This document shows, piece after piece, positions 1 through 64,000 of a stretch of DNA of 64,000 nucleotides; the first letter of the stretch is position 1; the number at the start of each line of letters is the position of its first letter. Origin of the DNA: a virus. A model generated the notes under the pieces. The model was not told where the DNA came from, ran no database searches, and saw nothing but the letters and a program-made list of their open reading frames with translations. Position numbers and translations under genes: made by a program. The DNA is taken from the IMG/VR virus record IMGVR_UViG_3300027963_000040; one strand, given 5' to 3'.

Positions 1-47
1 ACTCGGACTCGATGTCCATCGATAATCGTGAAATCGTAGCTTGTCAT
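1..47 (-). CDS. 5' end of a gene truncated by the window edge (MTSYDFTIIDGHRVR...)
   Basis: ATG at 47-45 directly after a TATAAATA late promoter (49-56). Confidence 0.5.
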   Translation of the reverse strand, partial: MTSYDFTIIDGHRVR

Positions 48-51
48 TTAT

Positions 52-1188
52 TTATACCTTCAACAGAATGGTGTTTTCGTTAACTCGATGCTGTAGCACG
101 CAGGTCTTGAGCGAGGCTATCATCTTACCGAAAGCTCTTTTACCACCACGCAGAGCGATTTCAATATGCTCCTCAGTCTTGCGACCGATGCGATAGGTTT
201 TGCTCTTTTCCTCATCGTAATTCAGGATCGTAGCACCCTTGACGTCTAGACCCGACTTCCCTACGGCTACGAAGTGCGTAAGCGTCTTGTATCGGGTATT
301 GAACGTAACGAGCTCCTCAGCACCCAGAACCTTTTCTGGGTTGATAGAAACCACCTTGAAATCCTTGCTCTCTTGCTGAAACTTAAAACCCTTCAGCTTC
401 TTATCCGGAGTGATAACCTTCTTCTTACGGATCGCAGGCTTTTTGTTGGAAGAATGCCGATCGCAATCAGCCAGGATACTGGCATAGAACGCTGCGCGCT
501 GCTTCAGCTGCGCTGAGGTGAAGTTTGCGTAGCCTTCTTTCAGCCCAGAGTCAGCATTACGACTGATCAACAGCGCAGCCTCCTCAGCGATCGGACGAAA
601 GAATTCTGCAACGATCTTAGCCTGGTTGGCAGGAATCTGTTTCTGCTGTAACCAATCGTACATAGACAGAGTCCAGCCATTCTTGTCAATGGCTTCGTCG
701 AACTCGCCGATAAACTCCGAAACCTTATCCTTGATACGGTCCTGGATATTTACCTTCGGTAGCTCGGGCTTCTTGTCTTCATCAGTCGTCTCAGTCTTAG
801 CGCCTGCCTTAGTGAACATCTCCTTGATACGCAACTCGAGCTTCGCCATGTAGATATCGTTGAGGATACCACCACGCGTCAGAATACGCGCGAGCCAACC
901 AGCCTGTAGGTTTACCCAGGTCTCGGGAACACGCTTCAGGGTCTTGATATCGTCATTGCGCTTATTAGCCTTGAGATACGCCTCGACGTATTCACGCGCA
1001 TCCACGCGCGAGCACATGTAGTTATACCAGTTAAACACTCGAGTCAGATTGATATCGTTGACGATCTTACCCTTGACATCTGGCTCATCTCCCATATATT
1101 TTAGATCAGCGATGCGCTGCACCGTCTTACCGGCACGAACCTTTTTAGGTTTTGACGATTTGAGTTTAGCAACAGCCATACGATTCAA
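52..1188 (-). CDS. conserved hypothetical protein of T4-like phages (378 aa)
   Basis: Long ORF with its own sigma70-like promoter at 1221-1250. Confidence 0.8.
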   Translation of the reverse strand: MNRMAVAKLKSSKPKKVRAGKTVQRIADLKYMGDEPDVKGKIVNDINLTRVFNWYNYMCSRVDAREYVEAYLKANKRNDDIKTLKRVPETWVNLQAGWLARILTRGGILNDIYMAKLELRIKEMFTKAGAKTETTDEDKKPELPKVNIQDRIKDKVSEFIGEFDEAIDKNGWTLSMYDWLQQKQIPANQAKIVAEFFRPIAEEAALLISRNADSGLKEGYANFTSAQLKQRAAFYASILADCDRHSSNKKPAIRKKKVITPDKKLKGFKFQQESKDFKVVSINPEKVLGAEELVTFNTRYKTLTHFVAVGKSGLDVKGATILNYDEEKSKTYRIGRKTEEHIEIALRGGKRAFGKMIASLKTCVLQHRVNENTILLKV

Positions 1189-1220
1189 TCCTTCTCGAGC
1201 GTTTCACAAACTTATAACGT

Positions 1221-1250
1221 ATTATAACCCTATTTTGAAAAAAAGTCAAG
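1221..1250 (-). promoter_or_regulatory. early sigma70-like promoter (CTTGAC-N~17-TATAAT)
   Basis: One of ~28 copies of this motif; other copies at about 2760, 3176, 4268, 4569, 4851, 4987(+), 5225(+), 13742, 21363, 27583, 41913, 44808, 46215, 47359, 48649, 48981, 49752, 50072, 51885, 52930, 54294, 57451, 57800, 58344, 60343, 61953, 63868. Confidence 0.85.
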
Positions 1251-1259
1251 AGTTATTTT

Positions 1260-1682
1260 TCAACGGCGATTCAAAACCCTATGCTCTTCTCGCTTCTGCG
1301 CGTTTTGTTTAACTGTCACCCATTCTAGATTCGAAGGATGATAGTTCTCAACAACGTGATCAATATGATTGACTTGGTATCCTCCTCGAAGCAAAGCTTT
1401 GACTGAATCAGGCGTCTGTTTCCATTCCGACTTGGTCACTCCAATTGGAACTGGAAACTTATGCCATGTTTCGCAAACAACTCTATGAGCCATTTTTGTG
1501 TGGCTCTTACCATTTATGTTAAGAGCAACTTTTGGGTATGGACAGTTACCAGAGGCTTTAACTACGAGTTTACGTAAATAATCACCTCGCTTAGTGCTCC
1601 AAATATCTCCGTTCCGACAAACGAAATAATCCGGAATAACTTGTCCATCAACAATCACAGGCTTCATTGTATTGGTTGTCAT
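1260..1682 (-). CDS. NUMOD4/HNH homing endonuclease
   Basis: N-terminal YFVCRNGDIWS, AHRVVCETW, and VNHIDHVVENYHPSNLEWVT HNH motif; start moved to MTTNT. Confidence 0.85.
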   Translation of the reverse strand: MTTNTMKPVIVDGQVIPDYFVCRNGDIWSTKRGDYLRKLVVKASGNCPYPKVALNINGKSHTKMAHRVVCETWHKFPVPIGVTKSEWKQTPDSVKALLRGGYQVNHIDHVVENYHPSNLEWVTVKQNAQKREEHRVLNRR

Positions 1683-1764
1683 TTTCGTTTCTTTCATTTC
1701 AAAGGTGTTGGCATCGGACTGATGGGTGAAGAATTTTCGTTCTTCACCCAAGGTAATCACTGGC

Positions 1765-2721
1765 TCAAGTGGCTTCCGCCATCTCGAGCGCAGTCTCAAG
1801 AGCCTTGGTCTTCAGGTTCTTGTTGTAACCATACCAAGCCGAAGCCAGGCGAGTGTCAGCAGTACGACCTGCCAGGTGGTCCGTAAGGTAAGTCACGGTG
1901 TTGAATGCCTGCCACCAGGATCCACGAGCGAACTCGGCACCAGGCTGCGTATCAAGCACGCCGAGAGCAACGTTGGCGTTCTTGCTGATCTCCTTCTTGG
2001 CGTTATCGCCACCAGCAACCGGGAAGATGCGCTTGAAGTAGTCAACTACGTTCTCGTTGGTGTAACGCTTCGAACCCAGGAACTGAGCCATTTCCTTGTA
2101 CTTCGCCAGCTTCTCAGCCGCGATGCCCAGCATCAGCTTGACGTTGTCACCATCAAACTCGCGACGGTGGGAGATCTTCACCATACGCTCCACCTTGGTA
2201 TTCAGCGACAGCGTAAGAGTGTTATTGCAGACGACACGGATCGGAGTGAACCGAACGTCAGTGCTGTAACCATACTGGTGGAAGTTCGTGAAGTGCAGGT
2301 AGGACTCAACGCTATCGCCACCGAACAACGAGAAGCCATCCTTCAGCTTTGCCAGAGCCCAGACGATCTGACCACCGCGCAGGCTGCCAGCAGTATGCAT
2401 CTCCATATCGCCCTCGGCGATGAAGTCATTGAAGAACTCGAAAGCCTCGGAGTTCTGCACCGGATTCCAGTCGTTGGAGACCACACCAAGGATCTTGTTA
2501 TCGGTCTTACGAACAAGAGCCGAGCGATCCACGGAGACGTTCTTGCCACCAACCTTGGCGAAAGCTTCAATCTTTTCCACTTCCCAATTCAGACCAGCAG
2601 CCTCGAGCATCTGCTCGGGAGTCAGGTCGTCAGGGACGCGAGTGCCCAGACCGTGCCAGGGAAGATCCCCAGCGTAAGCCATTTGAGCCTTACCGTTAAC
2701 GAATTCAATTTCATGAGCCAC
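1765..2721 (-). CDS. DUF932 domain protein
   Basis: MAYAGDLPWHGLG, PVQN.EAF, TAGSLRGG, TPIRVVCNNTL motifs; GTG start. Confidence 0.85.
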   Translation of the reverse strand: MAHEIEFVNGKAQMAYAGDLPWHGLGTRVPDDLTPEQMLEAAGLNWEVEKIEAFAKVGGKNVSVDRSALVRKTDNKILGVVSNDWNPVQNSEAFEFFNDFIAEGDMEMHTAGSLRGGQIVWALAKLKDGFSLFGGDSVESYLHFTNFHQYGYSTDVRFTPIRVVCNNTLTLSLNTKVERMVKISHRREFDGDNVKLMLGIAAEKLAKYKEMAQFLGSKRYTNENVVDYFKRIFPVAGGDNAKKEISKNANVALGVLDTQPGAEFARGSWWQAFNTVTYLTDHLAGRTADTRLASAWYGYNKNLKTKALETALEMAEAT

Positions 2722-2798
2722 TGTTCAGGTTTCCTTTTCTGTTTCAACCTTATAAAAGCATCTTAGCCTAGTTTCTGAAATAAGTCAAGCACTTTTTT
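2722..2798 (-). repeat. 77-bp promoter+RBS cassette, copy 1
   Basis: Identical to 4531-4607. Confidence 0.95.
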
Positions 2799-2805
2799 AG
2801 AAAAA

Positions 2806-3141
2806 TTACGTGGCAGCCGCAGCTTTCTCGCGAGCAGCCTGATCCAGCTGTTTCCAGTATTTTGCGATGCGCATCGTACCACGAGAATCAACCTTGAGCC
2901 AACGCTCCACCTGCCAGGGCTGCAGCGTCTTATGCTTCAAGAACGTCTTAGCGGTAAGAGAACCGCACTTCGCGTCCGAGCCAGTGAACCCGATAGAATT
3001 CTCGGTGTTCGTCGAGTTCGTCTGGCGCTCGGACTCCGTCTGGCGCTTGAACAGGACCAGGCAGGCTCGCCCAACGATCTGGGCTTGCTTCTCGGGGTTG
3101 GCTGCCTGGATCATCTTAGTGAGGCTATCTTTGGTGACCAT
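2806..3141 (-). CDS. hypothetical early protein
   Basis: ORF with RBS after an early promoter. Confidence 0.75.
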   Translation of the reverse strand: MVTKDSLTKMIQAANPEKQAQIVGRACLVLFKRQTESERQTNSTNTENSIGFTGSDAKCGSLTAKTFLKHKTLQPWQVERWLKVDSRGTMRIAKYWKQLDQAAREKAAAAT

Positions 3142-3232
3142 ATCTTTATCTCCTTTGTTTCAACCTTATAAACTCATATTAGCCCATTTTTGAAAAAAAG
3201 TCAAGGAGTTTTTTTGTTAAAAAAGATTAATC

Positions 3233-3472
3233 TTACCGACCGATGTCGAAATAGGACTCGGACTTGCTGCCGGCATACATCTCTAGGATGGCACGAGCCA
3301 CCATGATAGCCTGCTCCTTACTCATAAGAATACTCTGCTCAACCTCGCCTTTTGACGAGACATCGCGAATCTCAACGCAGCACAAACCATCGCGGTCCGG
3401 ACCAACGTGAAAATGATTTCCTGTGTCCGAGTCATGGATCTGAGTGACTCGCTCGATATAGAACTGCTTCAT
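3233..3472 (-). CDS. hypothetical protein
   Basis: ORF with AAGGA RBS before MKQFY. Confidence 0.65.
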   Translation of the reverse strand: MKQFYIERVTQIHDSDTGNHFHVGPDRDGLCCVEIRDVSSKGEVEQSILMSKEQAIMVARAILEMYAGSKSESYFDIGR

Positions 3473-3486
3473 CTTATCTTCCTTTT

Positions 3487-3906
3487 TCAAATTGAACCGC
3501 CATCGAACCGCGCCAGAATCAAATCCAGCTTGGCATCTAACTTACGAAGAAGCTCAAGAGTTTCGCTATCTTCTTCCTTCTGGTCTTCTGCAGCCAATTC
3601 CGGGAAAGACTCGTTGAAGAGATTTTCTTTCTCTTTCTGAGTCATAAGTTCCCAGCAATAAACGAACAGATCGCCATCTTGATAAAGCTGCCAGCGAAAA
3701 CCCTTTGAGTCAACGTAACATGCGTTGTCTAGGATGTTCTGCCAGGTTTCCCAGTATCCGCAGCTTCCAGGACCTCGTAAAAGAATCTTTACATCTTCTG
3801 GATCATAACCTTCCCAGGAATTACTGCCTTCCAAGCTTGTTTGTGCAAACGTCTGAGGAATATAAACGCCGTGCCTATCGCTCAGAATAATATCAACACC
3901 AGACAT
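3487..3906 (-). CDS. hypothetical protein, paralog of 3920-4240
   Basis: Shared GVYIPQ.FA, YWE.W, NACY.D, WxLxQxGDLFxYCxELMT motifs. Confidence 0.75.
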   Translation of the reverse strand: MSGVDIILSDRHGVYIPQTFAQTSLEGSNSWEGYDPEDVKILLRGPGSCGYWETWQNILDNACYVDSKGFRWQLYQDGDLFVYCWELMTQKEKENLFNESFPELAAEDQKEEDSETLELLRKLDAKLDLILARFDGGSI

Positions 3907-3919
3907 ATTTCGTTTCCTT

Positions 3920-4240
3920 TCAATCGTTTTCGCGTTCAATACCGAAGAAATTACAATATTCTTCGTCGGTCATAAGTTCGAGGCAGTAAGAGAACAAGTC
4001 ACCTTCCTGCCACAAACGCCAGACATTACCGTTCTTATCGATGTAACAAGCGTTAGATACGACATTCTCCCAGGCTTCCCAGTAGAACTCGTTTTCAGTA
4101 TAATCAGGACCAGAAAGAAGGCAGTCACGATCGTGATCGGACACACCCCATTGATCCATATGATAGCTCTCAGCGAAGTTTTGAGGAATATATACTCCTC
4201 GCGAGCCGCTTATCAGGATTTCAAATCCACTCATTTTCAT
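3920..4240 (-). CDS. hypothetical protein, paralog of 3487-3906
   Basis: Same motifs; follows early promoter 4268-4296. Confidence 0.75.
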   Translation of the reverse strand: MKMSGFEILISGSRGVYIPQNFAESYHMDQWGVSDHDRDCLLSGPDYTENEFYWEAWENVVSNACYIDKNGNVWRLWQEGDLFSYCLELMTDEEYCNFFGIEREND

Positions 4241-4303
4241 ACCCTTTCAATCATCATCACATTACTGATTATACCGGGATTGGTAAAAAAGTCAAGGACT
4301 ATT

Positions 4304-4531
4304 TCAGTCCTCGACAGAAAGATCGAGTTCCTCGTCGGCGACGTAGCCTTCAGAGAGGGCACCGAGCAAATGCCGCTGAACGGCAAAGTACTGGAATTCC
4401 TGCACGACTCCTCCCCAACACACCGACACCACGTAAGCGCGAGCCATCACCCGAGCCTCAGCCAGATCGCGAGCTACACCCACCACGGAGCGCTCGTAGG
4501 AATCACCGAAATCCACAACCAAAAGTTCCAT
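4304..4531 (-). CDS. hypothetical early protein
   Basis: Follows promoter cassette copy 2. Confidence 0.7.
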   Translation of the reverse strand: MELLVVDFGDSYERSVVGVARDLAEARVMARAYVVSVCWGGVVQEFQYFAVQRHLLGALSEGYVADEELDLSVED

Positions 4532-4607
4532 GTTCAGGTTTCCTTTTCTGTTTCAACCTTATAAAAGCATCTTAGCCTAGTTTCTGAAATAAGTCAAGCA
4601 CTTTTTT
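4531..4607 (-). repeat. 77-bp promoter+RBS cassette, copy 2
   Basis: Identical to 2722-2798. Confidence 0.95.
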
Positions 4608-4640
4608 CAGAAAAATCAAAAAACTTCCGGATCAGCAGCT

Positions 4641-4823
4641 TCAGCCTTTGAGCTCAGGGTAGAGGCGATCCATAAGACCGCTATTCACCATATCGCGCAG
4701 ACGTTCAGCCACCAGACTGACGATACCACCCTCGCGTGCAGGGGAATGGGCTAGGACCCGGAGCAGGAGTGACCGTTCCTTGGGAGTCATCATAGCCAGG
4801 GTGTCGCGTTCATATTGGGTCAT
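4641..4823 (-). CDS. hypothetical early protein
   Basis: ORF after promoter 4851-4884. Confidence 0.6.
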   Translation of the reverse strand: MTQYERDTLAMMTPKERSLLLRVLAHSPAREGGIVSLVAERLRDMVNSGLMDRLYPELKG

Positions 4824-4850
4824 CGGATTTCTTTCTTTCATCATCATATT

Positions 4851-5016
4851 ATCATAATAGCCTTTTTTTTAAAAAAATAGCAAGCATTTTCTTTTTGAAT
4901 GGAATCAATGGCTTACGGAATCGCTTTAGTTAAGTGGTTGAAATCATTAAAAATAAAAAAAAATATCAAAAAACACGAAAAAAGTGCTTGACTTATTTTT
5001 AAAAATGGCGTAAGAT
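4851..5016. promoter_or_regulatory. divergent early promoter pair with A/T-rich spacer and inverted repeat
   Basis: CTTGCT..TATTAT on minus, CTTGAC..TAAGAT on plus; strand switch point. Confidence 0.8.
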
Positions 5017-5043
5017 GCAATTATGATGATGAAAGGAAACGAA

Positions 5044-5229
5044 ATGTATCTCGTGAGCTTTACGAATTTCGCCTACACCAAGGCATTCAATGACATCGAC
5101 CTCGCGATCGCTCATATGGAGCGCGCGGGGTTTGAGTCGGTCCTCATGACCTCGGTGGGCGAACGCCTCGGCGAGTTTCGTCCCCTGGGCGGTGGATTTT
5201 CTTTCGATCGGTACCGAAAAATCGCTTGA
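5044..5229 (+). CDS. hypothetical early protein
   Basis: AAGGA RBS, promoter 4987-5016. Confidence 0.65.
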   Translation: MYLVSFTNFAYTKAFNDIDLAIAHMERAGFESVLMTSVGERLGEFRPLGGGFSFDRYRKIA

Positions 5230-5281
5230 CTTATTTTTAAAAATAGGGTAAGATGCAATTATGATGATGAAGGAAAAGCCG

Positions 5282-5473
5282 ATGAACGTAAAGATCTATG
5301 AGATCGTGACCCGTCTTGAAGCTGCCGCCCTGGCAGAGAAAAATGACGCGAAGTCCAACGCTCTGTCGCGGATCGCCGAGCGCGTCGCCGAGGTTGGCAC
5401 TCCGTACGCTGGTCACTGGGACGGTCCCATCACTGCGGATGAGATGAAGATCATTCGTCAGTTTATTCGCTAA
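5282..5473 (+). CDS. hypothetical early protein
   Basis: AAGGA RBS, promoter 5225-5254. Confidence 0.65.
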   Translation: MNVKIYEIVTRLEAAALAEKNDAKSNALSRIAERVAEVGTPYAGHWDGPITADEMKIIRQFIR

Positions 5474-5486
5474 GAGGAGAGAGAAG

Positions 5487-5561
5487 ATGGAATATACCAT
5501 TCGCGATATCCTGGTTGGTCTGGCTGTGGGTGTTACCCTCGGCTATCTGATCTTCTTCTGA
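5487..5561 (+). CDS. 24-aa hydrophobic membrane peptide (not in ORF track)
   Basis: MEYTIRDILVGLAVGVTLGYLIFF with GAGGAG RBS. Confidence 0.55.
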   Translation: MEYTIRDILVGLAVGVTLGYLIFF

Positions 5562-5575
5562 TAGGAGAAATTGAA

Positions 5576-5722
5576 ATGGCTGAACCCACTGGACGCGAAA
5601 TCACCTACGCGTACTATATGGAACTGGTGAAAGCATATCAAAATCATACTATCACCGACGACGAACGGTACGATCTAGAGTTGGCGATGGCGAAGTATAT
5701 GCCCAACGCGTATTTCCGCTGA
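5576..5722 (+). CDS. 48-aa hypothetical protein (not in ORF track)
   Basis: AGGAG RBS; fills the gap in the operon. Confidence 0.6.
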   Translation: MAEPTGREITYAYYMELVKAYQNHTITDDERYDLELAMAKYMPNAYFR

Positions 5723-5736
5723 TAGGAGAAATTACA

Positions 5737-6015
5737 ATGCGATACATGCTTTTCACTGGCGACAACTATTATCCTTGCGGTGGCGCAGCAGACTTTGCCG
5801 GTCGCGCTGCCACTCTAGTTGATACGATGGAACTGTTGCATCGACGCCGTCATTGGGATTGGTTCAACATCTATGACACCGTAGCCGATATTACGTACGA
5901 TCGCAACGTATTTTATGGAGTGACGTCGAATGAACAACGTCACAATTGGGCTGCGGATAGGGACGAAGAGCTCATTCGTGAGGATATGATCCGCGTTATG
6001 AATGCCAGCGTGTGA
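5737..6015 (+). CDS. hypothetical phage protein
   Basis: AGGAG RBS; YYPxGGxxDF motif common in small phage proteins. Confidence 0.7.
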   Translation: MRYMLFTGDNYYPCGGAADFAGRAATLVDTMELLHRRRHWDWFNIYDTVADITYDRNVFYGVTSNEQRHNWAADRDEELIREDMIRVMNASV

Positions 6016-6027
6016 GGAGATGTTAAC

Positions 6028-6282
6028 ATGACTGCGAATGACTATTACAATCGCATGCGTCGAACATACAAGGATCGTTATGATTTGGAATGGCAACATC
6101 AGTATCTTTGGGGTGCTGAGCAAGACTGGTATCTATGTGAAACAGCCATGAGATCTGGCATTGAGTGCAGGGCATTGTGTGCTTACTCACCATCCGAGAT
6201 CGAAATGGTGGCCAATGCCATTGTTATCAAGGAAATGTTACAAAAAACAAATGGGAGTCCGCAGGAACATGAACATTATTGA
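6028..6282 (+). CDS. hypothetical protein
   Basis: GAGGAG RBS. Confidence 0.65.
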   Translation: MTANDYYNRMRRTYKDRYDLEWQHQYLWGAEQDWYLCETAMRSGIECRALCAYSPSEIEMVANAIVIKEMLQKTNGSPQEHEHY

Positions 6283-6496
6283 ACGACTTGACGAACTCGA
6301 TGATCGGGTTAGTGACATTGATAGTGTGACAATTCGTGATGCTATGAACTTGATTGAACTCTACGACGATGTTCTTTTGATCATTGCAGGTATTAGTCCG
6401 AGCTATCTTTCGAGTATGTTGATTCAATACGCCAAGACGGCAATTACACAAAGTCGGCTAAACTATAACCGACCCGACGAGGAGAAATCGCAATGA
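6269..6496 (+). CDS. hypothetical protein
   Basis: Start moved to MNIIE; overlapping operon organisation. Confidence 0.6.
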   Translation: MNIIERLDELDDRVSDIDSVTIRDAMNLIELYDDVLLIIAGISPSYLSSMLIQYAKTAITQSRLNYNRPDEEKSQ

Positions 6497-6711
6497 ACGT
6501 AGATAGTTTGCAAGATCGCGAAGCACTTCGCGCCACGTGTGCAGAAAAGATCCGTCGTATGGAATCCGATTTGGATGAGGTGTACCGTACAATGATTTAT
6601 ATTGGAGCTTCAAATGGCGTTCTAAACTACATCGCACATGTGCAAGAAAAGCTCGATAAACTGTGCATTAACGTAGAAGGAGCCGACGTTTCGCTCGGAT
6701 TGGAGGAATAA
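6493..6711 (+). CDS. hypothetical protein
   Basis: ATGA overlap, GGAG RBS. Confidence 0.65.
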   Translation: MNVDSLQDREALRATCAEKIRRMESDLDEVYRTMIYIGASNGVLNYIAHVQEKLDKLCINVEGADVSLGLEE

Positions 6712-6822
6712 ATGCTCAGTTACATTCTTTGGGGTGTGGTGGTGTTTTTGCTCGCCGCTATTATCTACATGGCTGTATATCTTTGGAATGCCGATCCCGG
6801 CGATGAACGAGAAGGAAGATAA
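6712..6822 (+). CDS. 36-aa membrane peptide (not in ORF track)
   Basis: MLSYILWGVVVFLLAAIIYMAVYLW..., GGAGG RBS. Confidence 0.55.
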   Translation: MLSYILWGVVVFLLAAIIYMAVYLWNADPGDEREGR

Positions 6823-6825
6823 GAA

Positions 6826-7170
6826 ATGGATGTTCTTTCAGCTTACGTAACTCGCATGCGCGAGAAAACAGTAGAAGGCAGCCTGAGCCACGAACAGGTT
6901 CCGCCTCTAGTCTGTCGCGATGGGCTCAAGTTGTCTGTGCAGGCGAGCGCTCGCCACTATTGCGCTCCGAAGAACCACGTCGGTCCCTGGACTTCTATGG
7001 AGATAGGGTTCCCCAGCAAGCCTGTTCCCGAGCTGCGAGAGTGGCGGGAAGATCTGGGCGACGATCAGCCGGACGAAGAATGCGTCTTCGGTTGGGTTCC
7101 CGTTGAGAAGATACTGGAAACCATAGAGAAGCATGGCGGCTGCGTGCAGCTTGAAAGTGTTGCGGGATAA
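6826..7170 (+). CDS. conserved hypothetical phage protein
   Basis: CRDGLKLSVQAS..HYC.P, EIGFPS, IEKHGG motifs. Confidence 0.75.
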   Translation: MDVLSAYVTRMREKTVEGSLSHEQVPPLVCRDGLKLSVQASARHYCAPKNHVGPWTSMEIGFPSKPVPELREWREDLGDDQPDEECVFGWVPVEKILETIEKHGGCVQLESVAG

Positions 7171-7421
7171 TGTCTATTACTGATACCGAAACATTCCGTG
7201 CTCTCGTCTCGCAGGGTCCAACTGTTATTATGGTCGAGAAAACCCATATGTTGGCTCTGTTAGACGAGCGTGACGAATTGCGCGATGCTCTGGTTAATAT
7301 GTTGATGGTTCTTGATTGCGCTCATCAAGCAAATGGGTTCATTTCGACCGGTCACAACAAAGACACCGAGAATGCTCTGACTCGCGCTAAGAAGATTTTG
7401 TTTGAAAAGACCCAGGGATAA
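7170..7421 (+). CDS. hypothetical protein
   Basis: TAATG coupling. Confidence 0.6.
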   Translation: MSITDTETFRALVSQGPTVIMVEKTHMLALLDERDELRDALVNMLMVLDCAHQANGFISTGHNKDTENALTRAKKILFEKTQG

Positions 7422-7644
7422 AATGAAGATGAATGGACAAGAGGATAAAATGAGTTTGTTTATTAACGTTGGTGATACGGTCATTGCTTCCTTCAATCAT
7501 GGAGATCGAGGTATAGACGACGTGCGGCGCGAGGTTGTGCAAGTCAAGTTTATTGATGGTGAACAAGTTTGCGTCAAGACGCTTGAGGGCGATCTGAAGA
7601 TTTATAATCGGAAGAACCTTCGTTTCATCCCTAAGAGCTTCTAG
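7402..7644 (+). CDS. hypothetical small beta-barrel-like protein
   Basis: ORF in operon; start uncertain. Confidence 0.55.
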   Translation: MKRPRDKMKMNGQEDKMSLFINVGDTVIASFNHGDRGIDDVRREVVQVKFIDGEQVCVKTLEGDLKIYNRKNLRFIPKSF

Positions 7645-7653
7645 AGGTGTGAG

Positions 7654-7860
7654 ATGAAGAAGTTTCTGGCTGTCGTTGCTCTGGTTAGTTTATCGGGCTG
7701 TGCTGTTTATCCCTATGAACCTACCATTGTTCATTCACCATATGTATATTCGGCTCCTCGCCCGTATTACGACGCGCCTGTTTACCGACCTTACTACAGC
7801 TATCATTATAGCTATCGATACAGCAATCATTATCGTAATAGAAATCGACACTACAGATGA
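7654..7860 (+). CDS. small Tyr/Pro-rich lipoprotein
   Basis: Signal peptide with LSGC lipobox. Confidence 0.7.
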   Translation: MKKFLAVVALVSLSGCAVYPYEPTIVHSPYVYSAPRPYYDAPVYRPYYSYHYSYRYSNHYRNRNRHYR

Positions 7861-7875
7861 ACAAGGAGATTTGAC

Positions 7876-8094
7876 GTGAATGAGAATGAAGAAGCCGCAA
7901 GGAAGGCTGTTGAAAGTTCCGATCTTGCTCTCTGGCAGGCATACTGCGAGAAGAAAGAAGAATTGGAAGATGCTCAATATCTAATTGAAAGGTTGCAGAA
8001 CGAGATAGCGACTCTCAAGCTTGAGTTAGCTACAGGACGAGCTTACGAAACTTGTTGTCTTGACGATTATCAATTCGGTTTGAATCGAAGTTAA
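7876..8094 (+). CDS. hypothetical coiled-coil protein
   Basis: AAGGAG RBS. Confidence 0.6.
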   Translation: MNENEEAARKAVESSDLALWQAYCEKKEELEDAQYLIERLQNEIATLKLELATGRAYETCCLDDYQFGLNRS

Positions 8095-8098
8095 AACG

Positions 8099-8126
8099 AA
8101 AAAGGAGCCGAAAGGCTCCTTTTTTT
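8099..8126. terminator. bidirectional intrinsic terminator
   Basis: AAAAAGGAGCC-GAAA-GGCTCCTTTTTT between convergent genes. Confidence 0.9.
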
Positions 8127-8769
8127 ATGCGAAAATTCTAAGAACTTTTTGAACGTAATCTTCTCGTTCTTTAACGAACACCTGCGTTTCCTCATGATCG
8201 ACCGCTATGATGATAACGATCTGAGGAATCTTCATACCAGTTCTTTCCTCCGCCATCATGCTGTAGCAGGTAGCCTGTAGGAAATAACTTTCAATATGAT
8301 CTTCCGTCTTGATCCTTCTAGAAGTCTTGAAGTCAATGATGGAATTGATCCCGCGCCAGCCCGCGAGTAGGTCCGTTCTCCCAGCAGTTTTTAGTTTCTC
8401 TGACCAAAGAGGAACCTCCACGCCGTATATAGTTCCGACGTGTTGATCTAAATGTGGTCTGATACGAGAGAACGTATCAATGTTGGTTGGCATGGCACCT
8501 CGCTTCCAATTCTTATCATTCATAAGATAAGCTTCAGCGAGAGCATGAATAGCAGTTCCACGAACTGCAGCCTGGTTTGAAATCTTATTGGCTTCTTCTT
8601 CACCAACTCGATTACGCCAAGCTTGCAATCCATCCTTGGAAAGTTTCTCCCCGAGAACAGTTGTTACTGAAGGAAACATTCCTCCTGGAGTGATGTAATG
8701 TCTCTTTCCATCTACGCTGACCGTTTCTAGGTCAGGTAGGTTTATCGGATTGTGGAAGAATTCTTTCAT
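8125..8769 (-). CDS. PD-(D/E)XK (Cas4/RecB-like) exonuclease of T4-like phages
   Basis: PSVTTVL, RGTAIH, AGRTD, IIDFKTS, YFLQ..Y motifs. Confidence 0.85.
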   Translation of the reverse strand: MKEFFHNPINLPDLETVSVDGKRHYITPGGMFPSVTTVLGEKLSKDGLQAWRNRVGEEEANKISNQAAVRGTAIHALAEAYLMNDKNWKRGAMPTNIDTFSRIRPHLDQHVGTIYGVEVPLWSEKLKTAGRTDLLAGWRGINSIIDFKTSRRIKTEDHIESYFLQATCYSMMAEERTGMKIPQIVIIIAVDHEETQVFVKEREDYVQKVLRIFA

Positions 8770-9329
8770 TACAAAGAAACTTCGCCTACGATCTTTTCAT
8801 CGAGGTCGGCTTCATCAAGATCGAGTTGGCGAACTCGATTCTTCCAAGCTTGTAATGCATTCTTTTCAATATTATCATCTTCCCACAACATATCGATCTC
8901 AATTCCTGCCTCCGTCAACATCTTCTTGGATGTCTCGTAGTTGTGAATCGGTATCTTGGTCGATTGGCTGATTGGTCTTGTTACAACCCTAACGATACCC
9001 GATTGAATCAACGCTCTGGCGCAATCGGAGCAGGGGAACATAGTTGTATACGCAATACAGTTATCCGTCCGTGCTCCGTTCCTAGCAGCGTTGTAGATAG
9101 CATTACGCTCGGCGTGTTCGGTCCAGAGGTACTTCTCTGGTCGTTCATGCCGCTCTTCAACGTCATCGTCAACATATCTACAAAAACCATTGTAGCCTGT
9201 TGATCTGACGTCTTGATTATCTGAACCAACAATCACACAACCAACCTTGGTCGATCGGTCTTTCGACTTAGATGCAACCAACTCAGCCATTTTCATAAAG
9301 TAGTAGTCCCAATGCATTGTCATTATCAT
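8769..9329 (-). CDS. cd: dCMP deaminase
   Basis: SKD.STKVG, STGYNG, HAE.NAI, PCxxC. Confidence 0.92.
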   Translation of the reverse strand: MIMTMHWDYYFMKMAELVASKSKDRSTKVGCVIVGSDNQDVRSTGYNGFCRYVDDDVEERHERPEKYLWTEHAERNAIYNAARNGARTDNCIAYTTMFPCSDCARALIQSGIVRVVTRPISQSTKIPIHNYETSKKMLTEAGIEIDMLWEDDNIEKNALQAWKNRVRQLDLDEADLDEKIVGEVSL

Positions 9330-9607
9330 ACCTTAATAGGATAAAAGTGTTGATGAATCGCCAAGGAATTATCAATTCCACAGCAAAGGTAACCATACTC
9401 GTACGAATTGGGAGTGCATATCTTTGGATTGATCTCTATATTTTCCATTAGATCTTTGGTTTGTTCATCAACAACCTTCATGCACTCCGCGATGATCAAT
9501 TCAGCAAACTTTCTTTCCCACATAGTTCCAGCTATTTCCCTTGGCTGCGTTTTACAATATTCTGCAGCCTGAACAGCAAGTTCTTCAATTCGATCTTTGC
9601 TCATCAA
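9326..9607 (-). CDS. hypothetical protein
   Basis: KFAELIIxEC motif typical of small phage proteins. Confidence 0.65.
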   Translation of the reverse strand: MMSKDRIEELAVQAAEYCKTQPREIAGTMWERKFAELIIAECMKVVDEQTKDLMENIEINPKICTPNSYEYGYLCCGIDNSLAIHQHFYPIKV

Positions 9608-9888
9608 CCATGGATCCTATTCATATGACCTGCTTTCTGGATTGCTTGCTCTTTTGTGTAACCGTCCACAAGATAAGATTTGTATAACCAATCAAATCGC
9701 ATAGGTGCTAATTCATAAATTGAAAGACTTGGTTCTACTACACCAACACAACGAAAACAAAGATCCTTGTGATCAGAACAGAACCCCACTTCTTCCAGAA
9801 CCTTCCAACAACGCTCACATTTGGTTCCTATTGCTCGTGTTATTGTTACGCCAACAGTCATATTGTCACTCATCATCCAATGTCCCAA
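9604..9888 (-). CDS. small protein with IleRS-type C-terminal zinc finger
   Basis: GTKCERCWK..EVG....H.DLC.RC..VV resembles the zf-FPG/IleRS motif. Confidence 0.65.
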   Translation of the reverse strand: MGHWMMSDNMTVGVTITRAIGTKCERCWKVLEEVGFCSDHKDLCFRCVGVVEPSLSIYELAPMRFDWLYKSYLVDGYTKEQAIQKAGHMNRIHG

Positions 9889-10054
9889 GATATTTCACAA
9901 CAGGTTGTTTTTGACTTTTTGCCCAAGCTTCGGCTTCTTCTACAGTGCAGAAAGTATTATATCTCAATTCTATCCAAAATGGCCACCACCAGCGCCAAAT
10001 TTGAACTTCATATCCTCTAAAGTTATCTGCAACAATACGATAACGATTTTTCAT
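9866..10054 (-). CDS. hypothetical protein
   Basis: ORF in operon, start MKNRY. Confidence 0.6.
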   Translation of the reverse strand: MKNRYRIVADNFRGYEVQIWRWWWPFWIELRYNTFCTVEEAEAWAKSQKQPVVKYLGTLDDE

Positions 10055-10299
10055 TTGTCTACACTCTCCCATGCCCAATTCACAATCACCCAATCATCAA
10101 TACAATCATCTTTACAATAGCCAGCATCTACAGCTTCTTTGCCAAACTTAGACACCATTGCGTTATACCAACGATCATAGTATTCAGCGAGAATCTCTTC
10201 CTCGGAGACGACCTCAACGTATGAATCGACGGACGGATCAGTCTTCCAAGTGTTGTAACAATAATATCTCACAGCAACTTCGCTTTCATCAAGCCCCAC
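10051..10299 (-). CDS. hypothetical protein
   Basis: ORF in operon. Confidence 0.6.
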   Translation of the reverse strand: MGLDESEVAVRYYCYNTWKTDPSVDSYVEVVSEEEILAEYYDRWYNAMVSKFGKEAVDAGYCKDDCIDDWVIVNWAWESVDK

Positions 10300-10502
10300 T
10301 CAATCATTTCCATCGCGATTTGTTTGTTTTTGTGTTGAGAACGTTCTTCGCCATACTGAGCCATGATGCCTGTAGGCTCGTGCGTGACTCTAATCGAAGA
10401 CGCTGGAATACCAGCTTGCTGACCGCCAGGATATTGTGAAGCACCAGTCTGTTCGTATATGACTTCCACTTTACAATCAGCCTGCCAGTTCGTCACCATC
10501 AA
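10269..10502 (-). CDS. stand-alone class I release factor GGQ (peptidyl-tRNA hydrolase) domain
   Basis: PGGQ..., SSIRVTHEPTGI, ERSQHKNK.IAM matches RF1/RF2 domain 3. Confidence 0.75.
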   Translation of the reverse strand: MMVTNWQADCKVEVIYEQTGASQYPGGQQAGIPASSIRVTHEPTGIMAQYGEERSQHKNKQIAMEMIEWGLMKAKLL

Positions 10503-10681
10503 TCGTCATATCCATACGACGAAGGCAATCGTAAGTCCAACTCGTCGCACTTGTCCCGAAGACGCGCGATTTCTCTTGCGGCTTCTACAAGTACCGCATA
10601 GACTTCCGCATCGGAATCATCTCTTGCTCGAGCCGACACTGTAATCCGAGCGTCTTCGATTCGATCAATAATATCAATCAT
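10499..10681 (-). CDS. hypothetical protein
   Basis: DII.R...EAA.EI.RLR motif. Confidence 0.6.
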   Translation of the reverse strand: MIDIIDRIEDARITVSARARDDSDAEVYAVLVEAAREIARLRDKCDELDLRLPSSYGYDD

Positions 10682-10695
10682 AACAAACCTTTCAA

Positions 10696-11460
10696 TTATA
10701 AAGCGGAGACTAGACCTTTTTCTTCAAGCTTCTCGCGCGCGATGATATAGGATTTCACTAGGTCAGAACGAACGATGTCTTCCCTCGTAAACTCTATTAT
10801 ACTAAAGTCTCGCATTTCGTCAAGCACTTTGAAGAAATCTTTGAAACCAGATTCTTCTCTTTTTCCGCTGAAGTCATTCTGCTTGATGTCACCAGCAAAA
10901 ACCACTCTACAGTTCTTACCGATTCTTGTGAAGACAGAATGCAGCTCGTTAGCTGTCATGTTTTGAAACTCATCAACGATGATAATACAATCACTGAGCG
11001 TGATACCACGAACGAAAGAAGTCGTCATGAATTCAACAACGTTTTTGTTTTTGAGATATTCGTATGAATCACCTCTACCGAAAAGTTCCGCAAAGATTGC
11101 GTAGTAGGGTGCCTCGTAGACTTTGGACTTTTCTTTATTTGAGCCAGGTAGAAAGCCCATGTCTCTAGTAGGAACAACACTACGGATGATTATCATCTTT
11201 TCATGCGTTTTACGTTCCATTATGTCCTGCATACCAAGATAGATTGATAAAAACGACTTACCAGTGCCAGCTGTCCCGATTAGCGCGAGATGTTTATTGT
11301 CATCATAATAATCAAATGTGCGTCGTTGGTTATCTGTTAGAGGGCTGATTTTGCGAAGATTGAAGTTTAACTTCTCTTTCACAACCTCCGAATTTTGATC
11401 TTTTGTTCTTTTTTCTTTTCTTGACAAACGCTTTTTAGTTTGATTGTTTGATACTGGCAT
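10696..11460 (-). CDS. phoH: PhoH family ATPase
   Basis: GTAGTGKS, GFLPG, RGIT, IVDEFQN, GDIKQND. Confidence 0.93.
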   Translation of the reverse strand: MPVSNNQTKKRLSRKEKRTKDQNSEVVKEKLNFNLRKISPLTDNQRRTFDYYDDNKHLALIGTAGTGKSFLSIYLGMQDIMERKTHEKMIIIRSVVPTRDMGFLPGSNKEKSKVYEAPYYAIFAELFGRGDSYEYLKNKNVVEFMTTSFVRGITLSDCIIIVDEFQNMTANELHSVFTRIGKNCRVVFAGDIKQNDFSGKREESGFKDFFKVLDEMRDFSIIEFTREDIVRSDLVKSYIIAREKLEEKGLVSAL

Positions 11461-11468
11461 TTATTCTC

Positions 11469-11717
11469 TCAAAAAGTGTTGACTGTGCTCCTCGTTAGAC
11501 CACGACTGTGCGCTTTCTTGATTTCTTTGAGGCGGTCCCGAAACCCGTTATCAGGTTTACGAAGTCCAAGGCGAATTGAGTCACCGAGGGCAGGAGCAGA
11601 AGTCAGTTGTTGCTGAATTTGTGGATTCTCTTTAAGAAATTCTTCCCTCTCGCTGATGGACATAATGTCAGTCCATTCTTCGCCAGTATTTAGGTTTTTA
11701 AAAGTGTAGCTAGGCAA
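11469..11717 (-). CDS. FmdB-like conserved small protein of T4-like phages
   Basis: MPSYTFKN..TGE N-terminus; next to phoH. Confidence 0.65.
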   Translation of the reverse strand: MPSYTFKNLNTGEEWTDIMSISEREEFLKENPQIQQQLTSAPALGDSIRLGLRKPDNGFRDRLKEIKKAHSRGLTRSTVNTF

Positions 11718-11907
11718 TGATGTTTTCCTTGTACTTTTTGCGTAGTAGTTCGCGATCTTCTTGTAGCATATTAATCAATACGCCCATCGCGTTGTATTCG
11801 GTTTGATATTCGCCAGCTTTACGAAGCAAAAGAAGAGCTACGTAGAACTCACCAACTGCCTTTTCGAGCATCTCTTCAATTTCTTCGATAGTCTTCGTAT
11901 TCGTCAT
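11710..11907 (-). CDS. hypothetical protein
   Basis: ORF in operon. Confidence 0.55.
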   Translation of the reverse strand: MTNTKTIEEIEEMLEKAVGEFYVALLLLRKAGEYQTEYNAMGVLINMLQEDRELLRKKYKENIIA

Positions 11908-12067
11908 CGTCCATTCCCATAATCTGATCAACATTCTTAGATCGAATAAGATTCTTCAACCGTTTTTCTTTGCGTTTCTGCTTGGTGTCCTGGTAGCTGT
12001 AACTGTCTTCATCGTCATCGTACCAGTCGCGGCGGCTACTGAAATTCTTATTCTTAGACTTACTCAT
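11876..12067 (-). CDS. hypothetical highly charged protein
   Basis: GGAGG RBS, start MSKSK. Confidence 0.55.
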   Translation of the reverse strand: MSKSKNKNFSSRRDWYDDDEDSYSYQDTKQKRKEKRLKNLIRSKNVDQIMGMDDDEYEDYRRN

Positions 12068-12086
12068 TGTAGTATGTTGATCCTCC

Positions 12087-12497
12087 TTACAGGATATTAG
12101 GAAATGCTTTGGTGACAACTTCTTTCGTCACGCCAGGATATGGAATATGTTTTTCTTTGACAGCAAGCAATAGCTTTGCGTCCTCAGGATCGAGTGTTTC
12201 GAGTAGCTCAATGAACAATGCTTCACGGCGAAGCTGCTTGAGATTGGGATTACCACCCTCAATGAACAGATACAGCTTACGAGCCTCAGTATATAGCCTG
12301 TTCTGTTGATCAACAAGATCATTTACCTTGTACGGAGGAGCTCCTTCCGGCAGTAACCAAACGATCTTAGGATCATATGCTCCGCGAAGCATACTCTCTA
12401 ATGCAACACTGTTGTTTTGACGGAGCCAGTCAATACGCTGGTTTTCGTCTGTGATTTCTGATGCTTTCTTTAGGATTTCAGCAACACCTAGTTTCAT
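12087..12497 (-). CDS. conserved hypothetical protein downstream of rnh
   Basis: LPEGAPPY, RREALFIELLE motifs. Confidence 0.75.
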   Translation of the reverse strand: MKLGVAEILKKASEITDENQRIDWLRQNNSVALESMLRGAYDPKIVWLLPEGAPPYKVNDLVDQQNRLYTEARKLYLFIEGGNPNLKQLRREALFIELLETLDPEDAKLLLAVKEKHIPYPGVTKEVVTKAFPNIL

Positions 12498-13345
12498 ACA
12501 AAGTCTCCGATATTTTCCATGAGATTCTTTAGTCGATTAGCAATAAAATAATCCATCAGCTTGTTGGGCTTCTTACCAAGCTGTTCCCCATAACTTTCGA
12601 GAATCTTATCAGCGATATGTTCGGGAATCTTAGTCAGGTCAATCAGTTGCTCATTGCGCTTGTAGTTACGCAGCATCAACTCCGTACAGAAACGCTCTGG
12701 CTCTTGATTGATCCATACTTCGAGCTTCTTAGAACTGATGGGTTTCTGACGTTCACCAACAACCAGACAGTTATCAGGGCTGAGGAAGTTGGGAACTCCA
12801 TCGCCTGCATCACCCTTGATAATATGTTCCTTGAGGAACTGTTCTGGGTTGTTATGAGTGACGAACTTCTTCAGTACAGGATTATACTGACGAACGTTGA
12901 GGTAACGCTGGAGCTGAACGAAGTCTTTGTCACCAGACAGAATGAGAATCTTCTCATAGTCACCGAATTCGCGACAAAGTGTACCGATGACATCATCAGC
13001 CTCTGCAGTTTCAACATCAATAACACGATAGGGAAAAACGAGCTTGAGTTCCTCACGAATCTTGTGCAAACAATCGAAGATTGCCTTCCAATCAAGCTCG
13101 GAAGTCTCTCGGTTCTTCTTGCGATTCGCTTTGTAATATGGGAACAGCTGTCGACGCCAATAGTTTTTGTTATCGCAAGCGATAATCAACTCGCCGTATT
13201 CTTCTCCGAACTTAGCCTTGAAAGATCGGATAGAGTTTAGGACCATATGGCGAACCATACTTTCCTCAATTTCCGCGTTGGTATGGTTACCAAGTTGAAC
13301 CATAATATTGCTAAGCATAACCTGAGAAAGATCAAGAATAATCAT
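12494..13345 (-). CDS. rnh: T4-type RNase H / 5'-3' exonuclease
   Basis: YWRR..FPYYKANRK, EADD, SGDKDF.QL, GDAGDGVPN. Confidence 0.93.
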   Translation of the reverse strand: MIILDLSQVMLSNIMVQLGNHTNAEIEESMVRHMVLNSIRSFKAKFGEEYGELIIACDNKNYWRRQLFPYYKANRKKNRETSELDWKAIFDCLHKIREELKLVFPYRVIDVETAEADDVIGTLCREFGDYEKILILSGDKDFVQLQRYLNVRQYNPVLKKFVTHNNPEQFLKEHIIKGDAGDGVPNFLSPDNCLVVGERQKPISSKKLEVWINQEPERFCTELMLRNYKRNEQLIDLTKIPEHIADKILESYGEQLGKKPNKLMDYFIANRLKNLMENIGDFV

Positions 13346-13357
13346 TGTATACGAGCC

Positions 13358-13735
13358 TTAGCTCTTTCCTTCCTTTGGTGTGATCACAATCTTAACTTTG
13401 TCTGAAACTTCTAGATTACCATCTTCATCGACTTGATCGAAAAGATTCTCTGCAATCAGCTGTAATGGATGAGGCAAACCAGAAACTTTACAAAGAAAAG
13501 ACCTGGCAGCTTCTACAATCAAAGCTCCATGCTTCATATATTTTTCTTCGTCATCTTCGTCAGGTTGAAATCCAGCAACCGAAAAGCTCTCGAACAATCT
13601 AGGAACTACAAGCTCGAGGGTTTCCTGAATGTAAACTTGGCGAACCATATCAAGATTGTCCACGACTTCCTCAATTGTTTGAGGACCACGGACATTCTTT
13701 CCAGGAAACACGATGATATTATTTGCAGCATCCAT
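13358..13735 (-). CDS. hypothetical protein
   Basis: NNIIVFP N-terminus; own promoter. Confidence 0.7.
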   Translation of the reverse strand: MDAANNIIVFPGKNVRGPQTIEEVVDNLDMVRQVYIQETLELVVPRLFESFSVAGFQPDEDDEEKYMKHGALIVEAARSFLCKVSGLPHPLQLIAENLFDQVDEDGNLEVSDKVKIVITPKEGKS

Positions 13736-13777
13736 AAGCTTATTATACCTGATTTTTTTTTATTAGTCAAGGACTAT

Positions 13778-14362
13778 TTAGAGTTTTAGATTATTTCCCT
13801 GAATCGAATGATCTGTTCTAATCTTTTGAACAAGAGAATGTAAGATCATCATATGAGTGTCTTCTACAATTCCGTAGTTATTTGCATCAACATGAATCAC
13901 CACGTCCGCCAGGTGATCCTCCAAAACTTTTCCTCCATCAAACCCCACGAGAGCGATCGTCTTCGCTCCAATAGAGTTGGAAAATTGTAGCCCACGCGTA
14001 ATATTCGTGGAATTACCGCTAGAAGAAACTGCTATAGCGAGGGACGGTCTATGGTAAGAGATTTGATCCTGAAAGATATTGAGGTAACTCATATCATTAG
14101 CCAGAGCAGTCAATAGAGGACCATTGCTTGTAAGGCTCGTACACTTCGGTTTTAGATCAGTATCCGAGCGAACACCTTTTACGAAGTCAGCACAGAAATG
14201 ATCAGCGATAGCGGCAGATCCTCCGTTACCGAAGATTACTACGTTGTCCATATTTCTCAGAAGCAGCGCATATGCTTCATCAATCTTTGGTTGATCTACA
14301 GCCATAGCTGCTGCGTAAAGTTTTACAGCGTAATTGGAAAAAGAATTTGATGCAGATATCAT
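13778..14362 (-). CDS. gmhA: phosphoheptose isomerase (SIS domain)
   Basis: FGNGGSAAIADH, TALAND, SSSGNS, IVEDTH. Confidence 0.88.
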   Translation of the reverse strand: MISASNSFSNYAVKLYAAAMAVDQPKIDEAYALLLRNMDNVVIFGNGGSAAIADHFCADFVKGVRSDTDLKPKCTSLTSNGPLLTALANDMSYLNIFQDQISYHRPSLAIAVSSSGNSTNITRGLQFSNSIGAKTIALVGFDGGKVLEDHLADVVIHVDANNYGIVEDTHMMILHSLVQKIRTDHSIQGNNLKL

Positions 14363-15345
14363 AATGTTACAGCTGTGCTTCCCTGATCTGTAAAGTTGAA
14401 ATTGAATCTTTTGTATTCGCGCATCGCGAGAGAAACTGATCCTCGACTAGATTCTGGAACGTAGAATAGCATATAGCCACCACCACCAGCACCAAGTAAC
14501 TTACCACCGAGCGCACCAGCACTTATACCTCTCTGATACATGAAATCAATATCAGAGTTTGAGATTTTGTTTGATAACTTCTTTTTGGTTTTCCAGGCTT
14601 CGTCTAACAAAGCTCCGAAGTCATCGATCTTGTTTTTTACCAGATAACCGAGTGCCTGTTTAGCGAGGTATACCAATCTGGTTGTATTATCGAACGCGTC
14701 AACATCGTTACTGATGTTATTGACCTGATCAGAAAGGATATCCGTGGTGTTTCTACTTATGCCTGTAGAATAACACATAAGGTTGTCATTCAACTTACGA
14801 AGAACTGATGCCCCAATATTAAGCGGAGTAACTTCAACTCCGGATGAATCGAACCGGATAACGTTGAACCCACCATATGCTGCTGCATACTGATCTTGCT
14901 TGCCAATTGGTTCGTCGCAGAGATCGATTTCAATCTCACAAGCAGCCTCCGCAAGATCTCTCTTGTTATGAAGTAGAACCTTATGAGCATACAACGCTTT
15001 CAACAACCCTACGGTGAAAGTCGAAGAAGAACCAAGACCCGTACCCTTTGTAGGAACATCGGAGAAACTACAAATCTCGATGTTGTTTTTGATATTGAAA
15101 TATTTTAAGGCTTCTCTGATACGATTGTGTCTTAACTGTTCAACCTTGTCAACAACTTCCATTTCTGAATAGACAGCTCTAATGTGATTAGTTTGACACT
15201 TGTTTAGAGCAATCTGTATATTCTTATCGATGGTAGTCGAAATGACCATCCCAGGATTTTTAGTGACACATTGATTGTAATACTGTGGAATATCTGATCC
15301 CCCTCCGAAGAAACTAACTCGGAGGGGTGTTGTTGATACTATCAT
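14359..15345 (-). CDS. hddA: GHMP kinase, heptose-7-phosphate kinase (HddA-like)
   Basis: PLRVSFFGGGSD, GTGLGSSS, GKQDQYAAAYGG, GGKLLGAGGGG. Confidence 0.88.
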   Translation of the reverse strand: MIVSTTPLRVSFFGGGSDIPQYYNQCVTKNPGMVISTTIDKNIQIALNKCQTNHIRAVYSEMEVVDKVEQLRHNRIREALKYFNIKNNIEICSFSDVPTKGTGLGSSSTFTVGLLKALYAHKVLLHNKRDLAEAACEIEIDLCDEPIGKQDQYAAAYGGFNVIRFDSSGVEVTPLNIGASVLRKLNDNLMCYSTGISRNTTDILSDQVNNISNDVDAFDNTTRLVYLAKQALGYLVKNKIDDFGALLDEAWKTKKKLSNKISNSDIDFMYQRGISAGALGGKLLGAGGGGYMLFYVPESSRGSVSLAMREYKRFNFNFTDQGSTAVTL

Positions 15346-16328
15346 GTGCTATATTTGAACATCTTCTTAGGGATGCCTCTGGAACCGACTGGATACTGTT
15401 CCTTTAGAGAAGTAAGCATGTCCTGCCACTGACGAGCGATCTTGTTTATGTTGAATCGATTGTCGGCGTAGGACTTCACATAACGTAGGTAGTTCTGTGT
15501 ACTTCCTTCATGAACAACGCTGATAGCTTGGTCTAGAAGATGATAGAACTTATTGGCATGAACATTTGCATTTTCTTCGAACTGATACATTGAAGTCAGA
15601 TTACCGGAAGTATCAGAAAGACCAGCAAGGTTAGGGTGCAGACAAAGAGCGCCAGCACTCATTGATTCAATAAGAGCTCGGCTATTACATTCTTGCCAAA
15701 TAGAAGGATACGCAAAGATGTGAGCCTTCTGTTGAGCTTCTCTGACTACTTCGTTAGGAGCGAACCCATGATAAGTGATCTGTGGATGATTCTTACAGGT
15801 TTCAAATAATTCCTTGAATTGTTCGTCCGCTCCATCCCATCCGTAGATTGAGAAACTTGAAAACACGTCGAGATGGATATTTTTTCTGTGCTTCGCGAGC
15901 TCCACGAAAACTGGTACGAGAAGAGCCAATCCTCTTTGAGGAGTGCTTGTGTAGATGAGTCTGACTTCATCCTTGCTCTTTTCCTTATACTCAATTGGCT
16001 CAATCGGAGTGTCAATAACTGCGCACTTATCGTTCGACGGAATACTCAAAGTGTTAAGGTATTGATTGTATTGCCAGTGACCACAAAAGACCATCTTATG
16101 AAAACGGTCTCGGCTGGCAGTATCCTTTAGATGATTGGTTTCTGGATCCTGGGGAAGATCGTGCAACCAATACACTCTAATCTTGTCTTCCTCAATATTT
16201 CTAACTCTAGAGCAGATAATCTGAAACTCGTCAGCTAGACCCTCTGGCATACGCGCGGCGATCGCGCGCTTAACCATTTCAGTTCCACCAAAAGACTTGG
16301 TAGAGATTTCATTTTCCTCGAACGCCAT
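15342..16328 (-). CDS. glycosyltransferase (GT-B fold, GT4-like)
   Basis: GGTE, WLHD, YTSTPQRGL, YPSIWQE.....IESMSAG. Confidence 0.85.
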   Translation of the reverse strand: MAFEENEISTKSFGGTEMVKRAIAARMPEGLADEFQIICSRVRNIEEDKIRVYWLHDLPQDPETNHLKDTASRDRFHKMVFCGHWQYNQYLNTLSIPSNDKCAVIDTPIEPIEYKEKSKDEVRLIYTSTPQRGLALLVPVFVELAKHRKNIHLDVFSSFSIYGWDGADEQFKELFETCKNHPQITYHGFAPNEVVREAQQKAHIFAYPSIWQECNSRALIESMSAGALCLHPNLAGLSDTSGNLTSMYQFEENANVHANKFYHLLDQAISVVHEGSTQNYLRYVKSYADNRFNINKIARQWQDMLTSLKEQYPVGSRGIPKKMFKYST

Positions 16329-17301
16329 TACGATACTCCCACGCAGATTTGATCATTATGTCTAAGTCATAGTGTTTATACTGGTATTGAAACCCAGTTG
16401 TTCTTATAAATTTGTTAGGATTTGCGACTAGGAACGGCGGATCGCCTACTCTCCTAACACCGACTCTGTATTCAACTTTCCTACAAAGGTTGTTGAACAT
16501 CTCGACGATATCTAGAACGGAGGTTCCTGTTTCGGTTCCTAGATTGAACTTCAAGGAACAAGGATCCTTGTCGTCGCTAAGGTATTTATCAGCGTGGATT
16601 AGAGCTCTACAAACATCGACAACATGTAAGTAGTCTCGAACACAAGTACCATCTCTGGTGTCATAGTCGTCACCATGAATAACAAACGGTGTATCGCCCA
16701 TTATGGCTTTGTCACAAAGTTTGTTGATGATGTGGGGAGTATCTGGTTGCTGCCCAACGTCGCCATAAGCACCAATGACGTTGAAGAATCTAAACGAAGC
16801 TACTCTCAATTTTTTGACTTCGTAGCAAGCATCAATCATCTGCTCACACCAGAGCTTCGAAAGACCATAGTTGTTCGGGGGGCTGATTCTACTTGCTTCA
16901 GTTACAACCTTATCAGTTTCATCGTAAACCGCTGCTGTGCTTGCAAAGATAAGTTTATGTGTAGGCTTCAAATTTTGTAGAAGTTTGAGAGTCTTAGATG
17001 TGTTGTTCTCGAAGTATTCAAGAGGTAAATACGCGCTAGGTCCCAGTAAGCTACTCGCAGCAAGATGAAAGACAGTTGCTTCGGGATAATCTTTGAATAC
17101 TTGCCTCGCGGGAGCGCTGGAAAAACAGTCGCCAAGGAACTCATCACAATACTTTGTTCTTGTCTTGTTTGTCATCCAACATTTTAGCGCATCGGGGTCG
17201 TTGTCAATTCCGACAACGTAGTAGTCATTTTCTTTTAGGAATTTAGTAAGAACTGAGCCGATATAACCAAACGACCCAGTTACTATAGCTACAGGTTTCA
17301 T
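16309..17301 (-). CDS. NAD-dependent epimerase (GalE-like)
   Basis: TGSFGYIGS, YGLSK, RFFNVIGA, DGTCVRDYLHV. Confidence 0.9.
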   Translation of the reverse strand: MKPVAIVTGSFGYIGSVLTKFLKENDYYVVGIDNDPDALKCWMTNKTRTKYCDEFLGDCFSSAPARQVFKDYPEATVFHLAASSLLGPSAYLPLEYFENNTSKTLKLLQNLKPTHKLIFASTAAVYDETDKVVTEASRISPPNNYGLSKLWCEQMIDACYEVKKLRVASFRFFNVIGAYGDVGQQPDTPHIINKLCDKAIMGDTPFVIHGDDYDTRDGTCVRDYLHVVDVCRALIHADKYLSDDKDPCSLKFNLGTETGTSVLDIVEMFNNLCRKVEYRVGVRRVGDPPFLVANPNKFIRTTGFQYQYKHYDLDIMIKSAWEYRNGVRGK

Positions 17302-17900
17302 CTCTTCAGATACACCGCATTGATAGATGTCATACGACCAAAGTTTTCAAGCGGATCAACTCGCGTGAAACCATGGTCATTATGTAAAGAATCCCACCAA
17401 GGTTCATCCTTTAGTGTAACGTGATATCCTTCATCTGGGAATGTAGCAATACCAACAGTAAAGATACCACCTTGCTTTAGGTGATTATTGATGTTTGTAA
17501 GTACTTGAACCAAGTCGGCTTCATGAATGTGTTCAAGCACATCGAATGCCGAAATAACATCAAACTCGATACGATTACCTTCGTCGTCTAGAACTTCAAA
17601 TGGTTTGGTGATATCAGCAGTGAACAGATTATTCGGAATCTTTGGCCATTCGCCATGTTCATTCTTTCTGCCATAATCACTACCTTCGATACCAACAGCA
17701 AGAATATCATTCTTCAAGAACTGAGAAACAAACCCACCACCAGCACAACCAAGATCCATGTAACGCATATCAGGTCCAAACCTACGGATAAGTTCTCTCA
17801 CATATGCGCCATTTTTAGTATTATCTTGTTTTGTGCCATTAGGAACGATGTGATCATGACTCTCGTAAGCAATCGGGAAATCAGTAACAACTCTAACCAT
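17298..17900 (-). CDS. class I SAM-dependent methyltransferase
   Basis: DLGCAGG, FDVI.AFDVLEH. Confidence 0.85.
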   Translation of the reverse strand: MVRVVTDFPIAYESHDHIVPNGTKQDNTKNGAYVRELIRRFGPDMRYMDLGCAGGGFVSQFLKNDILAVGIEGSDYGRKNEHGEWPKIPNNLFTADITKPFEVLDDEGNRIEFDVISAFDVLEHIHEADLVQVLTNINNHLKQGGIFTVGIATFPDEGYHVTLKDEPWWDSLHNDHGFTRVDPLENFGRMTSINAVYLKR

Positions 17901-18300
17901 TTTTAATTCTTCTCCTCAATTCAGAACTACTCCAAGTGTGATATCTCGGAATCAAAATAATCTCTATGTTTCGTTCTCTACAAATTTCCATACCAGTGTA
18001 AGATCTGAAAGCGTAATCTGAACCTATGAATCTTTTATTGATATTCGCGGTTGATAAAAAATTCACTAGATCTAACTCCGTGTCATACGGAAAGATATCG
18101 TTGACAGCATTCAGAGCGCCTAGCTGAATGTGTCTTTCTAAAGTAGACTGCACGGGTTTGTTCTTTTCCGGACGATCAATAGTTGGGTCAGTATGCAACC
18201 CAACAACCAAATAGTCACATTGTTTCGCGGCACTATTCAAAAGATGAACGTGACCGGGATGTAGTAGGTCAAATGCGCCGCAAGTGAATCCTACTACCAT
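17893..18300 (-). CDS. cytidylyltransferase (TagD/HldE-C-like)
   Basis: GAFDLLHPGH, GSDY, SSSELR. Confidence 0.88.
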   Translation of the reverse strand: MVVGFTCGAFDLLHPGHVHLLNSAAKQCDYLVVGLHTDPTIDRPEKNKPVQSTLERHIQLGALNAVNDIFPYDTELDLVNFLSTANINKRFIGSDYAFRSYTGMEICRERNIEIILIPRYHTWSSSELRRRIKNG

Positions 18301-18683
18301 CAGTTAGTTTCCATAGTAGCCTGACGCTTCAGGAAAGCTCGACGTAGAGACTTCGCGTCAAAATACTTCACAATCAAATCTTCTACGATACGTTCGTCGA
18401 ATGTCTTACAGCTGAACACATCGAGGTAAATCTCTCGATCCTGATTAGCGAAATGCGCGCAGATATTGCTAGTTTCAATCAGCTGAACAAGGCTGTAGCC
18501 TTCCTTGTTACCAGTACCGAATTTAACAATCTGTGGTTCGCCATACGCAACCATGTCAATATCATTGACAAGCTGCTTATTGAAATTGTAGATATTGTCA
18601 TAGCTGGTCATCTTCTCGATGTCACAACCAGCGGCATCCACGATAGCGTGATAACCCCAGTAACGTTCACTCATTCCATTCAT
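18300..18683 (-). CDS. S-adenosylmethionine decarboxylase-like proenzyme (divergent)
   Basis: GYHAIVD, LIETSNICAH, YLDVFSCK. Confidence 0.8.
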   Translation of the reverse strand: MNGMSERYWGYHAIVDAAGCDIEKMTSYDNIYNFNKQLVNDIDMVAYGEPQIVKFGTGNKEGYSLVQLIETSNICAHFANQDREIYLDVFSCKTFDERIVEDLIVKYFDAKSLRRAFLKRQATMETN

Positions 18684-18688
18684 TCCTT

Positions 18689-18964
18689 CTAGTAAGCACC
18701 CTTGACTTCGCAGTAAAAAACAGAATCAATTCGGAAAGAACGCCAACCGTTCTCGCCCAGATCCCAAACTGCGATAACGTCGGGATTTTCTTTATGGAAA
18801 GTCTTCTCTTCAGTTTGCTCTTCGAGACTACGCTGGTAGCTCTCCGGTAACATATGTTTCTGAAGAGTGCAACGCATGATGCGATTCTCTCCATTAGCCT
18901 TTGTGAAATGAACTTCAAGCACTTGGCTACGAAGATCCTTCAGCAAGGTGTCACGCTGGTACAT
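18689..18964 (-). CDS. conserved SH3/WYL-like protein of T4-like phages
   Basis: FTKANGE.R.M.CTL, VWDL...GWRSFR. Confidence 0.75.
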   Translation of the reverse strand: MYQRDTLLKDLRSQVLEVHFTKANGENRIMRCTLQKHMLPESYQRSLEEQTEEKTFHKENPDVIAVWDLGENGWRSFRIDSVFYCEVKGAY

Positions 18965-18974
18965 AATATAGCTC

Positions 18975-19229
18975 CTAACCGTTCAATTGAATCTGAGAAT
19001 CATTTATAGAATTCAGATGTTCCCTAAGCTGAGTATAACCCCCAATATACATACCGTCAAGCACTATTATTGGAAAAGACTTAGCTTCCGGGAACTTTTC
19101 TAGGATTTGTTCTCTTGAGAAATGTCTACCAAGTTTATGTTCGCTGTAAAGAATTTGTTTGTCCCATAGAGCAATCTTAGCCCTCTGACAATATGGACAA
19201 TCTTCTTTCGTATATAGCTCGACGAACAT
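18975..19229 (-). CDS. glutaredoxin
   Basis: CPYC, FP.I, IGGY. Confidence 0.9.
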   Translation of the reverse strand: MFVELYTKEDCPYCQRAKIALWDKQILYSEHKLGRHFSREQILEKFPEAKSFPIIVLDGMYIGGYTQLREHLNSINDSQIQLNG

Positions 19230-19690
19230 CAGCTGATTGTTTCCATAGCAGCCGCGCGAAGAGTAGTATATACAGCGTCTCCGTCGCTCAGACTCCGAAA
19301 GTAATTCGAATATTTGTCAACAGCTTCTGTTTCGTGGGTAGCCTGAACCAGACGGAACTGCTTTGCTACAACCGAACCTCTACCTAACTCCCGTGGTGAC
19401 ATCTGCACTTCACCTTCAACAAGATAAAGTTTCGGTTGTCCGATTAAAGCATCAGACCGCTGAACTTGAGATGTTAGAATCGGGCTTGGTAGCGGTTCTG
19501 ATGGAGGAACCATCAGCGCAGCATCTTGAGTCGATAAAGTCCAGGCTGGTTGCTCGTTCCTTACAACTGTATACGCAGTATTCTGATACGAATTATCAAA
19601 CATTCCATCGTCTCGTTCGTAATCGAACTCTACAGGCTCGACAACTTCATTAACAGTAGTCTTGTTCTTTGAACCCTTGGGTCTTGGCAT
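19229..19690 (-). CDS. hypothetical protein with N-terminal PRPKGSKNK AT-hook-like motif
   Basis: AAGGAG RBS before MPRPK. Confidence 0.65.
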   Translation of the reverse strand: MPRPKGSKNKTTVNEVVEPVEFDYERDDGMFDNSYQNTAYTVVRNEQPAWTLSTQDAALMVPPSEPLPSPILTSQVQRSDALIGQPKLYLVEGEVQMSPRELGRGSVVAKQFRLVQATHETEAVDKYSNYFRSLSDGDAVYTTLRAAAMETIS

Positions 19691-19700
19691 AATCTTCTCC

Positions 19701-20246
19701 TTAATAAAATTCAACAATTTCATCTGCGATTCCATATTTCACAGCTTCTTGGGCACTCAGCCAGACGTCTTCTGGAGGTAAGAGATACTTTCTGACCTCT
19801 TTTTCACTCAACCCTGTGCACTTTATATAGTGATCTATAAATCGTCTGGAAATATTGTGGATCTCTTTTGATCTAGCCATCAACTCATGTTCTTTTCCCC
19901 AGAAGATCGAGGAGAACTGATGGCTAAGAATACTTGTGTTTTCCGTTATGTAACGATGACCTTTTTTACCAGCGATGAACGCCAGTAGCCCACAGCTTGA
20001 TATCTCTCCTAGACCGTAAGTGTAAATCGGTATACGAGAGCCTTTCATTACATCAATCAGGCTGAAAGCTGCGGGTAATTCGCCACCAGGAGAGTTGAAA
20101 ATAATCTTCATGAACTTCGGTGCAGTCTTCATCAAGTTACGTTCGATGATGAACTTGATCGCGTTAGAAGTAGTTTCGTTAGTGAAATCTTGATGGAACA
20201 AATAGTAATTATGATCCTCTAGAGTCTTCTTTTCGTCTTTCGTCAT
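19701..20246 (-). CDS. clpP: ClpP-like protease subunit
   Basis: NSPGG, ISSCG (catalytic Ser), SHQ, WLSAQEA.KYGIAD. Confidence 0.85.
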   Translation of the reverse strand: MTKDEKKTLEDHNYYLFHQDFTNETTSNAIKFIIERNLMKTAPKFMKIIFNSPGGELPAAFSLIDVMKGSRIPIYTYGLGEISSCGLLAFIAGKKGHRYITENTSILSHQFSSIFWGKEHELMARSKEIHNISRRFIDHYIKCTGLSEKEVRKYLLPPEDVWLSAQEAVKYGIADEIVEFY

Positions 20247-20261
20247 ATCGATCCTCGCTGT

Positions 20262-20777
20262 TTACATTATCTCAACTCGCAGAACCATTATTCCGGTACG
20301 CTCGAACCCGAGAGCTCTAGCAGAACCAAGAGAAAGATCAAACTCTCTACCTCTTATATATGGTCCTCTGTCATTCACTCTAACTGTTACACTCTGCCCA
20401 TTATCGGGATTAGTGAATCTTACAATTGTGCCGAATGGTAGAGAGCGGTGGGCGACAGTTAAACCCAGAGGGTTGTATTGTTCACCATTGGCAGTTACTC
20501 TACCATGTCTATACCAAGATGCTTTTGCGTTGTACCTTCGTACGATGCGTCGTTCCTTGGCGGCAGCGTTGTTGTCGCTTACCTCTTGAATATGAGCGTT
20601 ATTAGTTTCAACTGTTGCAACCATAGGGGTTGCTTCAATCGTATCAGCTTGTGGGCTGACAACACGTTCCTCCGTCAAAATGTTTTCACGTGCAATATTG
20701 TTATTTTGTGCTGCGCCAGAGATGCAGCATAGTAAAACGCTCAAACTCAAAAGCGCGACTAGTGTGCGCTTTAGCAA
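20262..20777 (-). CDS. RlpA-family lytic transglycosylase with signal peptide
   Basis: ASWY, TANGE, AHRSLPFGT, VNDRGPY, DLS. Confidence 0.88.
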   Translation of the reverse strand: MLKRTLVALLSLSVLLCCISGAAQNNNIARENILTEERVVSPQADTIEATPMVATVETNNAHIQEVSDNNAAAKERRIVRRYNAKASWYRHGRVTANGEQYNPLGLTVAHRSLPFGTIVRFTNPDNGQSVTVRVNDRGPYIRGREFDLSLGSARALGFERTGIMVLRVEIM

Positions 20778-20850
20778 AGTTTGATCTCCTAATTTTGATT
20801 AACGGGTTAAACCCATTCCCGCAGTATGCGGTCGCGAAAGCATTTGGTAT

Positions 20851-21318
20851 TTATGCTGCCGCCAGACCCTTGTAACGATCCGCAGCAATACTAGCTGCAA
20901 AAGCAAAAGGCTTAACCTTCGGCTCGATGTTACAAGTACCTATGATGTAACCGATTGCTTGAGTAACGACGCATGAAGAGCCGTAACGTTCATCGGGGTT
21001 GATATCAAGGTGAAGCTCGCAGAATCTGTCTCCAATAGCTTCCTGGAGTTTGTAGTACAGTTCCTGAACCTTGTATGCTTCGTTCATCAACCTAAGTGCT
21101 GGTCGACTTACCTTACGATCGTAATCTAGCTCTCTGGTTACTTCGCCAAAGATCCTACAACCGTGTTTGCCATCGATATGAACAACTACGACCGTAGCAT
21201 AATCAGCATACCACTTTCCCTTGAGCTTGAATCTTTCGGAATCTGATCCGATGTAGATCTTCGATGTTGGCGAGCAGGTTTCGATATAGGCTATTACTTC
21301 GTTCATGTTCATATTCAT
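20851..21318 (-). CDS. RNase H-like YkuK family protein
   Basis: IYIGSDS, RL..E, LHLDIN, VKP.AFAAS.AAD. Confidence 0.8.
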   Translation of the reverse strand: MNMNMNEVIAYIETCSPTSKIYIGSDSERFKLKGKWYADYATVVVVHIDGKHGCRIFGEVTRELDYDRKVSRPALRLMNEAYKVQELYYKLQEAIGDRFCELHLDINPDERYGSSCVVTQAIGYIIGTCNIEPKVKPFAFAASIAADRYKGLAAA

Positions 21319-21346
21319 GACACTACTTCTTTCTATTATTTTGCTG

Positions 21347-21787
21347 CTATCCCAGTAACCTTATTATACTAGATTCCTGGGAGAAGTCAAGCTTTTTTAC
21401 ATGTGATCTGTGAATCTTGCACATGATAAAATCGTTATAATACTTATCAGTTTCGAGAACTGAGCATTGAAACTGGAATTTTGCTTCCCAGTAATTACAT
21501 TCACCTTTACTCTTACAAAACATTAGAATCTCTCGGGAGAACTTGTCTTCGCCTAGAGCTTCAACATCGGCTATGAGAGTTTTGTTAGAACCCCAATACT
21601 TCTTCCAGTCTGACTCGACAAGGATTTTTTTCTTTTTACCCTTGACGATCTTACTCCTTCTGAACTTCAGAAGCTTCTTACCGATGTATTTCTTATTATC
21701 AATCAAGTTAGTAATGCAGTAAACGAAACCGACGTAATCATCTAGAACAGTTTCATCTACAGGCTGCGATTCGAAAATCCATGACAT
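21347..21787 (-). CDS. GIY-YIG (Seg-like) endonuclease
   Basis: GFVYCIT...KKYIGKK, ESDW..YWGS, YYN. Confidence 0.8.
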   Translation of the reverse strand: MSWIFESQPVDETVLDDYVGFVYCITNLIDNKKYIGKKLLKFRRSKIVKGKKKKILVESDWKKYWGSNKTLIADVEALGEDKFSREILMFCKSKGECNYWEAKFQFQCSVLETDKYYNDFIMCKIHRSHVKKLDFSQESSIIRLLG

Positions 21788-21819
21788 AGAGAGGCATCCT
21801 TTTAACCCCTCTACTTATA

Positions 21820-22083
21820 TCAAAACATCTCACGCCCACCGTCTGGCCAATCATCTTCTTCGTCTTCGTCGTTTTCGTCGAATTCAATCAAGCCCATTTC
21901 TTTGAAGACTTCTTTCAACACCGGATCCGAGCTGTCACATTCGTCTAAGGTGTCGCAGTCATGGTCCGCGAATATTCCGAGAATAATTGAATAGAGTAGT
22001 TTACGATCTTCAGGATCGTCTACAATGTTAAAAATGGTTTCCGCAATTTCGTCAAAAATCTTCGATCCTGAACTCCAACCCAT
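21820..22083 (-). CDS. hypothetical acidic protein
   Basis: MGWSSGS N-terminus. Confidence 0.65.
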   Translation of the reverse strand: MGWSSGSKIFDEIAETIFNIVDDPEDRKLLYSIILGIFADHDCDTLDECDSSDPVLKEVFKEMGLIEFDENDEDEEDDWPDGGREMF

Positions 22084-23189
22084 TATAATGTCATCCCTTT
22101 AAATGTTTCTGTTGATACGTCTTTCTTCACGCCGCCGACAATATAAGATGTAATCTGAGTCTCCTGCGGTGCGACTTGAACCTCACCTCCGCTGATCCAC
22201 TTTTGTGTCCAGGGCAGAGGATTTGATCCGGTCTTATATAGCGTTGGCAAACCTACAGCCTGCATACGGCGATTTGTAATCCACTCGACGTAATCACAGA
22301 GAAGCTGTTTATTCAAACCGATCATAGAACCGTTCTTGAAAAGATATTCAGCCCAAGCTTTCTCCTGCTCGGCAGCAGATTTGAACATCGCCACGCAATC
22401 ATCACGAGTTTCTTCTTTGATTAACGCAAAATCGGGATCATCCTGAGGAAGAACCTTGAGCAGCTGCTGAGTTCCTGCTAGGTGAAGGTTCTCGTCACGA
22501 GCAATCAACTTGATGATCTTCGCATTGCCTTCCATCTTCTTCAATTCAGCGAATGCCCAGGAACAAGCAAAGCTGACGTAAAAACGAATGCCTTCAAGAA
22601 TATTGACCGAGGTAAGAGCCATCCAGAGCGCACGCTTGTGATGATAAGGCGATGGGGTGTTATGAGCATGCCAATTCAATGCCGCACGTTGATTCAGATC
22701 AATCAGATCGTCGTAGTACAAGCTGATATCCTTGGCGCAATCAACAATCTCCTGCATATCAAGGATGTCGTCAAGAACCTTAGACGGATCGCTATAGACA
22801 TTACGAATGATATGTGTATATGAACGTGAATGAACAGACTCGCTGAACGTCCAGGCGATAATCCAGTTCTCGAGTTCTGGAAGCGAAGCAATAGGGCTGA
22901 AAGCTGCCGTTGGCGCGCGACCCTGAACCGAATCAAGAAGAATCTGTCGCTTCAAGTTGCTGGTGAAGATGTGTTGCTCGTTCTTCGTCAAGTCGCGAAA
23001 ATCCTTGGTATCGCGAGTCAGGTCAACTTCTTCCGGAACCCAGAAGAATCCCATCTGCTGCCGAGTCAGCTTCTCTAGGAACGGATACTTCTGTTTATCA
23101 AATCTAGCAATGGTTGGAGCATTATCAAAAAATGCTCTAGCCTTCAGGTGATCCTTCTTGTTGCTAGAATCGAATACGTTGTAAGTCAT
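22083..23189 (-). CDS. nrdB: ribonucleotide reductase class Ia beta subunit
   Basis: FFWVPEE, LLDSVQGR, ESVHSRSY, EGIRFYVSF, RDE.LH, VAPQE. Confidence 0.96.
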   Translation of the reverse strand: MTYNVFDSSNKKDHLKARAFFDNAPTIARFDKQKYPFLEKLTRQQMGFFWVPEEVDLTRDTKDFRDLTKNEQHIFTSNLKRQILLDSVQGRAPTAAFSPIASLPELENWIIAWTFSESVHSRSYTHIIRNVYSDPSKVLDDILDMQEIVDCAKDISLYYDDLIDLNQRAALNWHAHNTPSPYHHKRALWMALTSVNILEGIRFYVSFACSWAFAELKKMEGNAKIIKLIARDENLHLAGTQQLLKVLPQDDPDFALIKEETRDDCVAMFKSAAEQEKAWAEYLFKNGSMIGLNKQLLCDYVEWITNRRMQAVGLPTLYKTGSNPLPWTQKWISGGEVQVAPQETQITSYIVGGVKKDVSTETFKGMTL

Positions 23190-23191
23190 TT

Positions 23192-23389
23192 CTATTTTCT
23201 TCCGATTGTAATGTTTTTGTCTGCTTTTATATCTCTGTTCGACCAAGTCCAACATTCACCGGTTTCGTTCTGAAAACAAACCCACATCAAATCGTGCTCG
23301 ATTCCATAATCAATCAAAACATGCGCCAGCCCCTTGCCGAGAGGTGTTACTATTGGCAAGGGTGGATTTAGCTGTATTAGATTTTGCAT
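23192..23389 (-). CDS. hypothetical protein between nrdA and nrdB
   Basis: QLNPPLP..TP.GKG.A...IDYG. Confidence 0.65.
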   Translation of the reverse strand: MQNLIQLNPPLPIVTPLGKGLAHVLIDYGIEHDLMWVCFQNETGECWTWSNRDIKADKNITIGRK

Positions 23390-25662
23390 GCGTCACAATC
23401 CTCTTCAACAATAACTCCAGACAAAGGTTTTGGAGTTTCGATGTGTTCGCCAGCGCCGTCAGCAGTATTAAAGTAGTAAAGCTGCTTTCCGCCATAACGA
23501 TAGAACATCACGATATGTTTGACCAGTTCGGACATAGGTATCTGCTCTTCCTCATAGAACTTTGGATTGTATGAAGTGTTGACAGAGATACCCTGATCGA
23601 TAAACTTCTGTAGCACAGCGCAAATCTTCAAGTAGCCTTCCGGAGACTTTTGATCCCAGAGCAGGTCATACTTATTCTTCAGCTTTCGGACCTCGGGAAC
23701 GACTTGCTTCAGGACGCCATCCTTAGATTGCTTGACCGAAACAAGCGAACGCGGAGGCTCAATACCATTGGTTGAATTGCTAACCTGCGCAGAAGTTTCG
23801 GCAGGCATCAAAGCCATAAGTGTCGAGTTACGAATACCGTGTTCGCTAACCATTTCGCGAAGCAGGTTCCAATCCATATTATAAACCGGATGTGCTAGTT
23901 CGTCAACTTCTTTTTTGTAAGTGTTGATAGGAAACTGACCGTAATGGTAATGAGTTTCCTGAGACAGAGAACATTGCCCACGCTCGCGAGCGAGCTCGAC
24001 AGATGCCTTGATCAGATAATAAGACCATGCTTCCGCATACTGATGAATCTTTTGAAGACCTTCCTGAGTTATATACTGATAGCTAAGGTCGTTACGAGCA
24101 AGCCAGTAAGCAAAATTGACAATACCAACTCCAAGCGGTCTTCTCGACATTGTAGATCTTTTTGCTGCCGCGACCGGATAATCCTGATAATCGAGGAGCT
24201 CGTCCAATGCACGGACGATAAGAGAGCAAGGACGTTCAAAATCACTAGGATCACGAATCTTTCCCCAATTGATGGCAGCTAGTGTGCATAAAGATATCTC
24301 TCCGTTTTCATCATCAAGGTTATTTAGAGGCTTGGTCGGAAGATCGATCTCACAGCAAAGATTTGACTGCTTGATTGGTGCCTTGAACTTATCAAAAGCA
24401 CCGTGATCGTTCGCGTGATCAACGTTCATCAGATAGATACGTCCAGTATCTTTTCTCTCTTGAACGAAAGCCGAGAACAGATCAATCGCCGCTACGGTCT
24501 TCTTCCTGATATTCGGATTGTTTTCCGCTTCAATATACAGTTCGCGGAAACGATCGTTATCAACAAAGAATGCGTCGTAAAGATCAGGAACATCATTAGG
24601 ACTGAACAGAGTGATGTTTCCACCAGTCAGAAGTCGCTCATACATCACCTTGTTGAACTGAATACCATAATCAAGATTACGTATACGGTTTTCTTCGGTT
24701 CCCTTGTTGTTCTTCAGAACAAGCAGGTCTTCAACCTCTAGATGCCATACAGGATAATAGAGGGTTGCTGCTCCACCACGTACACCGCCCTGTGAACATG
24801 ACTTGACTGCTGCTTGGAAAAGCTTGTAGAAAGGAATGACCCCAGTATGAGAAGCATCGCCGTTCCGAATAGCGCTCCCAATAGCACGAATCCTACCTGC
24901 GCCAATACCGATGCCGGCTTTCTGCGAGACATACTTGACAATCGAGCTCGTTGTTGCATTGATTGAATCTAACGAATCATCTGTTTCAATTAGTACACAA
25001 GAAGAAAATTGGCGCTGGGGTGTTCGTAGACCAGCCATGATAGGTGTAGGCAGGGAAATCTCGAACGTAGATACTGCATCGTAAAATTCCTTTACATATT
25101 TCAGACGAGTTTCTTTAGGATAGCGACGGAAAAGGGTCATCGCGATAAGCATGATTGCCATCTGTGGAGTTTCATAGAACTCACCAGTGACACGGTTCTT
25201 TACAAGGTACTTACCACGAAATTGTTCCATACCAGCGTAGACAATATCAAAATCACGATCGTGATCGATTTGCTTGTTGAGCCAATGTAGATCCTCTACT
25301 GTGTAGAGATCGCGGATTTCCTTATCATAATATTCCTTTTCAACAATATTGTCAACGTGAATACCAAAATGAATAGGATCGGGTTGACCATACACTTCCT
25401 TGCGTAGATTGTAGTTGATCAAACGAGAAGCAACATACTGATAGTTTGGATACTCTTCTGAAATCAATTCAGAAGCTGCCTTGATCAGAGTTTCATGAAT
25501 ATCTGTAGATTTTATCTTATCGTAGAACTGAACTCGAGACTTCAATTCGATTTCGCTGGCAGAAACGTTATTAAGATCTTCGCAAGCCCAGGCTACGACA
25601 CGATGGAACTTGTTTAGATCTAATGGCTCAAGCTTGCCGTCTCTTTTTGTTACTCTGATCAT
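23377..25662 (-). CDS. nrdA: ribonucleotide reductase class Ia alpha subunit (ATP cone)
   Basis: VTKRDG, QFSSC, SNLCCEI, LYY, C-terminal CDAC. Confidence 0.97.
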   Translation of the reverse strand: MIRVTKRDGKLEPLDLNKFHRVVAWACEDLNNVSASEIELKSRVQFYDKIKSTDIHETLIKAASELISEEYPNYQYVASRLINYNLRKEVYGQPDPIHFGIHVDNIVEKEYYDKEIRDLYTVEDLHWLNKQIDHDRDFDIVYAGMEQFRGKYLVKNRVTGEFYETPQMAIMLIAMTLFRRYPKETRLKYVKEFYDAVSTFEISLPTPIMAGLRTPQRQFSSCVLIETDDSLDSINATTSSIVKYVSQKAGIGIGAGRIRAIGSAIRNGDASHTGVIPFYKLFQAAVKSCSQGGVRGGAATLYYPVWHLEVEDLLVLKNNKGTEENRIRNLDYGIQFNKVMYERLLTGGNITLFSPNDVPDLYDAFFVDNDRFRELYIEAENNPNIRKKTVAAIDLFSAFVQERKDTGRIYLMNVDHANDHGAFDKFKAPIKQSNLCCEIDLPTKPLNNLDDENGEISLCTLAAINWGKIRDPSDFERPCSLIVRALDELLDYQDYPVAAAKRSTMSRRPLGVGIVNFAYWLARNDLSYQYITQEGLQKIHQYAEAWSYYLIKASVELARERGQCSLSQETHYHYGQFPINTYKKEVDELAHPVYNMDWNLLREMVSEHGIRNSTLMALMPAETSAQVSNSTNGIEPPRSLVSVKQSKDGVLKQVVPEVRKLKNKYDLLWDQKSPEGYLKICAVLQKFIDQGISVNTSYNPKFYEEEQIPMSELVKHIVMFYRYGGKQLYYFNTADGAGEHIETPKPLSGVIVEEDCDACKI

Positions 25663-25668
25663 GTATTA

Positions 25669-26319
25669 TTATCTTTCTGTTAGAAACTTGAAAAGAAAAG
25701 TCAGCTCATTCCAAGCAGACTCAGCTACTTTCCTATGCTCCTTCTGTGTGCCATTTTCCATACGCAGCTCGCAATAATGAATCCAGGAACGAAGAGTGCC
25801 GTTCATATACATACGAGAACGAGTCAAACCTTCGGGGAGTACTGCTCGGGCTTGTTCTTTAGCAATGCCGTTTTCGATCGCCCATTCGTATGCATATCTA
25901 GTCATTACAATAATGTCTTCTTGCAAATGATCCCAGTTGTTTTTCAACTCGCTGTTATCAGTTTCAATACTGTTCTGACGGTTCTTCGTGTCCTGAAGTC
26001 TTGTTTCTCGAGTTACGAACCCAAGATCCTTTGTAGGATCAGCATACCGTTGTGAAAATTCTTGAAACGAGAATGAACGATGACGTAGAATCTGTCGAGC
26101 AATGTCACGAGTGGTATCTATCTCCATAACTACGTTAACCATCTCGAAAATCGAGAAGTGTTTGTTCTTGATACAATATCTAAGCAGCTTTTCTGATGTC
26201 TCTATGTTCATCTGGTTTGATGGATTAGAGACTCGTGCCGCGTAGGCAATAAACTTATCCGCCGTATCAACCCCATCAATCAGAGGGTTAGTGATTGCTA
26301 CTATCTTTGCTGTGTTCAT
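25669..26319 (-). CDS. thyX: flavin-dependent thymidylate synthase
   Basis: RHRSFSFQEFSQRY motif. Confidence 0.95.
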   Translation of the reverse strand: MNTAKIVAITNPLIDGVDTADKFIAYAARVSNPSNQMNIETSEKLLRYCIKNKHFSIFEMVNVVMEIDTTRDIARQILRHRSFSFQEFSQRYADPTKDLGFVTRETRLQDTKNRQNSIETDNSELKNNWDHLQEDIIVMTRYAYEWAIENGIAKEQARAVLPEGLTRSRMYMNGTLRSWIHYCELRMENGTQKEHRKVAESAWNELTFLFKFLTER

Positions 26320-26543
26320 TTAGGGAATAACCTCCAAGCTTTAACCCAAGTGCGATGCATTTCATCTTCCTTTACAATCTCTTCAGCCAACTCTTTTGAA
26401 TGTGTCGTACAGACAACACACTTGAAATCTGATTGATCTTGAGCAATCGACCAATATTCTAGGATAACATACTCAACTGCCCATTCAAGACCTTTCGGCG
26501 GTTGTCGGTAATAAACGAGACGACCCATTACGCTTTGCTCCAC
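26316..26543 (-). CDS. hypothetical protein
   Basis: ORF in operon. Confidence 0.55.
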   Translation of the reverse strand: MEQSVMGRLVYYRQPPKGLEWAVEYVILEYWSIAQDQSDFKCVVCTTHSKELAEEIVKEDEMHRTWVKAWRLFPK

Positions 26544-27553
26544 ATGTTCAATGCCAGCTTGGCTCGCAGGTCATTGTACGTATGAGTGTCAATAATATAT
26601 CGAACAAAATCAGTACTGAGACCTGCCAAGATCATGTCATTCACATCCTTATGCTCAAGGTTAGATGGCCAGATACATACATTATACCCGTTAATGATAG
26701 CCTTGTCAAGCTTTTTCTTTGTGGTAACTGATCTTGGCTCGTTATCGTAAACAACAACCAGATTCTTCTTAGGAAGATCTTTCACTGTTGAAACAAGATC
26801 GCCACCAGCAGTAGCAATGCTGTTTGACACAAACATTGAATCAATCGGACCCTCGAATACGTATGTTTTCTTATTGAAGTCGACTGAGTCTAGACCATAC
26901 ACCTTGGGTGTTGTTTCATCGTTGACAATAGTTATATAGCGCGTCTTGCTTTTACCACCAAGAGCTCGACCCTGAAACGCATGCATATTCTTTTCTGTAT
27001 CAAAGAACGGAATCATCAGCCTAGGTTCGTCATAGAGCAAAGAAACGTCATCAAACTTACCTGGAATGATCTCGTTCGCCCAAGTAAAGAACTTAGGGCA
27101 AAAGAACATCTTTGCGTGATATGGATTGGGGATTTGACGGTTTGATACAAAAATTTTACAAGGATGATCAGCGCTCAGCTGACTTACCTTTTTCAAACTC
27201 TTCAGAGGACCAGACTTTAAAAATACTGGCTTCTTCATCTTCTCAATGAAATCTTCGAGATCTTTCTGCTGAGGAGACTTCTCATGTTTTAGTTTTTCAA
27301 GACTGAACTCAGAATACAGCTGAAAATCTAGGTTCTTCAGAAAGTTGTTAAAATTGTAAGTTATCTCACAATTGTGACAATGAAACATTGTGTTACCTTT
27401 TTTGGTATACACATAGCCGCGAGCTCTCTTCCTGTCTGACTCAGAGTCGCCACAGAATGGGCAGGAAAAGCAGTAAAGTGTTGATGACTTACGCTTGTAG
27501 TTTCGAAGTCGATTTGATACTAAACCGATGTACTTTGTTTCTAACCAGTGCAT
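26528..27553 (-). CDS. 61: T4-like DNA primase gp61
   Basis: CPFCGDS...FHCHNC zinc finger, EGPIDSMF, YDNEPR, KDVND. Confidence 0.95.
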   Translation of the reverse strand: MHWLETKYIGLVSNRLRNYKRKSSTLYCFSCPFCGDSESDRKRARGYVYTKKGNTMFHCHNCEITYNFNNFLKNLDFQLYSEFSLEKLKHEKSPQQKDLEDFIEKMKKPVFLKSGPLKSLKKVSQLSADHPCKIFVSNRQIPNPYHAKMFFCPKFFTWANEIIPGKFDDVSLLYDEPRLMIPFFDTEKNMHAFQGRALGGKSKTRYITIVNDETTPKVYGLDSVDFNKKTYVFEGPIDSMFVSNSIATAGGDLVSTVKDLPKKNLVVVYDNEPRSVTTKKKLDKAIINGYNVCIWPSNLEHKDVNDMILAGLSTDFVRYIIDTHTYNDLRAKLALNMWSKA

Positions 27554-27618
27554 TTCCCATATCCATCATCATCACATTACTGATTATACCGGAATTCTGG
27601 AAAAAAGCAAGAACTATT

Positions 27619-27975
27619 TTAGTGCAAAAACTTATTCAACAATATAGGAGCTGCCCAACTTACTACCGTAGCAGCGCCGACAGCCATCCACATCGTTTTT
27701 TGAATCGCTTCGATTTTGACGTTCTGTTCAATGTGTTGCTTTGTAGAGCTTTCGCGAAGCATATTTGTTTCGGTTCTAATCGTGCTGTAAACATCTTTCA
27801 AAATGTTATCAACTTCGGTTCTACGTTTGTCTATTGAAGCAGCAATGTTATCCGCGTTTTTTTCTTGTTGAATGATTCTGTGTTCGTGGACAGCAAGCAT
27901 TTTTGAAAGATCAGAAGCGACGATCGCTAATCTTGAAATTGCGTCGTCAATTTTGTCTATACGGTCTTCTGACAT
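27619..27975 (-). CDS. coiled-coil protein with C-terminal transmembrane helix
   Basis: LAVHE.RI motif; hydrophobic C-terminus. Confidence 0.7.
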   Translation of the reverse strand: MSEDRIDKIDDAISRLAIVASDLSKMLAVHEHRIIQQEKNADNIAASIDKRRTEVDNILKDVYSTIRTETNMLRESSTKQHIEQNVKIEAIQKTMWMAVGAATVVSWAAPILLNKFLH

Positions 27976-28145
27976 TATTTTATCAACTTTCTTTTGAATA
28001 GTGGAAAAAGCTGGCGAAGTTTTTTTTTCTTCGGTTTACCAGGCGGTTCGCCTTCTTTACCAACACCAAGCGCAGCGTTACTACCACTTCCTACATTATT
28101 GAATGCTGGAACCGATGCCGTATCTTCTTCGATCTTTTTATCCAT
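27975..28145 (-). CDS. 56-aa Gly/Lys-rich protein (not in ORF track)
   Basis: MDKKIEEDTASVPAFNNVGSG...GEPPGKPKKK; fills the operon gap. Confidence 0.55.
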   Translation of the reverse strand: MDKKIEEDTASVPAFNNVGSGSNAALGVGKEGEPPGKPKKKKLRQLFPLFKRKLIK

Positions 28146-28533
28146 TATTGATTTTCCGTAATGCTGAAACTATAATGATGTCAAGCGGGATTCCATCAGT
28201 GTAGACTTTCTTGTGTTCACCAACATTATTTATAACTTCAGGTAATGCATTGATCATAATCAAAAAGGGTTTGATGTGATGAAACTGTTTCTCAGCTTTT
28301 AGAAACAGAATCTTAGCAAGATGAACATTGAAACAATTGTGGAGAGTGATGACGTGATTGAGAATCAACCGCTCTTTCAACTCTCCAGTTTCTTTGTATC
28401 TTGTAATCAACTTCTTGATGTACTTTATTCTGTCAAGATCTTCCATAAACTCGTCTGTAGAAGTCATACCAGGATTATCATACACTTTCGCGCAGTAAAT
28501 CAAAAAGTTCTCATCAGTCAAATGTTCATTCAT
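28138..28533 (-). CDS. conserved hypothetical protein of T4-like phages
   Basis: YDNP....EF.EDL.RIKYIK.L..Y...GELKERLILNH. Confidence 0.8.
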   Translation of the reverse strand: MNEHLTDENFLIYCAKVYDNPGMTSTDEFMEDLDRIKYIKKLITRYKETGELKERLILNHVITLHNCFNVHLAKILFLKAEKQFHHIKPFLIMINALPEVINNVGEHKKVYTDGIPLDIIIVSALRKINNG

Positions 28534-30212
28534 TAGGTAGTTTCATAGATGCCGGAAATATCAAAATGTGATGTATTACCTGTAAACCAACCTACAGGTG
28601 TTGTGTTTTTCCAGGCGAGATCTGTTGTTGATCCGGTGTAATATAGCCCTAAAACGGAAGCATTGGACGTCACATCAACAATTCCACCAATATGGTATAT
28701 TGAAGCAGTATTTACGTTATGAAGTGAACCGCCTCTAATTGAAATTGTCGCAATAGAAGGAAATGGAAGAGTAATTTGATATTGACCGCTACCGTCAGCA
28801 AATGAGGACACGTTAGCGTAATTCACGTATATGCGGAAATAGCAAAGCTTTCCCGTTTTGATATAATTTCCGGTTTGTGTCATTCCAACAAGAACGTTAC
28901 CAGTGTTGGTTACAAAATTTGGACTGAATGATGCAGTTGATGTAGTAAACGCCGTATTTTGGGTTGTATTATCGTTAAATCTGATGCTTGTATTTACAGT
29001 CAAATTATCGGCAACGATTGATTGACTGTAATCAATACCGTTTAACGATGTGCCGGTAACAGTTGTATTAGTTTTGTCATATACAGAATGAAGAATGGAA
29101 TAAAATCCGCCCAAACTCATTCTTGCCACATTTGTTAAACTAGGTATCAACACTTGGGAATTATTTAACGTCAGCACAGAGCCGGCACTCTGAGTTATTG
29201 CATTCGCTGTATTAGCTGCGGCATAAACAATGGTGTCGGAAATTTGCAATGTTCCGGCAGCTAAATTCGTCGGACCCATAGTAACAACTGCTTTAGCCAA
29301 AACTGCGGCAGAAGCGTTATTTACAACAACAGTACCATAATTACCGCCAATCATGACCATTGTGCCGCTACCGCTGATATTCAACGAAGCCGATGATAAA
29401 TCACAACCTCTAAAATTTACATAAGCGTTTGACGTTTTTGTTGCCGCTGTTGATACAGTGCAGCCAATAATATCAACTGATCCTACTGACGAATTTGCTG
29501 TAATAACAAGGTTGGTCATTTTCAGACCATCGATAGTGCAACCGGTAGCAAGAGTTAAAGTACCGGTGAGCGTTGTATTTTTACCTATTAATTCGTGTGT
29601 AGTTAAAACGGTATATTGAGTGTTAATTGTTACATTTTCTGGATAATCACCCGCATGTAGAATAATTGTTTTTCTTTGACCGGCAGCTGTAGTTTCGAAA
29701 GCGGCAGCAGCTAATACTTGCGCTCGCGCAATTGTCTTAACAGGATCTCCAATAGTTCCGTTACCGCTGTCATCAAGCGCGACAGGACTTACGTGAATTT
29801 CTGAACTGTATCCCGTGATATAAGGACTTACGGCGTCTAAAGCGTTACTGTACGTAATTTGTTTCGTTGTTTCGTTGTACTGCAAAACTCTTTTGGTGGC
29901 ATACGCAGAAGTCGCGCCGTTTTGAGATAAAATGTAATTGTTTACAGAAAGGCTAGCATTGATTATTACATTTGCGCTGTGGGTGTGAACACCACTGATT
30001 GTATACGCGCCTGCAGTGTTAACATAAGAGGTTGATACAACCCCGCCTAGATATGTCGCGTTATTAGCCGTTAAGTTATTAGCAAAATTGGCTACGGTAA
30101 TCGTTTTTGTATTAGCTGCACTCGATGGATTCGATAAGATAACTACCCTGTCATTTGCAGACAGGGTAGTTGTTACCGCTAACTCACTTACTTTTTTAGC
30201 GTCATTTGCCAC
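28533..30212 (-). CDS. putative tail fibre / beta-helix virion protein
   Basis: KKVSEL start, N/T/A-rich; SGNGTIGDPVKTI motif; C-terminal GNYIKTGKLC..ITLPF head domain. Confidence 0.7.
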   Translation of the reverse strand: MANDAKKVSELAVTTTLSANDRVVILSNPSSAANTKTITVANFANNLTANNATYLGGVVSTSYVNTAGAYTISGVHTHSANVIINASLSVNNYILSQNGATSAYATKRVLQYNETTKQITYSNALDAVSPYITGYSSEIHVSPVALDDSGNGTIGDPVKTIARAQVLAAAAFETTAAGQRKTIILHAGDYPENVTINTQYTVLTTHELIGKNTTLTGTLTLATGCTIDGLKMTNLVITANSSVGSVDIIGCTVSTAATKTSNAYVNFRGCDLSSASLNISGSGTMVMIGGNYGTVVVNNASAAVLAKAVVTMGPTNLAAGTLQISDTIVYAAANTANAITQSAGSVLTLNNSQVLIPSLTNVARMSLGGFYSILHSVYDKTNTTVTGTSLNGIDYSQSIVADNLTVNTSIRFNDNTTQNTAFTTSTASFSPNFVTNTGNVLVGMTQTGNYIKTGKLCYFRIYVNYANVSSFADGSGQYQITLPFPSIATISIRGGSLHNVNTASIYHIGGIVDVTSNASVLGLYYTGSTTDLAWKNTTPVGWFTGNTSHFDISGIYETT

Positions 30213-30244
30213 AGTTAAACACTCCTAGATTTTAGTAGTATTTA

Positions 30245-31204
30245 TTATGACTCGTGGAATACGATATCGTCGTTACCGTCAGCTGTTGTTGCCGGAGTAC
30301 CATAAGCGGCAGTCTGCGCACCAAGTGAACCCATGGCTACAAGAGTTTCGTAGTGAACACGACCAGCGCGACCGCCAGTACCTTCTCTTCTTAGAACCCA
30401 ACCAGCATGTGCAACACCACCATTCTTTGCTCCGCGCGCGATAACAATACCAGTTGCTGTATCACCGGTCAATGTATGGGTTTCGCCAGCTACTGCAACA
30501 GTCGTTGCGATATCCACGTTTGCACCACCAAGAGTTGTTGACAGAGCAAGAGCAGTAGTGTTAGCAAACGTTACGTAGTAAAAAGTATTACCCGTCAGAT
30601 TAGGAATAGCTGTATTACCAGCTGGTACACCATAATACAGTCTGTCGCCAGCCTGGAAGCGAGAGTTGGCTGTCGCCAGAAGTATAGTGTCTGTCGTATT
30701 GCTTACGCCAGTTGTGTTAGCTGTAATATTTAGAGCAGATGGTGCTGAGATAGCAATTGTCGGATCGTTGATATATCCAGTACCGTTCGCAGTGATATTG
30801 ATTGCAGTGATCTTACCACCGTAACCGGCAGTTGTATTAGCAAATGCGTTTGCAGCTGCAGATGATCCGCCGTTTGTTACGGTGAAAGTTACAGTTGCGT
30901 TTGCGCTGTAACCAGTTCCGCCATATGTTACTCTAGCAAGACCAATTGGTCCGCTGTTGAATCCCATTTCAGTTGCGTCAACACCAAATACGCCGACAGC
31001 CTGACCTGTCAAGAATGCATTTGGTGTTGTGTTTATATACATCTGAGAGTCGACGTTCGCGCGTGATCCAGAAGTGTTAGCTAAGTGAGCATTGGCGCTA
31101 CCGCCAAGTTTTACAGCTGTGTAGGTGCCGATAGGCGCACCGTTTGATGACTCGACGTTCGCTAATGCTGTAACAGCTTTGTCGTTTCTACCCCATAGTG
31201 GCAT
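30245..31204 (-). CDS. virion structural protein (MPLWG family)
   Basis: MPLWG start, HAGWV..GGRAGRV.YETLVAM; late promoter upstream. Confidence 0.75.
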   Translation of the reverse strand: MPLWGRNDKAVTALANVESSNGAPIGTYTAVKLGGSANAHLANTSGSRANVDSQMYINTTPNAFLTGQAVGVFGVDATEMGFNSGPIGLARVTYGGTGYSANATVTFTVTNGGSSAAANAFANTTAGYGGKITAINITANGTGYINDPTIAISAPSALNITANTTGVSNTTDTILLATANSRFQAGDRLYYGVPAGNTAIPNLTGNTFYYVTFANTTALALSTTLGGANVDIATTVAVAGETHTLTGDTATGIVIARGAKNGGVAHAGWVLRREGTGGRAGRVHYETLVAMGSLGAQTAAYGTPATTADGNDDIVFHES

Positions 31205-31232
31205 TTTTTTACTCCTTGATGCAGGTTTTTTC

Positions 31233-31240
31233 TATTTATA
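31233..31240 (-). promoter_or_regulatory. T4-type late promoter TATAAATA
   Basis: Exact motif; also at 49-56, 36028-36035, 38875-38882, 46215-46222, 54294-54301, 55207-55214, 57136-57143, 61114-61121. Confidence 0.85.
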
Positions 31241-31251
31241 AGTTTTTGTTA

Positions 31252-34119
31252 TTAGAAGTGTTTGCTCATAGCTGATCTCATTGAATCGCGATTTGCATGC
31301 AGTTTGTTAGCGAAATCGTCTTTCTCTTGAGTTGTTTTCATGGAGTTATGAACAGCAACCATATGTCTGGCTAGATGTCTACTGACTTTGGTTTTTGAAT
31401 CATCTTTATGTTCAAAATGGGGCTCTCTACCTTCAATAGAATGAGAGATCTTTTCAAGCTGCTGCATTGGATGCTTGTGAGTATCGTCAACTTCAGCTTC
31501 CTTACCAGCTGGTAGAGGATTCTTTCTTGGGCGACCGCGACCTTCCTCGAGCTCAACTTCTTCCTTGTGAAGTTTGATCTGTGACTTGGGAAGTGTTACA
31601 GAATTGGATCTATTGTTGTAGTCGACAATATATTTCTTTTCAGACTTTTTGTGTAGACCATGATCTATCTCACCTACGTTACCAATAACTCCGTGATAAT
31701 CTTTGCCCGGAGCATGTACCTTTACTCTAGAGCCTATCTTGATAGCCTCCTCGAGATCAACTTCTTCCTCGGTCAGCTTGTCAACTGCCTTGTCTATTCC
31801 TCTAGCTCTATTGGAAGATTTTTTAGAAAAATATCTGCGATCATCTGAAGTATATCCTGGTTTGTTCAAGGCATCGCTATAACCCTGACGATTTTTTACC
31901 AACGAATCCTTAGCTTTTTTTACGTACGAACCAAGAGTTGACTTCTCCAGCTCATCAAGCTCTTCAACTTCTTCTTTAGCAAGACGGTCGGCTGCTTTAA
32001 CAATACCCGTTTGACGATTTTGCATTTTATTTAATATTTTATCTCTAGCGTCTGGGTGCGTTTTTGTGATTTGACCAAGATGTTCTAAATCTCTAGGAGA
32101 ACCAGAACTTGTCGCAGCTTTCTTGACATACGAAGCAAGAGTTGACCTCTTCAGCTCATCAAGTTGGTCAACTTCTTCCTTACGAAGCTTCTTCTCATCA
32201 GAGATCGTATAATCAGCTGTTGAGTTCTTTGTATTGAAACCGCTCTGGTCCTGATTAGCTCCGCGAGTTGGAGCTGAGGTTACAGTTGGCTTGGCTTCGG
32301 CTAGCTCGGCAGCAATGGCTTCAATGCGTTCAATCTCTTCAGCTGAGAACTCAACTTCTTCTTCCTTAACTACACCACGACCGACTAACACATCCTTGTG
32401 CGTGATCTTGTCCTTTGGTGAAGCGAGAGCAGCAAGCTTCTTTTCTTTTTCAGTTTTAGGTTCAGTTTCGGACTTTGTTTCTTCCTTTACTGCCTTCTTC
32501 TTGCCCTTGGCTGCGGCATCATCATCATTTTGCTTGTCATCTGTTTCCGGATCAACGTCAACAACAGTCTTACCACCTGTCATCTTCTTTGGATCCTTTT
32601 CGTCTTCGTCTTTCTTTTCAACGATTTGACGAACTGCGTCGATAAGGCTCTTAGGAAGCCCAAAGTTTGGTACTGACATAGTTGGTTTTTCCTCTATAAT
32701 TTTTTTAATTGATCCGGTTTTACTCAAAGTGGATTTTTCTGATGTAGGTTTGGCGCCATCCATACGAGCAACATTCTCGATCTTTTCGCGCTTCTCTGTA
32801 TTGGTTTCTTCACCCAGAGTGTCAACCTTCTTCCCATCAACATACAGATTGTGTCTGATCTTTCTGGTTGGGTTCAGCTTTGTGATAGTCTCATGCTTCT
32901 TTCTGGCTTCTTCTTCCGAAGCGTGATAGCTCTTTGCATCGTGCATTCCGCTCTCGCTTCCATCCTTCTTGAGAGAAACAAGCACAGCTGATTTTTTTGC
33001 GTCCGAAACAGCAGATCTTTGTTTTCTAATATCGCTGGCAGCGTTCTTCCAACCCTTGATTGCTTCTTCGAGCTTATGTTCAATCACTGCTCTGTGTTTT
33101 GGACGTTCGACCTTGATGCCTCTTTTAGCAAGTTCTTTTCTTGCTTTCAATTCGTTATCAATCTGATCAGCAAAACCTGGGTGACTGTATGTCAGTTTTT
33201 TATTATTCGGATTGGTGATACTGGCGTGAGCTCTTTGATGAATACCTCTGATGGTTTCGGTATCAACATTAGGTCCGATATTAGCTTCAACAACCGTATC
33301 TTCGTGTAAACCTTTGTATTCAATAGACTTCACACTATGAACACCGAAGTTTTTTGCAGCGTAACGAGTGGCTTTATCTCTTGCTGTTCTTGTATCATGC
33401 GCCGGAACTGTCAGCTTGATTTTAGTTCCCTTGGGCTTGGCACCAATAGGTTCAACAGTATTATCATCAACCATTTTACCAAGTCTCGTATCATCCGCAT
33501 GTAGATGAACGTGAAACACATGTTTGGATTCGGTCATAGTTTCTTCTTTCAGAGAATGTTGATGTTGTTGAACAAAATATTCTGCCGCATCTTTTGAATT
33601 GTTATGGTATCTGTTATGCCTATTAAATTGTAGACCGTTCGCGTCGCTATGAATAGTGTATTTTGTAATATCTTTTCTAGACGCAACGTAACGTTTACCG
33701 GGAATTTTAGTGTCTTTATAAGCACTGAAAGGTTCTAGCGTAGCTACTTTTTTGCCTTTATGATGGATATCGTAAGTCGGCTTACCATCCGGATGAGCGG
33801 TAGTTGATTTCTTGCCAGTCTTTACTAATTTATAATCGGGGTGTATTTCTTCCTGTAATTCTTCTTTAGACATCTTCATCGTTTCCTTTTGGCGCTGTTT
33901 AGCTTCTCTATTACGTTTTTCAACTTCATCTTGGCGGTTATCCGCTCTGTCGGCAGAAGCTTCTTTAGCTGCGCGTTCACGATCGTGAACTCTATTGGCT
34001 CCGATGTTCAAACCGCTTTTATCGTTTGAAGATGACGTGTCTCTGAAAGAAGATCCACCAGAACCAACTGTTTTACCTTGGCTTACAATGCCTTCTAGGA
34101 TAGACTTGATGTCTCTCAT
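31252..34119 (-). CDS. large putative internal head (poly)protein with repeated Glu-rich linkers
   Basis: Many [LIV]xE(E) sites and a duplicated EEV..LDEL..STL.SYVKKA repeat. Confidence 0.65.
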   Translation of the reverse strand: MRDIKSILEGIVSQGKTVGSGGSSFRDTSSSNDKSGLNIGANRVHDRERAAKEASADRADNRQDEVEKRNREAKQRQKETMKMSKEELQEEIHPDYKLVKTGKKSTTAHPDGKPTYDIHHKGKKVATLEPFSAYKDTKIPGKRYVASRKDITKYTIHSDANGLQFNRHNRYHNNSKDAAEYFVQQHQHSLKEETMTESKHVFHVHLHADDTRLGKMVDDNTVEPIGAKPKGTKIKLTVPAHDTRTARDKATRYAAKNFGVHSVKSIEYKGLHEDTVVEANIGPNVDTETIRGIHQRAHASITNPNNKKLTYSHPGFADQIDNELKARKELAKRGIKVERPKHRAVIEHKLEEAIKGWKNAASDIRKQRSAVSDAKKSAVLVSLKKDGSESGMHDAKSYHASEEEARKKHETITKLNPTRKIRHNLYVDGKKVDTLGEETNTEKREKIENVARMDGAKPTSEKSTLSKTGSIKKIIEEKPTMSVPNFGLPKSLIDAVRQIVEKKDEDEKDPKKMTGGKTVVDVDPETDDKQNDDDAAAKGKKKAVKEETKSETEPKTEKEKKLAALASPKDKITHKDVLVGRGVVKEEEVEFSAEEIERIEAIAAELAEAKPTVTSAPTRGANQDQSGFNTKNSTADYTISDEKKLRKEEVDQLDELKRSTLASYVKKAATSSGSPRDLEHLGQITKTHPDARDKILNKMQNRQTGIVKAADRLAKEEVEELDELEKSTLGSYVKKAKDSLVKNRQGYSDALNKPGYTSDDRRYFSKKSSNRARGIDKAVDKLTEEEVDLEEAIKIGSRVKVHAPGKDYHGVIGNVGEIDHGLHKKSEKKYIVDYNNRSNSVTLPKSQIKLHKEEVELEEGRGRPRKNPLPAGKEAEVDDTHKHPMQQLEKISHSIEGREPHFEHKDDSKTKVSRHLARHMVAVHNSMKTTQEKDDFANKLHANRDSMRSAMSKHF

Positions 34120-34550
34120 TTACCTGTGGCTTTCAACATCCAAGAATGTTTTGCGTGAATATCAATACGATCCTGTAGAAAGTTAGAAAGACCAGGCTTA
34201 TTTTCTTTTTCAGCCAGAACGTATGCCTTTGTCAATTCCGCGATAACCTTCTGATTATCTGATTCCAACTCAGAGAACATTGCTCTTGCATTTGGAATAT
34301 TGATTTGATCATCGACAACCGAAAGCTGGGAAAAACGACCGAGACTACCAGGAGCGTAAGCATCAAGTGCTCTAATGTGTTCAGCAATAGCATCTACAGC
34401 CTCCCAAACTTCGTTATACAGTCCATCAAGAAAAGAATGATACTGAGGAAAGTTAGGACCCTCAATATTCCAATGAAAATTGTGAGCCTTCAGATAAAAA
34501 GCGAAAGAGGACGCTAGGACCACTTTCATTTGCTGAACAAGCTGATCCAT
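34116..34550 (-). CDS. dps: Dps / ferritin-like protein
   Basis: HNFHWNIEG..F..YH, DAIAEHIR, H.KH.WML. Confidence 0.9.
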   Translation of the reverse strand: MDQLVQQMKVVLASSFAFYLKAHNFHWNIEGPNFPQYHSFLDGLYNEVWEAVDAIAEHIRALDAYAPGSLGRFSQLSVVDDQINIPNARAMFSELESDNQKVIAELTKAYVLAEKENKPGLSNFLQDRIDIHAKHSWMLKATGK

Positions 34551-34846
34551 TACTTCTTTGCCTTTTTACCGATTATCTTGGTTTTTACAGATTCGATCTC
34601 AGCAACTACAGCTTCTTCGATTTTCTTCTCGACTTCTACAACTACTTCTTCCGCTTTTTTTTCGATGGTATCTACAACTTGAGCCGCAGCAGCTGCAGTT
34701 TTTTCTTCAAAAGCTTGAAGATCTCTTTTTGCAAGATCCCAAACTGCACTATCTTTCGCGATAATAGCAGCTTCTTTCTTCAGAAACCATCTCTTTCCAA
34801 ACCAAACAAGACCACCTACGATAATAACAATTCCAAGAAATTCCAT
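34550..34846 (-). CDS. membrane-anchored hypothetical protein
   Basis: N-terminal hydrophobic helix. Confidence 0.6.
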   Translation of the reverse strand: MEFLGIVIIVGGLVWFGKRWFLKKEAAIIAKDSAVWDLAKRDLQAFEEKTAAAAAQVVDTIEKKAEEVVVEVEKKIEEAVVAEIESVKTKIIGKKAKK

Positions 34847-34847
34847 T

Positions 34848-35264
34848 TTATCCTCCATTTCCGCCACCACCGGAGCTTCCGCTTTTTCCGGGTGGATGTT
34901 TTTCTATTTTACCTGATACCATTCTAATCGCCACCATTGGCGTAGAAACTTCTTTACGTTTACCAGTTGTTCCAGCCGGAACACTCAGTTCGTTTAGTCT
35001 GAATACATGCGTCACATATGATCTGTTCTTACTAGCTCTACTCTTTTGTTCGCGATCGCGACTACCAGACTGCGAAGCCAGTTTGAAATGACCTTTCTTA
35101 ACCAAGTTGTGAGCTGCTTCCAACTCTCTGTTTTTTCTTGGGTTGTGACTTATTTCATGAGTCACTGATACCATTTTTTGTGGATGACCGTGAGCTCGAT
35201 TGAACAAATCTTTTTCTGTTTTACTTAGTGATGCTTCATTCAAATATTGTTTGAAACTCAACAT
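34848..35264 (-). CDS. putative internal head protein
   Basis: MLSFKQYLNE capsid-targeting-like N-terminus. Confidence 0.6.
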   Translation of the reverse strand: MLSFKQYLNEASLSKTEKDLFNRAHGHPQKMVSVTHEISHNPRKNRELEAAHNLVKKGHFKLASQSGSRDREQKSRASKNRSYVTHVFRLNELSVPAGTTGKRKEVSTPMVAIRMVSGKIEKHPPGKSGSSGGGGNGG

Positions 35265-36007
35265 TTCCAGGCTCTTCTTGACCAGTAGTTCGCGCTTGTT
35301 TTTTTATTCAGGTTGCCTTGACCACCTGAACGAGCGCAATACGAACGTTTGCGTGCTGGAATATTCTTCTTGATACTAAGATTTTTATCGCCGAAGTTTA
35401 CCTTTACGACGTTGCCTTTTTCGTTCTTAACGTAAACTTTTGACTTCTTTACGTCGCCAGCCATCGGCTTGTTGAGAGTAACCTGATGACCCTGATATTC
35501 GGCTTCTGTGACCGGAGGCTTCTTACCGCAAGTGCAATTACCATTACACTCATAGAGAACTTCCTCGATAACTTTTTTTACAATTCTGTGTGTTGACTGT
35601 CCTGGAGTGTCTTTCTTATAAGTGTCAACCAATTCTTTAGAACCTTCGAATCTAGAAGATGGCTTCATTTTATTTTTTGAATGAACCTCAGCATCTTCTT
35701 TCATATCTTTTGGTTTCTTGCCAGCCTTTTTCATAGAGATAGCAATAGCTGCTTGTTGCGCTGGCGAAACTGCTTCTGGAACGCAATCAGGAACCATTCT
35801 GTTTCCTTTCTTCTTCATGCCAACTTTCTTGTATCCGTCCCAGCATGCCTCGTCGACGCTATCTTCTTTCATTGCAGCCATATTGTCAACAAGATTTGGA
35901 TATGGGCGACCAGCTGCTCGCGCGCGTGCTTTCGCGCTCTTGACTTGAGAGCTTGACATACTTTTCCCTTTAGACGGGACTTCGTGATTCCAAGGTTTGT
36001 CTGACAT
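35258..36007 (-). CDS. late basic protein, probably processed at Glu
   Basis: EACWDGYK..GMKKKG...VPDCVPE; AEYQG..V.LNKP...KVNFGD...ANYWS modules. Confidence 0.7.
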   Translation of the reverse strand: MSDKPWNHEVPSKGKSMSSSQVKSAKARARAAGRPYPNLVDNMAAMKEDSVDEACWDGYKKVGMKKKGNRMVPDCVPEAVSPAQQAAIAISMKKAGKKPKDMKEDAEVHSKNKMKPSSRFEGSKELVDTYKKDTPGQSTHRIVKKVIEEVLYECNGNCTCGKKPPVTEAEYQGHQVTLNKPMAGDVKKSKVYVKNEKGNVVKVNFGDKNLSIKKNIPARKRSYCARSGGQGNLNKKTSANYWSRRAWKC

Positions 36008-36063
36008 TGATGGCTCCAGTTTTGATGTATTTATAAAAAACGATTGGCTATAGTTTTTGCGCT

Positions 36064-38046
36064 CTAACGAGATTTCAATCTCTGAAACACTCTGCTCAGT
36101 AAATCGTCGGTCTCTTCGGCTACAGTCGTTTTTTGTTTGACAGCTTTCGGTTTTCTAACTGGTTTCTTCATAGCTTTCATACGTTGTCTGCGCTCAACCT
36201 CAGCGCGAGCTTTTACTCCAATTGGGTCATTACGTTTAGCGTAACGTGATAGTGATATACCGGAAGTCTCGGGTCCAATCTGAATGTCCATACCTTTACG
36301 AACATCATTGAACATCTCGCGCGCATGCTCGGGATGGACGTGAGGAGGAATACCTTTCTTGAACTCACCGAATCTGTTTGTTATAGCGTGGGCGCGCATC
36401 TTTGATGCAGACATACCTGCAACACCCTCAGCATCCGGATCGCGTTCGCCAGCTGAAACAACGTCAATCTTTTTGAAATTGAACTCTCCGTTCGGACCGT
36501 TATATCTATCTAACAGCTTCTTATATTCATCGACACGGTCAGAACCAGCAACCATGGTCGCATGAGTCACGCCTTGTTTATAAAGCTTCTTCAGCTGTTC
36601 GATGAAAGTCGGAGCATCGTCATCTGCCGCAGTGATATTAGCTCCTGGGAAAAATCTTTTGGCGTGTTTCAGTTTCTGCTCGGGAGTCAGAGGATTCTTC
36701 TCTGGATCCTGCGAGCTAGAGATAACGATAGAATGACCTGCTTTCTTAGCAGCTGCTAGTTCCCTGACTTTATCAACCAGAGCGCCGTGACCGACGGTAG
36801 GAGGATTCATTCTACCAAAAGCGAACACATGTTCCTTATCGCCTTCTTCTGTCGGAGTGGCGTCCGGTTCGCCTTTACCTCTGTTGTTAGCGAAATTGAG
36901 TCTGCTGAACTCTGCTCTATCAACCAGCTTCGTAGGTTTACCGTCTCTGATTGAAACAAACCCTTCAGGCTTGACCTGTTTACCGCCGACCGTGTTTTCA
37001 AACTCTGTAGGGTTGCCTAGAGCTTTTACCAGAATGTCTTTTGCGGCTTGTAGATGATGATGGAGATCGAAAGCTGACTTGTATTTTTCTTCGTTTGTTT
37101 TCAGGTCGTCTATGAGTTCGTTATATGCGCCAGCTTTCTTTTCTTTGGCTGCTTCTGTCTTCAGTTTCTCTGTTTCTTTGTTTCGTTTGTCTTCAAGAAA
37201 CTTCATGTAATCTTTTACGTTTGGTGTAGTTCCGTCTCTAACGGTTTGATTGATGTATGGTTTGATGAATGTATCGTGTTTGCTTAGAGATTCTAGAATG
37301 TCAGTACCGGTATTTCTGTATGCTTCATCCGCAGCTTCTCTATGTTTAGCGTATTCAGCTTGCATAGCTTTAGTGTATTTTGACTTGCTCGTATCGTTGA
37401 CTTCTGGATTGACTAGGTTTACGTCTGGGTCTTGTTTGAACTTTGAATGATCAACATCGAATCCTGCCTTCATATCGGCAAGATTTTTTCCTTTGTATTT
37501 CGTATGAACAACAAATCCTATCTGAGAAGCTGCTATCTTTCTACCTTGTGCGCTGTCTTTATCGGCTGAATATGTAATCGTGTTGGGGGCAAACTTGTAT
37601 TTGTCGTTTTCATCTTGAACATCTGGTTTCTCGTAAAGAAAATCGCCTTGATATACACCACCTTCTTTCGGCATAACTTTTTGAAGATGCGCAAGAGCCA
37701 CTTTCAACTTAGCAACAAGACCAGGAGCATGACCGTGGTTCTGCTCGATATCTTTATCTGTGTAGTTGATTTTTGGATTTTTGTTGAATGCTGACTTCGA
37801 GGCTACAAAAAACTTACCATTCTCTGGATTGATACCGAACACAATTGAAGGCGAACCGTCATACTTTGTTGTGATCTTAGACTTAGATTTACCGCCAGTA
37901 AGAAGGCTGTGAAGATCATCTAGGTTGTCGGCAGCATGCGCAACACCCGCATCTCCTCCATGAATGATATGATCCTCAGCATGTTCAAGATGTTTTAGTT
38001 TGTCAACATCGAGAGATTCAACTAGGAATGTAGAGAATGTTAACAT
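36064..38046 (-). CDS. two-domain late protein with C-terminal HxGH-type nucleotidyltransferase
   Basis: HLEHAED, TKYDGSP, KLVDR.EFS; FGRMNPPTVGH, AGSDRV, GERDPD..G..GMSASKMR. Confidence 0.8.
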   Translation of the reverse strand: MLTFSTFLVESLDVDKLKHLEHAEDHIIHGGDAGVAHAADNLDDLHSLLTGGKSKSKITTKYDGSPSIVFGINPENGKFFVASKSAFNKNPKINYTDKDIEQNHGHAPGLVAKLKVALAHLQKVMPKEGGVYQGDFLYEKPDVQDENDKYKFAPNTITYSADKDSAQGRKIAASQIGFVVHTKYKGKNLADMKAGFDVDHSKFKQDPDVNLVNPEVNDTSKSKYTKAMQAEYAKHREAADEAYRNTGTDILESLSKHDTFIKPYINQTVRDGTTPNVKDYMKFLEDKRNKETEKLKTEAAKEKKAGAYNELIDDLKTNEEKYKSAFDLHHHLQAAKDILVKALGNPTEFENTVGGKQVKPEGFVSIRDGKPTKLVDRAEFSRLNFANNRGKGEPDATPTEEGDKEHVFAFGRMNPPTVGHGALVDKVRELAAAKKAGHSIVISSSQDPEKNPLTPEQKLKHAKRFFPGANITAADDDAPTFIEQLKKLYKQGVTHATMVAGSDRVDEYKKLLDRYNGPNGEFNFKKIDVVSAGERDPDAEGVAGMSASKMRAHAITNRFGEFKKGIPPHVHPEHAREMFNDVRKGMDIQIGPETSGISLSRYAKRNDPIGVKARAEVERRQRMKAMKKPVRKPKAVKQKTTVAEETDDLLSRVFQRLKSR

Positions 38047-38843
38047 TACATGAACGCTCTAAGGATTGGATCTGTAGATAACTTTCTAACGTCAATTTGT
38101 GATTTACTACCCGACGATAATGGGCAAAGATTGTATGGCGATTTCGATATTCCATAAAACTGTAAAGTCATAACAAACTGATAGTCTCCACCGCCTTTGT
38201 ATTGACAACGAACTCTTATTTTGCATTTTGCGGCATTTGAAAAATCTGGTATTGATGTCAAACCTTGTTTAGTGAGAGTACTACTCAATTTTAAAGGGTC
38301 AGAGCCGTTCAACAAATAAAATCCGTGAGTTCCGACATTTATGTAATGACATTTCTTTTCATTATAATAATCAGAAACTGCTTTACCGCCGACATCGATA
38401 TGAATTTCGTTGTCTTTTCCAAATTGTTTTAGATCATAGGTATAAGCTTCTCTTTTATCTTTGAAACCTGGAGCTACAATTTTTGCACCAGCTGCGTTAT
38501 TTTGCAAAGCGGGGGTTTTACCTCTCCAGTTCCTTCCTGCAGCACCAGAAGTATTCATTTCTCTGAGCAAATTGCTTTTTTTTGCTAAAGCATACATGAA
38601 TTCTTTTTCTGGATCACCTGTGTAATCGCCAAAAGACCATTTTCCATTGTAATATTTCATAACAAGACTACCAGCAGCAGTTTGTGAAATCTTCAGCTCA
38701 CAACCTGCAGTTGTATTTCCTTTTTTTATAGTCAAATCTGGTTTGTCGTGTGAAGCTCCGGCAGTTCCGCCAGTGCTTATATTGTATTTTCCTAGAGCTT
38801 CGTATGCGTTCTCTTCGTAAAGAAATCCCTCTTGCGCCGCCAT
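38046..38843 (-). CDS. hypothetical protein, possibly PD-(D/E)XK nuclease fold
   Basis: G..YE, PDL, CELK spacing; late promoter upstream. Confidence 0.55.
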   Translation of the reverse strand: MAAQEGFLYEENAYEALGKYNISTGGTAGASHDKPDLTIKKGNTTAGCELKISQTAAGSLVMKYYNGKWSFGDYTGDPEKEFMYALAKKSNLLREMNTSGAAGRNWRGKTPALQNNAAGAKIVAPGFKDKREAYTYDLKQFGKDNEIHIDVGGKAVSDYYNEKKCHYINVGTHGFYLLNGSDPLKLSSTLTKQGLTSIPDFSNAAKCKIRVRCQYKGGGDYQFVMTLQFYGISKSPYNLCPLSSGSKSQIDVRKLSTDPILRAFM

Positions 38844-38885
38844 ATCAATCCCTAACTAGTTGTGTCATTTCAACTATTTATAAAC

Positions 38886-38917
38886 AAAAAAGGGTTGGAC
38901 CTTCCGATCCAACCCCT
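38886..38917 (-). terminator. intrinsic terminator
   Basis: GGGTTGGA-TCGGAAGG-TCCAACCC followed by a T tract. Confidence 0.8.
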
Positions 38918-38925
38918 CTTTTTTC

Positions 38926-39018
38926 GCAGTAATGTCGGGCGGAACCCCACCGTGCTCCCGACTGTTCCTTCGGTATTACCCTCTGTGCCTCATTGCGTCT
39001 AGATTCGCATAGAACTGC
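38926..39018 (-). ncRNA. candidate structured RNA before the terminator
   Basis: GCAGT/ACTGC, TGCG/CGCA and GTCGGG/CCCGAC stems. Confidence 0.35.
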
Positions 39019-39025
39019 CTTGATT

Positions 39026-39241
39026 TTATTTAGTCGAAATACGCGACTTTTTTTTCGGTTCAACAAAATATTTTTCAAGCATGAATGCTGGAGTCCAGCC
39101 ATCAAACCCATACCCACGATTGAAATTGGTCTTAGCAACTTGAGCATCTTGAACCGTGAGATAAGTTCCAATGACTTGTTCAGTTCGAGTTTCTAGTAGA
39201 TCCCAAGCCTCACCGCTCTTCATAATCTTGTAATTCATCAT
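39026..39241 (-). CDS. conserved hypothetical protein downstream of gene 41
   Basis: N.G.GFDGWTP.F motif. Confidence 0.7.
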   Translation of the reverse strand: MMNYKIMKSGEAWDLLETRTEQVIGTYLTVQDAQVAKTNFNRGYGFDGWTPAFMLEKYFVEPKKKSRISTK

Positions 39242-40647
39242 GCAAATCCTTCAAAATCTTTCTTACCAAACTTAGACTTCTTTTTATAGAAATCGCTATC
39301 ACGTTCGCCGAAGTCAGTTTTGTCCATTACCGGTCGATCGTCAACCAACCCTTCCTGAGCATCCTGTTCAACATCGAACAATTTCATCTTAGACCGATCG
39401 ATACCAATAACAAACCTACGATACGATGCAGGATCGTTGTATCGATTCTTCAGCTGCTTGACCATAATCTGACCGAGACCTTCTAGTTCCTCGGACGTAA
39501 TAAGAGCAAACATGAAGTCAGCCGTCGCCGGAAGACCAAACGACTCGGAAGTATCTTCAAGACCCACGTCGCTGTTACCGAAACCAGAACGAGTGGTCTG
39601 GGTTGCAGAAACGATTGGAACATTGAACTCAACTGCCAAGCCACGAAGCTCCTCAGCAATCGCCTTCACATACATGTAGGAGTTGACGTTGTTGCCGTAC
39701 TTCATTCTAGACGAAGCGCAGATGTTCAGATAGTCGATGTAGATTATCTCTGGGCTAAAGTTCTTTTTCAGCTTCAACTCATTGATCAGGTGACGGAAGT
39801 TAGCTGAACCAGCTGCAGCTGTAGGATACTCCTTGATGATCAACTTACCAGTCGTCTTGTTCTTTACGCGTTCAAGCTTCCGGTCATAGGTTTCCTTGTT
39901 CATCTCACAGAGCTCATCCATGCTAACATTCATGAGATTAGCGTCAATACGCTCGGCGATGCGTTCCTCAGCCATTTCCATAGTGATATACAGAACGTTC
40001 TTGCCATCAAGCAGATTGCCAGCCGCGCAGTGACACATGAACAAAGACTTACCCACACCCGTTCCCGCGAGCGCGATGTTTAGTGTCTTGTTCGGCAGAC
40101 CGCCCTTAGTGATACGGTTGAAGTAGTCTAGGTTGAATGGAACCTTAGATTCCTTGCGGTGATAAAACTCGTAGCGAGAGTCAGCATCATCAAGGAAGTT
40201 GTGACCGATGTTTGTATCAAAACTAATTCCCAAAGCATCAGAAAGGATCTGAGGAATGCTACCCTTATCCTTCTTCTGATCCTTGTTATCTAGAATCTGA
40301 ATGGATTGCATGATCGCGTTATAGACCGAACGTTCCTGAACGAACTTCTCGGTCTTATCAACAATCCACTCAAGCTCGGTTTTAGGGTCGTAGTCTAGAA
40401 CCTCTATGTTACTGACGATAGTCTTGACCTGATCATCGTTGATCCCATTCATACTAACGAGATCGATAGCGAGAGCTTCCTTGGTTGGAAAGCGATTATA
40501 CTTCAGTACATAACCTTCAATGAGCTCGAAAAGAACCTTATCATCACGGTCTTGAAAATGCTCCTTCTTTAGGAATGGGATAACCTTTCTACCATAGTCC
40601 TCACGAAAGACTAGGTTACCGAATATGACTTGTTCAAAACTGCTCAA
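39238..40647 (-). CDS. 41: T4-like replicative helicase gp41
   Basis: AGTGVGKS, IYIDYLNIC, ATQTTRSG, SESFGLPATAD, KQLKNRY. Confidence 0.96.
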   Translation of the reverse strand: MSSFEQVIFGNLVFREDYGRKVIPFLKKEHFQDRDDKVLFELIEGYVLKYNRFPTKEALAIDLVSMNGINDDQVKTIVSNIEVLDYDPKTELEWIVDKTEKFVQERSVYNAIMQSIQILDNKDQKKDKGSIPQILSDALGISFDTNIGHNFLDDADSRYEFYHRKESKVPFNLDYFNRITKGGLPNKTLNIALAGTGVGKSLFMCHCAAGNLLDGKNVLYITMEMAEERIAERIDANLMNVSMDELCEMNKETYDRKLERVKNKTTGKLIIKEYPTAAAGSANFRHLINELKLKKNFSPEIIYIDYLNICASSRMKYGNNVNSYMYVKAIAEELRGLAVEFNVPIVSATQTTRSGFGNSDVGLEDTSESFGLPATADFMFALITSEELEGLGQIMVKQLKNRYNDPASYRRFVIGIDRSKMKLFDVEQDAQEGLVDDRPVMDKTDFGERDSDFYKKKSKFGKKDFEGFA

Positions 40648-40862
40648 TCGTTACTCCCTTCTAATTTTAGAATACCCAACACGTAATTCTCTGACATATC
40701 CTCCGCGTATCGCAGAGTATGATCAACCACTTCTCTGGTTCCCATCAGAACGTCATTCTCGTAGAACTCCACGAGAAAACCTTTGTCCATTTTGTAAATC
40801 GTCGAGTGTCGGACATTTCCAGTCTCGCTGGAAATAGTGTTTTTGATACATTCATTCTTCAT
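40644..40862 (-). CDS. hypothetical protein
   Basis: Between uvsX and gene 41. Confidence 0.65.
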   Translation of the reverse strand: MKNECIKNTISSETGNVRHSTIYKMDKGFLVEFYENDVLMGTREVVDHTLRYAEDMSENYVLGILKLEGSND

Positions 40863-41889
40863 CGCGAATCATCTCTCCTTGTCCAAGCGAATACTTTTCC
40901 TTGATCCATTCTGCGAACCTAGTCTCTTCAAGGATTGCCTTCCAGAAGTCACTGTTATCAATGATGTCAGCCGCACGATAGTTCTTACCCATGATCTCAC
41001 CAGTTTCCTGATCAACACGTGCATACCAGCCTTGCTTTGGCTTTACAATGAATTGACCCTCTAGAGCCAGGTCAAGCATACCAGACCACCTATTGATACC
41101 CGAATCAAAACTGACAGTGATAGGAATCTTAGATTTCTCCTTGAGGTAGCGAGACTTCTCAATGTTAATAACAAAGTGATAGCCAAGAAGCTCCTTGTCA
41201 TCCTTGTCCTGCTGACGACCAATGATCCAGATGTTGTCAGCTGAGTAGTAGATGCCAGTTCCACCGCTGACGACTGCCTTAGAATACATCTCCTGGGTCA
41301 TATAGACGTGATTGACCACGACCATAGGAATGTCCTTGAGAGTCAGGTGAGGAGTGACCATACGGAACAGAGACTTCAGCTGCTTCGCGCGAGTCATGTC
41401 AGCAGCAGAGCTCTGCTTCATCGCATCCTCAACTTCCTTCTTCGAAGCCAGGTTACCGACCGAGTCAATGATGATCATGATCTTATCATTACGCTTGATC
41501 TCACTCAGCTGATGCATCACATCAAACTTGAGCTGCTCGATATCAGTGATGGGTGTATGGACCACGGAATCTAGTGGTACGCCGAATGAGGTGAAGTAAG
41601 ATTCTGGCGTACCGAATTCTGAGTCGTAGAATAGGATGATACCATCCGGATTCGCTTTCAAAAATGCAGAAGCCAGCAGCAAGCTAAATGCGGTCTTGAA
41701 GTGTTTTGATGGCGCAGCAAGAACCGTAAGCCCAGGAGTCAATCCGCCATCAATCCTACCGGAAAGAGCGACGTTGATCATAGGAACTCGAGTAGGAATC
41801 ATATCCTTCTTGCCGAAAATCTTTGAATCGGTCAAAGTTGCAGTAAAATCAATGGTGCTGTTTTTTATCAGGCGTTCTCGTAGTGACAT
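40852..41889 (-). CDS. uvsX: RecA-like recombinase UvsX
   Basis: APSKHFKT, FYDSEFG, DMTRAK, SGGTG. Confidence 0.96.
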   Translation of the reverse strand: MSLRERLIKNSTIDFTATLTDSKIFGKKDMIPTRVPMINVALSGRIDGGLTPGLTVLAAPSKHFKTAFSLLLASAFLKANPDGIILFYDSEFGTPESYFTSFGVPLDSVVHTPITDIEQLKFDVMHQLSEIKRNDKIMIIIDSVGNLASKKEVEDAMKQSSAADMTRAKQLKSLFRMVTPHLTLKDIPMVVVNHVYMTQEMYSKAVVSGGTGIYYSADNIWIIGRQQDKDDKELLGYHFVINIEKSRYLKEKSKIPITVSFDSGINRWSGMLDLALEGQFIVKPKQGWYARVDQETGEIMGKNYRAADIIDNSDFWKAILEETRFAEWIKEKYSLGQGEMIRDEE

Positions 41890-41933
41890 ATGTTTCTCCT
41901 TATTGGAACTTCATTATACCGTCAAAGGCAAGA

Positions 41934-42290
41934 TTAGTCAAGCAGTTTATCCATCTTCTTGATGAACGCATCAACACTCTTGATACGATCCTTACCTGGC
42001 CACTGAATGATATCTTTCTCTGGATTCTTCTTCAGATTCAAAAGCAAAGGCATGATCATATCTCGAAGCTGTTTGAGCTTCTCTTGATCAACAACTCTTT
42101 CTACCTTAGTGAAATCATCTTCGTTCGCAAACGTGAAGCCAAAATCGTGTTCTTGTTCAGCCATTTTCTTTCTCTTTTCTTGCTCTTTTTTTGCCGCGTC
42201 TAAAATAGACGGGTGATGATTTTCGCACTGCGGGATACACTCTCGGTATAGACCACACGGACACCCGCCACCATAGTCATACTTCGCCAA
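41934..42290 (-). CDS. conserved hypothetical protein downstream of gene 43
   Basis: DFGFT, IMPLL.NL.KNPEK..I.WP. Confidence 0.7.
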   Translation of the reverse strand: MAKYDYGGGCPCGLYRECIPQCENHHPSILDAAKKEQEKRKKMAEQEHDFGFTFANEDDFTKVERVVDQEKLKQLRDMIMPLLLNLKKNPEKDIIQWPGKDRIKSVDAFIKKMDKLLD

Positions 42291-44781
42291 AGAACGACTC
42301 CAGGCTGCTACGTTGTTCCGTATCCCAGCCGATGATCTCTAGGATCGACTTGATGGGATCGAGGAATGCCTTTTCGAATTGCATATTATAATCGACATAC
42401 CGATGGAGATCTAGTTCCTTAGGTAGGTCTTCGGCGACTGAGATCACCGTGTCGCCTAGAATGTTGGGCGTCTTGAGATAGGCAAACTTGATTTTATCAC
42501 CGTCGCCGATCAAAGGATACTTACGGGTCAAACCCTTACGGTTCAACAGATCGTTATACAGCAGAGCTCCCTTCACGTGAATCGGAGTCCCTTTGATGTA
42601 GATCGTCGAGCGATCCTTATACTTATTGAGACCCTTCATACCACGCGGGAAAGCCACGTCTTCAAAAGGCAGCTGCATGAACCTTTCCTTGAAATCGGCG
42701 ATATATTTTTGAACCATTGCCTCATCGCCGTTCATGATCAGCTTGATGGCTTCCTTGATGCTAGACCTGCATGCCTTCGGAGTTGAAGATCTAACAGCCT
42801 CGATGCCTTGAATCTTCAGCTGAGGCTCGTTGTATTGCACACCCTCAATGTTCCAGGCATTGAGAATATACATCTTCTTACCGCGCCAGATGCCTTTGTC
42901 TGCGATGGTCTCTCGCTTCATAAACATCTTTTGCTGGTACGCATTCATATAATCCGCAAGCTCTTCGTAGGACTTGTTGATAACTTTCTGAATCTTTTGC
43001 TCGCAGAAAGCGTCAATTGCCTTTACAATCTCAATAGTGTCGTCTGATTCAACCAGGCGTGATAGAGGCTCCATGTTGACGTAAATCGAATCGGTATCCG
43101 AAGCGATGACGTAGTCAACCTTATCCGTCTTGAGAGTTCGGTTGAGATACTCGTTCATCTTCCGCTCGATCCAGCGGATAGACAGCTGACCAGACATAGT
43201 GATCGCCTCAGCCATATCAAAGCTGAACCACCTGAAATATTCATTGCCCAGAGCGCCGTAGGCTGAGTTTAGCTGAATCTTTTTGGCAAGCTGCAGATTG
43301 TGATACCTGGAGATATCGTTACCGATCAGCCTACGTTCCTCGGTCTTTTCCTTCGGCGTGTTCTCAAGCAGCTGCTTTGCTTCAAGCATCTTCTTCTTAT
43401 ACTCAACGCGATCGTTATACATCTTTTCCATCAGCGCAGGCAAGAAACCCTGCTTGTCTTTCCGGAACTTTACTCCATTCGCTGCCACTGCGTGCGGACC
43501 TTCAATAACCGCATAACCTTCAACCAGTGACTCAACGACGGGAAAGAAAGGTTCCTTCTCGACGATCATCTCGGGGCTGATGTTATATTGCATGATGAGG
43601 TGAGGATAGAGGCTGTTTAGGTCGAAGGAAACGACCCACTTGCTCATACCAATCTTCGGTTCCTTGACGTAACCACCAACCAGATTATCGTAGTTCGCTG
43701 TCTTTTTGAACTGATGAATGACGATGTTACGATCAAGAAGATAGTTGTGAATGATCACATCCCATGGGCGAACGGTCGTCATCGTATCAGCGTAGTTGAC
43801 CTTAGCGTCATAGGCGAAGGCAATCACCTGTTCGATGAACTTGAGCTTCTCCTCGAGCATATCGATCAGCGTAACGTCGTGCACGTTATAATCATAGAAC
43901 TTCTGGGGATTTTGAACGTACAGCTCATTCAGAGAACCGTACTCGGAATAGTCGAGCTTCTTAGACCCGAGCTCTTTTTCTGCAATGTTATCGAGCCTAT
44001 AGCTCTCCTGCATCTCAAACTTGAACTTTCTGTAGAGATTCAGGTAGTCAAGCACATTGACACCAGCTGGAGTGTAGGTTTGATTCTCTCTCCCTCGAAC
44101 CTCAATCTTACGTTCCTCAAGGATACCCCAAGGCGAAAGTTTCTTGGCTTCGTTCTGACCCAAGACAACGTTGATTCGGTTAACCAGATAGGGAATGTCA
44201 AAGAACTCGATATTCCAGCCGGTCACGATATCCGGAAGGTAGCGACCAGACTGCCAGATCTTCAGAAAGTTGCTAAGAAGGTGCCACTCATCCTTACACT
44301 TGATGTAGTGAACGCCATCGGCTGGTGTGTAATCCTTCATGCCAAACAGCACCTTCTCACCCTTACGACTGAGGGTGATAGCGGTTACTTCCTTGTCTGC
44401 TTTTTCAATGTCGGGGAATCCGTCTGACGAATCAGTCTCGATGTCGATACCGATGATGTTGATCTGTGATGTGTCATACTTCATATCGCCATGAAACTTA
44501 TCATGAATGAAGAGGTACTGGAAGTTGGTCAACCCGTAGATGTCGTAGTTGGAGACTTCTTCATACCTCTTGATAAAATCTCTCGCGTCGGAAATTGATT
44601 CAAAATCCATCCTGTTGACAGGCTTTCCGGCGAGGGTCTTGTATTTTGTGCTGGTCTTTCCGTCCGAGGGAATGAACATGTATGGCTTGTAGTTGATTAC
44701 GTCGGCGATCCGACGACCATCCTTGTAGCCACGGAGATAGACTTTATCCCCTCGCGAAAAAACATTGGTGTAGAAAAACAT
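42277..44781 (-). CDS. 43: family B DNA polymerase gp43
   Basis: DIET, SFDLNSLYP, KIQLNSAYG, SDTDS; no intein evident. Confidence 0.97.
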   Translation of the reverse strand: MFFYTNVFSRGDKVYLRGYKDGRRIADVINYKPYMFIPSDGKTSTKYKTLAGKPVNRMDFESISDARDFIKRYEEVSNYDIYGLTNFQYLFIHDKFHGDMKYDTSQINIIGIDIETDSSDGFPDIEKADKEVTAITLSRKGEKVLFGMKDYTPADGVHYIKCKDEWHLLSNFLKIWQSGRYLPDIVTGWNIEFFDIPYLVNRINVVLGQNEAKKLSPWGILEERKIEVRGRENQTYTPAGVNVLDYLNLYRKFKFEMQESYRLDNIAEKELGSKKLDYSEYGSLNELYVQNPQKFYDYNVHDVTLIDMLEEKLKFIEQVIAFAYDAKVNYADTMTTVRPWDVIIHNYLLDRNIVIHQFKKTANYDNLVGGYVKEPKIGMSKWVVSFDLNSLYPHLIMQYNISPEMIVEKEPFFPVVESLVEGYAVIEGPHAVAANGVKFRKDKQGFLPALMEKMYNDRVEYKKKMLEAKQLLENTPKEKTEERRLIGNDISRYHNLQLAKKIQLNSAYGALGNEYFRWFSFDMAEAITMSGQLSIRWIERKMNEYLNRTLKTDKVDYVIASDTDSIYVNMEPLSRLVESDDTIEIVKAIDAFCEQKIQKVINKSYEELADYMNAYQQKMFMKRETIADKGIWRGKKMYILNAWNIEGVQYNEPQLKIQGIEAVRSSTPKACRSSIKEAIKLIMNGDEAMVQKYIADFKERFMQLPFEDVAFPRGMKGLNKYKDRSTIYIKGTPIHVKGALLYNDLLNRKGLTRKYPLIGDGDKIKFAYLKTPNILGDTVISVAEDLPKELDLHRYVDYNMQFEKAFLDPIKSILEIIGWDTEQRSSLESFFGEV

Positions 44782-44832
44782 GCGCCACCTCTTTCATTCA
44801 TCATAACAGTATAACCCGGATGGCGCGAAAAG

Positions 44833-45447
44833 TCAAACGAATATATGCAGCGCCTCACTATAATGAGCCTGACGATCCGCAAGACCAATTGTGCCTCCGT
44901 TGATTTTCTTCGTGGCTGCTACCACGTCTCCTCTGTCTGCAATCTCATTCAAACCGTTCTTAGACCAGAACCAAGCAGCTGACACAGCAGCACCGTCTGG
45001 TGTTGAAAGATATTCGACAGCTTCTTCAACACTCATGCTCATATCGTTGGCAAAACGAGCGTAGTTGTCGTGTCCGGTTAGCTGAATCAGACCACGACCA
45101 CGATAACGATACCCGTCGCCACTTGACTCCGGACCGTTACCCATTCTGTTAGCGTAAACTCTGTTAGCGATCTTTTCGGGATTTCTAGCATACGCGCTCG
45201 GATTGACATCCCTAAAATACCGAGGGAACACCACCGGAAGACGTTCGGCTCTGTAGTTTAGATTCTCTTCGATGTGCGTAAGACCGCCAGACTCGTGACC
45301 CACCTGAGCCATAAACATGGCAATTCTTCCGGGAGTGTCGATCTGAAAAAGTATCAACGCATGATTGAGTGGTTCGACGTAACGATCGATAACGTTCGCT
45401 GGCGTATGATCAAAAAACTTGGCTAATTGTTCTCTTGAAACAAGCAT
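44833..45447 (-). CDS. GH19 family endolysin
   Basis: AQVGHES, ENLNY, YRGRGLIQLTG, SAAWFW, INGG..GL.DR. Confidence 0.92.
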   Translation of the reverse strand: MLVSREQLAKFFDHTPANVIDRYVEPLNHALILFQIDTPGRIAMFMAQVGHESGGLTHIEENLNYRAERLPVVFPRYFRDVNPSAYARNPEKIANRVYANRMGNGPESSGDGYRYRGRGLIQLTGHDNYARFANDMSMSVEEAVEYLSTPDGAAVSAAWFWSKNGLNEIADRGDVVAATKKINGGTIGLADRQAHYSEALHIFV

Positions 45448-45466
45448 GATTATCTCCTAACAAATA

Positions 45467-45486
45467 TGGGGAGCCGAAGCTCCCCA
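45467..45486 (-). terminator. intrinsic terminator hairpin
   Basis: TGGGGAGC-TTCG-GCTCCCCA. Confidence 0.75.
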
Positions 45487-45508
45487 TACTTATATCGGCG
45501 AACAGAAG

Positions 45509-45667
45509 TCAAATGCCTCTAACTCGTTTCATCCCACAAGCTATAGCGTTAACATCAGTGCGATTTAGACCGATATCTCTTAAATCGCGATCTGACAACC
45601 TACTAAGATCGGACATTTCTCTCCGAAAATTCATCATACTACAAAACCAGTTATAGACATCTAACAT
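45509..45667 (-). CDS. DUF1127 family small protein (52 aa, not in ORF track)
   Basis: MLDVYNWFCSMMNFRREMSDLSRLSDRDLRDIGLNRTDV...; LSDR.L.DIGL signature. Confidence 0.8.
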   Translation of the reverse strand: MLDVYNWFCSMMNFRREMSDLSRLSDRDLRDIGLNRTDVNAIACGMKRVRGI

Positions 45668-45673
45668 TTTTTC

Positions 45674-46156
45674 TTACTCCGTCAGCAGGGTTTTACCGGT
45701 CGAATCGTTAGCGTCAACGATTTCGATCTTCTTTGGCTTCTTATCTTCTGGAATGATATTCTCAAGCCAAACTTTGAGCATACCATTGATTAGGTGAGCG
45801 TTGTTGATTACAACGTTGTCCGCAAGAGTGAATTGGCGCGTGAATGCGCGGCTAGCAATTCCCATATGCAGATAGTTTGTTTTCGGCTCTGAATCAACCT
45901 GAGAATTACCCTTGATCAGAAGCTTGTTGTTCTCGAGTGTAATCTCGATATCCTGCTTGGCGAAACCAGCAACAGCCATTTCGATGACGTACTTGTTTTC
46001 GTCAGTCTTTTTCAGGTTAAATGGGGGATAGGTTGCGGCAGCGTTATTAGCGAGCCACTCAGCGTTTGCTCGAAGATTCTTGGCGATTGTATCAGCGCCA
46101 ACGAAAAAACGATCGAAATTGCTTGTATCCAAATTATATGTTTTCCAATGAGTCAT
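45674..46156 (-). CDS. small heat shock protein (IbpA-like Hsp20)
   Basis: YPPFN, IEMAVAGF, YLH.GIA.R.F.R.F.LAD, NGML. Confidence 0.93.
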   Translation of the reverse strand: MTHWKTYNLDTSNFDRFFVGADTIAKNLRANAEWLANNAAATYPPFNLKKTDENKYVIEMAVAGFAKQDIEITLENNKLLIKGNSQVDSEPKTNYLHMGIASRAFTRQFTLADNVVINNAHLINGMLKVWLENIIPEDKKPKKIEIVDANDSTGKTLLTE

Positions 46157-46162
46157 AGTCGT

Positions 46163-46180
46163 TCTCCTTATAAAGCGAGA
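46163..46180 (-). promoter_or_regulatory. ROSE-like RNA thermometer hairpin occluding the hsp20 SD
   Basis: TCTCGCT-TTATA-AGGAGA: UCGCU with bulged G opposite AGGA. Confidence 0.6.
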
Positions 46181-46247
46181 TTGAGGTTAATGCGTCCCGA
46201 AAGGCAACGCAAGGTTATTTATAGGCTACTTTTGCAAAAAGTCAAGT

Positions 46248-46469
46248 CTAATGAAACTTTTTTTTCATCCGTTCCTTGGAAGTGACGTAGATAGTCATTG
46301 TATCGCTATTGAGAAGATAAAGAGGAGACAGGTTGTTTTCTTTGAACACTTTACCAGTCTCTAGAGCATAAATAAAGGAGTTGTTCTTATCTTCCTCTAT
46401 CATAATTTCTGCTGCTTCGCGAATAAACTTCTCAGGGACAACTTGCATTGTCATAAACGATAATGTCAT
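46248..46469 (-). CDS. hypothetical protein
   Basis: ORF. Confidence 0.6.
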   Translation of the reverse strand: MTLSFMTMQVVPEKFIREAAEIMIEEDKNNSFIYALETGKVFKENNLSPLYLLNSDTMTIYVTSKERMKKKFH

Positions 46470-46487
46470 ATCTCTTTACCTTAACGG

Positions 46488-46862
46488 ATGGTGATTGAAA
46501 TGTTTGGTTTCGGATTAGGCAAACTCGGTTTGTATCTTGTAATAGCTCTAGTTATTTCAGGTGCTCTAGGTGGAATTTATATAAGTTGGAAACGTGGTAT
46601 TGAACACCAAGCTTTCCTAGAACTCAACCAGAGACAGTTAGAACAAACCGTAAGAGAACAAGAACAGTTTACGAGACAGCAGCAAGCGATTGCTGAACGT
46701 CAACGAGCCATAGCGCAAGAAATGGCACAAAGAAACCAGACTCTCCAGAGAAGAGTCGACCAAACAAATCGTATTATAAACTCCAATGCTAATGATAGAC
46801 CAGCATCGGATGTTTTGAAACAGACAATCGACCAGCTAAGAAGTGAAGGTAGACCAAGATGA
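46488..46862 (+). CDS. putative inner-membrane spanin (Rz-like)
   Basis: N-terminal TM plus coiled coil; overlaps a lipoprotein gene. Confidence 0.7.
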   Translation: MVIEMFGFGLGKLGLYLVIALVISGALGGIYISWKRGIEHQAFLELNQRQLEQTVREQEQFTRQQQAIAERQRAIAQEMAQRNQTLQRRVDQTNRIINSNANDRPASDVLKQTIDQLRSEGRPR

Positions 46863-47164
46863 GAATGATATTGATTCTAAGTCTGTTTCTGCTAACAGCA
46901 TGTGGGAACGAAACTATGACGATTCGTTCAACCAGAAACGTAGTTGTAACTCCAGATGAAGGAGTCTACAACTGCCAAGTTGTAGATACGTTTCCTGAGT
47001 CAGCAACCCTCACCGACTCGCAGGTTGCGAGACTCATTGTCACGTTATACCAAAACAACGTGCAGTGTAGGAATAGCATTGACGCTATCAAGTCTTTTCT
47101 AGAGAACGCAAGACAGACTGTCTCGGCTGAACCTAGCGCCGAGACTCCGAGTCTTCCTCGATAA
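46859..47164 (+). CDS. putative outer-membrane spanin lipoprotein
   Basis: LTAC lipobox plus two further Cys. Confidence 0.7.
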   Translation: MRMILILSLFLLTACGNETMTIRSTRNVVVTPDEGVYNCQVVDTFPESATLTDSQVARLIVTLYQNNVQCRNSIDAIKSFLENARQTVSAEPSAETPSLPR

Positions 47165-47327
47165 CCGGACGACCAACCATGTTGATGCTGGTGTTCGAGA
47201 TCTTACGAGCGAAATCGACTGCCTCGTTGAACATAGCGAATCGCTTGGTGCGCTCGACCAGGAACCCGAAGTTCTTCGACCCACGATCGTTGTTGACCTC
47301 GGCGTACGTGCACTTATAACCAACCAT
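47133..47327 (-). CDS. hypothetical early protein
   Basis: GAGGAG RBS, promoter 47359-47388. Confidence 0.6.
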   Translation of the reverse strand: MVGYKCTYAEVNNDRGSKNFGFLVERTKRFAMFNEAVDFARKISNTSINMVGRPVIEEDSESRR

Positions 47328-47395
47328 CTTATTTCTCCTCTCTCATCATATATAGGTTACTATAACCTATTTTTATAAAAAAGTCAAGGAGTTTT

Positions 47396-47776
47396 TTACC
47401 CTCGACGCGATAAAGAACCGATTTTGGTCATATCCTCGTTCTTACTGAGCAGCTGTAACCCACCCTTGTTATAGAGCGGAACTGCCCGACTAGCCTTCTC
47501 GAGGATGGCTGCTTTGGTAGAAGCCGACTCTTTATGCAGGTTAGCCATAATCCCACCGACCCTACCACCGTCGACGACCGTATTGCTCAGCTTGACCTCA
47601 TCGACCTTGTAAGAAGGTAGCGGCGTCCTATACTGCTTCGCCTTGGCTAGCTGATCAGGGTGAACGTTGTTACGTCGAAGCCACGCTTCATGCTCTGCCT
47701 TGGCTCGTAGCTGCTTGGCGTTGAGCTTTCGCTTACCGCTGCCATGGTTGTTGAAATGGGGACCGAGAAGCTGCAT
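47396..47776 (-). CDS. conserved hypothetical phage protein
   Basis: P.YNKGG.Q motif. Confidence 0.7.
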   Translation of the reverse strand: MQLLGPHFNNHGSGKRKLNAKQLRAKAEHEAWLRRNNVHPDQLAKAKQYRTPLPSYKVDEVKLSNTVVDGGRVGGIMANLHKESASTKAAILEKASRAVPLYNKGGLQLLSKNEDMTKIGSLSRRG

Positions 47777-47786
47777 TGTATATTCC

Positions 47787-47969
47787 TCAGGTCGAATAGC
47801 CGCGCTGGGCGCAGGTGGGTTGGACCAAACGAGTACCGCGAGGCAGCTGCGACAGACGTTCTAGAACCACTGCCCGACAGTGATCCTCGGAACGAAGGTT
47901 GGGCACCTCTACGTTGGTTCGAGCACCGGAACCTGCAACCAAAGCGAACGTAAGAACGTAAACGAGCAT
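47787..47969 (-). CDS. small secreted/membrane hypothetical protein
   Basis: Hydrophobic N-terminus, two Cys. Confidence 0.55.
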   Translation of the reverse strand: MLVYVLTFALVAGSGARTNVEVPNLRSEDHCRAVVLERLSQLPRGTRLVQPTCAQRGYST

Positions 47970-47980
47970 GGTTTTCCCTT

Positions 47981-48229
47981 TCAATAAAAAGAACCAGCGT
48001 GTAGATCGTTAACCTCTTCTTCTTCCTCCTCGACGATCGTCTTGAGGCGAATCGAAGCCATGAGCTCCTGAGCCTGTTCGTCCGGACAGTACCGAATCAG
48101 CGAGCTCTCAAGCCAACCGACGTAGATGGCGTATTGCCGCAAACGTTCGTGAATTTCTGGCTCCGATTCAATACCCTCGAACACAGCGTCCAAGAGCGTC
48201 ATAACGGCGATATAATTCTCTTCTCTCAT
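47981..48229 (-). CDS. hypothetical protein
   Basis: AAGGAG RBS. Confidence 0.6.
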   Translation of the reverse strand: MREENYIAVMTLLDAVFEGIESEPEIHERLRQYAIYVGWLESSLIRYCPDEQAQELMASIRLKTIVEEEEEEVNDLHAGSFY

Positions 48230-48250
48230 TTCATTCTCCTTTCGAAGGTG

Positions 48251-48631
48251 TTAACCTTGGTACTCAACCGTCGCCTTGATATAAGCCTCGCGGTCGTAGG
48301 ACAGACCCTCGCGGAAGCAGTAGTAGCCGTAGTCGCCACCCACGTCCGCAGCCTTCACGTGCTGACGTATGGCATCGCCGACCGAGATTTCCTGCGCCGT
48401 AGCAAGCTCGAACATCCGATCGATCCAGGAGTTCCAGGCGCGGTCATGACCCTCGCGCTCGCGCTCGAGCTCGCGGTCAAGCTCGATGCACATGGCTTCC
48501 CATAGACCCTGCTTGTCGTCTGGGCTCAAACCCTTCCAGACCCGCATGAAGGTAGCGCCAGGGCGAGTGCCATAGGCATCCTTGTGGAGGTCAGAAACGG
48601 TCGCATCATCGTAGGTGTAAATCATATTCAT
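48251..48631 (-). CDS. conserved hypothetical early protein
   Basis: SDLHKDAYG.RP motif; own promoter. Confidence 0.75.
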   Translation of the reverse strand: MNMIYTYDDATVSDLHKDAYGTRPGATFMRVWKGLSPDDKQGLWEAMCIELDRELEREREGHDRAWNSWIDRMFELATAQEISVGDAIRQHVKAADVGGDYGYYCFREGLSYDREAYIKATVEYQG

Positions 48632-48691
48632 ATTCCCTTTCCTATAAGATCATAATAGCGCGTTTTTGAAAATAAGTCAAGGAGTATTTTA

Positions 48692-48958
48692 TTAAAATTT
48701 GTTAATTTCCGCCAGAGCAGCCTTACCAGCTTTGCCGAGAGCGTTGTTTGCGGTCAAAATCTCCACCCCCAGGTCGTAGCTGATATTACCTTCACGGATA
48801 GCCACGACGACCTGACGCTGGATCGCGAGTTTGCGCTCCGCCGCGTTTACGTTGGACCTCAACCGAGTACCCGTAGAGTTTGGGCGAGGACGTAGCGCAT
48901 GCTGCAGAGACATCGGGAGCTTCGCGAGATCAGCCAAGGTTTCAATTTTCGTGATCAT
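48692..48958 (-). CDS. hypothetical early protein
   Basis: Own promoter. Confidence 0.65.
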   Translation of the reverse strand: MITKIETLADLAKLPMSLQHALRPRPNSTGTRLRSNVNAAERKLAIQRQVVVAIREGNISYDLGVEILTANNALGKAGKAALAEINKF

Positions 48959-49043
48959 ATCGGTATCCCTTTCCTATAAGATCATAATACCGCGATTCCG
49001 TAAAAAAGTCAAGCACTTTTTTTTAAAAAAAGATTAAAAAAGA

Positions 49044-49259
49044 TTAATCTTTGGGGTCTTGCCAGGGCGGCACTCGCTTAGGTCCGGCAGCCTGGTCGCC
49101 ATTAGCCTCAATTCTCTTCATAACTTCCTCGTATGCTATCATATAACCCTCGCTCCACGTCATATGAAGACTCAGATCAGTATCATAGTTATATGGATTA
49201 TCTGCGAAATGACGACCACGCTTATAGTCGTCATAGCCACTCCAGTATGCGTCGATCAT
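49044..49259 (-). CDS. Rmf/CrpP-like small protein (tentative)
   Basis: AY..GY.....G....NPY........W..GY pattern. Confidence 0.45.
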   Translation of the reverse strand: MIDAYWSGYDDYKRGRHFADNPYNYDTDLSLHMTWSEGYMIAYEEVMKRIEANGDQAAGPKRVPPWQDPKD

Positions 49260-49492
49260 TAATCTTCCTTTCGGCTAACTTGCGGACGAAGGTATATTTT
49301 CAGCATGGTATTATCTACCTTGTAAGAACCAAATGTATTGTAACGAAGACTTACACCTTCTTCCGCAGCCTCCGCGTTCAGTTCTTTACGGAACTTCACA
49401 ACGTCGTCGTAATACAGTTCCACTTCGGCGCGACCTTCGTTCGCCAAAGATTCCCAGACATCGTCAGTGTGAAATTGTTTCATATCGTTCAT
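49259..49492 (-). CDS. hypothetical protein, paralog of 49497-49721
   Basis: Shared R..LNAEAA.EGVSLR.N. Confidence 0.6.
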   Translation of the reverse strand: MNDMKQFHTDDVWESLANEGRAEVELYYDDVVKFRKELNAEAAEEGVSLRYNTFGSYKVDNTMLKIYLRPQVSRKED

Positions 49493-49496
49493 CCTT

Positions 49497-49721
49497 TCAG
49501 CTAAACTTCCGGAGGTATATGTCGAGCCGACCATCAGGCAGGGAGTTAATCCGGAGGCTCACACCCTCGCTGGCAGCCTCGGCATTCAGCTGATTCCGGA
49601 TCCAGCGACGAGCGACCTCATCAGCCACATTCCAATCTACGGCGGCAGCGAAAACCGTAGCATCAGAGACCCTAGCATTACCGAAGGTGGCCAAGGCAGT
49701 CCAGATATTAGTGGTGATCAT
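49497..49721 (-). CDS. hypothetical protein, paralog of 49259-49492
   Basis: RNQLNAEAASEGVSLRIN; own promoter. Confidence 0.6.
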   Translation of the reverse strand: MITTNIWTALATFGNARVSDATVFAAAVDWNVADEVARRWIRNQLNAEAASEGVSLRINSLPDGRLDIYLRKFS

Positions 49722-49798
49722 ATCGTTCTTCCTTTCGTTCATCATATAAGCATAATAGCCTATTTTTGAAAATAAGTCAAGCACTTTTTTCAAAAAAA

Positions 49799-50044
49799 TC
49801 AGGCGGCGACCTTGAACCCTTCGAGCGCGGTGTACGTCACGAAACCATCATTCCGCAGAATCAACAGCGGAGGGTTGGACTTCAGCTTCTCCACCCAATC
49901 CTCGAGGGTGTAGTGCTTGCAGAGGATCTTGATATATTCGCTCCTCTTAACCGAGCCACGATACTTGAAGCGAGCGATGAAGTTACCCTTGTAAGAGAGG
50001 TAGCCACCGTGATACATGAAACCGCTACGTTCAAACTTCGTCAT
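49799..50044 (-). CDS. conserved hypothetical early protein
   Basis: F.Y.GGYL.Y.G.FIARFKY motif; own promoter. Confidence 0.7.
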   Translation of the reverse strand: MTKFERSGFMYHGGYLSYKGNFIARFKYRGSVKRSEYIKILCKHYTLEDWVEKLKSNPPLLILRNDGFVTYTALEGFKVAA

Positions 50045-50188
50045 CGTTTTTCCCTCGTTCATCATATTTTCATCTTACCCTAGCTCGGTAAAAAAGTCAA
50101 GGAAAAAGATAACCAACAAAAACAAAGGGTTAGCAGAACGAATCCACTAACCCTTTGTTATCACAAGAGAATGTTTTTTGAAAAATCT

Positions 50189-50563
50189 TTAGCCTGAAAT
50201 CTCAGGCTCTATGCCTCTCTGGAGCGTTCGAACCGTGTGTTTTTCGGCTCCGTAAAACGCTAGAATGGTCTGCAGAGTGTCCTCTGGGTTGCAATCGCCG
50301 CACATGAACACGTCTAGAGCAGCGTAACCTTTCTCTGGCCAAGTATGCACCGATATATGGCTTTCGGATAGGATTATCACACCTGTATAGCCAAACCCAG
50401 AACCAAAATGGTGCCATCGTTCCGAAAGAACCGTGGCACCAGCATCCCTAGCTGACTGAACAAGAGCAGCTGCTGCCTCGTCCATGTTCCAATATGGAAG
50501 AGATCCGGGATTTCCCCAGACCTCAAGAATCATGTGCCGCCCGAGCGGTGGTACAATGTGCAT
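50189..50563 (-). CDS. speD: S-adenosylmethionine decarboxylase proenzyme
   Basis: LGRH, LSESHISVHTWPE.GYAALDVFMCG. Confidence 0.9.
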   Translation of the reverse strand: MHIVPPLGRHMILEVWGNPGSLPYWNMDEAAAALVQSARDAGATVLSERWHHFGSGFGYTGVIILSESHISVHTWPEKGYAALDVFMCGDCNPEDTLQTILAFYGAEKHTVRTLQRGIEPEISG

Positions 50564-50629
50564 CCCATGAAAATCCTATAAGTTGTTAACGGTGGATTAT
50601 TTATCTAATAAATACCACCGAAAACGGAG

Positions 50630-51403
50630 ATGCGAATGACAAAATACAAATCGATATGGATATCCGATGTTCATCTAGGAACGAAATCTTGCAAGGCGGA
50701 TCTTCTCTGCACGTTTCTCAAAAACAACCACAGCGAAAATCTCTTTATCGTCGGCGATTTCATCGATGGATGGAAGCTTCAAAGAGGATGGAATTGGCCA
50801 CAGGAACATAGCAACGTCGTAAGAAGGATTCTTACAAATGCGAAACGTGGCACGAAAGTCTCCTATGCCATCGGGAATCACGACGAGTTTTTGAGATCTT
50901 GGTTGAACGAAAACCTCAGATTCGGGAACATCGTCATCGACAACCATTTCGATTACGTTGATCTAAAAGGTAGGAAATGGTTGGTGACGCATGGCGACCA
51001 GTTTGATCAAGTCGTAAGAAACTGGAAGATCATCAGCTTTGCCGGAGACGTGGCTTACAATATGCTGTTAAGCTGCAACGGCATAGTCAATACGCTCAGG
51101 AGAAAGTTCGGTCTCGGATATTGGAGCCTTAGCAAACACATAAAATCCAAGACCAAACAGGCGATTGATTTCATTTACAAGTTTGAAGAGAATCTAGCCG
51201 AGCATGCTAAGAGGCAAAATTGCCATGGGGTGATATGCGGTCACATACACACTCCGGTGATAAAAACCATCGACGGAATAACCTATATCAATGACGGCGA
51301 TTGGGTCGAAACCTGTTCGGCAGTCGTCGAGACGATGGACGGCGAATTCCAGCTTTTGATTCTGGGAGCCGATGGTAAGATGAAAATTGAATCAACTTAT
51401 TGA
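50630..51403 (+). CDS. calcineurin-like metallophosphoesterase (LpxH-like)
   Basis: SDVHLG, GDFID, GNHD, HGD, GHIH, NDGDW. Confidence 0.85.
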   Translation: MRMTKYKSIWISDVHLGTKSCKADLLCTFLKNNHSENLFIVGDFIDGWKLQRGWNWPQEHSNVVRRILTNAKRGTKVSYAIGNHDEFLRSWLNENLRFGNIVIDNHFDYVDLKGRKWLVTHGDQFDQVVRNWKIISFAGDVAYNMLLSCNGIVNTLRRKFGLGYWSLSKHIKSKTKQAIDFIYKFEENLAEHAKRQNCHGVICGHIHTPVIKTIDGITYINDGDWVETCSAVVETMDGEFQLLILGADGKMKIESTY

Positions 51404-51404
51404 T

Positions 51405-51492
51405 TGGCGGAGCGACTGGGAGTCGAACCCAGTCTACGCTTACGCGTAGTACAGATTAGCAATCTGCTGCATTACCGTCCTGCCCTCGCTCC
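51405..51492 (-). tRNA. tRNA-Ser(GCT)
   Basis: Cloverleaf, long V arm, CCA. Confidence 0.9.
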
Positions 51493-51501
51493 GTACTCTG
51501 C

Positions 51502-51613
51502 ATTCTATACACCCTGTGGGGAAGCCCATTGCGCTTATCGAGGTAAGTGTGCCCACATTAGCGAAAATTCCCCTCTGTTCTTTTCGCGAGGTCTCTCCGA
51601 GAGGTTCTAGAAT
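51502..51613 (-). ncRNA. unnamed multi-stem RNA in the tRNA operon
   Basis: ATTCTA/TAGAAT closing helix; GCGAAAA/TTTTCGC and TGTGGG/CCCACA stems. Confidence 0.45.
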
Positions 51614-51624
51614 CTCGGATAACT

Positions 51625-51698
51625 TGGCGCTTCGTAGGGGAATCGAACCCCTGCTATCCGCTGGACAGGCGAACGTCCTACCATTAAACGAACGAAGC
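51625..51698 (-). tRNA. tRNA-Asp(GTC)
   Basis: Cloverleaf, CCA. Confidence 0.88.
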
Positions 51699-51703
51699 AA
51701 ACT

Positions 51704-51777
51704 TGGAGGCGCATACGGGTATCGATCCCGTCTCCCTGGGTTGAGAACCCAGTATTCTCCCAATAAACTAATGCGCC
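51704..51777 (-). tRNA. tRNA-Glu(CTC), atypical T-loop ATCGATA
   Basis: Cloverleaf, CCA. Confidence 0.82.
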
Positions 51778-51781
51778 AATT

Positions 51782-51859
51782 TGGTACCGCAGACGGGACT
51801 CGAACCCGCATTGCACAGATTGAAAATCTGGGTTCCTAGTCCAATTAGAAGACTGCGGC
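51782..51859 (-). tRNA. tRNA-Glu(TTC)
   Basis: Cloverleaf, CCA. Confidence 0.85.
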
Positions 51860-51941
51860 AAAGCTTTCAACTCATCATATACGTAGTATACCGTGTTTTT
51901 GTAAAAAAGTCAAGGAGTTTTTTAAGTGATGGATAAAAAAA

Positions 51942-52017
51942 TGGTGGAGACAGACGGGATCGAACCGACGACATTTAGCTTGCAAAGCTAACGCTCTACC
52001 AACTGAGCTATGTCCCC
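51942..52017 (-). tRNA. tRNA-Ala(TGC)
   Basis: G3:U70, cloverleaf, CCA. Confidence 0.92.
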
Positions 52018-52018
52018 A

Positions 52019-52094
52019 TGGGGTGATAGACGGATCTTGAAACCGCAACATCTGGCTCCACAAACCAGCGCTCTGCCTTTGAGCTACTACCACC
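52019..52094 (-). tRNA. tRNA-His(GTG)
   Basis: Encoded G-1:C73, CCA. Confidence 0.85.
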
Positions 52095-52100
52095 GTAAAC

Positions 52101-52177
52101 TGGTGCGCATGGAGGGACTTGAACCCCCAGAACCTGGTTTCTAAGACCAGTACGTATGCCAATTCCGTCACACGCGC
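52101..52177 (-). tRNA. tRNA-Leu(TAG), short variable loop
   Basis: 77-nt cloverleaf, CCA. Confidence 0.85.
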
Positions 52178-52187
52178 GTAAGAAGTC

Positions 52188-52300
52188 GGATTGCAGCGGA
52201 GGTGGTTCCTAGTCTCGAGCCATATGCCACTACGTCACTTTAATCGCCCAAACTCTAGCGAACTGCAATCCTAGCATGACGTTTTGGTTATTCGTCACGC
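52188..52300 (-). ncRNA. unnamed structured RNA in the tRNA operon
   Basis: GCGTGACG/CGTCATGC hairpin, then a 9-bp GGATTGCAG/CTGCAATCC domain. Confidence 0.45.
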
Positions 52301-52305
52301 GTTCT

Positions 52306-52382
52306 TGGCGTTGCGTAAGAGATTCGAACTCCTAACCCTCAGCTTCGTAGGCTGATGCTCTATCCAGTTGAGCTAACACAAC
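52306..52382 (-). tRNA. tRNA-Arg(ACG)
   Basis: Cloverleaf, CCA. Confidence 0.88.
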
Positions 52383-52390
52383 GTAAAACT

Positions 52391-52464
52391 TGGTTGCCCT
52401 TCATGGATTCGAACCACAACAAACGGAGTCAGAGTCCGCTGTACTACCGTTATACGAAAGGGCA
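52391..52464 (-). tRNA. tRNA-Gln(CTG)
   Basis: Cloverleaf, CCA. Confidence 0.88.
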
Positions 52465-52483
52465 AAAAACCTATTTAGTCAAA

Positions 52484-52557
52484 TGGATGCCCGAGCTGGA
52501 TTCGAACCAACGTATACTGAACCAAAATCAGCAGTCCTACCATTAGACGATCAGGCA
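52484..52557 (-). tRNA. tRNA-Gln(TTG)
   Basis: Cloverleaf, CCA. Confidence 0.88.
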
Positions 52558-52563
52558 TTAAGA

Positions 52564-52639
52564 TGGTGCCATTCCTTGGTTCCGCCCCAAGTCCTCGTGC
52601 TCTTCAGGCACACGCTTCTACTAAGTTAGCTTGAATGGC
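52564..52639 (-). tRNA. tRNA-Phe(GAA), atypical T-loop GGCGGAA
   Basis: Cloverleaf, CCA. Confidence 0.8.
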
Positions 52640-52642
52640 AAA

Positions 52643-52717
52643 TGGTACCTGAGGACGGGATTGAACCGCCGACCGTCTCCGTGTAAAGGAGCTGCGCTAC
52701 CGCTGCGCCACTCAGGC
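52643..52717 (-). tRNA. tRNA-Val(TAC)
   Basis: Cloverleaf, CCA. Confidence 0.88.
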
Positions 52718-52903
52718 TTAATCTTCTTCATCCTCAAACGGAACGAAATCAACATAATCAGTCAGAAAATGATATGCTGCTTGTTGCGCAGCTTCTGGCG
52801 TATAATATATACAATCTTCGGAATATGAATTTTCACTTCCTTCGAATTCCCGAAACTGGACCTGCCAAGCACTTTCGGTCTCTATAATCTTAGCGGTTCT
52901 CAC
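52718..52903 (-). CDS. hypothetical protein
   Basis: GTG start, RBS, promoter 52930-52959. Confidence 0.55.
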   Translation of the reverse strand: MRTAKIIETESAWQVQFREFEGSENSYSEDCIYYTPEAAQQAAYHFLTDYVDFVPFEDEED

Positions 52904-52967
52904 GTTGAATCCCTTATCCCTATAAATTCATTATATACCATTATGGGAAGAATGTCAATAGGTTTTT

Positions 52968-53567
52968 TTATCTAGAAGTGATTTTATTACCAGGCTTCCC
53001 GAGCATCAATTTAGTATGCCACTCTCCGCCGATCTTACGCTGGTAGAAGTGATCTTTGTATTCCGGATGACGAACAATTTCTGGATCGTCTTCGGGGGGC
53101 TTGCGAATTTCATCATCTCTATCTAGATGATGGTGCACTTCATGATAAGGTACAACATGTTTCTTTAACTCTTCTGCTCCCAAATGTTTCTTGATGAAAG
53201 ATAGACTCTTAGAAGACTTCTCTCCGTATGCGCGACCAGTCCTAAGATCGTCAGACATAATATCAGAAGCACCACGCTTTCCGTGTTCAGTGCCATCGGT
53301 AGCAATCGCAACTGCTTTACGACCACCCTTGTCTTTATACATGGCTGCAGCAACAACTTTACCTTGATGCTTCTTAAGCTTCCACATAGGGATGTTCTTA
53401 ATCATATCATCCTTGTCTCTGAATCCAGAACCATGGATGCCGCCAACGGAGGCATATGATTTATCTAGCAAAGACTTGACCTCATCAGCATACTGTTGTT
53501 TTTTAGGGTCATCATGAAGTAGATTTACGAACTTCTCGTTTAGGATATATTGTCTGAATGAAAGCAT
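52968..53567 (-). CDS. putative internal head protein
   Basis: MLSFRQYILNE capsid-targeting-like N-terminus. Confidence 0.65.
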   Translation of the reverse strand: MLSFRQYILNEKFVNLLHDDPKKQQYADEVKSLLDKSYASVGGIHGSGFRDKDDMIKNIPMWKLKKHQGKVVAAAMYKDKGGRKAVAIATDGTEHGKRGASDIMSDDLRTGRAYGEKSSKSLSFIKKHLGAEELKKHVVPYHEVHHHLDRDDEIRKPPEDDPEIVRHPEYKDHFYQRKIGGEWHTKLMLGKPGNKITSR

Positions 53568-53610
53568 AACTAACCTCTTTTTTGATTATTTATTATTATT
53601 CAGATTTAGA

Positions 53611-53687
<77 letters not shown>

Positions 53688-53858
53688 TTACTTGTCTTTA
53701 GTCTTTTCCTCGAATTCCTTAATTCGAGAACTGAAATATTGAAGAACTATCCCATGCGCTAGAGCACCCATCTTCAGCTGCATCGTTTGAGAATCCAGGT
53801 GATTGCTAACCTCGTCCTCAAACGCAGCCTTCTTTAGTACGTCGATAGAATAGCTCAT
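53688..53858 (-). CDS. 56-aa hypothetical protein (not in ORF track)
   Basis: AGGAG RBS; MSYSIDVLKKAAFEDEV... Confidence 0.55.
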   Translation of the reverse strand: MSYSIDVLKKAAFEDEVSNHLDSQTMQLKMGALAHGIVLQYFSSRIKEFEEKTKDK

Positions 53859-53876
53859 TCTAGTCTCCTAAAAAGA

Positions 53877-53969
53877 TGGAGGAAGAGGTGGGATTCGAAC
53901 CCACGGTAGAACTCCCGCCCTACGTCAGTTTTCAAGACTGATGACTTAATCCATCTCGCCCACTCTTCC
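53877..53969 (-). tRNA. tRNA-Ser(TGA)
   Basis: Cloverleaf, long V arm, CCA. Confidence 0.88.
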
Positions 53970-53974
53970 AATTT

Positions 53975-54290
53975 TGTCGGTTGATTCTGTTTCGAGGCTC
54001 AACCGTAAGCCCAAGAGATTACGCCGCTAGGCGAGTCTCAACTGCAAAGTTATCGTTTGCATTTGTAGTTTCGAACTGATTGAGGGTCGTATCTTACCCA
54101 TTGCCTACTTCAACCCTTACCGTCGCCAGTCGATCCTGTTTCGTCCCCGTCAAAAACACACTGTTACACTCACTTCTTGGAGTAAGAACCGATGCTATAA
54201 AAGCAAGGGTCCCCAATGTGCTTTTGGTGGAGACGCACGGTACTGCCCCGTGGTCCTGACAAACCTATTTGATTGCTATCAACAGCAACT
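53975..54290 (-). ncRNA. ssrA: two-piece circularly permuted tmRNA (alphaproteobacterial type)
   Basis: Acceptor piece ends CGTCTCCACCA at 54225 with a GGCAGTA T-loop; intervening segment 54149-54224; coding piece starts GGGGACG at 54148 (G3:U70); tag ANDNFAVETRLAA* at 54060-54019. Confidence 0.93.
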
Positions 54291-54332
54291 TCTTATTTAT
54301 ACCCTAGTTTGAAGGAAAAGTCAAGGATTATT

Positions 54333-54632
54333 TCAGACTAGGCTGAATATATCAACATGCTTGTCTTCATCTAAGATAGAATAAACATTTACTCCGGTGT
54401 AGTACCAGAAAGTCAGCTTCATAGCAAACAAAATCTTCTTATGATTTTCGATTGCTCGATTAGAAATCTTAGCAGCTTGATCGCTTATGTTGATCAAGAA
54501 CTCATAACATTCTTCTTCAGCCATCAGATTTTCTTCAAGCTCTTTTATCTGTTTGTAGAGAAGCTTGCAGAAGTTTTTACATTGACGGTTGTCAAACTTC
54601 AATTCACTGAATCTTACGTACGGTTCGGACAT
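54333..54632 (-). CDS. hypothetical protein
   Basis: AGGAG RBS before MSEPY; the longer ORF overlaps tRNA-Tyr. Confidence 0.6.
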   Translation of the reverse strand: MSEPYVRFSELKFDNRQCKNFCKLLYKQIKELEENLMAEEECYEFLINISDQAAKISNRAIENHKKILFAMKLTFWYYTGVNVYSILDEDKHVDIFSLV

Positions 54633-54672
54633 TTGATTTCTCCTCTCATACGTATTTATTGATTGGTGGGAA

Positions 54673-54762
54673 TGGGTGTGGTCGGAGTCGAACCAACAGT
54701 GTTTACCACATGGGACGCGATTTACAGTCGCGGGATGCACACGCCATAGCATCAACACACCC
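54673..54762 (-). tRNA. tRNA-Tyr(GTA), no directly encoded CCA
   Basis: Cloverleaf with long V arm; A73 followed by TTCCCACCA. Confidence 0.8.
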
Positions 54763-55188
54763 TTACTTATTTTTCCCACACCAAGTGTCGGTTTGGGAAT
54801 GACAGTTTGGACACAAAAATCTTAAGTTAGACTTTTTGTGATTATTACTATTTCCGTCAATGTGATCCAGGTGTAGAACAATTTGTTTTCCGTTCCAATC
54901 CGAGATACCACATTCAACACATTTGTAATCAAAAACTTTCTCTTGCAGCAATTTTTTCTTAACTTTTCCGGTCTGAAAATAAGGATGAAGACCTTCCAAA
55001 ATTTCTTCTAACGGAACTTTTTTTGTTGTATTTCCGCCTATAACAAAACCTAGATCTAACTTTTTACAAAGCCTCCAAACTTGGACAGTTGGAATTTCCA
55101 ATTCAGCTGCCATTTTCCCAAGATGTTTATGTTTTTCGTAGCAAGCTTTTACTTGTTCTTCAGTGATTTGTTTGTGCTTTTGTATCAT
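54763..55188 (-). CDS. HNH homing endonuclease in the tRNA cluster
   Basis: CxxC, LHLDHIDGN..N....NLRFLCPNCH; own late promoter. Confidence 0.9.
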   Translation of the reverse strand: MIQKHKQITEEQVKACYEKHKHLGKMAAELEIPTVQVWRLCKKLDLGFVIGGNTTKKVPLEEILEGLHPYFQTGKVKKKLLQEKVFDYKCVECGISDWNGKQIVLHLDHIDGNSNNHKKSNLRFLCPNCHSQTDTWCGKNK

Positions 55189-55221
55189 GATCGTTCTCCT
55201 TTGATCTATTTATACAAAAGC

Positions 55222-55265
55222 GGATTTCAAATCCAGTGCCCGTCCGCCGTCCGAGCAGCTTCCCC
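55222..55265 (-). pseudogene. 5' half of a tRNA with TGA anticodon, truncated next to the HNH gene
   Basis: GGGGAAG-CT-GCTC..GGGC-A-CTGGA-TTTGAAA-TCC, then no T arm. Confidence 0.55.
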
Positions 55266-55271
55266 GAAGTA

Positions 55272-55343
55272 TGGAGGCGCTAGTTGGTAACGATCCAACA
55301 CAAGTCGACTTATGAGATCGACCGGAACACCTGTTCTAGCGCC
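55272..55343 (-). tRNA. tRNA(CAT) Met/Ile2, miniature D arm, T-loop ATCGTTA
   Basis: Acceptor GGCGCTA/TAGCGCC, CTCATAA loop, CCA. Confidence 0.7.
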
Positions 55344-55347
55344 ATAG

Positions 55348-55420
55348 TGGTAACAGAGGGTTGAATCGAACAACCGTGGTCTAGGTTATGAGCCTAGATG
55401 GGATACCAATCCTCTCTGCT
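55348..55420 (-). tRNA. tRNA(CAT) Met/Ile2, miniature D arm
   Basis: Acceptor AGCAGAG/CTCTGTT, CTCATAA loop, CCA. Confidence 0.7.
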
Positions 55421-55424
55421 ATAA

Positions 55425-55498
55425 TGGAGCGGGATAGGGGAATCGAACCCCTGTCCTCAGCTTGGAAGGCTGTGATAATACCATTATACTAATCCCGC
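55425..55498 (-). tRNA. tRNA-Gly(TCC)
   Basis: Cloverleaf, CCA; 5' end overlaps the last codons of the upstream CDS. Confidence 0.88.
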
Positions 55499-56497
55499 AT
55501 TCTTGATTTTTTGATCAAGAAAATTGATTTTTTCCGAATAAGTCCCTGAACCATTCTGATCTGATAAGTTGGCTAGTTCCATCAACATCAGATCTTTGTG
55601 CATCCGTTCATCATAACTCGGTTCGTTATTTATAATCTTGTTATACCTATCGCGAAGAGTGCAAAACTCGTAAGCCAGCTTTTCGGAATATTCGCCGATC
55701 ATACCTCTTACAACTTCACGACTTATTTGACTCGAATTGTTGTAGTTGAAAAACTCTGTACCGTATACAGAATGAAACAGCCCTGCTCTACAGACATCCT
55801 CCGATCCTTTCAACACCTCTAATCTTAGCATAGTGTTGAAAAGATGTTCGAAGAATGTACGCTTAGAGTGAGGTATATTGACCGCAAGTTCTTTGATAAA
55901 CTCAACTAACTCGCTGTTAAAATTTGGATCAAGAGTCTTGAACACTAATACCGTTCTCAACGTAGGACACATCCTAGAAAGAGGTCTTGCCGCATGCAAC
56001 TTGTTTGAATCAAAAACCAACAGCCTACCGAACTTTGGTAGAATTGAACTCTCGATCTCTCTGTTATCATCATATATCACTGTTTCACCAGCCCAATCAA
56101 TGTCCCAGGATTCATTCAGGTAGAGTATGGCAGTCTCTGACATAGAGTCGTCGCCAAACTTCTTTTTAATCCAAGAATCATCATAGTGAGCATAAGCATC
56201 AGTGCCGTAAGTGTAACCGTTTATATACACTCGAAGCAAAGATCTTTGACCTATAACACCACAAATGCTATTCCATATTTGTTTAAGCTCTTTGTGGTTG
56301 TTAATGTAAGGCATGTCAGCATGGTCGTATGGTTCAATCTTACTGTTGTTCAGTATGTTATTGTTCCAGTGTCCAAAATCCCCTTTCAGGTTAACATTGG
56401 ACTTCCAACCAAACTTTAGACCATTATCAACGTAACGTCTAGTGATCGTCTTTAGTAGCTCTGGGGCTTGTAACGTTACTACGGTTGTGTTTTTCAT
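55484..56497 (-). CDS. 2OG-Fe(II) oxygenase fused to an HD-like (DUF6817-type) domain
   Basis: HYD...AGET...LHAAR...R; HS.RTF.EHL...AGLFHSVYGT. Confidence 0.8.
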   Translation of the reverse strand: MKNTTVVTLQAPELLKTITRRYVDNGLKFGWKSNVNLKGDFGHWNNNILNNSKIEPYDHADMPYINNHKELKQIWNSICGVIGQRSLLRVYINGYTYGTDAYAHYDDSWIKKKFGDDSMSETAILYLNESWDIDWAGETVIYDDNREIESSILPKFGRLLVFDSNKLHAARPLSRMCPTLRTVLVFKTLDPNFNSELVEFIKELAVNIPHSKRTFFEHLFNTMLRLEVLKGSEDVCRAGLFHSVYGTEFFNYNNSSQISREVVRGMIGEYSEKLAYEFCTLRDRYNKIINNEPSYDERMHKDLMLMELANLSDQNGSGTYSEKINFLDQKIKNAGLV

Positions 56498-56526
56498 AAG
56501 TTATTCACCCCAGTTATACTAAAAAA

Positions 56527-56622
56527 TGGTACGAGCGATAGGAGCGTATCAGCTGCAACCATAATCTCTGGATGCCTCGTCTTGATCCTGTATAGCTCAA
56601 TGCGACTCCTAACAGCTATACA
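56527..56622 (-). ncRNA. unnamed CCA-ending pseudoknotted RNA
   Basis: TGTATAGCT/AGCTATACA hairpin; loop TAGGAG pairs with CTCCTA; ACGAG/CTCGT followed by ACCA. Confidence 0.5.
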
Positions 56623-56630
56623 AGTTACTT

Positions 56631-56706
56631 TGGTGCCGGTTGGAGGAATCGAACTCCCGACCTTCTCATTACAAGTGAGTTGCTCTACCAACTGAGCTAA
56701 ACCGGC
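56631..56706 (-). tRNA. tRNA-Thr(TGT)
   Basis: Cloverleaf, CCA. Confidence 0.92.
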
Positions 56707-56714
56707 AAACTTTT

Positions 56715-56807
56715 CGGTTTCACTGCACCATCAGCTTTGTAGCACACCCGCTCACGCAACTAAATCGTGCCTTGGTGTCGTCTAACGCAGTCGGACGACC
56801 GAAACCG
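56715..56807 (-). ncRNA. unnamed multi-stem RNA with possible pseudoknot
   Basis: CGGTTTC/GAAACCG closing helix; GTCGTC/GACGAC; loop ACTGC pairs with GCAGT. Confidence 0.5.
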
Positions 56808-56811
56808 GTAA

Positions 56812-56887
56812 TGGTGCTTCCTGATGGTCCCGACCCATCGACCTTTCGGTTATCAACCGAATGCTCTACCAGCTGAGCTAAGGAAGC
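56812..56887 (-). tRNA. tRNA-Ile(GAT), atypical T-loop GTCGGGA
   Basis: Cloverleaf, CCA. Confidence 0.85.
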
Positions 56888-56893
56888 AAAAAA

Positions 56894-56969
56894 TGGCTGG
56901 CTAGGCAGGACTCGAACCTGCGACCCGGTGATTAACAGTCACCTGCTCTACCAACTGAGCTACTAACCA
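56894..56969 (-). tRNA. tRNA-Asn(GTT)
   Basis: Cloverleaf, CCA. Confidence 0.92.
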
Positions 56970-56975
56970 AAAAAC

Positions 56976-57050
56976 TGGAGGACCCTAGTGGAATCGAACC
57001 ACTGTAGCAGGTTTTGCAGACCTGCGCCTAAGCCACTCGACCAAGGATCC
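56976..57050 (-). tRNA. tRNA-Cys(GCA)
   Basis: Cloverleaf, U73, CCA. Confidence 0.88.
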
Positions 57051-57051
57051 G

Positions 57052-57126
57052 TGGTGAGCCGGGAGAATTTCGAAATCTCGACCCAGGGATTAAGAGTCCC
57101 TTGCTCTGCCTCTGAGCTACCAGCCC
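57052..57126 (-). tRNA. tRNA-Lys(CTT)
   Basis: Cloverleaf, CCA; late promoter 57136-57143 just upstream. Confidence 0.87.
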
Positions 57127-57153
57127 ACGGTATCTTATTTATACATCAAATTG

Positions 57154-57408
57154 TCAAACAGCAGAAGAAAGAAACTTACGCAACCTTACGCTTGCGAAGC
57201 GCGGTACACTGTAGTAACGGACGATGGTACCCTTAGAGTTGATACGAGTGTTACGCTCAATCACAACACCATCGTTACGTAGCCGATAGACCATATCGTA
57301 AGGATTAGTCACGCGGAAGCGCGAAGCAATCTGACGAGCGGTCAGCTGGGTGCCTTCGATAAAAGCAGCATGAAGACGATCCAGCTTAGAAACATTCGTA
57401 CTTGTCAT
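57154..57408 (-). CDS. helix-turn-helix protein
   Basis: LTARQIASRF...PYDMVYRLR..G. Confidence 0.65.
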   Translation of the reverse strand: MTSTNVSKLDRLHAAFIEGTQLTARQIASRFRVTNPYDMVYRLRNDGVVIERNTRINSKGTIVRYYSVPRFASVRLRKFLSSAV

Positions 57409-57489
57409 AATCTATTTCCTTTCAGGTTTGCAAACTCATTCAACTCAGTCATTATAGCTTATTTTGCAGAAAAGTCAAGCACTTTTTTT

Positions 57490-57771
57490 TCACCTCACAC
57501 GCCAATTTTTCTTAGTAGATTCGGCAACTTTCACTGCCTCATTTTTATCAAAATTGGCATGGTGTTCCCAAAACTTCATTTTTCGCTCACAAACCACGAA
57601 TTCTTTTTGGGCTTGAAGCTTTTCTACAGTAGTACCATTGTTCAAGAAAAAAGTTAGCATTAGGCTATTAGCATAATGCCGCGCCCAATTAGCGACAGCA
57701 TTTTGCTCATGATAAGGAATAATTGACACGTAAGCACGTTTACCGACGGGATTTTCGTCATAAACTAGCAT
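57490..57771 (-). CDS. conserved hypothetical protein
   Basis: Own promoter; QA.KE...C.RKM.FW..H.NFD. Confidence 0.7.
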   Translation of the reverse strand: MLVYDENPVGKRAYVSIIPYHEQNAVANWARHYANSLMLTFFLNNGTTVEKLQAQKEFVVCERKMKFWEHHANFDKNEAVKVAESTKKNWRVR

Positions 57772-57839
57772 TTCATCGCCCTTTCATCATTACCTTATCA
57801 TCATAGCCTAAAAGCGAAAAAAAGTCAAGAACTTTTTTC

Positions 57840-58025
57840 TCACTTATAAAGGATGTCTACGAGACGACCATCTTCGTCGACGACCCGAATATCGTATCCC
57901 GGATAGCATGCCTTCGCTCCTTCCATCTCGATAAGAATCTTTTGCGGTCCACTAGAAGCACTCAGGGTGGTGCAGGTGCGCCAGCCAGAGTTGTCACGAA
58001 ACTGAACGTAGTAGTCTTGCATCAA
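57840..58025 (-). CDS. hypothetical protein
   Basis: RVVD.DGRLVD motif. Confidence 0.6.
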   Translation of the reverse strand: MMQDYYVQFRDNSGWRTCTTLSASSGPQKILIEMEGAKACYPGYDIRVVDEDGRLVDILYK

Positions 58026-58207
58026 TGATCTCCTTGATTTAGTAGGAACACTTCGAAGTTTTTGAGAAGGTTCAGGATACTTCTACCCTCAACATTGAAG
58101 CCACCATTGTATTCGGGATTTTTTTCTACAAGAGCGATATGAAAACCGTATCGAACCCTAGCGCCGTTGTAGAGAAGATCTTTGTAGTTCGAAAACGTAA
58201 GTTGCAT
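58022..58207 (-). CDS. hypothetical protein
   Basis: AAGGAG RBS. Confidence 0.55.
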   Translation of the reverse strand: MQLTFSNYKDLLYNGARVRYGFHIALVEKNPEYNGGFNVEGRSILNLLKNFEVFLLNQGDH

Positions 58208-58243
58208 CTCAAAACTCCTTCTAAGAAATTGAGAACGAATCAG

Positions 58244-58315
58244 AGGACCGGGTGGGATTTGAACCCACGTTATAGAGATTAAAAGTCTCCTGTTTGGCCA
58301 CTAAACTACCGGTCC
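58244..58315 (-). tRNA. tRNA-Lys(TTT) without CCA; acceptor helix extended by 12 perfect bp (58233-58327)
   Basis: Cloverleaf with CTTTTAA loop inside a 19-bp inverted repeat. Confidence 0.8.
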
Positions 58316-58403
58316 TCTGATTCGTTCAACTCATCATATAGGTAATATACCGTGTTTTCATAAAAAAGTCAAGGAGTTTTTTCATTAACATTTTTTTATT
58401 TTT

Positions 58404-58478
58404 TGGCGAGGGTGGAGAGATTCGAACTCCCACTCCAGGGTTTTGGAGACCCGGCGACTACCGTTATCTTACACCGAC
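58404..58478 (-). tRNA. tRNA-Trp(CCA) with two acceptor-stem mismatches
   Basis: GTCGGTG vs CACCCTC; CTCCAAA loop; CCA. Confidence 0.7.
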
Positions 58479-58507
58479 AAAAAAAGAGGCGGAAACTAGT
58501 CCGCCTC
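58479..58507 (-). terminator. intrinsic terminator of the DUF2828 transcript
   Basis: GAGGCGGA-CTAGTT-TCCGCCTC followed by a T tract. Confidence 0.85.
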
Positions 58508-58519
58508 CGGAGGAACTAT

Positions 58520-59926
58520 TTAGGCATAACGATCGACCATAAGAGTCTTCATCATAACGCCAACCGGAGTCAGGTTCTCCATATCACCAGACAGGACTGC
58601 CTTTAGAATGGATGGGCTGAAACCAGAAACCAGAGCAACTCCCCGTTCGTTAAACTTCACAGGCACATTATCCCTAGCGTTTAGATTCCAGAACACAACG
58701 TTCGGCATCTGGTAACCAGCTTCCTCATACTTGTTACGGATCATCTCAATAGCAGAGTCGTCTTGCTTAACGCAAGCATCGAACTGCATATCAGACATAA
58801 TCAGCAGAGTCTGAGGCATTTCCTCCTGAGGAACCTTACCCTTAAGCGCGACATCAAGAATCTTGTTGAACGCAGCGTGAAGATTGGTGTTCATTCCCCA
58901 CTTAGAGGTTACCATCTGTTGCACCTTCTGTAGGATGTCACCCTTCAGATTAAGCAGCTGAGGAGATTCAGAGAAAGTCAGGAACGTGTCCTTGAACTTA
59001 CCCTTGTTCTTATCAGCACAGTAAAGCCCAAGGCTAACAGCAACGTCCATAGCGGTAGTCTTACTACCACCTATGGCGGTTACCATAGAACCAGACACGT
59101 CAACCAGCGGAAGAACGTTGGCTTCGCCGATATAGTTCGGCAGAGCCTCCCACTGAGCAACTACAACATCGAGCTCCGTGTTATCGAGAGACGGTAATCC
59201 TAAAAGGTAGTTAGAAACTCCCTTCAGCACGTCGTAAGGATAGACAGCGCCAGCGTTAACCTTGACGGTCTTATCACCCTTGACCAGCTTCTCAGCCCAC
59301 TCCTTGTATTTCGGAGTGTTACGATTGAATGCCTTCTTGTAACGAGAAGCTGCAAGAGAAGGAACGTGGGAGAAGTTGATACCATCCCAATCCTTGGCGC
59401 ACATCTGAGTCTCAACAACCTTAGTCCGATTGACAAGAAGCTTACGGTACTGCTTCGGAGACAGCTGTAGAGCAGCGCGCAGCTTTACTGCGACCGGACC
59501 CTTACGTGGCATCCACTTAGCACACAGACCGTTGCCATCGATAAGAGCGGTGGCGATCTTACGAATAATGTACTCCTGGATATCAGCGTCAACTCCATCC
59601 TCAAGAAACACCAGCAGGTCGTCCCAGCGACCCAGTTCTGGAGTCTTGTCAATCAGATGCCGATTCACAGTGTGCTTCATAATCTTACGGAAGATCTCGC
59701 GCTCGCCCGCACCCTCGCGCACGTCGCGCGCCCAGAGAGCGATACGAGTTGCGATTTCTGCATCTTCAACGAAAGCTGCGGTGAACGCAGGAATCGGATC
59801 CTGTCCACGCATAGCTCCGATCTTGAAAAATAGATCGACGCAAGCAGAAGCTGTAGATGCTCGTGTCTTCATACCATTCTCGGTACGAGCTTCCTGGTTG
59901 ATAACTGCATTAGCGAAAGTATTCAT
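58520..59926 (-). CDS. DUF2828 family protein (TROVE/Ro60-like helical domain plus vWA)
   Basis: RDVR.G.GER, GRWDDL, AKWMPR, VPS.A, DVSGSM MIDAS, GMNTN, SDMQFD, VFWNL, VSGFS. Confidence 0.85.
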   Translation of the reverse strand: MNTFANAVINQEARTENGMKTRASTASACVDLFFKIGAMRGQDPIPAFTAAFVEDAEIATRIALWARDVREGAGEREIFRKIMKHTVNRHLIDKTPELGRWDDLLVFLEDGVDADIQEYIIRKIATALIDGNGLCAKWMPRKGPVAVKLRAALQLSPKQYRKLLVNRTKVVETQMCAKDWDGINFSHVPSLAASRYKKAFNRNTPKYKEWAEKLVKGDKTVKVNAGAVYPYDVLKGVSNYLLGLPSLDNTELDVVVAQWEALPNYIGEANVLPLVDVSGSMVTAIGGSKTTAMDVAVSLGLYCADKNKGKFKDTFLTFSESPQLLNLKGDILQKVQQMVTSKWGMNTNLHAAFNKILDVALKGKVPQEEMPQTLLIMSDMQFDACVKQDDSAIEMIRNKYEEAGYQMPNVVFWNLNARDNVPVKFNERGVALVSGFSPSILKAVLSGDMENLTPVGVMMKTLMVDRYA

Positions 59927-59945
59927 TTTATTCTCCATGATGTTA

Positions 59946-60003
59946 CAGGCTGAACTTTTGGCTTTTTCGAAGAGCTTTGTTAGATGCTGAACTCAACCTA
60001 AAA
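59946..60003 (-). ncRNA. ncRNA array unit D
   Basis: TTTTAGGTTGAGTTCAGCA...TCAGCCTG terminal helix. Confidence 0.65.
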
Positions 60004-60007
60004 TAGA

Positions 60008-60127
60008 CAGGATCGTTTTTGCTTTGACGGTTGCTCTACCATTGAGCTACATCAAGTGGTGCTTGATGATGGGATTCGAACCCATAACCAACTGTTTATG
60101 CGAATGATTGCAGAACAGATCCTAAAA
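60008..60127 (-). ncRNA. ncRNA array unit C: YrlA-like RNA with permuted tRNA domain
   Basis: TTTTAGGATCTGTTCTGCA...GATCCTG; inside, T arm, then loop-closed acceptor stem, then D arm. Confidence 0.75.
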
Positions 60128-60131
60128 TAAA

Positions 60132-60256
60132 CAGAGTGGCGCCTACTTCCTTTTTATCCTTGAGAAATCGAAAAACAAGTTGTCAGGTTCGCCGAAGCTT
60201 GCCGACTGTTCCGGAGGCACTTTAGTGCCGAAGGTGTTGCTGTATCCACTCTAAAA
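60132..60256 (-). ncRNA. ncRNA array unit B
   Basis: TTTTAGAGTGGATACAGCA...CCACTCTG; internal multi-branch hairpins. Confidence 0.65.
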
Positions 60257-60261
60257 CTAAT

Positions 60262-60325
60262 CGGGATTGTCTTGACCGCTAAGTCACAATGTTTAGCGAG
60301 GTTGTTTGCTGAATCAATCCCTAAA
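60262..60325 (-). ncRNA. ncRNA array unit A
   Basis: TTTAGGGATTGATTCAGCA...CAATCCCG; internal CGCTAA/TTAGCG hairpin. Confidence 0.65.
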
Positions 60326-60342
60326 CTCAATCTTATATAGTC

Positions 60343-60372
60343 ATCATACCCTAGATTTTCGATTTAGTCAAG
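60343..60372 (-). promoter_or_regulatory. early promoter driving the ncRNA array and DUF2828 gene
   Basis: CTTGAC-N18-TATGAT. Confidence 0.8.
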
Positions 60373-60391
60373 GAGTATTTTTGACTTTTTT

Positions 60392-60468
60392 TGGTACTCC
60401 CTGTCAGATTCGAACTGACAACACACTGAGCTTAAATCAGATGCCTCTTCCAATTGGGCTAAGGGAGC
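60392..60468 (-). tRNA. tRNA-Leu(TAA), short variable loop
   Basis: 77-nt cloverleaf, CCA; overlapped by the 3' end of the HNH ORF. Confidence 0.8.
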
Positions 60469-61087
60469 AATATCTTAACTTGTTGACTCTATCGTAGTTA
60501 CCGCCCTTCGGCGTTAATCCGACGTTCAACAAGACTTGACGAATGGTAAGACCCTTTTCTAGTTCTGTGAGGATTTCTTCGTCGGAAACTTTAATCTTAC
60601 CAGTATTTATGTTTTTGCCTCTATAAAACTTAGTTTTAGCATGACAGTTAGGGCATAACAGTAACAAGTTTTCTTTTACGTTGTTCCTGTTATTTCCGTC
60701 TTTATGTTCTAGTTCCAGCGGAATAGGTTCACATAACCATTCTGTGAGATCACAACTTTCACAACGATGCCCTCGTTCTTTAATAAGAACTTTCTTATGC
60801 GAACCTTTACCGTCATAAGAAAAGTCTGCGTTACTTTTTTCTTTATTCCAACTCATACGAAGTTTTGATTCTTTTGGAAGAGAAGCGTAAATCAATTTAG
60901 CGTTTCTTTTACCAGAAGAATTGGCTTCTTTCAGCCCTCTGCTATTTTTCAGTCTGTTAGCTTCACATTGATTTGATGATTCGGAACAAGATAGTTTCCC
61001 GGACTTGTTCCGATATTTTGCAACAAAACCACATCCGTATGAACATAGTTCTGTCGTTATTACGCTCTCTGAAATCATTTTAGGCAT
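60437..61087 (-). CDS. HNH homing endonuclease
   Basis: CSYGCG N-terminus, CESC, LELEHKDGN..NN...NL.LLCPNCH; own late promoter 61114-61121. Confidence 0.9.
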   Translation of the reverse strand: MPKMISESVITTELCSYGCGFVAKYRNKSGKLSCSESSNQCEANRLKNSRGLKEANSSGKRNAKLIYASLPKESKLRMSWNKEKSNADFSYDGKGSHKKVLIKERGHRCESCDLTEWLCEPIPLELEHKDGNNRNNVKENLLLLCPNCHAKTKFYRGKNINTGKIKVSDEEILTELEKGLTIRQVLLNVGLTPKGGNYDRVNKLRYCSLSPIGRGI

Positions 61088-61134
61088 ACGTCTTGCTCCT
61101 TAACTGCTAGACGTATTTATAATATGCCGACGTT

Positions 61135-61154
61135 TACCGCTGGGCTAAGTGGGC
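61135..61154 (-). pseudogene. 5' tRNA fragment upstream of the HNH gene
   Basis: GCCCACT-TA-GCCC-AGCGGTA = acceptor 5' strand plus start of D arm. Confidence 0.4.
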
Positions 61155-61160
61155 TTATTC

Positions 61161-61388
61161 TTACTTATAGATGTCTACAAGATCAATTCGCTTTTCGGTA
61201 AAAGAAGATGCATAACCACACGCCATCAAAAACTCTTGGAACCTAGCCAAGATATCCGTGACGTTTAGATCAGCACCTCGCATCTCGACATGCACGATAT
61301 CAGTAACTGGCGCACCGGATTCAGTGCCGCTGTTTTCCGAATATAGCTCGAACCTAAAATCTTGCTTAACACCTTGATAAGTTGTCAT
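61161..61388 (-). CDS. hypothetical protein
   Basis: F..FL.ACGY motif. Confidence 0.6.
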   Translation of the reverse strand: MTTYQGVKQDFRFELYSENSGTESGAPVTDIVHVEMRGADLNVTDILARFQEFLMACGYASSFTEKRIDLVDIYK

Positions 61389-61400
61389 GTTCTTTTCCTT

Positions 61401-61547
61401 TCAACGAACAAATAGATATGCATAAAGCACGTAGAACCAACTGAAGATACCGTGTAGGATTGCCCAACCGATGTGGTTATTCTCGTGAAAAGAAATAACC
61501 ATGGCAAGAGCATTACCGAAGCCCAAACCTACATATTCGACTTTCAT
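61401..61547 (-). CDS. 48-aa membrane protein (not in ORF track)
   Basis: FGNALAMVIS...HIGWAILHGIFSWFYVLY. Confidence 0.65.
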   Translation of the reverse strand: MKVEYVGLGFGNALAMVISFHENNHIGWAILHGIFSWFYVLYAYLFVR

Positions 61548-61548
61548 A

Positions 61549-61782
61549 TCACTTATCATTCTCCTCTAGAAAATGCATAATACTACCAAGGGGATAGTTC
61601 GCACCATCCATACTGGCCAATACATCTTCCGCTTCACGCAAAAGAAAACAAGCCGAATTGAACTTCTCCTGAAGCTGATTATAATCAGCCTGAAGCTTTT
61701 GTACACGGGCAACCAACAAATGAAGATTCTTCATTTCAAGATCCGCCAACGCCTCTTCAAATTCGAGCTCAGTCATAATCAC
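61549..61782 (-). CDS. hypothetical coiled-coil protein
   Basis: ORF in operon. Confidence 0.55.
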   Translation of the reverse strand: MIMTELEFEEALADLEMKNLHLLVARVQKLQADYNQLQEKFNSACFLLREAEDVLASMDGANYPLGSIMHFLEENDK

Positions 61783-61925
61783 TTACTCCCGAAATAAGCG
61801 AGGTCAATGAACTCGCAGGTATACTTCCGCTCATTCTGAGAGATGAAGTAAAAAGCTTCGTCCATGTTAGAAAACTTCGTACGCGACACGATCTTGCGAC
61901 CGGACTTCAGAGTGACTTCGAACAT
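61779..61925 (-). CDS. 48-aa hypothetical early protein (not in ORF track)
   Basis: MFEVTLKSGRKIV...; promoter 61953-61982. Confidence 0.55.
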   Translation of the reverse strand: MFEVTLKSGRKIVSRTKFSNMDEAFYFISQNERKYTCEFIDLAYFGSK

Positions 61926-62009
61926 CTTTTTTCCCTTGTTCATCATATTGTCATCATACCCTCATTCCGTAAAAAAGTCAAGGAGTTTTTTTGACTTTTT
62001 TGAGATTTT

Positions 62010-62213
62010 TTATCGAGGCACAACCTCACATTGGAGCTTTGAACCCTGAGGCAGCTGCGTCGGTCCGAAGACGTTGACGATAGTGATTCCTGCAGTGACG
62101 ATAGCCACGAACAGCAGGAATGTTACACTAGACGGCAACCGAATAGCCGACAAGTCAACATGTCCAGAAAATGCCATCAATTCGTTCCTTTCCAATAGGG
62201 TTTGTTGCAGCAA
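62010..62213 (-). CDS. membrane hypothetical protein
   Basis: Hydrophobic segment; start uncertain. Confidence 0.45.
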   Translation of the reverse strand: MLQQTLLERNELMAFSGHVDLSAIRLPSSVTFLLFVAIVTAGITIVNVFGPTQLPQGSKLQCEVVPR

Positions 62214-62401
62214 AGCTGAGATACCTCGTCAAGACTATAGCCAGGGATGGCCAGGCATGCCAAGAATACACACACTTCTTGCGCTACCTCATTAGCTATG
62301 TGACCGTAGTCCCTGGCGCAGTTGGTCATACAGGTTTCGTATGCGGCAAGGACACTTGCCGATGGTAGTCGTAATGCCTTAGCTACACTCATGGGGCGCA
62401 A
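62177..62401 (-). CDS. Cys-rich hypothetical protein
   Basis: ORF in operon. Confidence 0.45.
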   Translation of the reverse strand: MRPMSVAKALRLPSASVLAAYETCMTNCARDYGHIANEVAQEVCVFLACLAIPGYSLDEVSQLCCNKPYWKGTN

Positions 62402-62628
62402 TTCGTTCCTTTCATATGGTTCTTACGAGCGCAAAGAGGGTTCATGCAGGTCTGCTCGCTGGTTGGCGGACAGATGCAACCCATAGGCTGCTGGTGCCTG
62501 ACTCTCCGCCAATCTTGCTCAAGCACCTCACGACGGAGTAGCTTATCAGCAGCCAGACCCAGACAATACGGATTAGAGCAAGTCTGCCCAGGGCGCAGAG
62601 TGCATTTTGAGCATGGCGAATCACTCAT
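62389..62628 (-). CDS. Cys-rich protein with duplicated Cys motif
   Basis: CSKC....GQTCSNPYC and CIC....EQTCMNPLC. Confidence 0.55.
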   Translation of the reverse strand: MSDSPCSKCTLRPGQTCSNPYCLGLAADKLLRREVLEQDWRRVRHQQPMGCICPPTSEQTCMNPLCARKNHMKGTNCAP

Positions 62629-63065
62629 GGCATCACCTCCGGGGCTGCTGGCATTTCGCAGTAAGGGCATGGACCGCCAGCACCCCCATAGCAGCGGTCA
62701 TGCGCATTGACGCAGATCGGCTCCGGCTGCTTCACCTCCAAGGCTGCGTTGATGTTTTTCAATAGATTTTCCATTGCTATCCCGTTGTGCACAATTGCGT
62801 CGAATGTCTCGTCGCTGGCGTTAGTCAACGCCTCCCGCAGTCGCGCGTTCTCGGCGCGATGGCGAACAAGTATATCCCAAGCCTGATCAACCGGCACCAC
62901 CGCCCACCCTGCCGCGCGGATTGCGGCGAGGGCGCGGATAGCGTCAATTTGAAAGTCCAGTCTATCGCAATTTATATTGTCTACGCACCCGGATGGAGAT
63001 GGGCAGCAAAATGCTTTCGCTACCCGATCCATCAGTTCGGCTTCGTCTTTTGCTGGCTCGCTCAT
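62625..63065 (-). CDS. mosaic Cys-rich hypothetical protein
   Basis: A.RA.AA.RAAGW.VVP; C....CYGGAGGPCPYCE. Confidence 0.6.
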   Translation of the reverse strand: MSEPAKDEAELMDRVAKAFCCPSPSGCVDNINCDRLDFQIDAIRALAAIRAAGWAVVPVDQAWDILVRHRAENARLREALTNASDETFDAIVHNGIAMENLLKNINAALEVKQPEPICVNAHDRCYGGAGGPCPYCEMPAAPEVMP

Positions 63066-63295
63066 CGTTCTTCATCCTCTTCAACTTCTGCAAAATGTTC
63101 GTCATACTGATTTAGCATATCAGTAAGATCTTCAAGCAACGCAGGCATTTCGTGAAATGCAAACTTCTCATCACGAGAAGACATGCGCAATGGTTCACCT
63201 TCATCAATGGCTTCACCGATCATCTGCATCAGCTGACGGATCGCCTGAGAAGTGTTCTCAAAAGCGCAGTATGACATGTTAGGATAGTCTCTCAT
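63062..63295 (-). CDS. conserved hypothetical protein
   Basis: PNMSYC.FENT motif. Confidence 0.7.
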   Translation of the reverse strand: MRDYPNMSYCAFENTSQAIRQLMQMIGEAIDEGEPLRMSSRDEKFAFHEMPALLEDLTDMLNQYDEHFAEVEEDEER

Positions 63296-63298
63296 CGT

Positions 63299-63586
63299 TC
63301 ATTCTCCCGTATGATATTGAATGCGAGTATAATCGGTGTTGTAGAACCGATCAGGATAAGGCAGAGGTTCACCACCGTAGTAGTGAACGCCTGGCATATG
63401 TTCGCCTTCCGGCACTTCGGAAATCGTAAGGTAGCGATAACCGCGATAGTTACCGGTCTTATGAAGCACATCCTCGAGAATGGCAATCATGCCCAGCCGA
63501 GTCTTAGGATCGGTCGTCGAAGTCCGGAGTGCCTCGTTAACTGTTTCAACAAGATACTTAACGTCGATCGTCTTACGTTTTGCCAT
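63299..63586 (-). CDS. conserved hypothetical protein
   Basis: LE.VLH.TGNY.GY.YL motif. Confidence 0.7.
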   Translation of the reverse strand: MAKRKTIDVKYLVETVNEALRTSTTDPKTRLGMIAILEDVLHKTGNYRGYRYLTISEVPEGEHMPGVHYYGGEPLPYPDRFYNTDYTRIQYHTGE

Positions 63587-63710
63587 CGATATTCTCCTTC
63601 AGCTTCTTACGGTTGTAAACTTTCTTGCTCTCGACCACCCGTTTACGGAAGAGCGGAGAGCGGAGTGCCCTAGCGATAGGATTACGCTTGCGGACCTGGC
63701 GCATCTTCAT
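63573..63710 (-). CDS. 45-aa basic ArfA-like peptide (not in ORF track)
   Basis: MKMRQVRKRNPIARALRSPLFRKRVVESKKVYNRKK...; AGGAG RBS. Confidence 0.6.
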   Translation of the reverse strand: MKMRQVRKRNPIARALRSPLFRKRVVESKKVYNRKKLKENIDGKT

Positions 63711-63843
63711 AATCTCCTGTGTCTCCTGTTGTTCGAACCCAATCTTCATAGTCCATCATGAGCTCATAGATTTCTTCGTCCGAGGGCTCATAACCGGCAA
63801 CCAGCGTAGCATATTCGCGCTGGCTCAAAGTAATCGGGTTCAT
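63682..63843 (-). CDS. 53-aa acidic early protein (not in ORF track)
   Basis: AAGGAG RBS, promoter 63868-63897. Confidence 0.55.
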   Translation of the reverse strand: MNPITLSQREYATLVAGYEPSDEEIYELMMDYEDWVRTTGDTGDYEDAPGPQA

Positions 63844-64000
63844 CGTTTTCTCCTTCATCATAAAAGCATCATAGCCTGTTTTTGAAAATAAGTCAAGGGT
63901 TATTTTTCAAATAAACAGAAAAGCGCAGACGAAATCATTTCGAACGAACCCACCAGGTTCAATCAGGACAGCCTCAAAAAAGCCATCAGATGAACCCACC

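Follow-up and report, generated by a model that had tools for sequence, protein, structure and literature searches.

Ro60 and its Y RNAs make up the classic RNA-surveillance particle, and the bacterial and viral roles of this particle are still unclear. Ro60 holds Y RNA against its outer surface and takes the ends of single-stranded RNA into its central hole. In bacteria and phages, Ro60 (Rsr) is a ring protein with a vWA/MIDAS domain, and several small RNAs are encoded beside its gene in the same orientation, with the two ends of each RNA paired into a closing helix; one of the RNAs, YrlA, contains a permuted tRNA mimic (YrlA/YrlB, RF02553; Chen et al. 2014, PMC4201824). The Ro60 of Thermus phage phiLo (PDB 9KOP, 9L5Y) binds two upstream Y-like RNAs, Yrl1 and Yrl2 (PMC12135203). 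In the Felix O1-type phage Bas63, the Ro60-like protein gp130 counters the Ppl defence, and the authors of that work guessed that some of the 'tRNA genes' next to gp130 are Y RNAs, with no RNA identified there (PhageMaP 2024 preprint, PMC11482910). The 'Ro-like' protein gp53 of mycobacteriophage LeBron is moderately toxic when overproduced alone (PMC13148394). Here we describe a phage locus that probably encodes a divergent particle of the Ro60/Y-RNA type, with a handle of its own and RNA bodies that can be exchanged.

The locus comes from a freshwater phage and lies within a 64,000-nt stretch of DNA (IMG/VR record IMGVR_UViG_3300027963_000040; hereafter the window). On the minus strand, a promoter is followed by four back-to-back RNA units, A to D (60325-59945), then a DUF2828/DUF7788 gene and a terminator (Table 1). 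The initial annotation had proposed this order, and every element of it was located in the sequence; no terminator was found between the array and the gene. The promoter, the sequence of which is kept in a relative (L001), stands directly after tRNA-Leu (60392-60468), and tRNA-Trp (58478-58404) comes immediately after the terminator. The whole locus is part of a 25-gene tRNA/tmRNA island and has T4-like replication genes as neighbours, and no reverse transcriptase or cas gene was found near it. In related phages, RtcB or an RNA ligase is encoded close by. A megablast search of the locus against GenBank phages gave no match. The closest virus record is a 7.8-kb fragment that lacks the DUF2828 gene. 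Metatranscriptome contigs place the stretch in RNA libraries, with the array best covered by two runs; because these runs were picked using this same stretch and contigs give neither ends nor levels, we read them as evidence of presence only.

Table 1 Features of the locus, in order of transcription (positions in the window).
Feature	Position	Strand	Details
Promoter, sigma-70-type	60371-60343	-	TTGACT, 17 nt, TATGAT; 10/12 consensus positions
Unit A	60325-60261	-	Helix 60321-60315 / 60269-60263 (GGGATTG/CAATCCC); box AUUCAGCAA 60314-60306
Unit B	60255-60131	-	Helix 60252-60246 / 60139-60133 (AGAGTGG/CCACTCT); box AUACAGCAA 60245-60237
Unit C	60126-60007	-	Helix 60123-60118 / 60014-60009 (AGGATC/GATCCT); box GUUCUGCAA 60116-60108
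YrlA-type tRNA-like body in unit C	60092-60030	-	T arm, closed acceptor-like hairpin, D arm
Unit D	60002-59945	-	Helix 59999-59993 / 59953-59947 (AGGTTGA/TCAGCCT, one G-U); box GUUCAGCAU 59992-59984
Shine-Dalgarno and likely start codon	59936-59933; 59926-59924	-	GGAG; ATG
Ro60-like protein gene	59926-58520	-	DUF2828 + DUF7788/vWA, 468 aa
Intrinsic terminator	58508-58485	-	9-bp stem, 6 G-C pairs, T run

Like Rsr, the encoded protein is a predicted ring protein with a vWA/MIDAS domain, but in Pfam it falls into DUF7788 (E = 5e-52) and DUF2828 (E = 3e-23), with a weak VWA_2 match, rather than into TROVE; no TROVE domain (PF05731) was detected in it. We take the second ATG (59926), which has GGAG 6 nt upstream, as the likely start because relatives align from query residue 5. 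The resulting 468-aa form is present letter-for-letter in the ESM Atlas, where a search returned only the protein's own family. An AF2 model (pLDDT 93.4, pTM 0.91; a single-sequence run with a pLDDT of 39 was discarded) shows a ring of helical repeats, closed at the C-terminal end by a vWA domain. Its best 13 Foldseek matches are all Ro60 chains, led by phiLo (E = 8e-9). Aligned to Xenopus Ro60 (2I91_B) with VIA-align, the model gives a Z of 22.0 and an rmsd of 4.0 Å over 410 residues, spanning model residues 13-455; each of the ten best PDB entries is a Ro60, and those that follow match the vWA domain only, with a Z of at most 10.7. The MIDAS (DxSxS...T...D) is complete, and D280, S282, S284, T351 and D383 (numbered on the 472-aa form) are invariant in 130 relatives. 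The Ro60-like architecture proposed at the outset is thus borne out over the whole length of the predicted fold. At the level of sequence the relationship is distant: identity to solved Ro60 structures is only 11-17%, a search with the protein alone did not reach phiLo Ro60 at E up to 10, and a family profile reached it only at E = 0.1 and placed Ro60 on top, weakly (E = 0.016), among PDB entries.

The locus shares with phiLo a phage-encoded protein of Ro60 fold and Y-like RNAs just upstream; unlike here, phiLo Ro60 carries a TROVE annotation, and the defining feature of its RNAs is a CGAA motif within a large bulge (PMC12135203). Bas63 gp130 is likewise structurally Ro60-like and lies directly upstream of tRNA genes (PMC11482910), and the same order is found in the Felix O1-type phage BPS17L1. 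From this common Felix O1-type gene order, we infer that gp130 is homologous to the protein described here. In GenBank, 711 phage records encode a protein of the family described here.

Each unit was said to begin with TTTAG-N5/6-RTWCWGCA, and this pattern occurs four times in the 64 kb, always in the array and on the minus strand (60325-60307, 60255-60238, 60126-60109 and 60002-59985), against 0.00 matches expected from 100 shuffles. A very loose regular expression run over the window returned noise only. The 3' end of every unit complements its own 5' segment, as can be read directly in A to D. Between helix ends the units measure 53-120 nt, which corrects the 58-125 nt given in the initial annotation. 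We define the handle as a 6-7-bp helix of both RNA ends with a fixed box, RUWCWGCA, directly after the 5' strand, an A-rich stretch ahead of the 3' strand and CU-GU at the 3' terminus. Units B, C and D end in N5'-CU-GU and unit A in CCC-GA; among relatives, CUGU is nearly invariant. The terminal helix forms in the minimum-energy fold of each of the four units, and the fold z-scores (-0.2 to -2.4, the latter for unit C) lend weak thermodynamic support. Scores with model R1 were 53 bits for unit D (E = 2e-11), 26.7 bits for unit A (E = 1.7e-4), which is also present in the relatives L001 and L002, and 19.3 bits for unit C, whereas unit B was skipped by the speed filters of the model.

Covariation gave strong evidence that the terminal helix changes sequence and keeps its pairing. 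With anchors that did not require pairing, drawn from 80 related viral contigs, all five of five helix positions paired in 75 of 100 units, compared with 7.3 ± 2.4 (maximum 16) when partners were shuffled. Several pair types occur at four of the five positions, and RNAalifold found compensatory changes at 4 of 7 helix pairs. An earlier control, in which helix sequences were swapped between anchors (84/156), was uninformative because arrays share similar helices, and the shuffled-partner test was used instead. Pairing of the CAGCA box with the A-rich 3' stretch had no register that was consistent across cargo classes, and we therefore treat the box as single-stranded. The handle is also seen as a closed hairpin that takes the place of the anticodon arm in otherwise normal tRNA-shaped RNAs, which identifies it as a self-contained module.

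The interiors enclosed by this handle had been called unrelated; they instead represent cargo classes that reappear in other phages. Unit A encloses a small hairpin (CGCUAA/UUAGCG), and unit D, which doubles as the mRNA leader, a short one. The cargo of unit B has a T-loop-like hairpin at its end (loop UUUUUCGAUUUCU), then AAAAAGGAAGUAGG, and its class (GAGUUUCGAUUUCUC hairpin, then AAAAAGUAGAAAA) was found again in many related contigs. Unit C alone resembles YrlA in carrying a permuted tRNA mimic: it aligns to model positions 24-84 of RF02553 with 38.8 bits (E = 2.5e-6), short of the gathering score of 69, and units A, B and D gave no match to that model. Across 16 such units from different phages the T arm and D arm covary, with compensatory changes at 11 of 16 pairs. 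Unlike in YrlA, the Rfam consensus stem and internal loop (model positions 1-23 and 85-114) are unmatched; the units share the helix and the CAGCA box instead, and they make up arrays in which many cargo classes occur. Between close relatives, entire units are gained or lost precisely at the borders of units, and the interior of unit C is exchanged, in agreement with the proposal that the modules are exchangeable. The units gave no Rfam match as ribozyme, CRISPR repeat or retron RNA at E up to 10, and they are not identical repeats. The suggestion that the system is new applies only in part: databases already label such proteins 'Ro-like RNA-binding protein', and Y RNAs had been guessed near the Bas63 homologue (PMC11482910). 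No description of an RNA family with this handle, or of its pairing with the protein, was found in Rfam or the literature searched.

The handle bears a close resemblance to the Class I RNAs of Dictyostelium (Kjellin et al. 2021, PMC7919456). These RNAs, about 42-65 nt long, have a short covarying helix of both ends, and its 5' strand is followed at once by CCUUACAGCAA; the interior is variable, the 3' part is rich in A, and the 3' end reads CUGU, its C paired to the 5' G, an arrangement shared by units B, C and D. The phage units read (AG)N5-xUxCAGCAA ... A-rich-N5'(CU)GU, and UACAGCAA is shared exactly by Class I, unit B and units of Staphylococcus and Klebsiella phages. When the 11-nt motif CCUUACAGCAA (near-invariant U3, C6, C9, A10 and A11) was compared with our four units, by eye only, C6, C9 and A10 were present in all and A11 in three, and U3 was replaced by G or A. 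Reported probing of DdR-21, one of the Class I RNAs (PMC7919456), matches a single-stranded box. The settings differ: Class I RNAs come from dispersed eukaryotic genes with their own promoter element (DUSE), whereas the units here belong to a phage operon with a bacterial promoter. Class I RNAs have been reported as unique to dictyostelids, and their known direct binder is the RRM protein Rnp1A, which is not Ro60-like (PMC7919456).

Similar repeated units, as the initial annotation had anticipated, lie near other DUF2828 genes. At least one unit was found within 700 nt upstream of the gene in 61 of 72 related contigs; these contigs hold 144 units, 112 of which end less than 700 nt upstream of the gene and 72 within 100 nt of its start. 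Anchors fall on the gene strand in 156 cases and on the opposite strand in 14. In distant phages, 28 descriptor matches are on the gene strand, against 5 on the opposite strand and 4.3 in shuffles, and the handle adjoins the gene at 8 of 10 loci (the other two, in Munch and ME3, have no unit near the gene). Gene-adjacent arrays are present in BPS17L1, KP13-16, DirkDirk, LP-048, SEP9, PC14 and BUCT-ZZ01, and the handle stands beside DUF2828 genes in Felix O1-like, Klebsiella, Listeria, Staphylococcus, Campylobacter and mycobacterial phages. In many phages, units are also downstream of the gene or scattered among tRNAs. We then searched viral contigs starting from the RNA. The pattern has 14 bases, the collection is huge and about 1 in 3 helices arise by chance with G-U allowed, giving many chance matches; we counted only those matches that model R1 confirmed. 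Strong model matches marked 38 loci, with the gene in the locus at 21 and elsewhere on the contig for 5 more. The 12 contigs without the gene comprise 10 of an estimated 3-17% completeness, one of 62% and one 5.7-kb contig (L135); among nearly complete records with a strong unit, none was without the gene.

These distributions bear on an alternative that we consider unlikely, in which the units work without the DUF2828 protein, as punctuation for operon processing or stability or as tRNA-like decoys for a host factor, and the gene is a frequent neighbour. Several phages do have units interspersed with tRNA genes, at distances of 0.3-1.2 kb or more from the DUF2828 gene, but in most relatives one immediately precedes the start codon. 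Contigs without the gene account for roughly a third of strong units; nearly all of these contigs, however, are an estimated 3-17% complete. The only direct binder established for Class I RNA is of the RRM type (PMC7919456), whereas the fold of the protein here is that of a known RNA-binding ring that partners with end-paired RNA. The pairing of RNA and gene also recurs in phages whose hosts are Gram-negative, Gram-positive or actinobacterial, and in every case both are on the same strand.

The layout of promoter, RNA array and protein gene, with the leader unit abutting the ribosome-binding site, could also indicate that the RNAs mainly restrain the protein, serving as its sponge or antitoxin much as in type III toxin–antitoxin systems, rather than acting as effector-carrying partners. 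In ToxIN, the toxin is an endoribonuclease that cuts the ToxI repeats, which are near-identical. The locus resembles ToxIN in having an array of small RNA units ahead of the gene for a presumed binding protein, but the interiors here differ in sequence and length, and the protein has the fold of Ro60 rather than of a nuclease. The moderate toxicity of the homologue LeBron gp53 alone (PMC13148394) would suit restraint by the RNAs. We nevertheless judge it very improbable, given that the units form distinct conserved cargo classes that include tRNA mimics, that the array and gene have no terminator between them and that many phages have units downstream of the gene or among tRNAs. It is scarcely credible that the units are functionless, being tRNA genes in decay or remnants of repeats in the tRNA island. 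Unit C does hold tRNA arms, and annotators sometimes give elements of this kind the label tRNA-OTHER or pseudo-tRNA; yet across proteins only 60-65% identical the box does not vary and the helix shows compensatory changes, and the strand bias is strict.

We therefore favour a divergent Ro60/Y-RNA-type particle and propose the following scheme. A single promoter would drive the four small RNAs and then the gene for the Ro60-fold protein, and cleavage of the transcript at the borders between units would yield RNAs of about 53-120 nt. The protein, by analogy with the Ro60/Y-RNA pair, would bind the handle, and the variable interior would be the working part. Protein bound to unit D, in the mRNA leader, could feed back on its own translation. 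The particle would be likely to handle tRNA or other structured RNA in infection, a role that fits the setting of the locus in a tRNA/tmRNA island and the nearness of RtcB or RNA ligase in related phages; it may possibly serve as decoy or adapter in countering host defences directed at tRNA.

A wider conjecture, which we regard as a long shot, is that the handle and the DUF2828 ring protein constitute one ancient particle of phages, other viruses, bacteria and eukaryotes, with Class I RNAs and plant look-alikes as the eukaryotic partners, and that the phage version displays tRNA parts against tRNA-directed defences. Proteins with DUF2828 and DUF7788 are widespread in plants and fungi, with 27-38% identity to the phage protein. 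Among the candidates in the supplement of the Class I paper is one from Arabidopsis that has the full handle and a score of 40 with the model (PMC7919456); the plant look-alikes were set aside for being without the amoeba promoter. DDB_G0281243, an uncharacterised protein, is one of four that were pulled down with DdR-21. Against a shared origin, a short motif and a helix could arise twice, and Class I RNA has an RRM protein as its known direct binder.

If our reading is correct, the locus would belong to a large second branch of Ro60-type particles, which has a handle of its own and a repertoire of exchangeable bodies that include whole or partial tRNA mimics. It would provide a candidate RNA partner for a protein family that is still named a 'domain of unknown function', and would account for many 'spacers', and for odd 'tRNA-OTHER' annotations, within the tRNA islands of phages. 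It would also offer a concrete molecule for the one reported phenotype, that of Bas63 gp130 against Ppl. Should the likeness to Class I RNAs reflect homology, a protein partner would be indicated for an abundant class of eukaryotic RNA of unknown mechanism.

Between promoter and terminator, the minus strand of the locus holds four non-coding units (A–D) and one long ORF, the arrangement described in the initial annotation. The 5′ motif of the units, TTTAG-N5/6-RTWCWGCA, has exactly four matches in the 64-kb window, all in the array and all on the minus strand (0.00 expected by chance). We refer to the helix formed by the two ends of a unit plus the fixed box RUWCWGCA (CAGCA core) as the handle, and to the unit interior as the cargo. 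The terminal helix is present in the minimum-energy fold of each unit, and units B, C and D have the CU-GU 3′ end. Folding stability was unremarkable against shuffles (z −0.2 to −2.4), so that the evidence for structure comes from comparing relatives. The ORF listing puts the gene start at 59938; we chose the second ATG because GGAG lies 6 nt before it, the alignments of relatives begin at residue 5 (472-aa numbering) and the 468-aa form is present in the ESM Atlas.

Features of the locus, its tRNA island and related loci (L-numbers denote relative viral contigs)
Feature	Position	Strand	Details
tRNA-Leu	60392-60468		precedes promoter
Promoter, sigma-70-type	60371-60343	-	TTGACT, 17 nt, TATGAT; directly follows tRNA-Leu in order of locus
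Unit A helix	60321-60315 / 60269-60263	-	box AUUCAGCAA
Unit B helix	60252-60246 / 60139-60133	-	box AUACAGCAA
Unit C helix	60123-60118 / 60014-60009	-	box GUUCUGCAA
Unit D helix	59999-59993 / 59953-59947	-	box GUUCAGCAU
DUF2828/DUF7788 gene	59926-58520	-	468 aa; second ATG taken as start
Intrinsic terminator	58508-58485	-	strong; precedes tRNA-Trp
tRNA-Trp	58478-58404	-	beyond terminator
tRNA-Lys(UUU)	58243-58315, within 58229-58333	-	flanking 13-bp inverted repeat (GAACGAAUCAGAG / CUCUGAUUCGUUC) lengthens acceptor stem
2OG-Fe(II) oxygenase + DUF6817 gene	55484-56497	-	inside tRNA island
HNH endonuclease-like ORFs	54763-55188; 60437-61087		latter overlaps 5′ part of tRNA-Leu
tmRNA, two-piece (permuted)	53975-54328	-	phage-encoded; Rfam tmRNA_permuted 117.5 bits, alpha_tmRNA 105 bits
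Extra unit	L001 2130-2205; L002 about 2095-2195		D arm, anticodon-like stem-loop, T arm, in natural order
tRNA-shaped RNAs with closed handle	L081 3590-3710, 3723-3836; L049/L052 about 560-680; L089 4945-5055
tRNA-shaped RNA with closed handle	L044		cut off at contig start
Handle-like element, Vibrio phage nt-1	L083 1965-2005
ROOL RNA match, Listeria phage LP-048	L085 469-1020		90 bits, just below gathering score 99.1

We compared 80 viral contigs encoding relatives of the window protein, the product of this gene (60–91% identity). Most of them carry the 5′ motif (156 anchors on the gene strand versus 14 on the opposite strand), and 61 of the 72 contigs with enough upstream sequence carry at least one unit. 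Unit ends lie at most 700 nt upstream of the gene in 112 of 144 cases, and within 100 nt in 72. For the covariation test, units were anchored free of any pairing requirement, on the 5′ box and the first downstream N5-CUGU. Among 100 distinct units, 75 have all five free positions paired, versus 7.3 ± 2.4 (maximum 16) with shuffled partners, and four of the five helix positions show several Watson–Crick pair types. RNAalifold returned the terminal helix as the sole structure of 45 short units, with compensatory changes at four of seven pairs; no variation is seen in the flanking A-U and G-C pairs, the box or CUGU. The covarying helix first noticed within the array holds across relatives of the locus. 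R1, a covariance model built from short units, matched D (53 bits), A (26.7) and C (19.3) and nothing else in the window; its filters caused unit B to be missed.

Relatives of the window protein occur in 711 GenBank phage records. We examined ten loci from very different phage groups for the handle, sought as a 6–7-bp helix, 2–4 nt and then CAGCAA. Repeated units adjoin the DUF2828 gene in distant phages too. They lie downstream in Felix O1-type BPS17L1 (four, among tRNA genes), Klebsiella phage KP13-16 (five), mycobacteriophage DirkDirk (three) and Staphylococcus phage SEP9 (three), and upstream in Listeria phage LP-048 (three), Campylobacter phage PC14 (two) and BUCT-ZZ01 (three). No unit was found at the Munch and ME3 loci. 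Across the distant loci, a neutral descriptor matched 28 times on the gene strand versus 5 on the opposite strand and 4.3 in shuffles. The sole handle-like element of Vibrio phage nt-1 has a ribosome-binding site within its loop, and its 3′ helix strand overlaps the DUF2828 start codon, a layout that would fit translational self-control. The ROOL match in LP-048 lies about 1 kb upstream of the DUF2828 gene, among tRNA genes, and an RtcB-like ligase gene follows about 1.3 kb downstream.

In the converse test, the viral collection was searched by RNA pattern alone; many raw matches were chance, and only the 38 loci with strong R1 matches were counted. The DUF2828 gene is inside the fetched stretch in 21, on the strand of the units in every case and usually 70–700 nt downstream, and elsewhere on the contig in five more. 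Ten of the 12 contigs without it are estimated to be 3–17% complete and one 62%; the last is the 5.7-kb L135, searched over its own length. Among records without the gene, the sole nearly complete one has only a weak R1 match (21.9 bits).

The cargo of unit C runs T arm, closed 7-bp acceptor-like hairpin, D arm, and Rfam YrlA matches it over the tRNA-like core with 38.8 bits (E = 2.5e-6), short of the gathering score; both arms are common to 16 unit-C-type units from different phages, with compensatory changes. Unit B belongs to a recurrent cargo class with a T-loop-like hairpin at the end, then AAAAAGUAG, and unit D to a short class that sits immediately ahead of the start codon in the majority of relatives. 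By sequence comparison the units behave as cassettes, in support of the interchangeable modules proposed earlier: in the close relatives L001 and L002, an extra unit that the window lacks sits precisely at the border of A and B, and the unit C helix is kept around a different interior. In the extra unit the handle helix takes the place of an acceptor stem; the L002 loop reads CUUCAAC (anticodon position UCA). Several phages have a closed-hairpin handle, in which a 3–4-nt loop connects the helix strands. This hairpin (N5′CU, loop, AGN5, CAGCA box) stands in for the anticodon arm in RNAs of otherwise complete tRNA shape (acceptor stem, D and T arms, encoded CCA), which the Rfam tRNA model takes for tRNAs with a long insert. 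Its occurrence there shows helix and box to be a self-contained module.

Pfam assigned DUF2828 and DUF7788 to the window protein and found no TROVE domain, a difference from the canonical Ro60 family. An AF2 model from a 130-sequence alignment (pLDDT 93.4, pTM 0.91) has the predicted Ro60-like fold, TROVE-like plus vWA, that the initial annotation anticipated: the top 13 Foldseek matches in the PDB are all Ro60 chains (Thermus phage phiLo, Xenopus, Deinococcus, human), and VIA-align gave Z 22.0 over 410 residues (model residues 13–455), versus at most 10.7 for vWA-domain-only matches. The MIDAS residues are invariant in the alignment. The family profile barely reaches Ro60 at the sequence level (E = 0.016). 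Given these structural matches, the missing TROVE match and the profile score, the protein has a Ro60 fold but belongs to a sequence family of its own; the name 'Ro-like RNA-binding protein' is already in use for it in some database records.

By analogy, the system would work like Ro60 and Y RNA. The observations on the locus are confirmed, and its reading as a candidate phage RNP is supported as far as computation goes. Unlike canonical Y RNAs, the units lack the canonical binding stem and are unmatched or below the YrlA gathering score. The proposed Rfam check gave no family for the units at E up to 10, with the unit C core as the partial exception. We found no description of these RNAs in the literature searched; what comes closest is the PhageMaP preprint (PMC11482910), which guesses that Y RNAs may be among the 'tRNA genes' of Bas63. 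Compared by eye, Dictyostelium Class I RNAs closely resemble the phage units in build (PMC7919456 and supplement): DdR-21 reads GUUGAC, CUUACAGCAA, variable part, A-rich part, GUCAAC, then UG. The supplement also lists non-dictyostelid candidates with the full handle from Arabidopsis (GUUUUC, AUUACAGCAA ... GAAAAC, UG; model score 40) and Capsaspora, set aside in that survey as being without the amoeba promoter. DDB_G0281243 is a Class I RNA-associated protein in Dictyostelium. Plants, the source of the Arabidopsis candidate, and fungi commonly encode DUF2828/DUF7788 proteins.

The locus lies within a 25-gene tRNA/tmRNA island. The permuted tmRNA, with the tag peptide ANDNFAVETRLAA by ARAGORN, could be a hint that the host belongs to the alphaproteobacteria or cyanobacteria. 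Near tRNA-Lys, one RNA-library contig skips 58239-58332 exactly and another stops at 58229 and runs into sequencing adapter, a possible sign that the tRNA hairpin is excised or processed. Lake-water metatranscriptome contigs contain the array stretch, and give its presence only, neither ends nor levels.

Following the Ro60 and Y RNA precedent (Chen et al. 2014, PMC4201824; PMC12135203), the protein would bind the handle, the cargo would recruit or imitate something (in this case chiefly parts of tRNA), the primary transcript would be cut at unit borders, and through the leader unit the protein may exert feedback on its own translation. In Listeria LP-048 and Salmonella phage Munch, the homologue has RtcB and RNA ligase genes nearby. 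Besides Ro-like gp53, which is toxic on overproduction (PMC13148394), LeBron has genes for polynucleotide kinase and RNA ligase, and the Ro60-like gp130 of Felix O1-type Bas63 counters the Ppl defence (PMC11482910). With the tRNA island, these neighbours, gp53 toxicity and the action of gp130, the setting points to a role, during infection, in damage to RNA or tRNA and its repair.
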